A stretch of DNA of 63,313 nucleotides, counting the filler, from Hyphochytrium catenoides (lineage: Eukaryota; Protista; Hyphochytriomycota): assembly GCA_900088475.1 (NCBI GenBank). It is 12 parts of 12 records of this genome, joined end to end, with 100 filler letters (N's around TTAATTAATTAA, not from the genome) between each part and the next. Parts side by side here need not be neighbours in the genome. Positions count along the whole stretch, not along the records: positions 21,920 to 27,180 come from FLMG01002417.1; 11 more parts are not named here. The stretch is one strand, 5' to 3'. The number at the start of each line of letters is the position of its first letter. Position 1 is the stretch's first letter. Below the pieces are notes generated by a model. That model worked only from the letters and a program-made list of their open reading frames with translations, had not been told where the DNA came from and searched no databases. Both the position numbers and the translations under genes were made by a program. Shown piece by piece: positions 1-63,313 of the stretch.

Positions 1-15180: not shown

Positions 15181-18100
15181 TAAACTTCATTAAAAAAAGT
15201 AACCACTGGCATTGTCGTCCTCGTTAGTTTCATCAACGTGCTGCCGAAGAGATCGCCTCTACCAGCTCCGACAAGAATTACTGGCTGCAGAAGTTATCGC
15301 CCCTGACGCTCGTTGCCCTTGAAGAATTATTTTGTTGATGAGTTTATTGAACGTCTCTCTCTCCAGTCAGGGTATTTCGACGACGAGCTTTTCGGTGTTA
15401 TTACTCATGCTGCTCATCATCTCCTCTCTCATGGATGGAAGTAAAGGGGTGGTGACAGAACTTCCCCCTTTGTACGTACTGGGCTTTCTTTCTTCTTCTT
15501 TTAACTTCTTACCTATAACTTTTCCCTTCTACCCATTACTTCGTCATCACCACTCATCGTCATGGCCTACCATTCTTCTTGCGCTTCAAGGACCAAAAAC
15601 GTACAAAGGATAGCTATAGGTTCCAACAACGAGGAAGCCCAATCTACCATATTATATATAACAACGCAGTGGCAGTAGTAGTGAAAACAACAGAATCGAG
15701 ACCAAGCTAGGACGACGACAGGGCTTTGGCAACGTAGGTGATAAGCCTGTTTCCAACAAGCCAAAAGCAGGGCATCATCCGGCTGCGCGATGGCGAGCAA
15801 GCATAGGTAGATAGGCGAGAAAGCATCATAGATAGAAGCAAATAAAGCTAGCTTGGGCTCCTACTACTACTAGAAGTGGTGCAGTCACTCGATTTAGTAG
15901 GAAGTAATGAGTCAATGATCGACCGCGCTCATTCTGAAATTAGTTCTTGAGGACCTCGTCGTCATCGGATTCTTTCAAAGGCGACACCAGTGATGCTGCG
16001 ATTGTGCAGTGATGAGAAGACAGAAGAAGCCGACCGATATGAATGACAACCAGGGCCGCGGCGGCTCGGTCGAGCCATTATGACCAATAAATATCCAGGA
16101 AAGCAAGAAAGGCTATCGGGCTTCTCCTGTCTTCCAACCACCATCGCTGTATCGCAGTTGCCGCTCAACCACACGAGCCGTCCTTACTTGCAAAGAAACT
16201 TGAGACTTTCTTTCGTAGAATGTTGCCGCCAGCAGAAGGAAAGAAAGGTGCACATCTTGACGCTTGTACTACTGTAGTTCTACTGCTATTGAATAACTCT
16301 CTTCTCTTCTTATTTTGGCTCTCAATCACATTGGAGCAGCGATGAGAACTGACCAACACTGCTACCCGTCGTCCATCATCATAGATAGCTAGGATAATAC
16401 CTTAGCCCACTCCTACCAAGCTTCAAGCAGGAAAGAAGATGTCTAACAGAGCGCGGTAAGAATAACCGCCGTGCCACGTCGCCACCTGTTCCACATCAGC
16501 AACTGCCGCAACCCTGGGAGCAACGCATAAACTGCTGCTTCTATTATCTTTGGAATAGCACGATGACGACTGGGGAGGAAAGGAGGAGGAGGATGGGCTT
16601 GGACCAACCTTCTTTCCTTCGTGTCCAAATCATCCATAGGTGCAAGTCCAAGAAAGTGCAATAGCTGTCCCATCGCCAGCTTTATATTCAGAAAACTGTC
16701 CTGTGTGGCTCCTGTATGAGGCTTCTTTATTATGTTCTCTTCCTTGCTTTGGCACCTGTCACCTCCTCTTCTGCTGGTCGCCCTGCTCCTGCTGTCTATC
16801 CGTCAACGACAACTACCTGCTCATCGCTTAAGTCCTACCACTTTCTCTCCCTTGTCTTCTTCTTCTTCATCTCAAGCTCTCTGCTCGCTCGCTCTTCACA
16901 GGGTGGCCGCCATGCTTTGCTGAGAAAACAAGTGGCGCTAACGTGGTGGTTTGCACTGTGCCACTTATTATTTTTAAGCGGTATTGTTCTTCGCTGCTGT
17001 TGTTGGTCCTTCCGCGACATTCTGAACCCCTTCGAAGAGGCGTTTGTCTCCCTGTCAGTAACATCCCAAGCCATGGCTAAACGCATTCAAGGATTGCCAG
17101 ACGATGGAGTGGTTTGCCACTGGATGGAACGTGGAATCTATAGGAAGCTTGCCGTTCAAACGCTTCGTGGGACGGGGGGTTCAGCCGATGTCTCGATGGA
17201 AGTGACATCATCGGTTGACCATGTGGCATTGAAGAATAGGACAGACATCAAGCACTTGGTGGACTTCCTTGGCAAAAAAAACCTTTCCCAAATAACCGTA
17301 GTTTCTCACGGTTAGCCTGTAAGCTGCTGAGCACCTTGTTTGGTGCCACTTATTAGTAGACAGTGGTCGTTACTCTATTCTGCCCTTTCTTGTTTTCTCC
17401 CGCTCTTCTGAACCCATCAACATGCTCTCCTCCTCCTTCTCCAGGTGATCTTGCTGAACTTTTCCCGTCATCCTTTGTACTGGCCCTTTGCCTGGGTCAC
17501 TGTCTGTTCAAGCTGCGTCCTCTCCTCCCCATGTTGCCCAAAGAATCCTTGGCTCTCTTCGTACCTCAATGTTCTTCCTTCCCTTCGTTGATGTGATGAG
17601 GATGGCTACTCAGTTCCAGCTGGCAAGGTGGCGGTGCCGGCCTGGCTGGTAGTAAATACCAAGCCTTCATCCTCTCATTGGGGCCAAGCTTTTTGATGAG
17701 GATTCTGCATAGAAACTCCTAGAACTACTGCCCCAAACGCAAGCAGGAGGCATGATAAAAGCAATCATAGGTTAGCATCCATTATCCAGTCAATAGAACT
17801 ATCTGGGCGGAAAGATCAACCCAAGACAGCTCAGCCTTCCCAGATCAAGTAAGGAAAGGACTCCATTTTTTACATAGAAAAGCGACTATTGCTAGCTTCA
17901 CAATCCTTTTTGTTCCAATCAAACTACATCGCGTTAGATTATTGCCTGATTATATCTGTAGATAGGACCCTCCGAACAAGAATGCCACGAGGTATGGTTA
18001 GAGTGCTTCAGTATGGCAGCTTGTGGTTGAGTCTTTGTGTCTCTGTCATAGTAGCCAAGAATTATTGGTATCTACTCTGCAACTAATAAAACATAGGCGT

Positions 18101-21100
18101 TCCATGCTCTATTGGACTAGAGGAGGACGTGGAGAGGGAACAAAAGTTGGTCACAGCATGAACTCGGAAGAGCGGCTGTTGTCGCGATGTCGCGAACATC
18201 ACAACATTTACACAACCCAACAGGAAAAATATACCTGTAAACCATTTCTTCCTTTCCTGGCCAGAAAGATTGAGCAAGCCATTGACAAAGCTCATTGAAA
18301 GCTCATTTATGAATCCTTCATCTTCCAGAAGAGAGTGGACCAGCATGTGGACGGGGAAGAGGGGTACACGTCAGCTAGGACCGGCGCTATATTCTATAGC
18401 AGAGGAAAAGCAGACGCATGGCTGCTCCACAGACAGTACAAAGGAGAGCAAAAGGAGACAGAAAAACTCACGCCTATTTCCTCATCTCAGCGGTATGTCC
18501 AAGGACCCAGCCCAAGCATAGAAGGCACCAGGACGTTACATGGTACCATTCCTCAATCAAGGGTCCTCGTAGTGCTTTTCTTAGGGTGTCGCGTATAGAA
18601 GGACCACCTTCTCTTTGATTTCTTTTTCTTTCGAGGGAAGGTGATGACCTGTCACTTTGGCCACGTCTCTTGCCCCATGATGGAGTAATAATACCAACTA
18701 AACTCAATATAGTAGTAGATTGTACCCTGCTGTATTGTAGTAATGGTGGTGTTGACAAGGAGGGGGAGGAGCCTCCTCCATCCGCCGTCATAACCGCCTT
18801 GAGGCTACAGTTGCTGTACAGTAAAAGTTACCGTAATCGTGCTGGAGGTTGGTCGAGGGAATACTTCCACATCCTGCATCGCCCCGCCTAAACTACTACT
18901 ATGAATATCTATAGGATATCTCGAAGGGTTTTTATTAGCGGTTATGAGAGAGAGAGAAGAGAAAGATCCTGTTCTTTCGTCCTTGTTCTTTTCTCTCTCT
19001 CTCTCTCTTCTCTCTCTCTTTCCTCTTCTCTCCCTCTCCTCTCCCCTTGTAATTCAAAGCTCTTCCACGTTCGTCCCCATCCCATTCTGAGCATCATCCT
19101 CTCTCTCTCTCTCTGTTTACTAGTCTTGCTGTCCTACGCGGTGGGTTGAAGGAGCAGAAAGGGCAGGCAAGAACTGAAAGTGAGCGGACAGTGCAGTGCC
19201 TCCAGTCGAGGTCGCCCCCAACGGCCCTCGTAGCACGAGCGTTATAGGTTGTTAAGAGGGGGCAGACAGACTGATGCCGCTGACGAAGCGACAGTAGNNN
19301 NNNNNNNNNNNNNNNNNNNNNNNNNNNNNNNNNNNNNNNNNTTAATTAATTAANNNNNNNNNNNNNNNNNNNNNNNNNNNNNNNNNNNNNNNNNNNNTTC
19401 TTTTACGAGTATCACCCGCTGCTACACCTGACGGACCGTTGTGCGTCTCTTCGTTTCGTCCTTTGATGGTGGGGAACTGACAACCTGCACTGGTATCAGA
19501 CGTATGAATCAGACCTCCTGTCCTCTCACTTCTAGCAGAACATACACGTCTTACCGAAGCGATAGACATAATCGAGACAAGACAGGAGTGATGAGAAAGG
19601 CGAGCAGGAAGAGGTTTATAACGACGAGGGCAGCAGGGAGCAGACAGACCCGACAGGTCCCTTGAGCCGTCGGCCAGTGAGGCAGTAGTGGGCATCTAGA
19701 GCCGTTACTGCTGAACAAGCAGTGGAAACAGTCCTCCTCCTTCTTCTCCCTGCGTTCTGGCAGTTGTCCTGGCTCTATGGGTTCTTACATTCTTCTAAAA
19801 GGGTCATTCTGCATTATATGACTGTAAGGTTTATCCTGGCCTCTGGCAATAAGGGTCAACCGTGGGATGGGATGCATCGAACCTTTTGAATGGGTTATTG
19901 CTCTCTGGAAATATTTCGCAGGCTAGGAAAGAAAGCAATCTTGGGCCCCAGTAAGGGCGCAGTATACGACTGAATGTTTCCAACCAAAGAAGCATAATTT
20001 CCCTCATAGTTTGGTCATAGCATGAATGTGGTGTGCCAGGTTGCTCTTCATTCCCAATCGCAGGTCAGGTCCTCCCTAACCATCAGCCCTCTCTTACAAG
20101 GGTTAGCTAATGGGGAGTATCCTCGGCTACATGGGGGTCACTTGGAGCAGTAGCAGTTGTAAAGCTAGTTGTAACCCCTCACGCAGGAATCTTACTACAC
20201 CCGTTAAGAGCGCTATGATAGGCAAAATGTGGCAGTCCTGTACTATTATTTTCTGCTCAGGGGTTGGGAGGAAGCTTGCCCTTACGACATCTCTAGGGCA
20301 TTCTGTCTCGTTGCTTTTATGTTGAACACGCTTTATTTCGTCCAACCTTGGCAGATTCTGTCTACCCGTATTTAGGTCTTCTCTCCCTGTCCTTTCTCTA
20401 CCTCTTCATAAACTCTTTCTCTCTCTCCCTCTGTCTCTCTAAACCTCTTCTCCCTTCCTTCCTTTCTAGGTCTTATACCTCTATAGGCTCCCATCTGTCT
20501 GACCAAAGGTATGTCTCGTTTGTCTCTCTCTCTCGTCCGCCTGCCCATCATTAATGTTGGGAGAGCTGGTGCGCTGTGGAATCCTTGAAGGGGCAGTTTC
20601 TGAGGAGAAAGTTCCTTTTTTGTCGTTTTCTCTCTCTCTCTCTNNNNNNNNNNNNNNNNNNNNNNNNNNNNNNNNNNNNNNNNNNNNTTAATTAATTAAN
20701 NNNNNNNNNNNNNNNNNNNNNNNNNNNNNNNNNNNNNNNNNNNCTCTTGCTATGATGGACAGGGCACCAGTGCCAAGGAGTTTGGCCAGAAGCTTAGTGA
20801 AGCGCTGGATTTTATTGGAGAGATAGTTCGTCCTCTCTCATCTCTTGGGCAACAGCAATGAGGGAGAGAGAGGAACGAGAGAAGAAGGATTGAGAATAGA
20901 ACAAGAGACAGAGAGAAGAGATTGAAAATAGAAAAGGAGAAAGAGAGAGGTCTTGGTCTTCATGCAAGTGTATAATATATTTTTAGCTGCTTCTCCTCTT
21001 TGCATCTTCTCTCTTTTGAGTTTGAGACCGCCCCCCATAGCCCTCGTCACTCTCCTGGCCCTCCTCACGCCTTTCCTTCTCTCTCTCTCTCTCTCTCTCT

Positions 21101-21342
21101 CTTCCACATCTATCTTTCCATTTCAAGACTACATCCAGGCCAATCGGTTAGTTATCTTAGAGGATAAGCAATCGCTTCTATTCTTGACTGCTTCGGTACG
21201 CGAGATGGAAAAAGATAGAGGAAGAAGCAACACCAAGAGGAAGACAGGGGAAGAGAGAGAGAAGTCCCTATATATTGTGCCGTATTGCTCTAAGAAAAAA
21301 ATAGTAGTTTTGCTCTTCTCTCCTTCTTCGTCTCTTCACCGC

Positions 21343-21819
21343 TTAGAGACCGCCAAAGCGTGCCTTGAAGACTTTTTCCATACGAATTGCAGGGCCCAGC
21401 GGGACCCCAACAGCTCGTAGAGCGGCAACTGGGAGATCCGGTAGACTCTGCAATAGAGAGAGAGAAAGAGAGAGAGAGATAAGATAGACGGTTAGACTTA
21501 TGCCAGTTTGTACAGAGTCAAGGAGCATGACAGGATTTTCAGCTTCTCTATCTCTCTCCCTTTATTGAGTATACGGCAAGCACACGTCCTGCCCTTCAAC
21601 AGCTCTGCGCACTCTCTCCCCATTCTCCGTCTCTCTCTCTTTCTCTCAAATGGATCGTCCTCTTTCTGCTAACAATATATTCCTCTTCCTTGTCTCCCCC
21701 TCTCTCTTTCTCTATCTTGCTCTCTCTTTTTTCCTTACCTCCAGGGTAACTTTGCCTGCCATAAGATTAGGAAGGTAGCTGTCGAGGTCATGAGGTCGTA
21801 GCATCTTCCCCAGCGCTTG
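21343..21819 (-). CDS. 3' end of a gene encoding a C-terminal SAM (sterile alpha motif) domain (exons 21819-21739, 21447-21343)
   Basis: Spliced product QALGKMLRPHDLDSYLPNLMAGKVTLE|SLPDLPVAALRAVGVPLGPAIRMEKVF fits the SAM pattern L..Y...L....+.+..L..L....L..+G+.LG; phase-0 GT-AG intron. Confidence 0.7.
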
Positions 21820-22231
21820 NNNNNNNNNNNNNNNNNNNNNNNNNNNNNNNNNNNNNNNNNNNNTTAATTAATTAANNNNNNNNNNNNNNNNNNNNNNNNN
21901 NNNNNNNNNNNNNNNNNNNGTGTAAGAGACAGTGCAAGAGAGCTAAAGAATTTTCTTCCGCTTCCTGAATTCCATTCTTGCGGTCAAGAGGAAGTGCCCA
22001 ACCGCCGTATGCCTGCTCCACTCCAGTACTAGCAGGCACGTGCTCTTCATAGTAAAGACAGGACAGAGCGGTGAAGGGAGCAAGAACGAGAGAGAGACAC
22101 AGAGTTTGTTTGAGCGGTCATACAGATAAGTGAGAAATGCCGAGTAAGAGGGAAGAGAGAGAGAGAGGAGAGAGAATGACAGAGAGAGAGAGGCACGAAA
22201 GACAGAGAGAGGGAGAGAGAGAGGGAGAGAA

Positions 22232-22264
<33 letters not shown>

Positions 22265-22670
22265 AGTGAGAGAGAGAGAGAGAGAGATAGCCAGTTCTAT
22301 GGGACACTGTGTGGATCTTTGAGGGTTTGTGTGTCAGTTCTGTGATGCACTTACTGGTCCGTTTTTTGACCAGCCGCCTTGCCTACATCTGATTGGCTGG
22401 AGTATCCTGACTACCCATCATGTGTTTGTCAGTCTTCTGTGGGTAACTTTTTCTCCACTTGAAATCCTGTGAGCAAAGCCCAAGTTGCTGCAAACAATGT
22501 GCTTGCAAACAATCGAATTTGCGAGCTGAAACTTTGGATTCAAGCAAATATACAAAATTTCCATTTGCTTGCTGAAGCTGTGGAAGCCATTGATGTTACC
22601 CATGGGTGCCTGCAATCATATTTGCAGATTCTGGCTGTCAAGATTCCGCGTTGGAAGCAATTATAAAGAG

Positions 22671-22730
22671 TGTGAGCAATTCAGAATGTGAGCAATTAGG
22701 AATGTTTTAGCAATTCAGAATGTGAGCAAT
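22671..22730. repeat. 16-18 bp tandem repeat (tgtgagcaattcagaa) x ~3.6
   Basis: Units at 22671, 22687, 22703 (variant) and 22721. Confidence 0.85.
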
Positions 22731-22999
22731 AGAGGTGTTGTTGGTGTTTGGTTACCCAAGACAAAACGGTATTGGTTCGGTGTTTCGATGAAACAGTTGT
22801 GATGTCATGTGTTTGTGACCCTTTATCCGGAAAGCATGAAAGAAGGGTTCAATCAACTGTTAGCGGGTTTATTGGTAGTAATAGAAAGAATGGTGCGTCA
22901 CACATGCGTTTCATAGCCATCATCCGTGGTGGCTATGAAACGGCAGAAGATAAGAAAAATATAGACCTATTAATATGAGTTCATTGATTGTCGCGAGGT

Positions 23000-23546
23000 C
23001 TAGGTTTGTAATTTGTTAAATCCACCGATCCGCAAAAGTGTGTCCTTCTTTCGCTGATAGCCGCCCTGTTTGGTGTTCTCTTTCGGGCACAAGACAGCGA
23101 GACTCTCCACGGGAGCAATGTTCTGGAGGCTCGCGGGAGTTGTTGGTTCGCAGAGACTGCTAACCGGTATCTTGTGCTCTAGGTTCCATTTCTTACCGTA
23201 GTTCATCTCCGAGAACTCTTTGTGGGCTGCCAATAGTTGCTTGATCTTCTTTTTGAATTCCTGTTTTGGTGCCAATGACTCTATTTCCCATGATGCTGTA
23301 TACAATGCCGTGCTCAGCGCATCTCGCTTGGATACCTGTACACCAGTTACGCCACATCTTGGTACGTTGGGAGTCGTCAGAGTATTCGTCAGCCCGGACC
23401 AGGCCCTGACACTTCTCGTCGCACTGTTGATGTGAACAGATCACCGTCTCCTGTTCTTTGCGAGCGACGTGCTGTAGCCGCTTTCGAAGGTGATGGGATT
23501 CGCTGAAGGTCAGTTGGCAGTGGCCTTGTTTGTGGACGTGAACTGG
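23000..23546 (-). pseudogene. HNH endonuclease domain of NCLDV/prasinovirus type, frameshifted at ~23265, probably the C-terminus of the pPolB ORF
   Basis: Repaired sequence RVIGTK/QEFKKKIKQLL..FSEMNYGKKWNLEHKIPVSS...ESLAVLCPKENTKQG matches the recalled pattern LGC..EFK.HIE.QF..M.W.NYG.WHIDHI.P...NLQPL...EN..KG. Confidence 0.65.
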
Positions 23547-26500
23547 TTATGATATGTGTCAAGTTCTCAGGGTTCCCGCTGCGAGCACAGATAATGCAGG
23601 TTGGTGTCTGGAAGCAATGCTGATGAGACCAATAGACATTGTCGTCTAAGGTATTCCGAAGCATATCTTTCTGTAGTCCGCTCCGTGAACAATGCGCACA
23701 GAAAGCTAGTCGCTCTGTTTTACAGTGCTGGTTGTTGTCGCATTTATGTTTGCAACCTCGGAAGAAACCGTGTGGCCTGCTCTGTGTCGGTGTTAACCAG
23801 TAACTCTTCCGATCACACATAGTCAATGTTTTGAATTCCCGCCGAGTCTCCATAGTTACACCACCACTTGTTTTGTGGTAGCACTTCTTGAAGATTGTAT
23901 TGTCAACTGATATCTGTGCGAGCTCAAGGTATGTTTGCAGGAACTGTTCGTGGGTTGTCTTGAGCTCTGTCTTGGTAACACCTTTGGCCTTGCGACAGTC
24001 TGTGCCGTCTGTGAACAACATCGACCGAAGCTTTGGGCCAAGAGCCACGAATTCTGCTATCTGAGCTTCCAGTATGAACTTGCCTGAAGTGATGTCATTC
24101 CTGTCCTTGGTAAAGAACTGGTCTCTTAGAGGGTCACTGAACTTGCTGAGGAAGTCTTCGTAGGGGTCTGCCTTGACGTTAATAAAAGCTGAATCGGTAT
24201 CCGTGTAGAGCAGTTCGAGGTCTTCCCTTGAGTATGTTTTCCATAGGCAATTGTAAGTAAAAGCATAGAGCAGTGATTTGGACATCCATAAGGCCCCTGA
24301 GCCCAAATGGCGGGGCGTTTTTAAGGTCACGGAAGCTCTGCAGCTGACCATGAGTGATGTCGCTGATAGTTTCTTGACACCAACGATTTCCTTTCCCTGG
24401 GCTCGCGTCAAACATTCAAACATTCCGTGGAGTCACTGACAATGAAGTCGGTCGTGTACTTTGACTCGTCCTGTAAGCTCTTACCGTATACCGAGTTCTG
24501 AATGAGCTTATAGTACTCTTTGAGCGCCTGGCCCTTTCTGATGAGGTCTTCGTTATGTTCTCGTTCTCCTTGAACGATCATGTCTTGGGCCTCACGTCGT
24601 TTCTGAGTGTAATAGTCGATGAATTCTTTGTAGACAATCTCAAATCGCATTGGTAGAATCTTCTTGACTCTCGAAAGAGTTACCATGTCATTCGCAAGCA
24701 GGAAAACGAGCGCATATGCAGGCAAAACATAGTCTGGCTTTGGATTGAGAGTCAACATCAATCTCTCTTCTCCCACACTGGGTTTCTTATTGATTGCTCT
24801 TTGGACGCGATTGCCGAAAAGTCCGAGGTTGCCTGGTGGCCGCTCCTTCGTGGGTAAGACAGGAAATGTCAGCCGTTCTTTCTGTTCGTCAGTGTAGAAC
24901 AGATCACACTGGACAAGACTTGTCATCAAACCGCCATCGTCATTAAGCTCATTGTTGATTTTGCCAGTCGCTTCTTCATACATGAGCTTGCGTAGGAGGT
25001 CTTTCGCTCGGTCCGTCTTGCTAAATTGGATGATTTTCTGTTGAAAAGTGCCGCACCGCTTGGGATCCTCTATGAAGTCACATACCGCTTCGCCTTTGTC
25101 GTCAGTTGGAAATATCAAAAGAGGCCTTGCCATTGCCCAAGGATGCATTGAATTTGCATCTAGACAATAGATCTTGGGTGACTCCGTTGCCTTCGAGTAG
25201 TGATTCAGGACAACAGTTAACCCTCCGTAGATTGATGTGTTTATGAACACTGAAGCTTTCTCGTTGGGAATGGTATGAATGGTAGTCCTTAGAAAGGAGC
25301 TCTTGAATATGTTGTCTCCTAACTGTGAGATAGTTAGATAGTTGAGGATTTCAAGGCCTGTGTCTTTGAAGACGGTATCTCGATAATTGGCGACCGCATC
25401 CATAAGTAATTCGACATCACGGAGACAGTAGTTTTCGGTGTACGCCTTAAGGTTTGGCTCTGGCAAGGAGTTCCACACTTTGAGAGCCTGCGCTTCTCGG
25501 TCGCTCCAAATTCCAGTTGGAAATGTGGACTCGGTGAACTGCACAGGATCCTTCAAGTACTCATAGTTGAACGGTAGCTTCGCTTTGGAGACACCATTTC
25601 CACGGCCAAAGTCTTCCAAGGACCCACCACCGCCCTGCTTCATAATGTCCGTGAACTGGTAGGATATAACTCTCTTGTGCTTCCGACTGTAGGTGTTCCA
25701 GCGTAGTTCTAGAATTCCTGACGCTTGATTGACCACCCTCTTAACTTTCTTGATATGGCTCAAGAGAAAAGTTGAGTCGTAACGTGACGAACAGAAGCCC
25801 AGAATCGGGACGACGATTTGGCTCTGGAGCAGTTCCTTTTGGAGCTTCCCATAGATGCAATCGTGCGAACAAATGTCTTCATCTTTATACCTGTCACACT
25901 TACAGAGGTGCTGGTATTGCGCAAGCTTCGTAGTTCTTGCTTTTAATATGTTCGTTAACAGGATGTCGGCAAGATCGTACCGCAGCCAATTGAGAAATCT
26001 CGCACCAACATCGTTCTTTGTCGGCACCAGAGGGTTAACCTTCGATGTGTTGGTATAGACAAACTTCTGCTTGTAAGTTCTGTCCATAGCCACAATCGTA
26101 TGCGGCAGGTGAACCTGGTTGTGGTCTATGATCGATTCAATGTCATAGCAAATATAGGTCTCATGTTGAAGTTGCTTGCCGTTGTTCAGCTCTTCGTAGG
26201 CTTTGTGGACCGGAGAGTACTTGAGGAACCCCTTGGCATATTTGGGGGCTATCTGAAGAGTCCGGCGCTTGCTGCAGGTATTCAAATGGTTGTGGTAGTA
26301 GTTTGGGCATTGCTGATACCTCCCAGAGCTCTTGCGTTTCCACTTCTTGCCGCAGTAGGGACATTTGGTTTGGTCTCCATAAATATGCAACTTATCGATG
26401 AGTGCGAAATGACATTCATTGTCATCAACCTTGGAAACATCTAAGAATATGTCCTCTGCCTCTTCGCCGGAGAAGATACTGCAAATGACTTCCCAGCTCT

Positions 26501-27180
26501 TGTTCTTATCTTGATAACAAATGAAAAGGTTGCAATTTGTTGCCTGGGCAAGGCTCCGTAACGCCTCGTACTCGAACGGAACTACTTGCTTCTGACATTG
26601 TTCTGTGTGAGAGACTTGGCCTCGCTCTTTGACTCGCTTGTCTGCGAAGTCGTGTAGTTTCTTGGGATCAGAGATGATGTCAGTGAATTCTTCCAGACCT
26701 AGAACGTCCAGAATTATTGGATTGGCAAGTCGCCCGTCATCTGAGGCTTTGCAGCCGTACAGATGGCAACAAAGATCCTGGGCCACCAGCCTTTGCAATG
26801 GCGAATTGTTCTCTCCAAACGATATGTCCTCGTAGAGCTTTCGGAACTTTCCAATTCCAATAGATCTGAAAACACGGAGGTCGTCCGCACCATGAACTTG
26901 AATGACACCAGACGCTTACCCCCTGACTTGTAGCCCTTGTGACCTATCTGTGGGCATTTGAGGACTTTGACAGTGAAGTCCTTTAGTTCATGAAGTACAC
27001 GATTTGACTCATTTAACTCAGTATCCATCCACGCCTCTAGCGCATTTTCGAGTGCAGTTGACAGCTCTGCGACCGCCTTGTAGTGAACACTTGGCGAAAG
27101 ACTCCGTTCGGAAAATAAAAGGACCTCGTACCTGTTGAGAGCAGTCCGGTCACGACGTACCAACCGGCGCGCTAACAGAG
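23389..27180 (-). pseudogene. polB: Protein-primed family B DNA polymerase (pPolB), frameshifted at ~26915 and 24408-24423, 5' truncated
   Basis: Exo I YDIES, Exo II GFCSSRYD, Exo III YCLRDV, SIYGG, motif A DANSMHP, motif B KLIQNSVYGK, motif C YTDTDS, ALGPK, KAKGV, terminal DRK...SRPHG; C2H2-like CPYC..H..C in the N-terminal part. Confidence 0.93.
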
Positions 27181-27280
27181 NNNNNNNNNNNNNNNNNNNN
27201 NNNNNNNNNNNNNNNNNNNNNNNNTTAATTAATTAANNNNNNNNNNNNNNNNNNNNNNNNNNNNNNNNNNNNNNNNNNNN

Positions 27281-28071
27281 TCGTCCTCACAGGAGCCGCC
27301 GGTGCTGGCGCGGCAGCGTCTCTTGTCGTCGGCGCCGTAGAAGGTGTCGCTTGGGCACTTGATACTCTTGCCACTGCATTTCTCTTCCCTGTCACAGATG
27401 GAGACTGGTGCGCGGCAGACGTGGTCTGCGGACTGGAAGCCATCATCAGGGCAGGTGGCGCTGTCTCCCGTGCAGAGCTCAGCCACGTCACAGACGTCAC
27501 AGGCTGGGCGGCAGACTCTGTCCTTGCCATAGAAAGTACCATCAGACTTGCAGCAGACATTCTTGGGGTCGAGAGGGTCACATCTTCCCGCTGGCGGAGG
27601 TGTCGTCGTCGGCGCTGGTGGTGTGCCTTCTTTGGCACAGCAGACCTTGTCATTGTCACTGTTCCCGTCCTGGATGCAGATGCTTCCTTGCATGATCCCT
27701 GCAGGACAGACGCCGCCGTCGCACTGGACAATGCCCCAGCACTTCAGTCCTCCGTTTCCTGGTTGGCAGTCATCTGAGAATTTCTTGCAGGTGAAGCCCG
27801 CGGGACAGTTCCCTGTGCCGCCAGGAGCGCCGTTGCAGACTACTTTGCTTCCATCAGGACAGTTGCTAGAGCCTGTCTTTCCTGCTGCGTCGCCTGCGAG
27901 ACAGATGTCCGTGGAGTCGAGACAGCTGGTGCAGTCTTTGTTAGCGATGCCGCCCTGACAGGTGCCGACAGGGAAGAGCTTAGGGCTAAGGCACGCATCT
28001 AAGGATCCGGAGGCGCTCACGGTGGACAGAGCCGCGAAAAGAGAAGCAGCGAAGAGAGGAAGCTTCATCAT
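27281..28071 (-). CDS. Secreted cysteine-rich protein with tandem disintegrin-like repeats (3' end cut by linker)
   Basis: Signal peptide MMKLPLFAASLFAALSTVSA; Pro/Thr linker; repeats CR.....CD..E.C.G.S..CP.D (twice, third starting); intronless. Confidence 0.85.
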
Positions 28072-30020
28072 GTTTCTCTCTCTAGTTTCTTGGTCTTATC
28101 TTCCTTCTTTCCTGGCGGTGGAGATAGAAGCTAGTTGGACGTCAGCGCCGACTCGTAAATCTGAGAATGAAAGTGGAAGAAGAAGACTGAACAGGGGAAA
28201 GGTAGTGAAGAAGAGAGGACGATGTCCGTCCACCAGGGAAGGAGCGAGAGGAGAAAAACAGCTGATAGCTGTCGTTACGGTGTGTGGGAGAGGAGGGAGA
28301 GAATGAAGGAGAGAGAGTGGGAAGGAAGAGAAAGAGAAGAGGAAAGAGAGAAGAGTGAGGAGAGAGAGAAACGAGATGTCTCCAGGGTCAGCTGCGTAAG
28401 GCGAGAGAGGAAGTACCAAGAGACACTTCTGTTTTGAGGGAGATCATCCTAGCTTTCTATAGCGTCATCCGCCGATGAGAAGACCAGCCTTCTCCTCCGC
28501 CTAGCCTGAGACTAAGGGAGCTCACCATGGAACAAGGGCCAAGAAGGTAACCAGCGACTGTCTTCTTCGTCCTTCTCTCTTCTTCTGCTGCTGTTCTTTG
28601 CCTTTTCCTCTCACATGGCTCCTGTCTGTCTTTCCTGAACCTGGTCGTCTCCTCTCTCTATTTTCTCCTCCTCCCTGCTTGCTCTTCTATCTTTCTTCTC
28701 CCAATGGTCCGTCCCTGTATGACTCCGACCGGCCATCCTTCCTCCCTGAGGACAAGGGACAAGGGAAATCATGGAGGAGAAGGAAGAGGAAGAAGTATCA
28801 AAACCATACGTTGCGTCTCCTTCTTCGTCTGCTGGCCAATCCTTCCTCTTACTTACTTTTGGCGCCTCTCCTTAACACTCTCTCCCTTGTCTCTCTCTCT
28901 CTCTCTAACTCTCTCTCTCTCTCTTGAGATCGCTGCCTGGCATGCTGCTATGATGTTGTGCGCTTCACTCCTCCACCCTTTCGATCGAGGATCTTGACCA
29001 CACTCTCTTTGCCCTTCTAAACTATGTCTCTATCTTGTTATCCTCTTCTACTATGTGCTGGTCTATCCTGTTGACTTGCTGCTCGCAGCGGCAGCGACCA
29101 TGGAGAGAGAGAGCTAACTCTATGTGGCAGCAGCAAGGCTTGCACGTTGTCATCTTCTTCTGCTGCTGGTTGCCTCTTCGTCCTCGTGTATCGAGTCTTC
29201 TTGTTATTAGCTGTCGTGCCGCTTCTTCTCATATCTTTCTGGTCTCCTTCTTCTTGCTTCTGTTGCTGTTTCCTCGTTCGTCTCGTGTCTGTCTCAACCC
29301 CCGCGCGCATCATGAGGGCAGAAGAGCTCTTCTCTTCTTCTTCAGTTTATGGTGCATAGAGAGAGAGAGAGACGGAACAGAGGCGACGCAGGAGAAGGCG
29401 CTCACTATGAGGGCCCCGGCAGCAGCAGGAAGAAGTAGCACGCAGGCAGAAAGGAGAGAGATTGACGCGCTGGCCTAGAAAAAACGAAGAAGAGTCCTGA
29501 CGATGGACTTTGGAAAGACGGACAACGAGGCTCTAGACAGAGTAGTTCTAGTAAAGGACGGCAACAGGAGAGTGGAACGACCAGGAGAGGAGTGAAGATA
29601 TAATACACCGAGAAAGGCGAAGAGACAGAAGAGTAGAGAGAGAGATTATAAAGAGAGACAGAGAGAGGGAGACAGGATGGAGAGACTGGAAAGAGAGTGA
29701 GGTGAGAGAGGGGGAAGAAGAGAGAGAGAGAGACCAAGAGCACAAATAGAAAAGAGGGAGAAAAAGAAAGAGAGAGAGAGAGATGGGGAGAGAGAGAGAT
29801 GGAGAGATGGAGAGAGAGAGAGAAAAAGAGAGAGAGAGAAAGAGATGGGGAGAGAGAGCGAGAGAGAGAAAGGGAAAGGACTAGAGGCCAAGCGAAACCC
29901 CGAAGGGCCTAATATTTCTACTGTTTTATGGCGTCAACACCGTCCAGATTACTACTAAATTTATTCCCTTGAAATATCAGCTATCCCTCCAAATTGCCGT
30001 ATTACTACTACTAGAGTGGG

Positions 30021-30034
30021 TGGGACCGGTCCCA
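30021..30034. promoter_or_regulatory. Perfect 14-bp palindrome TGGGACCGGTCCCA in a repeat-free island at a GA-to-CT switch
   Basis: Palindrome seen directly; near copy GGGTACCGGTCCC at ~33102-33114 in a similar context; regulatory role is inference. Confidence 0.3.
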
Positions 30035-30204
30035 TCCGCCCGGCCTAAAACAGTACTGGCCGAATGCTAAACCGGACTTATTTCCTCATAGGCTCGTTAT
30101 CCTTAAGGTATAGACATTCCGAATGAACCAAAGGGTGTCTGAGTATGGTTATTGCCTGGAGTCTTTCTCCTCCTTTTCTGTCTCTCTCTTTCTCCTCTCT
30201 CTGT

Positions 30205-30375
30205 TCCCGTCTTTTCTGTCTCTCTCTCTTCTGTCTCCCTCTCTTCTGTCTCCCTCTCTTCTGTCTCCCTCTCTTCTGTCTCTCTGCATTCTGTCTCTCT
30301 GCCTTCTGTCTCTAGCGTTCTGTCTCTAGCCGTTCTGTCTCTAGCCCTTCTGTCTCTCTCTCTTCTGTCTCTCTC
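30205..30375. repeat. 15-bp minisatellite (ctctcttctgtctcc)n, degenerating rightwards
   Basis: About 10 copies with a TCTGTCTC core at 15-nt period. Confidence 0.8.
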
Positions 30376-32977
30376 CCTTTTCCCTCCTGTGACTCTCTTT
30401 CTTTCTCTATCGTCTTTCCCCAGTTTCTCTTCTGCTTTCCTTCCTTGTCCTGTTGTCTTTCGACATACATCTCTCCTCTCTTCTTCTCTGTACTACTATC
30501 GTCCTTCCTAGAACTCTCTAGGTCTGTTGCACCATCTCTCTCTCTCTCTTCTTCTCTCTCTCTCTCTCTGCTGGTGGGTGGCAGGTGTCTCTTCCTCCGG
30601 CGTACACTGCTCATAATATTTTCTTCTTCTGTTCACCCTGTTCTCTCCATTATCCTTATCTTCTACTCCTTCTTCTTCCCTCATTCTCTTTTCCCAATCG
30701 TCGAACGCTTCTTCTTCTTCTCTCTTGCAGCGCAGCAGTGAGGAAGTCTCACCTGTTTTCCTTTCCTTCAACGAGCATTTCCCTTTTATTATAAATAGTA
30801 GAGTCCAGTCATCATCATCTTTGCTAAATTTTCTTTCTTCTCCTCCTTTGTCCTCGTCTACTTTTCATTATCTTCTTCTTCTTTCATTAGCTCCTTCCCT
30901 TCTTGCATGATGAAGGATCAACAAGGTCCTCTAGCACGATCATCATACATTATCTGCACATCTACTAGTGAACTATAGAAGATAACGAAAATCCTTCGTT
31001 CTTGCTTGTCACTCCTCGTCCACTGTTGGCTTCACCTCAAGTACACGGGATGATCTTACAAAGAAGAAGGCTCGAGCACGCTTTCCGCTATCTTGGCACT
31101 GAGTTCGAGAGTCAACCTCCTGTCGTTGTCTCCCGGAATGGCCAGGCCTCAGTAGTGCAAAGAACAGGAAGAGGAGAGACCACGGAGAAGGAGAATCTAT
31201 AGAAAGTCAAGATGTTTTCTAAATGCAATAAGAGAGAGAGAGAGTGTGAAGAAGTCAACGAGGACGAGCAGCGCTCTCGTCCCTGGGAGCCAATCGTCAC
31301 TCTATATCCCAGGACTACCCTTCCTTCTCTGCTAGTAGAACTTGTACAAGGTTGAAGGACACACCCTTCCTGCCCAGCGACTGCTAGTCGGTTACCATCC
31401 GATCCCATGGCCGCTTGGTCAGTAGAGTTGAAAGAATGACTAGCAAAGAGCACACATAAAGCACCTTTGTTCCTCCTTGTTTTCTTCGTCTTCTTTGGCT
31501 GGGCTGTTTGTTGCCCGCTCCCATAATCTTCGTCAATGCATCATCAAACTCGCCTTAGCGGTTGATTGACAAGGTAGAAGCTCACAACCCTCGACCGACC
31601 AGACAAGAAATAATCCTCTTTTTCTCTTGCATTTGAGCTGGTCACCGTGACTGTCCTGGACAATCCACTCGTACGAGTTAGCTTAGTATTACCCCGTCTT
31701 TCTAGAAAGATAAGGGACTCTTTGACAACGACAGCAAGGACAGCACCAAGAGAAAGAAGGATAAGAACTGTCTGTTCCAGAGGAAGGATCTCTTTGTTAC
31801 CTGATTCCCTCGATCAGCTGCTGCCTTTTTGCAGGCGATGTCGTCTGGGAGAGAGCTCGGTGGTGGGGAACGGAAAGGGTAAAATAACTGACGAAAGAGT
31901 CGAGAAGGAAGGAGAAAAGGCCCGAAAAGCTAAGCTCTTCGCAGCGTGACACACACTTGGAAGAGATCAGGCCTGGAGAAGAAGAGAGGAGAGACTCAGC
32001 ACAGCGCCATCCAACAAACAGGAAGAGACTTTAGGACAAGCCTCTCGTATGGAGAGAAAGACTGAGCGCAAGACAAGTCATGTGAGTAGCGACCTCCTCC
32101 GTCATCTTGGGCTAAGTAGAAGAATAACTACTGATTTCTGGCCTGGTTTCTTCTTCGTCATCCGCCGGCGCGCTGAGGGTTGCTGGAGACTGGAGCATCA
32201 TCCGCGGTCTGTTCTTTCACACAGCTGTGCCATCCATATGACGCGCCCTGTTTCCTCGTTCTTGCCCTGTCTTTTATCTCTGCGACGTTCTCGAAAGTCA
32301 GAGGCTGCCAGAAAGATAACATAGGGTCCGCGCGAGGTAGAGAGCGGAATATGAAGAGAAAGAGAAACGAAGAGGGTTGACAAGTCTTTCTTGTCTTGAC
32401 TCTCAGTATGATTCTCCTTTAATCCATCCAACGCTGCCATCATCCTGTCAACAGCCTTCGAACTTTTTTTGAATGAGTGGTAAGAAGGCAGAGGATGAGA
32501 AGATAGAGAAGAATATACACAGAGAGAAGAGGAGCGGACGAGCAGGCCAACATCTGTTGTACACTTCTCTTCCTTTCATCATCTTCACAATGGCAAGAAG
32601 AAAGGATGGGGAACTATGTTCGAGTATCCCACTAGCGTCCGTCCTCCTCCTCATTCACTTTATTAGTGTTAGGTCATTACCTTTCTTTATCATGTCCACA
32701 ATTGCTCTCTGCGAGTTGAGAGACAGTGAGCAGGAAAGATGCCCAAATGCTTGGATTAGGAAGGAGCTAGAAAGAGAGGAGAACTCCGCTCCTTTTCCCC
32801 TTACACCTTGAAGCGGGTGAAGCTATCGTTCTGCTGTTCATCCTCTTGAAAGAGCTTTCCCGGCTTGTTTAGAAACGGACGAGAGAGATGGGTCCGTGAA
32901 AGGACAAGAGAAAGGACTGTTGATAATATCTCGTGAAAGGCGACATCAGAATACAAAGGTGCAGAGCATTGGGGGAA

Positions 32978-33042
<65 letters not shown>

Positions 33043-34329
33043 GAATTCTCTTTACTACCCTCTTCTTAAAAGTTGCAGGTAAGGGCCAGTTCGCCCTTAT
33101 CGGGTACCGGTCCCTTACTCAGCTGCCATTTTGTCCGTGGCTTCTTTCTGTCTTACGCTCTCTCCTCATTTCAGCTATTCATGAGTCTCCGTTTCTCCTC
33201 CCGCACCAGGCTGTCTGCTCGCTGCTAAAAGGCCTTCCCCGCCAACTATGAACTTTCACATCGTTCACGCCTCTCTCCTTCTCATGATTTTGAGATGGCC
33301 TTGGTCGATCTCGCTCCCGGAGCGGACCCCGCCTCTTCTCGTTCTTTTGACTTTATCTCTATCTTTAGCCTCTTTACCTTTCCTCTCTCCATCCTTTCCA
33401 GCTGCAATCTTCCCGTTTCACCTTTCTGTTCCATCGCCCGTTGCAATAGGGCTGCCCGTCAGAAAGTATATTGATGAAGAGACGAAGGAACAGCAAGGCC
33501 GAAGAGCCTGCGTCGTCCACTATCACTGCTACGAGGCCGAGAGGAGAAAGAGAGAGAATTGCCAAGCACAGAGAGGGGAGAGATGGGAGGACCACACTTA
33601 GAGGCCGGGCGCAATGAACAAGAAGAGAAGGTAAATACAAAAGCGAAGAGAAGAGACAACAAAGACTGATAATATTGACAAGAGAAGAGCTTCCTGGATC
33701 TGGTGGATGGATGGATGGACTTTATGCAGAAGAGGAGAGAATAATAGAGAAAGATAACCGAACAAGGGAGACGAGGGAGCGAAGTGAAATGGGAGAGAGA
33801 AGGGGAGAGAACGGACAGAAGAAGAAAAGAGGAGAGCATTGAACAAGAGGGAGAGAGAGAGATTCAGAGAAACATAATAGACAGCGAGAGAGAAGAAGAA
33901 AGAAAGAAAGAGAGAGAGAGNNNNNNNNNNNNNNNNNNNNNNNNNNNNNNNNNNNNNNNNNNGAGAGAGAGAGAGAGAGAGAGAGAGGACTATGTATTAT
34001 GCTGGGAAGAAGAGGAAAAGAAAAAACAGTAGTGTGTGAGTGCACTGGTTGTAACCACCCAGTCATCACTCGGTAACGTTTCATCAGCTGGGGGGACAAT
34101 TAGGTGCTAACGGCAAGCTACAGGGAAGTCAGAAGGTCAGGAAGTCAGAGCTGCAATAGAGATATGAGAGGTTGCAAGAGAGATCACCGCCCAGAAGCTA
34201 ATAAAATTAGGTGTTCGGTTCTCAAGAGCTACGGCAGGCATCGAGTCAGAGGAAGGGAATATAGATGGGGAAGGAGGGTAGGAAGTATAAGGGGATGCAT
34301 GACGAGGCAAGGTGCTCTGAATGGCGGGA

Positions 34330-34395
<66 letters not shown>

Positions 34396-34519
34396 AAGAA
34401 CGCGCGCGAGAGAGAGAAAAAAAGAGCGCGTGCGAGAGAGAAAGAGCCAGAGATTAAAAGAGACAGAGAGAGAAAAGGGAGGAGAGGAAGTCAGACTGCG
34501 ACAAGCAGAGCAAAAGAGA

Positions 34520-34550
<31 letters not shown>

Positions 34551-34894
34551 GGAAGACTGACAGAGCAAGGAGACAGACATGGAGAGAAGGTTGACCGCAC
34601 AATCCTCCTCGAAGCAGTGAAAGATACGAAAGGAGTGGTTGCAGGTTTGACAAGGGAGACAGACCCAGTGACCAAAACGAAGACAGATCCTCGTCTACTT
34701 TGTCTCGTTATTTCCCACATTCCTCTCTCTCTCTCTCTAAGTTGTTTCTCTCTTTTTCCTTCTCTCTTCTCCTACCAGAGTCGCTGCGAGTGATAGGGTC
34801 AGAAACTCCGATGACTTCTAGTGCATCGTAGTTGTCGTCCCAACAAGCTCCGCACTGGAGAACTCTTCCTTCCCCTTCCTTTGGCGCCCCTCCT

Positions 34895-34933
<39 letters not shown>

Positions 34934-36249
34934 TTCTCACTCTTTGTCTCTTCCCACGTTCTCACTCCTCGTCTCTCTCTCTCTTTTCTCTTTCCTTCCT
35001 CGTGACCGATCAGTGATGGGGGCGCGGAGACGGCGGCGCATCAGCCACTCGTCTGCGTGGTCTTTCCACCGAATCTGGCGGGAATAAACTGAAAAGAACC
35101 CGCCTCCATCTCCATCCAAAGGCAGGAGGAAACTGTTGCTTCACTAGTTGCTCTCTCTCTCTCTCTGTCTCCTCTCTCTCTCTCTTCTCTCTCTCCATTC
35201 TCTCTCTCTTTCTTCGTCCTCCTTTCCAGAGATATGGTTGGCCACTCTTAGGCACTCTTATCCTGGCCGCACATGGAGTTCCATCACATTGTCTCTTTCA
35301 TACTTATTGGGCTTCTCGTGTCATTCTTCTTCTACTTTTTTCTCTCTCCGCTCGCCGATCTCTCTCTCTCTCTGGGTCTCTCGCTGATTTCTCTCTCTCG
35401 GTCTCTGGTTGATTTGTTCCCTCTCTCTGCCTCTTTCTCTTTTTTCCTCTCCCTTTCTCTCTCTCTGCTGCCTGCCTCTTTCTCTTTCTGCTGCCTTTCC
35501 TCTTTCCTTCTCCTCTCTCTCTCTCTCTCTNNNNNNNNNNNNNNNNNNNNNNNNNNNNNCCCTCCTCTCTCTCTCTCTCTCTCTCTTTTTCTTTCTCCCT
35601 CTCTCTGGTTGTCTTCTTGTCTTCTTTCCTCCTCCTCCATTTGACTGCGATGATTACACTGCACGGCATGTGCAACTTGTTTGTTCTTATCCTCTCTGTA
35701 TCTCTTTCTCTTTCGATTGTAAGAGAGAGAGAGAGAATCCTTGCTTCTTTCCTCGTCTCTCTCTTGCAGGTCTCTACAATTGACTGCGCGGGCAGATGAT
35801 CATGGAGGAGAGAGAGCAATTGAAGCTCATGACCAAAGCGAGGGAAAGAAGCCTGTTGTTAAGAGTCGACCAACAAGAGAGAAAGAGGAGAGACAATCCG
35901 ACAGCACCAGCGAGAGAGAGAGAAGGAAAGAGAGGGATCATGACGACCAGGCCCGCTAATCCAATTTTTAGATGTTGCCAGGTAACAAAAAAGAAGTGCC
36001 GACACCGTCCTTTCTGCCATCAATTCCTGCTGCCCAACGTGAGGATGAGTTGGTGTGTCTGCTCTCTCTCATTCACCGTCTCTCTCTCTCTCTCTCTCTC
36101 AATTTCCTTCTCTCTCTCTCTTCTCCCTGTAACTCCTCTTCTTCCATCCTCTCCTAAGCGCTTCAAGCAGATCTTGCGCCCATCATCTTCTGCCCCTCTC
36201 ATTTTCCAATCTTCCTCCGTCCCCTCGAGCAGCGCCAGACATACCAGAA

Positions 36250-36295
<46 letters not shown>

Positions 36296-36302
36296 ATCAA
36301 TA

Positions 36303-36947
36303 ATGAAGCTCTTCAGCGTCCTTTCCTCTCTCTCTCTCTCTCTTCTTCTCTCTCTCTCTGCCTCCGCTGCCCAGGAGGCAACCACCTCCTCTCCGCCTCC
36401 GTCCGACAAGGTGGATATCGCGCTCTTGACGGTCAACGGCTCAGGTTGCCCTCCAGGATCCGCCACGATCGCTGTCTCTCCTGACAACACGGCCTTCACC
36501 GTCACGTACAGCAAATATATGGCGGCTGCAGGCTTCGGTGTGAGCCCCATGGACGGGAGAAAGAACTGTCAGCTTGCCCTGCGCGTCCGTGTGCCTCAAG
36601 GCTTTACCTACGCTGTCGTGCAGGCGGATTATCGTGGCTATGCCTCGCTTGCCCAGGGCGCCAAAGGTCTTCAGCGGGCCAACTATTACTTCCAAGGCCA
36701 GTCTGCCACGGCTTTCATGGACCATCCTCTGGAAGGACCTTACGACGACAGCTGGCAGAACACGGACAAGACTGACGCAGCAGCAACGGTCTTTGCTCCC
36801 TGTGGAGAGCTGCGCAACCTGAACATCAACACGGAGTTGAGGGTGAACAAGGGCACTGCGGATCCCAACGCGGTGAGCTATATGAGCATGGACTCGACGG
36901 ATGGGGACATCAAGACCATCTACCGCTTCCAATGGAAGCAGTGCTAA
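36303..36947 (+). CDS. Secreted DUF4360 family protein (214 aa), actinobacterial-like
   Basis: VNGSGCPPG, SPDNTAFTVTYS, RKNCQL...VPQGFTYA, DYRGYA.L, YYFQG, APCG..RNLNINTELRV, MDSTDG, W..C; signal peptide from ATG 36303; intronless. Confidence 0.92.
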   Translation: MKLFSVLSSLSLSLLLSLSASAAQEATTSSPPPSDKVDIALLTVNGSGCPPGSATIAVSPDNTAFTVTYSKYMAAAGFGVSPMDGRKNCQLALRVRVPQGFTYAVVQADYRGYASLAQGAKGLQRANYYFQGQSATAFMDHPLEGPYDDSWQNTDKTDAAATVFAPCGELRNLNINTELRVNKGTADPNAVSYMSMDSTDGDIKTIYRFQWKQC

Positions 36948-38547
36948 GCAGCGGGATGAAGAGAAAAAGACGCCGGGAGAGAGAAGAAGGGGAGACGAGA
37001 GAGAAAGAGAAGAGAGAGAAACGGGAAGGGAGAAGAGAAGCAAAATGGACGTGGACGTACGCTTAGAGAACGTGAGGTTAGCTGCTGCTTGGCTTTGAAT
37101 CATCCTTCTCCAGGCGGCTCCGGTCCCACTTTTGACAAGAAAGTGCCCTTCTTCTGCTTTGTCTTTCTCTTTCCTTGCTAATCTCTCTTATCAGGGCCTT
37201 TTGGCCTCTTTTTCTCTCTTTCTTCTTTCTTCTCTCACTGGTCTCGTCATGATTCTCTTTCCTCTGCTCCCTCATCACCTCTGGCACCACCGTCAGTTCC
37301 CAAGGCGTCCGCCTGTCCTCCTCCCTCGTTTTTTCTTTAAAATGCACTCTTTCTTTCCTTGTTTTCCTTCTCTTCTGCCTTTTCTTTCTCTCTCAGCAGC
37401 TTGTGAAGCCTTCTACCCGCTGGCATCTCTAGCGCTAAAGCTCTTTTACTAAGAAAAAATCATTTTTATAAAAAAGAGAGAAGATGGCCGACGATTCCGT
37501 CGATGACCTTGTCTTCGCCTTTCTTTTTCTCTCTCTCTCTCTCTCCCTCTATCACTCTCTCCTCCCTTCCGTCTTGAGCCCGTATATATGATGTCTCTCC
37601 TCTTTCTTGACAGAGGCAGTGCTTTCTGTTCTTGGTTTGCTGTTCCCTGTCCTCAGCAGGAATCTATTGTCATCAAGCCCTGCTTTTCTCTTTTTGGATG
37701 TCTCTCTCTCTTGTTCTTTCCGTCTCACAACGAACCTGCTACTGCTGCACGATGGTGTCTCCCTCTGAGGCGATGGTGTACGATGATGCAGCTGCACTGG
37801 CCAAAGTCCTTCCTCCCGCTGCTGATAATAGTGGAGGATGATGGCAAAAGAGAGAGAGAGAAGACGAAGCAGACAAGAGATAATAGTCTAGTCGTGCGCT
37901 AAGAGAAGAAGAGTAAGAGAAAAGGCAACGAGAGAGAGAGAGACAGTGCGAGAGAGCGTCGTCGTCAGAGGAATATCATCATCGCACTTTTCTTCATGCT
38001 TAGCCTTCTCTTCTCCTCTTTTTTTCTTTCCTCTTGTCCGTCTCTTCTTACTTCTTCTCCCTTAACTCGTCGGCCCGGTCCAGTACGCAGCAGGCAGGGA
38101 GTTCCAAGAGGAGGAGGGAGAAGCAGCAAGAAAGATCGAGCAAAGAGAAAGACAAATGAAGAAGAAAGAGTCGCTTTAACTCATGACCGCCGGACAACAT
38201 ACAAGGGAAGGACGGAAGGAGGAAGAGAGAGAGACCCTCCTCCTGGTGGCAATGAGAAAAACGGCGTAAGTAGCTGGCAGGTGATGATGATGGTGGGAGG
38301 AAGAGAGTAAGCAGCAATCTCTTCTTCTTTGTGTTCTCTTCTTTTTCTTGTTAATCCTCCTCCGTCTCTTCTTCTCCTCCGCCTCCGCCTCACCATCTTT
38401 CTTAACCTCCCTCCGTCGTTTCCTGGCTATGGAAGGAAGACGATGATGATGAGACGGTTAGCAGCGCAGGGAGACAAGGAGGAAGAAGGAGGAGAAGCAA
38501 GAGAGAGAAGAGAAAGTAGAGGAAGAAGGAGAGAGAAAGCGAAAAGA

Positions 38548-38613
<66 letters not shown>

Positions 38614-38932
38614 GAGAGAGAAGAAGAGGATGTCCTTTCCTTCCTCCGTTTGTCTTTCTTGTCATCTGGAAGCGAAACTTTCTGGAAACCTTACTATGCA
38701 GGAAATGAAATAATGTAGGCGCTTGACGGACAGAGTAAGTTACTAGTTAGAGGCCTTGGCAGAGCATTGTGTTTGTTTCAAAGTTCTATTCCATTGTTTC
38801 TTGCTGTATTCTTTCAATTTTTGGAGTCCGTATCTCATGTTCCCAGGGAAAGAAAGAGAAAGAGAAACACAGAGAGAGAGAAACAGAGAGATGGACAGAG
38901 GGAAGGAGAGACAGCGAGAGAGAGAGAGAGAA

Positions 38933-38975
<43 letters not shown>

Positions 38976-40132
38976 GAGAGGGAGAGAGAGAGAGAGAGGG
39001 AAAAGAGAGAAACAGTAGTTCCTACGACTATTAGTAGTTCTACTAGTACTAGTAGCGAGCAGAGCCAACGAAGAAGATCAAGAAAGTCTTGGATACCATA
39101 GGAAGAGAAAAGAAGCTCGTTCGCAAGCTTCTTTTCCTTCTTTTCTCTCTTTGCTTCCCTTTCTTCCTTGCTGCTCCATCTCCTCCTCCCATCATTAGAG
39201 GACGGACTCTTTCTCTCTCTCTCTCTCTCTCTCTCCCTACCAAGAGAAGAAGAGATTCGAGGATGAGGTTAGCATTTGGAAAGCCGAGCTTCTTTTCCTC
39301 TTTTCTCTCTCTCCCTCTCTTTCTTTCACGCTCGCCCGCCTATTATTCTCTCTCTCTCTCGCTGTCTCTCTCCGTCGTCTCTCTCTTCTCTCTCTGTCTG
39401 TCTGTCCCTCTCCTCTCTCTCTCTTTTCTCCCTTTTTCCTTCTCCTTTTGCTCGCTGTCCTCTCTCGATCTCTCTTCCCTTATATCTCTGTCTGTCTTTC
39501 AGAGTTTCTGTTTTCTTCTTCCCTCTTTTTTGGTTGCTTCTTCTTTTCTATTGCTCGCTTTCGCTTCTTTCGTCTTTTCCTCCTTTCTCTCTCTTTCCCC
39601 CTTCGAATCTCTCCCCTTTTCTCTTCTCTCCTTAATGAGACTCGTCTCTCTCTTATCCATCATAATAAATAATGGAGCAGACTCTTTGCTTGACATGCAA
39701 TCACCGTCCGCAGAAGGGCAGTCTCTTCCCAAGCCGAAGGCTTCTTCTAACAGTAGAGAAGAGAAGAGGAGAGGAGAGAAGAGAGAGAGAGAGAGGAGAA
39801 GAGAGAGAGAGAGAGANNNNNNNNNNNNNNNNNNNNNNNNNNNNNNNNNNNNNNNNNNNNNNNNNNNNAGAGACGGCAAGACAAGGAGAAAGCTGTATTA
39901 CTGAAGAACAGACGACAGCAAACCATCAGACAGCACTCAGTGGAAGAAGAGAGACCATTCGAAGGGCGACACTCGCTGTTTCTTGATCCGCATCTGCTGC
40001 TGCCGCTGAGCCCTTGGAGGAGAGACACGACAGCAGTCACTTTGCCTTTTGAAGAGCAGAAGAGAGAGAGAGAGCGCCTGCTACAGCGGCCAAACTATCT
40101 AAACCGTCCTCTCTTCTCTCTGCCTCGTGCGT

Positions 40133-40175
<43 letters not shown>

Positions 40176-40222
40176 CTTTCGATCCGTCCAGCAGCAGCGG
40201 TAAGCAGCAGAAAAAATAGACG

Positions 40223-41956
40223 ATGATGATAAAGACAGTTGTCCGCGGAGAGAGAGACACTGGCAGAGGAAGCAGAAGAGGAGGAAGAAGCATCAGTTCC
40301 ACTTCATCCTTCTCTTCCTCACCGGCCCGGTGTCTCTTCTTCTGTCTCTCTTTTTCCATCCTCTCTCTTTCTCTCCTCCTCTCTCTCTCCTCCTCCTCCG
40401 CGCACGCCGCAGCTGCGCCGTCCGAGGAGCACCTTCAACGCCAGCTCTCCAGCCTGAAAGCTCTCTTCTCCTCTTCGAGCAGCAGCAGCAATGGAAAGGC
40501 AACACTTGCTTCTTCTTCTTCTCCTCATCGCCACTTGCAACTGAGAGGATTGGCGATGACGATGAACCGAAGACCAGCAGCAGCAGCAGCAGCTTCAGCC
40601 GTGAAAGCGAGCGTTTCTTTCCCTGTGAGACCCGTCTCGCAGGCTGTGCGGCGGTCTTCAAATCATCCGAAGACGTTGCCATCACGGCCGCGGACGGCTG
40701 TTCGTGCGACGGAGGGAGGACAAGACTCCGCCCCGTTGGCAGGAGAAGACGCCGCGTTCTATGTTGACAAGGGGAAAATGGCTCGGAACCTGTACAATAA
40801 ACTGCAAGCGACGCAGCGGGACGTGCAGAACTCGTACGGAAGGTATCGCCACAGCACGGCTGAGGATGGGGCCACAGTCCGAAGCAACGTGGTGCAGGCA
40901 GCGAGAGAGCTAGAGTCTTTAGCAGACTTGGTGAGATCCTTCCTTAGACAGAACGTCGGTCCCTTTTCCGAGCTCTTGCTAGCGCTCAAGGACCGCGCAA
41001 AGTACGTGGAAAAGGCTCTTCCGAATCACAAGAAGACCTACGAAGACTTTGAGAAGCGCTGGAAAGAGCAAGAGCCACGGCGCGCAGCTGAGCGAGCGCA
41101 GAAAATTCCTACTCCCAGTGAAGAGACGTATGCTCTTCTCAAGAAGACGATCGCGTCGCTAGACGACGGCAACATCCCATCGGCGTTGCTTCATGAGAGA
41201 CATCGCGTCGTTCAAAATCTAAAGCGCATTCTGGACCAAAGAACGGAGAACAATGGGCTTCCATCTGTGGATCAGCTCGTAGCGTTGCAAACGTTGAAGG
41301 AAGCTCTCGACCAACTCGAGAGCCTTGTTCAGGGCGAGCTTCTCGTCTTCCACGGAGCAGAAGACACGCCGGGACAGGGGCAGATCACCAACGATCTAAT
41401 GAGCGAAGCAGCTTATCGCGCTGCCCCAGGCTCCCCGGAGAAGCACAATGTTAATAAGAGACTGACGATCGATGGGAGAGCCATCTCAGTGGATTATCAC
41501 TTTGTCCCCATGTTGAACTACATTCGAACGCTGCGTCTGAAGCACGTGAGCCACATCAGAGAGCTTCGTAGCTTGATAGTGGGAGTCGCGGATGCTCCTG
41601 CTGAGATGGTGCCGGACTGGAAGGCGCTGGTGGACACGATGGAGCTCAAGGGCGCTAAGGAAACACAGCCAGCAGAAAGGGAAAGCGGCGGCAACGAGCT
41701 CCAGCAGCGGCCACCATCCGAAGAAGAAGAACGAGCAAGAGTAGAACAAGAAGCAGCAGCAGCGGCAGAAGAGGAAGCGCGGATCAATAAATGGCGAGAG
41801 ACAGTGCTGGACCAACAGAACCCAGACTGGAGAGGTATGAGCAGCCAGACGGAGGAAGCAAAAGCAGTCTCGAGCATGATCTACCAGATGTGGCACGGCG
41901 AAGATCTGCTCAAGGCGTTAAAGAATAGCCAACCAGGGATGTTCAAGGACACGTAG
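40223..41956 (+). CDS. 577-aa intronless orphan protein with N-terminal hydrophobic segment and helical/coiled body
   Basis: 1.7-kb stop-free ORF, mostly non-repetitive with protein-like composition; no family recognised; start codon uncertain. Confidence 0.75.
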   Translation: MMIKTVVRGERDTGRGSRRGGRSISSTSSFSSSPARCLFFCLSFSILSLSLLLSLSSSSAHAAAAPSEEHLQRQLSSLKALFSSSSSSSNGKATLASSSSPHRHLQLRGLAMTMNRRPAAAAAASAVKASVSFPVRPVSQAVRRSSNHPKTLPSRPRTAVRATEGGQDSAPLAGEDAAFYVDKGKMARNLYNKLQATQRDVQNSYGRYRHSTAEDGATVRSNVVQAARELESLADLVRSFLRQNVGPFSELLLALKDRAKYVEKALPNHKKTYEDFEKRWKEQEPRRAAERAQKIPTPSEETYALLKKTIASLDDGNIPSALLHERHRVVQNLKRILDQRTENNGLPSVDQLVALQTLKEALDQLESLVQGELLVFHGAEDTPGQGQITNDLMSEAAYRAAPGSPEKHNVNKRLTIDGRAISVDYHFVPMLNYIRTLRLKHVSHIRELRSLIVGVADAPAEMVPDWKALVDTMELKGAKETQPAERESGGNELQQRPPSEEEERARVEQEAAAAAEEEARINKWRETVLDQQNPDWRGMSSQTEEAKAVSSMIYQMWHGEDLLKALKNSQPGMFKDT

Positions 41957-42104
41957 CTCTGTTGCATAATCACAGCGAGAGATCTGATCACTCAGCAGCA
42001 GCAGCAGCAGCAGGAAGATCTATTGAAGTCACTGTTCGACGCGGGAGAAGAAGGCAGTAGGAAAGAAGGGAGGGCTTATAGTCAGAGAGAGAGAGAGGGA
42101 AAAG

Positions 42105-42162
<58 letters not shown>

Positions 42163-42492
42163 TCTGACGATGAGATACTGGAAAGATTATCATATAAATA
42201 GAGAAAGCCTCGTTCTTACTCTGCAACTGCAAGGAAGAGACAGCTAGCGAGGCCGCCAGACGAAGGAGAGAGAGAGCAGCAGCACCAGCGGCGAGTGAGT
42301 GGGAGACCCCAGAAGGACCAGGTCTCTCTTAGAAAGGAGTTCTTTCTCTCCTTTGCTGGGAGGTTCTTGGTCAAGCTTCCGGAGCGCGCTCTCCTTCTCT
42401 CTCTCTCGGAAGGCCGCATTGTTGCCAAGCACAGATAGAGCAGCCCACATCGTGGTCAATCAGATCTTCTGGGGAAGGCTATAGCCTCCCAT

Positions 42493-42558
<66 letters not shown>

Positions 42559-43231
42559 CTCTCTCCACTGTCTCTCTCTCTCTCCATTGTCTCTCTCGCT
42601 CTCCACTGTCTCTCTCTCTTTCTCTTTCTCTCTCTCCACTCTCTCTTTGCCTCTATCTCTCTCTCTCCACTCTCTCTCTCCCTCTCTCTCTCTCTTCACT
42701 CTCTCTCGTCTCTCCTTTCGTCACCACTGTCGCAAGTCTTTAGCTAGTGCCGAGCTTCTCTTCTTCCTGACTGGCTGGCGGTGCACATTGAAGAAGCAGG
42801 TAACTCTACTAGCCCTGGACACCGACCGAGCTGCCAACCCGGCGTTTGGAGCCTCCTCGTTTGTGCCTTGCCATTTGAAAGAACAGGCCCAGGCTAGGGC
42901 TACGTGGCTCTGCTGCTGGCTGGAGCGTTGCCTGGTGCTTACGAGCTCCAAGCTTTGCGCAAGCACCAAACAACGCTGTATCCTGGCCACATCGTTGGAG
43001 CCGCAGAGTCTGGGTCATTATCTATGGGAATATGCGAGGAAAGCTCCTGATGACGCTGCCTTCTTCTTTGGGTTTATCTCTCCTTTCGCGGCCTGGGAGC
43101 TGTCTGCTGCTTGCTGCTGCGGAGGAGGAAGAGAGGAAGAGAAGGAGCTGTAGATAGAGGACAAGGAGAGTCACAGGCTAGGCGCATTATGCAAAAGAAG
43201 AAGAGTGCAGTCCTACACTGGCTGGCCATCT

Positions 43232-43442
43232 CTTCTCTTGCCGCCATCGACCCAGCATACTCTTTCTCTCTCTGTCTTTCTCCACTCTCTCCTCTTCTCT
43301 CTCTCTCTCTTTTCTCCCCTCTCTCCCTTTAGAATACACTTCTCTCGTCGCCATCGCCCGAGCATACTCACTTCTCTCTGTCTTTCTCCTCTCTCTCCTC
43401 TTCTCTCTCTCTCTCTTTTCTCCCGTCTCTCCCTTAAAATAG
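43232..43442. repeat. ~106-bp degenerate tandem duplication
   Basis: cttctc..gccatcg.cc.agcatactc...ttt/aaaata recurs at ~43232 and ~43338. Confidence 0.7.
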
Positions 43443-44742
43443 AGCTCCACATCGTGTCTGAGCTCCGTGGCTAGCCATCAGTTGGCTCACAAGAGACCCT
43501 TTTTATCGTTAAACAAAGAAGAGAGAGACACAGAGGAAGAGAGAGAGAGCCCTCAGGCTTTATGGATGTTCAGCAGCTCTCGCAGCAGGGAAGAGAGAGG
43601 TCTATTAAAGAAGGACAGTATGTGTCTTAGTTGGTTTTCTCTTTTCTCTCTGTCTTTCTCTTGCTCTTGTCTCGCCTTCCTCTCTCTTACTCTCACCTTC
43701 TCCTTCTCTCTTTCTGACCTCTCTCTTTCTCTCTCTCTCTCTCTTTTCTCTCTGTCTTTCTTTCTCTCTCTCCCTCCAATCTCTCCTCCCTCGCGATCTC
43801 TCTCTCTCTCGCTCTCTTCTCTCGTTCTCTCTCTCTGTCGCTCTCTCTCCCTTTTTCTCTCTTCTCTTTTTATCTCCCTTGTTGATTTCTGCCACAATGG
43901 TCCCTGCTAGTGATCAAGGACTAGGAAAAGAAGGATGAACTGAGTGAGTGATGAGAGACGCGACTAGCCGCAGTTGCTCATCGCTTTGTCATGTCCAAGA
44001 AGCTGTTTTTCAGTGACGGATTATGAGACGCGAGAAAGAGAGAGAGAGAATGAAAAGAGAGAGAGAGAGAGAGAATCGCGGAGGATCAACCTCCAATAAA
44101 AAGGGTGAAAGGAGGAAGGTCAATGGAGTGCGAGGAAAGGTCAAACGTACAGAACAGAAACAACCTTCCGTCCATGACCTGGCGATCTTGAAACAAAGAG
44201 AGACAACAAGAGAGAGAAAGAAAGAGAGAGAGAGAGAAAGTGCAAAACGAGAGAAGAGAGGTGCGAGAGAGGGGAGCGACCAAAAGAGCAAAGAAGTCAG
44301 ATGCGCAGCAGTTGTCTCGTCACAGGAAGGAAAGTAAAGAAACATGTCAGAGCTTCAGGAAATTAGCGAGAGAAGAGAGCTCTGGATGAGATTTGTCCGC
44401 AGCAATAACAACCAGAGAAGAATGAGGCGGACGTAGAGCAGACTGGGGAAAGAGAGAAAGGAGAGAGCCGTGCGCTGCAGGACTAAGAGAGACACAGCAA
44501 GGAAAGAGAGCACGAAGAGCTTGGCAGAGCTGAAAAGACGAAGGACGATAGACAGAGCAGATGACCGCAACAAGCTGAAAGATACTGGAGAGAGAGAATA
44601 GGCTGAGAGAGGAAGGCAGGGACACAGAGAAGAGAGAGAGAGNNNNNNNNNNNNNNNNNNNNNNNNNNNNNNNNNNNNNNNNNNNNTTAATTAATTAANN
44701 NNNNNNNNNNNNNNNNNNNNNNNNNNNNNNNNNNNNNNNNNN

Positions 44743-46582
44743 GGCTGCTAAGGGCCGAATAATCTTTCTCGCCTCGTCCTCCGAGTACCGGGACCGGCCG
44801 ACGATCCAATCAAAGAGCTCTCCGCCGCGCAGCAGCTCCGTCACGATGTAGATGTACTTCTTTGACTCGTACACAGCCTGGGAGCAGAGAGAGAGAGAGA
44901 GAGAGTGGAGAAGAGAGGAGAGAAGAGAGAGAGAGAGGAAGGAAGAGAGAGAGAGAGAGGGAGAGAGGATGAAGGGAGGATGGAGGCATGGTAAGAGAGG
45001 GGGAGAGATAAGACACAAGCAGACGAGTTAGGCAGAGAAAGGGGGAGGGCGAGAGACAGAGCAAAAAAGAGAAGTAGAGGGAGAAACAGAGAGAAATTTT
45101 GGGGAGAGGGAGAGAGAGAGGGGGGGGGAGAAGGAGGGAGAGAGAAAGAGAGAAAGAGAAAGAGAGAGAGGTGCACCTCCATCCTAATAATGTTTGGATG
45201 GTTCACAAGCTTCAGCACTGCAATCTCTGTCCGCAGCAGCTCCTTCTCCGTCACTTCCAACTGAGACTTATCTATAATCTTCACAGCGAACTTCTCGCGA
45301 GTGATCTGCAGGGAAGAGAGAGAGAGAAAGAGAGAGAAACCGAGGGAGAAAGAGAGAGACATGGGAAGATAAGAAGCGCAACGAGAAGGTTGGCATGAAA
45401 GGAGCAACCGGAAGGGTTATGAAAGGAGCAAACGATTTCGGAACAGGGACCGCTGGCAGGAATAAGGGACAAGAGAGAGAGAGAGAGAGAGACAGAGAGA
45501 GAGAGAGAGAAAGTAGTAGAGAAAGGAAGAAAGAAAGGAAGGACTCTTGAAATGAGTAAAAAGAGAGAGAGAGAGAGCAGATTTAACAGGCATGCAAACG
45601 GCTAAGTGGAAGGCAAAGATGAAAAAAACGTAGTGTCACAGAGTGGAAGAGAGACAACACGAGGAGAAGAGAGAAGAAACCAAGGGAGAGAGAGAACTAG
45701 AGCGAGAGATGAAAGGGCAAGCGTACCTGGTGCTCGCACTCGCAGACGGTGGAGAATCTCCCTTTCCCTATCTCCTTGCCGATGGTGTACACTTCTTCTA
45801 TCGGAACCACCTTGCTCGCCTTTCTGAGCGCCGCCACCCACTCTGTCCTGTCCTGGAGGGACCTCGTATACAGAAGGCGNNNNNNNNNNNNNNNNNNNNN
45901 NNNNNNNNNNNNNNNNNNNNNNNNAGAGAGAGAGAGAGAGAGAGAGAGGGATAATGAGAGAGAGAGAGAGAGAGGGAGGGAGAGATCGAAGAATAAGTGA
46001 GAAAGAGAGAAAACGACGGAGGCAGTAGAGCAGGAGGTAGAGGAAGACCAGTAGGGAGAAGAAAGAGAATAGAACAGAAATACGTAAAAAGAAGTAGAGA
46101 GTTAGGGGAAGATATAGATGGATAGATAGATATAGACGGAGATGGAGAGAGAGAGACCCAGACAGAGAGAGAGAAGGAGAGAAAGAAGGAAGATGTACCA
46201 CACTGCCAGGACTGAAAAACTAGAAGCGAGAACTCTCGGGGACACTACGCTGCCACCGTTCTCCCCTACTATCTAACTTCAATTTTACTATTCTGCCTCT
46301 CTCTCTTCTCTTTCCGTCTCTCCGTAATCTCTCTTTCTGTCTCTCTCTCTCCTCTCTCTCTAATCTTCTTCAGTCTCCTTACCGGTCTCTTCTTCCTCCT
46401 TTGCTGCCTGTGTAGATCTCAAAGCCATAGAGACCTCTTCTCGCGTGTTCACTGTCATTTTCTATGGGCTCCACAAAGCATCCAGTCATGAAGATAACAC
46501 CGCGTGGCACCTCGTCATCTCGGGCGCTGGAAGAGAGAGAAAGGTAGAGGAAGAATGGTGTGAGGGACAAAGCTAAAGGAGA

Positions 46583-46613
<31 letters not shown>

Positions 46614-46622
46614 AGAGAGAGA

Positions 46623-46692
<70 letters not shown>

Positions 46693-47241
46693 CGAGAGCG
46701 AGAGGCAATGATAGAGAAGAGCTACGAAAAAGAATGGAAGCGAAGGGAAAGTACCTTGAGAGATAGCAATTTAAAGAATGAAAAAGACACAGTCATAACG
46801 AGAGAGAGAGAGAGGTACGACAGATAGACTGAGAATGAAGAAGGGAAGAGAAACGAAGAGAGAAAGAGAGACCGGAATAGAAAGACAGAGGAGAGAGCTA
46901 GAAAGAGAGATAGAGAGAGCGAGAAAGAGAGAGGGAACGGGGGGGACAGGAAGAAAGAGAGAGAGAAACATGGGAGAGAGAGACAGTGAGAGAGACAACG
47001 GAAGAGAGAGAGAGAAGGGTTAGATTGTCCTACCCGTAGTAGTAGAGGAAGTTCCCTTGCAGGTAATAGTAGCGCTGCTTCCACTGCCGGAGCTTGTTGC
47101 CAACCTTCCAGAGCCCGCCCTGCCGCTCGAACTGCTGCAGAGGATCCGAGGAGGGACCTAAACTGTCCAGCTGGCGGATGATCTGATATGAGAAGAGAGA
47201 GAGAGAGAGATATGAGACAAATACAAAGAAAGGGAAGTGAG

Positions 47242-47290
<49 letters not shown>

Positions 47291-47325
47291 AGAGAGAGAC
47301 GAGAAAAATGGAGAACACAGGGGAG

Positions 47326-47356
<31 letters not shown>

Positions 47357-47798
47357 GAGACAGTGAGGGGGACAGGTAGCCAGGTTCACTTCCTTCTTTC
47401 ACGGCCCCTTTCTCTCTTACTCTCTTCTGATCTCCCTCTACTCGACCCTTTTCAAACCTCTACATAAGCTTCTATCTTGCTCCAGAATGCTCTCTTCTCT
47501 CTTTTTCTCTCTCTCTCTCTCTCTCTCTTTCTCGTTCCTTTCTCCCCATCTCTCACCTGGTCTATCTTATCCCTAATGCCTGGGTAAGAGGTTCTCTGTC
47601 TCGCTTCGATGAGATATTTTCTGGTAGCTGCCTCTCCGTCCTGTTGTCCCTTTCCACCTCCTCCTGCCGCTCCTGCGGCTCCGCCTCTGTCTCCTCCACT
47701 GAGAGGCCCTCTCTCCTCTTTTAGAGAGCCCAAGCTCAATTGCCTGTGCAGGCTAGGAGGTAAAAAGCAGAAGAGAGAAAGAGACGAAAGTAGGGGGA

Positions 47799-47831
<33 letters not shown>

Positions 47832-47902
47832 GAGATGAAGGTAGGGGAGAGAGAGAGAGAGAGGGAGAGAGAGAAAGATAAAGAGGTGAAGGTAGGGGNN
47901 NN

Positions 47903-47946
<44 letters not shown>

Positions 47947-48464
47947 GAGAGAAGGAAACGCAATTGAGGGGAGCAGATTACACCGTAGAAATAGGAGAAG
48001 GGAGTGCATGTAATGCACAGGGGAGGTGGAGAGAGAGAGGAGCTCAATGAGGAGTAAGAGAAAAGAGAGACAGAGAGAGAGACAGAGCGGCAGGGAAAGA
48101 GAGAGAGAGAGAGTCACCGAGAGACGAGAATGGAAGCGGATGAACAGAGAGATCCTCACTTCTGCATCGTGTTATCTGTCGAGTTCCTTCTCCTTGAGAA
48201 GGGAAGTTTGTTCGCTCTTCTTTCCTCCATGGAAGCGGCGCTGATGAGAGACACGATCAGGAAGAGGGGATGCAGGCAAAAGACAGAAAGAGAGGTCAGC
48301 CAGGAGAGAGAGAGAAAAAAAGAGAGAGACAGAGAAACGAAGGGCAAGTAGCCACCTGTTCTGGGATTCGTCCGAGTCCTTACGCTCATCGTAGGGAAGA
48401 ACCTGATACAAAAACTGATGGAGCGGGTCAACAAAGAGAGAGAGTGTGTGAGAGAGAGACAGAC

Positions 48465-48505
<41 letters not shown>

Positions 48506-49011
48506 GAGTGAGAGAGAGAAAGAAGCATATAGAGAGATATAAGAAATAGCATACTGCCGGGAGAAGAGAGAGATGAGGTCGAGGAAGAGGAAAGGAGCCC
48601 GTGATCATGCAATCACCAACAAAAAGTCTATATATTTGAGAGAGAGAGAGAGAGAAGATAGCAGAGCTTTTGGGACGAACTGTAGCGACGACAGGAGGAG
48701 AGACAAGAGTGACGCGAGCAATGGCAATGGAGAGAGAAGAGGGAGAAAGAGGTAGGAGCGAAGAAAGACAGAGCGCAAGAGAGAGAGAGACATAGAGCAA
48801 AAAGCGACAATTGTGATCAGCAGACGAAGGAAAGAGAGGGAAGAGAAAGCTTTACCTCTGTGACATCAGGGCTTCTCTCCACCCACTTCCTGAATGACTC
48901 GAAGGGAAGACGACCGTCAGGCGTCAGTTGACTGTTGCTGAAGGCATTGTCCACCAACTGGTTGACAGAGTCCTGAGAGACGAAGAGAGAAAAAGAGAGA
49001 GACAGAGAAAA

Positions 49012-49045
<34 letters not shown>

Positions 49046-49342
49046 ATGCAGAGCATTGTTAAGAAGGGCAATGAATAGGTATTTCCGGAGACAGAAAAGC
49101 AAGAAAAGAAAAAAAAATACAGAGAGAGAGAGAGAAAAGAGAGAGAGAGAGAAAGAAGGCGGAAAAGCGAGAAAGACGAGAACCGGGCCCCAAGAGAGAG
49201 AAGCTTGTTCTGCGTACGTTCGTCCCTGCTGCCAGGCTTCCTCCCTGGCTCACTTCTTCCCTTCTTAAAATCTTTAGAGCCGAGTGAGGAACGTGGTTCA
49301 GCATCGTCCGCAGCTCCTCCTTAGATATGGAACCCTTGCTAT

Positions 49343-49377
<35 letters not shown>

Positions 49378-49769
49378 TAAACTCAGAGAGAAGAGAGGGA
49401 CGAGCAGAAGGGAAAAGAAGAGAGAGAGAGTGGATGATAATAAAGAAGTGCTAAAGGTAAATGACCAAGATGGAGGAGAGGAGAGGAGAGAGAGCTGTTG
49501 AGAAAAAGTAAAGCAAAGTCGACGAGAGAAACGAAGGCGACAGGATGCAGCAAGAGAGATTGGAAAGAGAGGAAGTGCAGAGAGAGAGACCACGAGAAAG
49601 ATAGGTGCGAGAGAAAAAGAAAGGAGATAGAAAGCGATAGACCGATAGCGACAGAAAGAGAGAAAGAAGAGGGAGAGAGAACATAAAAGAGAGGCGAAGG
49701 GGAATCAGGACTTACCCTGAAACGTCATAGATATTGAAGATAAACCCTATTTTCTCTTCCCAGGAGCCT
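44743..49769 (-). CDS. EF-hand + PH + CAMK-group kinase (CDPK7-like), internal part, >=11 exons, both ends cut by linkers
   Basis: EF loop IFNIYDVSG|KGSISKEE (49769-49716, 49338-); PH GGLWKVG..RQWKQRYYYL (47182-47034), 46526-46383, EWVAALRK; kinase IGKGRFSTV (to 45727), FAVKIIDK/HPNIIRM (45305-45177), TELLRGGELFD (44877-44743). Confidence 0.9.
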
Positions 49770-49968
49770 CTGCAGAAGAGACAGGAACACCGGAGAAGAG
49801 TGAAATTCAGAGATTAGANNNNNNNNNNNNNNNNNNNNNNNNNNNNNNNNNNNNNNNNNNNNTTAATTAATTAANNNNNNNNNNNNNNNNNNNNNNNNNN
49901 NNNNNNNNNNNNNNNNNNCGAGAGAGAGAGAGAGAGAGGGAGGGAGAGAGAGAGAGAGAGAAAGAGAA

Positions 49969-50002
<34 letters not shown>

Positions 50003-50288
50003 AAAGAGAAAAGAGAGAGAAAGGAAGACCAAACCATAAAGTGTTGGCCAGAGTAAGAGATTAAATAGCAGGAAGAGAAAGAGAGACAGAGACAAAAGGA
50101 CCGTGCGTTGGCCAAAGAGAAGAAACCACAAAAAAGAAAGAGACCCTCGGGCATACAGGCGAACAGAAGAGAGAGATTCGAGGCACAGAAAGAAGCCACG
50201 GTGGTTCTCTGCCACGCTAGCTGGACATGTACACAAGCAATGCAGCAGATCTTTTTCTAGGTAATGAGAGAAAGACACCGCGACGGGA

Positions 50289-50353
<65 letters not shown>

Positions 50354-50388
50354 AAGAAAGAGGCAGAGTCACTGGGCTCATCACTTAC

Positions 50389-50511
50389 CATTCTCCCAGA
50401 TCTAAAGTAATCTTCCATAATTTCCGCGGGAGAGCTGTTGAGGTGCCGCGGGTGGGAGAGATCCAGGAAAGGACGTGACACGACGAGATAGCCCACGACT
50501 GTCGCGAAGTA
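50389..50511 (-). CDS. ABCD3: Single internal exon of a peroxisomal ABC transporter, ABCD3/PMP70-like
   Basis: 123-nt phase-0 exon (CAG|...|GTAAGT) encoding YFATVVGYLVVSRPFLDLSHPRHLNSSPAEIMEDYFRSGRM, closely matching the PMP70 TMD segment as recalled. Confidence 0.85.
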
Positions 50512-50714
50512 CTGGAGAAACAAGGGAGGACGGGAGCAGAGAGAGAGAAGGAGAGAGAGACAGGAAGAATGGGTAAGAGAGAAAGAAAAATTGGTATAGA
50601 AAAAAGAGAAACAGAGAATTTTTGGGGAAGGGATTGAGAGGAGGTGGGTCGGAAAGAGAAAAGGAGAAGAAAAGGACAGAGAACCAGGAAAGTAGGATCC
50701 CTTAACAGGAGAGA

Positions 50715-50768
<54 letters not shown>

Positions 50769-50928
50769 GCAGAAAGCATGAGGTATAAGGGCATCTTGCA
50801 AGTGAAAGGGATGCGGAGTGCGAGAGACCCGGAATCGGAAGGGATAGGAGAGGAAGCGAGAGATGTGAGAGAAAGGACTAGTGAGACCCAGAAGGAAAGA
50901 ATAAAAAGAGGCACGAGATAAACGAGAG

Positions 50929-50966
<38 letters not shown>

Positions 50967-51222
50967 CGAGAGAGAGAGNNNNNNNNNNNNNNNNNNNNNN
51001 NNNNAAGAGAGAGAGAGAGAGAGAGAGGTAACAGAACGACTCTAACGCCTGTGTACAGAGGAAGTGATAGGGCAGTAGCAGCCAGGCAATCGTGCTTTGC
51101 ACAGAACCTATTATCAGCCACCTTACTCTTCCTTCAAGGTATAGTGTATGTTCCCACGACGGTCTCGTGGTGGTGGTATCTGCCGCCCTCCTCGTGGGAC
51201 TTTGTTTGCTGCAAGCAATGTC

Positions 51223-53124
51223 TTATCTTTTACCCCTATTATAATAGAGCCACTCAACTAATTTATCCGCACACAATAGGTAGTTAACGCAGGACCGCTC
51301 ATGTCTCTTTGCATACCACGTAAGAGATTCTTGGCAGGTAGAAAGCTGCTGCCCACTTTCAGTTGCTTCTTGCGTTAGACGTTCGTGGCATTCGGAGAGG
51401 GCGTGACTGCATTCTTTTGCACCGTCCACAACATCTGCTTTCTTCCGGACCTCTCTCCGCATCACCTCAAGCTCTTGCCGAAACTCAGCACTAGATTTTT
51501 TCTTCTCTTGCTGCAGCTCTTGAATTCTCTCCTGTGCCTTTTGTAAAGCTCTTACAGGGTCGGAGCACCACACAGAGTTCACGTCGTCGAAGGTATAACC
51601 TCCTAGAGCGAGAGCCACCAGTAGAATGAGCAGTGTGGCAAATGGCAGTAGTAGAGTACGCCTCGACCGCCATGGTGACCACGATCCCAACTTCCGCCGT
51701 ATCTGTTGTCTCCAACTGTAATGGTCCTTTCTTACCTGGTGATACCGCCGTTCAGTCATCTCTTTTATTTCAGCTACCCCTGTGTGCATGATGAGCGAGC
51801 GAAGATAACTGAAGTCTGAATGATCGAGGTCAAAAGGATGACATTCTCCCCATTTGTACTCTCTGACTGGATAGTATGGCCGTCCGTCGGTAATGGTATT
51901 GCTGCAGATCACTGCATAGGGATAACTTGGAATGGTAGTTGTTTGTCTCGCATTGCTAATCAGCCCTATTGCTGCTTGTTGCTCTACCTCAGAGAAGGAG
52001 AAGAACGCCAAACCTTCATTAATGGCCCTCTGTCGTACTTCCGTCTTAAATTGACTGGTCTCTGCCACAGTCATGGTGTCGGCTTTTGCGATAATGGGCA
52101 GGACGGGCACACCAAAGTCGCTGATGCCCTTCATAAAGTTTATATCCATCTGCTTCACGCGATGTGCAGGGATGAAGAAAAGGCAAAGATCCACCCGAAA
52201 ATCGTCTTCCGAAGTAATGGGCTTCAACCTTGAGGCATCATCTGCAGCCTTTAGGTATTCTAGGTCCAGCCGTCGAACGTGATCCTGGATCATTTTGATG
52301 TCAAAGCTGATGTCATTCATTTCTCCGAAGCCAGGAGTGTCTTGTAGCCGATAATGTACAGTCGCGTCTCTGGAGTCGATAGTTATCTGCTTGCATAGCC
52401 TGTCGGGATTCTCTTTAAAGTCTTTTATCGTTGTGCTTTGTCCGTCATGCAACTCGATTTCACCGGTATACACCCCGAAGAGATTCTTTTGAAAAGTTGT
52501 TTTGCCGAGGCCAGCTTCGCCCACGATTAAATATGTTAACCGCATGACTTGTCTTCTGAAGGGAATACAAGAGTGGGCGTCTACTTGGACTTGGAATAGT
52601 CGCCCATTTGTAGCGTGCTGTTGTCGCATAACGTTGAGTGTGGCAGGTTCCTGCTGTTGTTGCTGTTCTAATAATGGCTGAGCAAACTGCTGGTGAGGAG
52701 GATTAGCTTGCTGCGGGACGTCTTGGTTCACAACCGGTGATCCCTTCTTCTTCCTTAACGCACTATAAGATGCATTAGGGATTGCTCTCTCACGAGAGAT
52801 GTCCTCGTCCTGCTTCTCCTCATTCCCCCTGTTACCTTGTTCTTGAATGACATTTTGTGCCATGCAAACAAAAGCTTCTGCTGGGATGCTGTTTGCTGCT
52901 GCAGGAGTGGTTGAGAGGACAGCATGCGCGACTCTCGTCGGAGGTGGTGCCACTGTGAGTCTTTTGTTACCTGCTACTTCAGAAGGTGACATGCGGCCGT
53001 CTGCACGAGACGGTACAGCAATACGATCAGGAGAGCTGGAAGCGTCAAGAGAGGAGGGCGTCCCGCCCTCGTCCTCCCCGTCGCCCCGTCTTCCTTCTTC
53101 TTCTTGTTGTTGATGTCGCTGCAT
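51223..53124 (-). CDS. Septin-family GTPase with C-terminal transmembrane helix and coiled coil (633 aa, intronless)
   Basis: G1 GEAGLGKT, G3 DTPGFG, RVDLCLFFIPAHR, G4 AKAD, PYAVI, septin-unique-element REYKWG...HSDF; TM LLLPFATLLILLVALALGG; heptad-rich tail. Confidence 0.92.
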   Translation of the reverse strand: MQRHQQQEEEGRRGDGEDEGGTPSSLDASSSPDRIAVPSRADGRMSPSEVAGNKRLTVAPPPTRVAHAVLSTTPAAANSIPAEAFVCMAQNVIQEQGNRGNEEKQDEDISRERAIPNASYSALRKKKGSPVVNQDVPQQANPPHQQFAQPLLEQQQQQEPATLNVMRQQHATNGRLFQVQVDAHSCIPFRRQVMRLTYLIVGEAGLGKTTFQKNLFGVYTGEIELHDGQSTTIKDFKENPDRLCKQITIDSRDATVHYRLQDTPGFGEMNDISFDIKMIQDHVRRLDLEYLKAADDASRLKPITSEDDFRVDLCLFFIPAHRVKQMDINFMKGISDFGVPVLPIIAKADTMTVAETSQFKTEVRQRAINEGLAFFSFSEVEQQAAIGLISNARQTTTIPSYPYAVICSNTITDGRPYYPVREYKWGECHPFDLDHSDFSYLRSLIMHTGVAEIKEMTERRYHQVRKDHYSWRQQIRRKLGSWSPWRSRRTLLLPFATLLILLVALALGGYTFDDVNSVWCSDPVRALQKAQERIQELQQEKKKSSAEFRQELEVMRREVRKKADVVDGAKECSHALSECHERLTQEATESGQQLSTCQESLTWYAKRHERSCVNYLLCADKLVEWLYYNRGKR

Positions 53125-54721
53125 CGGCTCGCTGCTTGCTACTGTTGGTCTGATCCTTTATTGCTTCGCGGTATATTACGTCTGTTGTCTTGCTTCTCCT
53201 GCTGCTTGCGTAGTGGTTGCCGGCGCGGCTGCCGCCGCCCTTACCCAATTTGTACTACTTCTACTTGCGGCAGATAGCAGAATCTTGGCCGGCACCTTCG
53301 TTGTGAGGTGTACTCTAAAAGGAAAAGTGATGGACTTCTACTACGCCACAGTCATGGTGCTCGCATCCTAGGCCATGCTGCTGTGCAATCCGCGTTACTA
53401 ATAATATTAAAAGCTATCAACACTGCTTACAATAAGTTCGTCCTTCTCCTCCTCCTGCTCCTCCGCTTTACTACTACCAATAATAACGACAGATCCTACG
53501 AGTGAACTGCTGGTGGTGGAAAGATAGGTACTGGTGAATGATATTTTTGTCAGGAAGACCTCACAACTGTGAACGATAGGATTACTAATGGCAGATTGTT
53601 GCTTCCGCGATTTGTCTTCGACGTGACATAGCAGACGTCCGTCACTAATAGACTGAAGAAGAAAACGTTCTTCCTGTTCAAATCTAGATGTTTATTTTTG
53701 TCAGGACTCATCATGATGTTCGGGAAGCAGAAGCCTTCGTTTCCTTTCTTTGCAAGCCTCAAAGAAGTTCAGCAAGGTTGAACCGCGAGGAGCATCCTGG
53801 TTGGTGGTCCCCTGCCAATTCGGGTGGTGAACTGACTGACTGAGCTGGTTGGTGGGCTGTGACCTCTTGGTTTTGTAACTTCTTCTTGTTCTCTATTTCG
53901 AGAAGATCAGTTTTTTTGTTATAGGAAGCAATCCAAGTTCGGAGGAGCCGTTTCTTCTCCTTCTTGGGGCGTTTATGCATTTTTCGGTAAGGGTTCGGAG
54001 TACAAGGACTACAAATAACGCTATGTATTTATAAGAATAAGAATAATAAGACACGGGCGGCTCGACGCGGGCTCGCCGATGGTGAAGGGCAAGGGGTAAT
54101 CCAGCCCCCTCCGGATGGACCTTAGGGAAAGGTAGGTAGTTCTAAAAATAGAACCTGCTCTACTAGAAAGGGTGGAGTGGTGCTTGTTATTTCATCTTTC
54201 CTTGCCATGGACTGGATGAAGACCAAGAACTACACATCGTTGGGGTCAGACCCGAGCGCATGTCCCGAGACTGAGTCCCGGGTCATGACGGCCTGTAACC
54301 TCAAAGTTCTATGGGTCCTACCTCCTGGGCTTTGGTGATAGAGTGATGTCTCTCCCAAGCCATGCTTTGCCATACATCCACCCAAAGTTGGGACGTGTTA
54401 CCGCCAATACGTTTAGTGTGACGGATTGTAAGCAAAGGTTTGGACGGGTGTGAAAAAGTTGAAGACTCGAGTAGCACCAAATCGACCCGGACACGTTTGT
54501 GTCACTCAGCTTGTAAGCCTCAAACACTTTTGGCCACTTCCTTTCTACCCACAACAGTCCGTTGCCTAGGAACTGGGCTCACATCATCCACCTCATCAGC
54601 AGGTGGGATCACAATTAGAAGAAGAGCAGTTCGATGTAGGTTGTAACGCCCTAACTTATTTAACTAGCTTGGCTGGAGGGCATCATCACCATCACTGGTC
54701 CTTTTTTTCGTCTCATCACTG

Positions 54722-55003
54722 ATGAGTGACCACCCCGAGAGAAGCGATAAGTTTAGCGACGAGACGGACTTCGATGATGTGCTTGGTGCATGGACCGACA
54801 TAGTAGGAGGGCGGCTGGGAAGTAATACAACAGTGGTCGGAGAGGTTACCTGCAAGGAAGAAGCGGCTAAAAAAGGTGATAGGAATGCCCAGAAGAGGAT
54901 CGGCTACTACCTGTGCAGCAGGCAGGCAGAAGGAGAATGCCCCTCCTCCTCCTTCAGCGTGACCTACGAGCGAGCAGAGTGCTGGCTTCTTGTTGGCGGG
55001 TAG
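54722..55003 (+). pseudogene. Possible Sel1-like repeat remnant
   Basis: EAAKKGDRNAQKRIGYYL...YERAECWL resembles the Sel1 consensus AA.QG...AQ..LG..Y...KA..W; short and closed by a stop. Confidence 0.35.
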
Positions 55004-58000
55004 CACCAGCAGTGAACTTATTGGGACTTCATTCATCATGCATGGAAGTCCTCCAGCTCCGACATCTAAAGCGCTGCGACAGAACCAGTGCCTACTAATT
55101 GGCCGGACAGAACAGCAATTACCATAAAGGAAGTGTAACACCAGTCGCTTGAGAAAGCCCCTCGCCGAGGATCTTTGTAGTGTTTACCGCCGGCCGCTGC
55201 TGCTGCTTCTTTTAAGGGAACGATGCATCATCAGTCTCGCCACCACCAGCAGAGGAATGCAGACGCTAACTATGGCATTTTAGATTAAAGTGACTGTCGC
55301 TAATAACAACTACGTAATACTAGTTCCGAAGGATGAGGGCTGAGTTTCCAACTAGATAATCCACGAATTTTTTATGGACTGCACATCAAAGGTCGCGAAA
55401 GAGTTCGGGTACCGTCCACCTCGAATTCTGCTGCCGGAAATGGCACAAATTGAGTCGGTCATCGTACCTACACTCCCAGCAGAGTGAGTCCCTTTGGTTC
55501 AGCCGAGTACTCTGGATGGGCACCGCCTCGTCCTGTACCCGCAATGTCACTGCAACGGTCAAGATTATTGCGCCTTCGCGATCACAATCAGTGCGTCGTC
55601 GTATCGAAGATCGCCTTGCAAGCTGTTAAAGATGCCACTCAGAGGGAAGAAGAACAGCCTTGTCCAAACTGACTTGATCTCGTCGGGATGAAGAATGATG
55701 ACAAGAGGCAGAGAGTTTGCGGGATAACTTCTATCGCAAACTTCCCTAACTCCTACCGCCGCCGACGAAAGTTATCTACATCTGGTGCAGGAGTTGTTCT
55801 TCTTCTGAAGAAGGAGAGGGAGCAGAGGAAAACTCTACCACTGCTACTGCAACAAGTAGTACGATGGCGGAGAGGAAGTAGTCAAACAAGGACCACAGAG
55901 GTGGAGGAGAGAGAGAAAACAAGCTACGAGTACTGGTCCAAAGAAAGGAGGAGACAATACGATGAGGAAGCCTGAGACATATTATAATGGATTCCTATCG
56001 TCATTTCCTTAGACAAGGTTCTGCTGTGGGACCATCATTGTCTTAAACTGCTGGGATAGTCACCGAAAGACATGTCAAGAACTGACAGGCAGTAGTTGTT
56101 GACGCGAAGTCCCAGCGCGCTCTAGCTATTCTGCTTAAGGTATGCGAGTTCTTCACCTTTCCCAGGATGGCTGCAGACATGAAAGGATTTAAGGAGGGGT
56201 GATGGAGGCCGTATGCATCAAAGTGCAGGTGGGTGATGACACCCTGCCTGCTGCCCCTGCCCCTACCTTGGATGCAATATTTTTGGAACAATAGGGAGGA
56301 GATGTGGCTTAGGTGGTGCTAGTACTTCTACAACGGAACAGAAAAGGAAGCGTGTGATAGGGAAAGTGATGATGATGATGATATGTCGACCTGTCCCCCT
56401 TCCTCCTCCTCCTGACCAAGTTGTATATTTGCGCTTATTTTGAGTAATAGTATTAGTCTCTAGCCGCCGTCTGCTTCTCGGTTGTCCTGTCGTCCGTCCA
56501 TCTATTTCTCATCCTAACTTTGATTGATTACCTCTTGCTACGGCCTCTTTTATGATGACAACCAGGATGAGTATGTGCAGAGGAAGGGACGGACCGGACA
56601 AAACAAATTCAGAAAATGCTGCTGCTGATAATAATGGCTTGACACTATAGAGACTAAAGATAGGGACGAGATTGGCGGTGGGACGTTATAAGTAGCTCTG
56701 CCGAATGTCTCTCACTCTAAAGACGTAACATATATAAGGAGTAAGGGCGCAGCGCTTATGGATGGGCGCTGGAGGTCTGGGTGTGCCCTGCCCCGCGTGC
56801 GGACATCACACTGGGGGGGCACGTTGTTCCGCTAGCTGTATATATGAGGTAGAAGATCTGACTGCACGGAATCGTAAACGGCAATAATCACGTCAACCAA
56901 CGATCGTACATCGCCAGCCGCCGGGTCCGCCGTACCTACCTTGAAGGGAATGATGTCATCATTAGTGGGGAAGAAGGGCACCATCGAGAGAAGAGAGCTA
57001 TATCAAGTAGCTCTGCCCTAGTCAGCCAGAAAAGAAAGAGGTCTGCTGCTGGTATACGAGTGCCTAGGTATGACGTTTCGGAGACCATCGTGGCGATCAG
57101 TCTTATCTCAGTTGTCGACCCTACGACCATGGCGTGATTACCTTGAAGGTCAAGATCGACCATCATGACAGCGCATACATCATGATCCGTCTACTCCAGG
57201 AAGGGGTTTCTTCCAAAGAAAGGCATGAGCAAAATGTGTGAGAGTTGATAAGTGGCAGACCCTCGCGGTGTTCTAGCTTGAAGTAGGAGGTATATCATGG
57301 ATGAAGGCGCCAGCAAGATGATGACCCATTGCCACAGACAGCAGACGAGCTCTCTCTTCTCTAGACTTGGCCTTGGCGGCTATAGGGAAAGTTTTTCTAA
57401 AGCGTCTTCCACCTATTCTCCGGCAAGGGTCTTTGTACCAGTGACAGCAGAGAAGGCTCTCGAGTGGGTGCTGCTGAGTGCAATTCTTTCGGTGATTATT
57501 AAATTTCCTAACCAACGTCATAAGCTGCTCAAAATTGTCGCGACCTGTGAGGCATACTGAGGTCACCGGAAGTAAGGACTCTCCTTATTTAGACGGCGTT
57601 CTGAGCAAAGCTAAAGTACGGCTAGGTAGCAGGAGCTGTTCGAACTGCGTGGGGCCTCAACAAGGCTCGGAGGGCAGCTTCGGAGGGCAGGTTTGGAGGA
57701 GCTGAATCACCTTCCTGATCCTCCAAGCACCGTCGAAATCGAGTAGCTTCAATTTACCTGTCCTCCTTAACCCGAACGGCATCGAGACCATGGAGCTTCG
57801 ACGTTCTGGCGAAGAAAAATAATATGTATAGAACTACACCAGTGTTGTTAAAAAGCTTAATGAGGACAAAAACTGAAGAGTACAGTCTCCCGATTACGAG
57901 GAGGCCACAATTTGGACCAGCTTACAGGGGATACGTTAACTTTATTGGTCAATCACTCCACGAAACAACGTTACTCAGCAGACAGAATGGACGTCGACTT

Positions 58001-58360
58001 ACTCCGATGACACGCCTTAACAAGAGGTTGGTGTCGACGTGATCTTCTTGACAACCAGACCGGCGCTGTTAACTAGAAGTCAAGACGAACTGAGGCTCGG
58101 GCTTGTGAGTTTCTATGGTCTATTGCCCACTGCACAATAGAGATGATCTGTTCAAATAGAGTAACCCTAACTTCCGGCGTCTTGGACCCCAAACCTCCAA
58201 GCGTCTACACAGGTTGGCTTCGAAAAGAGCAGGTGTAAGCATCAAGCTTACGGAGAAATGATAGAATTTAAAGAAAAAGACTTCATGGGCACAAAGATAA
58301 AGCGACTCTTCTTGCCGGTCCTCTTAGCGAACAGACACTTGTGGATGGATTTTCTCTCTA

Positions 58361-58677
58361 TTATTCAAAGAGAGAGATGTCATGAGTCTTTCCGAAGACC
58401 TTTGCCCAAGAAGGAGGTACGCTGAGCTTCACACTAACTCTTTCTCCTGACTCTTTCTCTTCTAGAGACACATTCGTCAATCCTTCTTCAAGGCTCTCGG
58501 CTATCCTTAAGCAGTAGAAGACGTGGCTAGCTAAGCCTAAGCCATCCGCCGTGTTATTTCCCTCTCGGCAGTACATAAACAAGCTACCGAGAGGGAGAGA
58601 GAGCTCCTCTGCTGCTTGAAACAGAAAGCGCGTCAATCCTGCCCCTCTTATGTTCTTCAATACACTCGTAAGAGAGC
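58361..58677 (-). CDS. PSMG2: Last exon of proteasome assembly chaperone 2 (PAC2)
   Basis: IRGAGLTR.L...LFMYCREGNNTADGLGLA...VPPSWAKVFG..ISLF* matches the PAC2 C-terminal pattern G.G.T..L / EGDN..DA..L / P.SW..LFG; CAG acceptor at 58680-58678. Confidence 0.8.
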
Positions 58678-61600
58678 CTGCTTTTGATTGTGAGTCTCAC
58701 TATTGGAGGAATAACGCCAGCGAGAAGGTCAAGAGAGACATCTCTTGTCCAGAGAGAGAGTGAAAGAGAGTGAGAGAGAGAGAGAGAAGAACAGAGAGAG
58801 AGGAACATGAGAGAGAGAGAGAGAAGTGTCGACACAAACAGACAGAGTGGCAAGCTGGTGCGAGACAACGCTTCTAGACAGTACTACGCACCATCCTCTA
58901 GCCGTTCCCTAGGCGGTTGNNNNNNNNNNNNNNNNNNNNNNNNNNNNNNNNNNNNNNNNNNNNTTAATTAATTAANNNNNNNNNNNNNNNNNNNNNNNNN
59001 NNNNNNNNNNNNNNNNNNNCGCTTTTTTCCCGGGCCCAGTCGTTGGAGGACTGAGTCGAGGGTCCGCGACCTTCTTCTTGGCCGGCCGATAGATAACGTC
59101 GTTCTCTGTTAAAATCATCGCCTTGTCGATCGAACAGCAGAAAGGGGAACGTACAAAGCGGTCGGCCCCTTTGCATGTGGGCTGTAGACTGGCCAGCAAG
59201 GAAGGAGAACAACCCAAACGTGAACGTACTAGCGAACAACGTGACAAAGTGAACAAGGCAGAAAAGGAAGTTTCTGCTCTTTTCCTTTGTGAGACATTGG
59301 GCGGGCGGGCACTGGGATGGAAACACGACGACTACTGTTCTACGAGCATTCCCTTCATATTCTTTATAAAACTTTGTTAGGGAAAGTCATCTCACGGCGA
59401 TCGGGCCCGCTTGCCTTCTCTTTTATTGATTGATTAGGAACCAGGGTCCTGGTCAACAGACAAACTTTGCCATCTTAGACCGACTAACACAGCGAAAGCT
59501 GCTTATTATTAGTAGTTCTACTACCATGCTAGGGCGAGACGAAGAAAGGTCTAGGTTGAGCCAAGAAACAGCGACGCGCAGTAGTCCCCGGTGCCAGGCA
59601 GTCCAACCCGCAGGCTAAGCTTCGCAACTCCATGCCCCATACAATTTATGGGGACGCAAATATTTGTTCTCTCGAGAGGTGATGAGAGAAGGGCGTTGCT
59701 GCGTTCTCTACCGCCCCGCGCTAGAGGTGACGGGTTTCAAGAGGGAGGAACCGGGACCGCTTGCCCTCAACACTTCTAGTCTAAAGACTCAACATCCGTC
59801 ATCCTCAGCATGATCTGCCATGATGATGAGGCAGCGAGCCTTTCATTAGCTCTCAGGCGGCTGGGAGCAGATCCAGCTGAAGGTTCACAGGCTGGCAAAG
59901 CTAGAGCCAAACGCTGAGCAGCTTTCCTTTGCTTCCTGCGGCCTGGCGCGACCAGGCAGGGCCGCAGCTACAGCGCCGCCCATGGCTCTTCTTCTACTGG
60001 TAAAATGTACTAACGGTAATAATTCAACTTTATTGTAGGTTTTATGTGAAGAAAATAAATCTATTTTGTCATTGTGACTTGACTGGCGATTTCACAAGAG
60101 CATCTCGCACCAGAAAGGAGCCGTTGATCTTATAAAAGTGCAATAATAATATGTGCCATTCCCCTCTTTTCTTATATAGAACTACTGTTTTGCCTGCACC
60201 ACTACCAGTAGTTAATTGTTCAAAACAGTACTCCGAAGTGTGTCTATTTTACTGCTCCGGACGGTCAACAATGATTTGCTCTTCTCGTTTCCTTTCTTCT
60301 GCCTTTTGCCGCCTTCGACCATTAGAAAGAATTAGAACTAATGAACAGGATTTCTGTTACGCAGTGGCCGTTCCCTTGTTCTTCTTGTTCTCTAATAATA
60401 CGCTGATGATTTGGCGTCTTCTTCATCGCTCTGCCGCTGCTGTCCCGCTTCCTGCTGCTTGTTCGCCTTCTCATCCATCATGACACCGCCGTGTCCTCTT
60501 GCTCTTCTCCTCGTCTCAAGGTACTCCCAGCAGCAAGAAGGATCAACAACAGATAATAGTTCCACTCGTGAAAATGAGAAGCTCTTCTGCTCCGCCGCTA
60601 TTCCCCCCAGGATCATCATCGCGCACAGTGACGGCACCAAGATCGAGGGCCGGTCACGCTTAAGGGCCGTTCCTTGCTCTCTAGAAGTCAGTCCGGCCAA
60701 CAGCACTGCACCAGATAGAGCACGCTGCTTTCATAGTAGTGTTCAGGCCGGACGCCCTTGGTACTAGGCGCTGCTAGTAGTTGTCCTTCTGCTACGCTCC
60801 CAGGCCTCGACGGTACCGCGCATTGCGAATTGCAATGCTGGCGTCTCGTCACAGCTCGTGCCCTCCCTCACCCCAACTGGTAGTAGTCCGGAACAGAGTT
60901 AGTAGACGAGACACCAAGGCAGCACTTACACCTGACTACCAATGACTGGTGAGTGCTGCAGGTGTGCTGCAGCACCTGCATCTTCCTCCACTGAGCGGCC
61001 AGTGAGGCCCGATAGCACAAATACAGAAGAATGTCCCCGCTATAACGGTTTAAGGCTCTGATGAGCATTAAAAAACGTCCTCGTGATACCCCACGGTCAT
61101 ATCTTTGCCCTGGGCTCTCCACAGGAAAAGAATGGCACAGCTCACACTATTATGTCAAGCAGAGGGCTTCCTAAGTCTAAGAAACAGGTATCTCTCATCC
61201 CAAGAGAAGAGCTGCCAAAACTTATCGATATCGCAAGGCTTCAGCCTTATTTTTGCAATGGAATTGGCCATGAAGCTGCTCTGACATGTCCTCTTGGCTG
61301 ACTTAGCCGTCAAAGCTTTCCTGATGATGGCTCTTTCACGGCCGTCCTCCCGCCGCCCGCCAGCATCGCCTGCTCCCCAAACACAAGAGAGCGATAATTG
61401 TAAGCCAACAGAAAGAGAAGAGATTTCCTTCTGCTCGACCGGATGACGTGACAGAGCATGCAATGTACGACAAGCCTCTGGCTGGGGCTATCAAACTGGC
61501 GCTTGACATTACTAGCCTGGGAGCTCTTCTTGCCGCCTAGCTGGTCAAGCGGGAGGAGGCTCTCGGCCCATTCATACTAGCCGTGTCCTAACTCCTTTAA

Positions 61601-62533
61601 TTTAAGACTAATTAACAAGAACTAAGCGTAAAGTATGAACTCCTTACCGACCCGCCTAACTAATAACTACGTGCTATCATCTCCTCTAACATAGGCCTCC
61701 CCTCCTCTCCGTTGCCACTATGTCTAGGTTCTGGGCAGGCGGCAAGGTTGAGACTGACCGAGCAAAAGGAGAGAGAAGAGAGAGAAAGGGAAAAGGGGGG
61801 GGGCNNNNNNNNNNNNNNNNNNNNNNNNNNNNNNNNNNNNNNNNNNNNTTAATTAATTAANNNNNNNNNNNNNNNNNNNNNNNNNNNNNNNNNNNNNNNN
61901 NNNNTCCGCCTGAAAAGTCCTCCTTATAGTCCATTAGCAAAATGCGTGTGCCCCTTTCGCCCCTGTTCTTTGCATAACGATTGCTGCTTTGATGATTGTG
62001 GTGCCGCCACCTCTACTGTCCCAGATTCAGTTGAAGGAAAATACGCTCCGTAGAGTTGGAACCCTCTCTTCCTGAGTGCAAACTCTCTTTCCCAGTAAGG
62101 GAATGTATGGCTTGCAGCAGTCGCCTTGCTATTTGGTGTGCGAAGCCAAGACCAAACGCGATAGCAGTACTGACTGTAAGACTCTTCGTCCGCTGCTGCC
62201 ATCATGTGATCCATGATGACAACAACTCAAAGTTGTTGCCCTTTAGTTCTGTTGGCCCGTCGTAGAACCTTTCAGCCCACGACTGGAGATGATGGCAGCC
62301 CACGAAAAGTTCAAGGTGTCCTCTACAAGCAAGTATCAGGACGGCCCGACAACCGGATGGAAGGCTCGCTTTGATGCTGATGTCAGGCAGTAGATTAGCA
62401 ACTAGCACGGGTCATACTGCTTTCTAATGACTACCGACGACGGTGGTGGCAGTCAGCTGAGTGATGATGGTAAGGACTGATTGCTTGCTGCCGCTGTGAG
62501 GCGTGATGTCTGCTGCTGCAGCGTATCCGAGAC

Positions 62534-62590
62534 CCTGATCCTGATGATTTCTGAAGGTCTCTGATGATTTCTGATGATCTCTGATGACGA
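62534..62590. repeat. 10-bp tandem repeat (ctgatgatYt) x ~5
   Basis: ctgatgattt ctgaaggtct ctgatgattt ctgatgatct ctgatgacga. Confidence 0.8.
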
Positions 62591-62615
62591 TGGATGACGC
62601 TTCTCCTCTCTCTCC

Positions 62616-62653
<38 letters not shown>

Positions 62654-63313
62654 TCTCTGTCTCTCTCTCTCTCTTTCTCTCACTCTCTCTCTGTCTCTCT
62701 CTCTGTCTCTCTCTCTCTTTCTTTCTCTCTCTCCTCGCTGAGGACGCCCATACATTATCTTAGGCAACGGAGCAGCAGCTCAGAAACCAACATTAAGCCC
62801 TCCTCAAGCTTATTTTGTCGTATTATGGAAGAAGCTGAGGAGAAGGTAACATTCCTCTAGCAAGAGAGAAAGACTAAGCCTAACATCTACTTATTATGGT
62901 ATAACCCACCCACCTCTGCTTTATATATTGTCGCAATAAAGAATCAACCCAAATACAATACGGGGGTAGGTGGCCCGTCAGTTACACTTACAGGAAGTTG
63001 AACCTAAGATACCCATGCTTTTGTCCAGCAGCTGCGCACGCTTATAAAACTCAAGTATGGAAAAGTGGGTAACGACCTTCAGCGTTACAGTCAAACCCAG
63101 GTCTCTCCAGAAGTCGCTTGACAGAAGGAAGAGAAAATAGATGGAGGAAGAGTTAAGAGAGAGAGAGTGAGAGGGAGAGAGAGGGAGAGAGAGAGAGAGA
63201 GAGTGTGTGTGTGAGAGAGAGAGAGAGTGTGTGTGTGAGAGAGAGAGAGAATGAGTGAGAGGAGAGAGAGAGAGTGAGAGGAGAGAGAGAGAGTGAGAGG
63301 AGAGAGAGAGAGA

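Follow-up and report, generated by a model that had tools for sequence, protein, structure and literature searches.

Does the protein-primed DNA polymerase (pPolB) encoded on a contig of Hyphochytrium catenoides really end in an HNH endonuclease, and what would such a nuclease do for the element that carries it? The window analysed here is a stretch of 63,313 nucleotides joined from 12 parts of this genome, filler included, and the gene lies in the part at positions 21920-27180. A first-pass annotation of the sequence had proposed a polymerase that continues through a zinc module into an HNH nuclease.

Structure of the window locus

The minus strand of the contig at 21920-27180 encodes a pPolB, as indicated by a match to Pfam family PF03175 (E = 3.3e-17). 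We read the gene in five minus-strand coding pieces (27130-26917, 26915-24411, 24432-23551, 23546-23292 and 23287-23000), the second of which is 835 aa long and carries the PF03175 match. The Exo and Pol motifs are all present, and no internal endonuclease-VII-like HNH was found in the 835-aa piece (24411..26915). We assigned the vOTU-like motif of this piece by what we take to be its characteristic pattern; in the alignment, inspected by eye, the Cys of this motif is kept in all five intact rows that cover it and is replaced by Arg in the window. As the first-pass annotation had described, the polymerase runs past its usual end, DRK..SRPHG (23781), without a stop and into a Cys/His-rich stretch.

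The reading frame proved to be more damaged than proposed. Two frame repairs had been thought sufficient; reading from the contig edge takes four, the others lying near 26915 and at 24410-24430, so that two of the breaks fall inside the polymerase. The last break had been placed at the A4 run at 23264-23267 and lies instead at about 23290, on three grounds: the HNH frame was aligned from 23287 by the intact relative P0001 (40% over 83 aa, E = 5e-16), the family profile aligned across ~23290 once the pieces had been joined with an X between them, and an indel is present near 23290 in a paralogous contig. Composition makes a break near 23548 plausible, as suggested; its position is fixed by no relative, and the sole paralogous contig across it is out of frame. 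An intron in the Cys/His stretch was considered and set aside, both frames being open across the stretch and both Cys/His-rich. Finally, the protein had been read as ending after KENTKQG, and the frame in fact stays open for 20 further residues, to the stop at 23000-23002.

Table 1. Features of the pPolB locus, in window coordinates
Feature	Positions	Strand	Evidence
Very high-depth repeat, outside the polymerase gene; contig cut here	27131..27180		Depth, loose contig ends
N-terminal pPolB remnant, probably at the terminal-protein position	26917..27130	-	P0001 residues 369-424, weak, E = 0.032
835-aa piece: vOTU-like motif, zinc finger, ExoI-III, PolA, PolB	24411..26915	-	P0001, 32% over 833 aa
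PolC (YTDTDS), palm/thumb, usual polymerase end DRK..SRPHG	23767..24426	-	
Cys/His-rich linker, ~117 aa, putatively zinc-binding; frame break near 23548	23412..23766	-	
Helix leading into the HNH domain; frame break near 23290	23292..23411	-	
HNH (beta-beta-alpha-metal) domain, E-H..S..N for D-H..N..N; stop 23000-23002	23000..23287	-	
Hairpin, 16-nt arms, 4-nt loop, 60 nt past the stop	22907..22942		
Non-coding element end, probably including the terminal inverted repeat	22290..22999		Multi-copy cover, loose ends in 22400-22890

Paralogous contigs were obtained from three DNA runs of one study sharing ~80% of the window words; the window may derive from one of these runs. Some of their pieces are identical to the window and others are 77-90% alike, which indicates a multi-copy family. 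In a 7060-nt paralogous contig, the polymerase and HNH pieces were matched in the same order; a 1128-nt contig contains the polymerase end, the Cys/His stretch and the start of the HNH at ~86-88% identity, out of frame. At the contig edge, the first ~50 nt had a bin depth of 34094 (run X1), compared to ~200 for window-identical pieces. The contigs part ways at 27126-27133, and a 1927-nt paralogous contig goes ~1.4 kb upstream beyond 27120. Judging from these copies and from the breaks in the gene, the window copy is a frameshifted, likely decayed and dead member of a multi-copy Polinton-like element. Its non-coding end (22290..22999) adjoins a (GA)n microsatellite, and the opposite element end lies outside the contig. 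Other contigs of the window carry septin and DUF4360 protein genes amid (GA)n microsatellites, which points to a eukaryotic and probably unicellular host.

Intact relatives carrying the fusion

Word-based protein searches with the window pieces gave no matches. A search of 1.84 billion representative proteins with the polymerase end resulted in 455 matches at E <= 0.001, the best 150 of which were examined. The best match in this collection was P0001 (1646 aa), in which the polymerase, linker and HNH pieces of the window were matched in order within one ORF. An HNH tail was observed on 13 among the 150 matches listed (of 455), one of the 13 being partial, and further searches added proteins P0152 and P0155 and loci L001, L002, L003 and L165. 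Six fusions are full length in a single frame, namely P0001, P0009 (1464 aa), P0152, which is the same as L003 (1523 aa), P0097 (1615 aa), P0155 (1792 aa) and L165 (1734 aa). These span 1464-1792 aa and share 23-53% pairwise identity in the polymerase. P0097 and P0155 derive from transcript assemblies, since they bear Trinity names in EukProt. Locus L001 is fused and cut at its 5' side, and at the DNA level the fusion was read as a single frame in L001, L003 and L165.

The first-pass annotation had named a stop and a separate start between polymerase and HNH as a refutation; none was found in the intact relatives. That the two are separate adjacent ORFs joined by frame repair alone is exceedingly improbable. 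The window does need breaks at two places between the domains, but the single ORF of P0001 and the DNA of L001, L003 and L165 refute such an arrangement for the clade. The proposed fusion is borne out by these single-frame relatives and, as read from protein and DNA sequences, a pPolB fused to a C-terminal HNH is a real architecture.

Viral contigs were scanned with the HNH piece, with the polymerase end and with the integrase of L165, and none of the three found a match. A viral-contig scan with alignment A5 gave 6 loci, and the two that were inspected were conventional polintons without a tail. The 1734-aa L165 protein matched no Pfam family at E 0.05, an example of how easily polymerases of the fused clade are overlooked.

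Family, fold and active site of the C-terminal domain

We then asked what the tail is. The window HNH piece matched no Pfam family, and a PDB sequence search with it gave 0 matches. It was, on the other hand, recovered at E = 7.8e-19 by a profile built from 12 fused tails with the window piece left out. The same profile found ~100 free-standing ORFs in phage and giant-virus contigs (E to 1e-28), and PF01844 was matched by 35 of the 71 rows of the family alignment. In the PDB, the profile reached at best the HNH of ZRANB3 (E = 0.14) and that of Cas9 (E = 1.2).

Modeling of the window piece with the 71-row alignment gave two strands followed by a helix (pLDDT 77); the single-sequence fold was poor (pLDDT 55). 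Fold matches were weak singly, with a best PDB E of 0.68, a best BFVD E of 0.02 and a best VIA match at Z 3.7 (rmsd 3.7, 62 aligned), and were dominated by HNH nucleases, colicin/pyocin DNases among them. T4 endonuclease VII, GmrSD, Cap5, ZRANB3 and Cas9 were matched at Z 2-3.7, and the HNH proteins of Marseillevirus, Megavirus, Bodo saltans virus and phages at TM ~0.5-0.6. For the "intron encoded endonuclease" of Bodo saltans virus, the Foldseek probability was 0.96 and E was 0.27. HNH-named clusters of the ESM Atlas scored 0.86-0.89 for the HNH piece, which we treat as a lead only. Lack of an HNH fold in the C-terminal segment had also been named as a refutation of the proposal; the models are beta-beta-alpha and HNH-like, and about half of the family rows match Pfam HNH, as given above. 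By profile and predicted fold, the domain belongs to the family of free-standing phage and giant-virus HNH proteins. The tie of this HNH type to NCLDVs holds insofar as the family occurs in giant viruses; phages have it too.

We examined the catalytic residues after excluding P0005, P0153 and P0154, whose tails are aberrant or cut. Among the free-standing rows, D, H and N are invariant (68/68) and the last N is kept in 65/68. D-H..N..N is complete in 14 of the 15 intact fused tails, P0001 having E-H..N..N, and the His is kept in all 15. The motif is incomplete in the window copy (E-H..S..N), where both changes reported by the first-pass annotation, DH to EH and N to S, are present. E for D is likely a lineage variant, because the intact P0001 has E as well. 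S for N occurs in the window only (0/68 free-standing rows, 0/15 intact fused tails) and is likely decay, as would be explained by the four breaks in this copy.

The Cys/His-rich linker

Between polymerase and HNH, the window contains 11 Cys and 13 His in 117 residues, compared to ~5% Cys plus His in the polymerase piece. This stretch matched no family in Pfam, and the ESM Atlas gave no usable match for it. The distance from the polymerase end to the Trp of the HNH is 60-98 aa in 13 fused proteins, 104 aa in P0001 and ~193 aa in the window, and the last Cys/His cluster of the window linker is the only part in common with P0001 (E = 1e-6). The zinc module had been presented as part of the architecture; a short Cys-rich linker was found in 1 of the 14 intact tails measured, that of P0001, which does not support its conservation. 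From these comparisons, the putative Cys/His module is a lineage-specific side feature.

Phylogeny of the fused polymerases and absence of the internal HNH

Before tree building, 12 of 159 proteins were dropped because their polymerase segment was outside 150-360 aa or unmatched, together with 4 near-duplicates. In the polymerase-end tree, the window and all HNH-bearing rows fell into one clade of 23 of the 144 rows (100), made up of the window together with 15 further rows that bear an HNH and 7 that do not. None of the 121 rows outside the clade had an HNH tail. The clade was recovered at 100/100 by IQ-TREE with 53 rows, in a bootstrap that had not settled, and P0001 was the window's nearest row in that tree. 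Six of the seven HNH-less rows stop before the polymerase end and one within the pre-HNH helix; because all of them end early, no complete tail-less member of the clade was seen. In the HNH tree, 3 changes sufficed for the fused label compared to a shuffled mean of 13.9, and with 91 columns only, this tree offers too few positions to establish that the HNH was captured once.

With a local profile, the internal endonuclease-VII-like HNH was found just before ExoII in 39 of 53 other pPolBs of at least 750 aa and in 0 of 9 fused-clade proteins; the counts of internal and terminal HNH are not independent, because a swap would be a single evolutionary event. The same profile matched 18 of 32 outgroup rows outside profile building, and Pfam PF02945 was matched by 21 of 37 outgroup proteins at E <= 0.01. 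The slot before ExoII holds a small Cys/His knot in most proteins of the clade and is without it in L165. Since 14 of the 53 outgroup proteins are without a clear internal HNH, a nuclease may be dispensable.

Genomic context of the fused genes

L165 is a complete element of 13.2 kb bounded by 222-nt inverted repeats that are 100% identical, and it is inserted between eukaryote-like genes. Its contig bears CCCCAAAA repeats, which we take to be ciliate telomere. Polinton/Maverick elements have a 5-6 bp target-site duplication and AG..CT ends; the ends of L165 show at most a self-complementary 4-nt repeat, inseparable from the inverted repeat. An rve integrase gene (E = 4e-15) lies directly upstream of the 1734-aa pPolB-HNH of L165, and in L001, an rve integrase (E = 7.7e-18) lies 3.6 kb downstream of the fused gene on the opposite strand. 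The suggestion that these elements move without an integrase is not supported by this comparison, rve being present in both relatives that have several kb of context. The HNH is no integrase stand-in in L001 and L165, because both encode rve.

We also looked for packaging genes. The Walker A motif of A32 packaging ATPases, G-x4-GK[ST], was absent from all frames of L165 and L001. For double jelly-roll capsid, penton and protease, 7 unassigned L165 ORFs had no match in Pfam and PHROGs, searches that a divergent capsid may escape, and the two largest of these ORFs had no match among PDB sequences. The accessible text of PMC10120064 likewise states that divergent capsids may be missed by searches.

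Comparison with known systems

The comparisons in this section refer to the accessible portions of the cited sources. The Polinton/Maverick pPolB (TP-vOTU-Exo-Palm; Krupovic et al. 2024, PMC11161782) is, like the protein described here, a long protein-primed PolB with an N-terminal extension; a Cys/His motif at the vOTU position and relatives with rve and terminal inverted repeats are further likenesses. Unlike it, the fused polymerase has its HNH at the C terminus and no internal endonuclease-VII-like HNH, and the complete 13.2-kb L165 is without a Walker A packaging-ATPase motif. The pPolB2 of nematodes and oomycetes (Jeong et al., 10.1101/2023.08.22.554363) likewise has an HNH with conserved catalytic residues within the pPolB polypeptide. 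That HNH is a PacI-like insertion with zinc-binding Cys, whereas the one studied here is appended after the polymerase end and has a core without zinc-binding Cys pairs; the contrast is with the published description of pPolB2.

A C-terminal HNH or GIY-YIG on a pPolB-derived replicase is also found in the Tlr1-like pPolB-S1H of PLVs (PMC5499653, PMC11161782), which is without exonuclease and has an SF1 helicase before the nuclease. In contrast, the fused polymerases have ExoI-III, carry no helicase and place the HNH directly after the polymerase (60-104 aa). Free-standing or intron-encoded HNH proteins (Marseillevirus, Megavirus, Bodo saltans virus, Caudovirales) share the core motif and the predicted fold; they differ in being ORFs no longer than 371 aa (median 213) whose N-terminal part is more extended, 0 of 96 being polymerase-sized. 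Transpoviron-like replication-integration modules (10.64898/2026.10.13.758929) combine a pPolB with a DDE integrase and have no recognised morphogenetic module, as is the case for L165. Unlike these modules, which have pPolB-S1H, L165 has a full pPolB with exonuclease and HNH and is integrated between host genes.

Related combinations include HNH-helicase fusions in PLVs (PMC12220804), a helicase-pPolB fusion (PMC12721341) and separate HNH genes in casposons (PMC4046053). No description of a full pPolB ending in HNH was found in the literature as accessible. What appears to be new here, relative to those portions, is the full pPolB with a C-terminal HNH; pPolBs with an internal HNH and pPolB-helicases with a C-terminal one have been described before.

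Role of the fused nuclease

We give an even chance to the reading that the fused HNH is a polymerase-tethered nickase acting on replication intermediates. A free-standing phage or giant-virus HNH would have been captured once at the base of the clade, would have replaced the internal endonuclease-VII-like HNH and, having lost the greater part of its N-terminal arm, would rely on the polymerase for targeting. Its substrates would be branched, hairpin or panhandle DNA arising from excision and strand-displacement synthesis, which it would nick or resolve, while insertion of the element would fall to a separate rve integrase. Fused proteins have 60-104 aa upstream of the HNH core (14 proteins), compared to a median of 165 residues in 96 free-standing ORFs. 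This short upstream part, the absence of the internal HNH and the long retention of the motif together suggest that the nuclease moved and works tethered. Only two loci, L001 and L165, provide genomic context. A broader reading is possible, though we lean against it: an old protist lineage of capsid-less self-synthesising transposons may have swapped its internal endonuclease for a viral C-terminal HNH, the nickase being a working part and not a parasite. Such a lineage, with inverted repeats, rve integrase, pPolB-HNH and a length of ~13 kb, would be old and uncatalogued.

An alternative that we consider tenable but rather unlikely is that the HNH serves in homing or competition: it would cut rival elements or co-infecting giant viruses without HNH and so spread the replication module. 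Its catalytic motif is retained, and the family holds free-standing phage and giant-virus proteins, including the Bodo saltans virus protein named for an intron; the fused form is nevertheless far shorter upstream of the core, where the specificity arm would lie. Homing nucleases usually come and go, whereas this HNH is fixed across a deep clade in which no complete HNH-less member was found. An intein-borne homing endonuclease was also considered and rejected, since a Hint domain would not fit in the linker and the majority of the proteins end soon after the HNH; that the linker has no room for an intein and that there is no C-extein speak against homing as well. In its favor, the accessible parts of two sources propose homing-endonuclease-driven exchange of replicases (PMC11296320, 10.64898/2026.10.13.758929), and similar nuclease domains are read as homing-endonuclease parasites in those of PMC11161782 and PMC5499653.

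It is improbable that the HNH is retained without catalytic function, as a structural or DNA-binding appendage, be it only in the lineage of the window and P0001 with its added zinc-rich linker. E for D in both, S for N in the window and a Cys/His linker confined to this sub-lineage would fit such a role. However, all four motif residues are kept in 14/15 intact tails and the His in every one, and the S belongs to a copy broken in four places, where decay explains it. Still less probable, to a very marked degree, is the idea of the first-pass annotation that the HNH performs integration in elements without an integrase. No integrase gene was found in the 5.3-kb window contig, the 6.3-kb L003 or the 3.2-kb L002, all of which are cut contigs; against this, the complete element L165 has rve directly upstream of its fused gene, and L001 has it downstream.

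Implications

In the accessible literature, nuclease domains in Polinton polymerases have been interpreted as invaders, either homing endonucleases or inteins. A deep clade without the internal HNH but with a C-terminal one of intact motif suggests instead a function for the element itself. Because a terminal domain can be removed, or assayed by itself, with the polymerase fold undisturbed, the question of its role becomes testable. Moreover, L165 is a candidate for a Polinton-type element that lacks a packaging ATPase, and as such it touches on whether all elements of this type are viruses, a question argued in the accessible portion of PMC10120064.

Results

The contig bearing the complete Polinton-like element of a relative (L165, 1-15660) is assigned to a Pseudomonadales MAG. 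It nevertheless starts with CCCCAAAA repeats and holds a Kelch/zinc-finger gene together with the element; it is likely ciliate DNA that was wrongly binned. No capsid or ATPase was recognised among the seven unassigned ORFs of the element; one of these encodes a charged protein of 447 aa, and another a protein of 370 aa that weakly matches a zinc finger. Near its right end, the 52-nt inverted repeat and the CCCCAAAA array could mark a site of fragmentation or telomere addition inside the element.

The repeat that interrupts the polymerase gene where the contig is cut was found nowhere else in the window. At 26885-26860, this gene encodes Arg where intact relatives carry the putative catalytic Cys of the vOTU-like motif, a substitution consistent with decay of the window copy. 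Elsewhere in the window, the septin has a hydrophobic segment and a coiled coil at its C terminus, and the gene for the Cys-rich protein is incomplete, being cut by a contig edge.

Coordinates of features in the window and on other contigs
Feature	Location	Strand	Remarks
Seven ORFs without assignment	L165 1019-4968 and 11634-12746		inside element
Inverted repeat, 52 nt, 87%, and short CCCCAAAA array	L165 13064-13224 and 13471-13499		within element, near right inverted repeat
Very high-depth repeat	window 27131-27180		contig edge; breaks into polymerase gene
Cys-rich protein, secreted-looking	window 27283-28030	-	weak disintegrin-like match, E 1.7e-4
DUF4360 protein, secreted-looking	window 35784-36947	+	E 4e-67
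Septin, single ORF	window 51223-53157	-	PF00735, E 1e-41
Ankyrin-repeat gene	L002 2512-2961		immediately after pPolB-HNH gene
Ankyrin-repeat gene	L003 5902-6285		immediately after pPolB-HNH gene
Free-standing HNH gene clusters	L053 1490-3189; L121 1707-3926; L134 7093-10261		2 or 3 genes each

On three contigs, free-standing genes of the HNH family found in the fused tails are clustered, as expected for a mobile nuclease.
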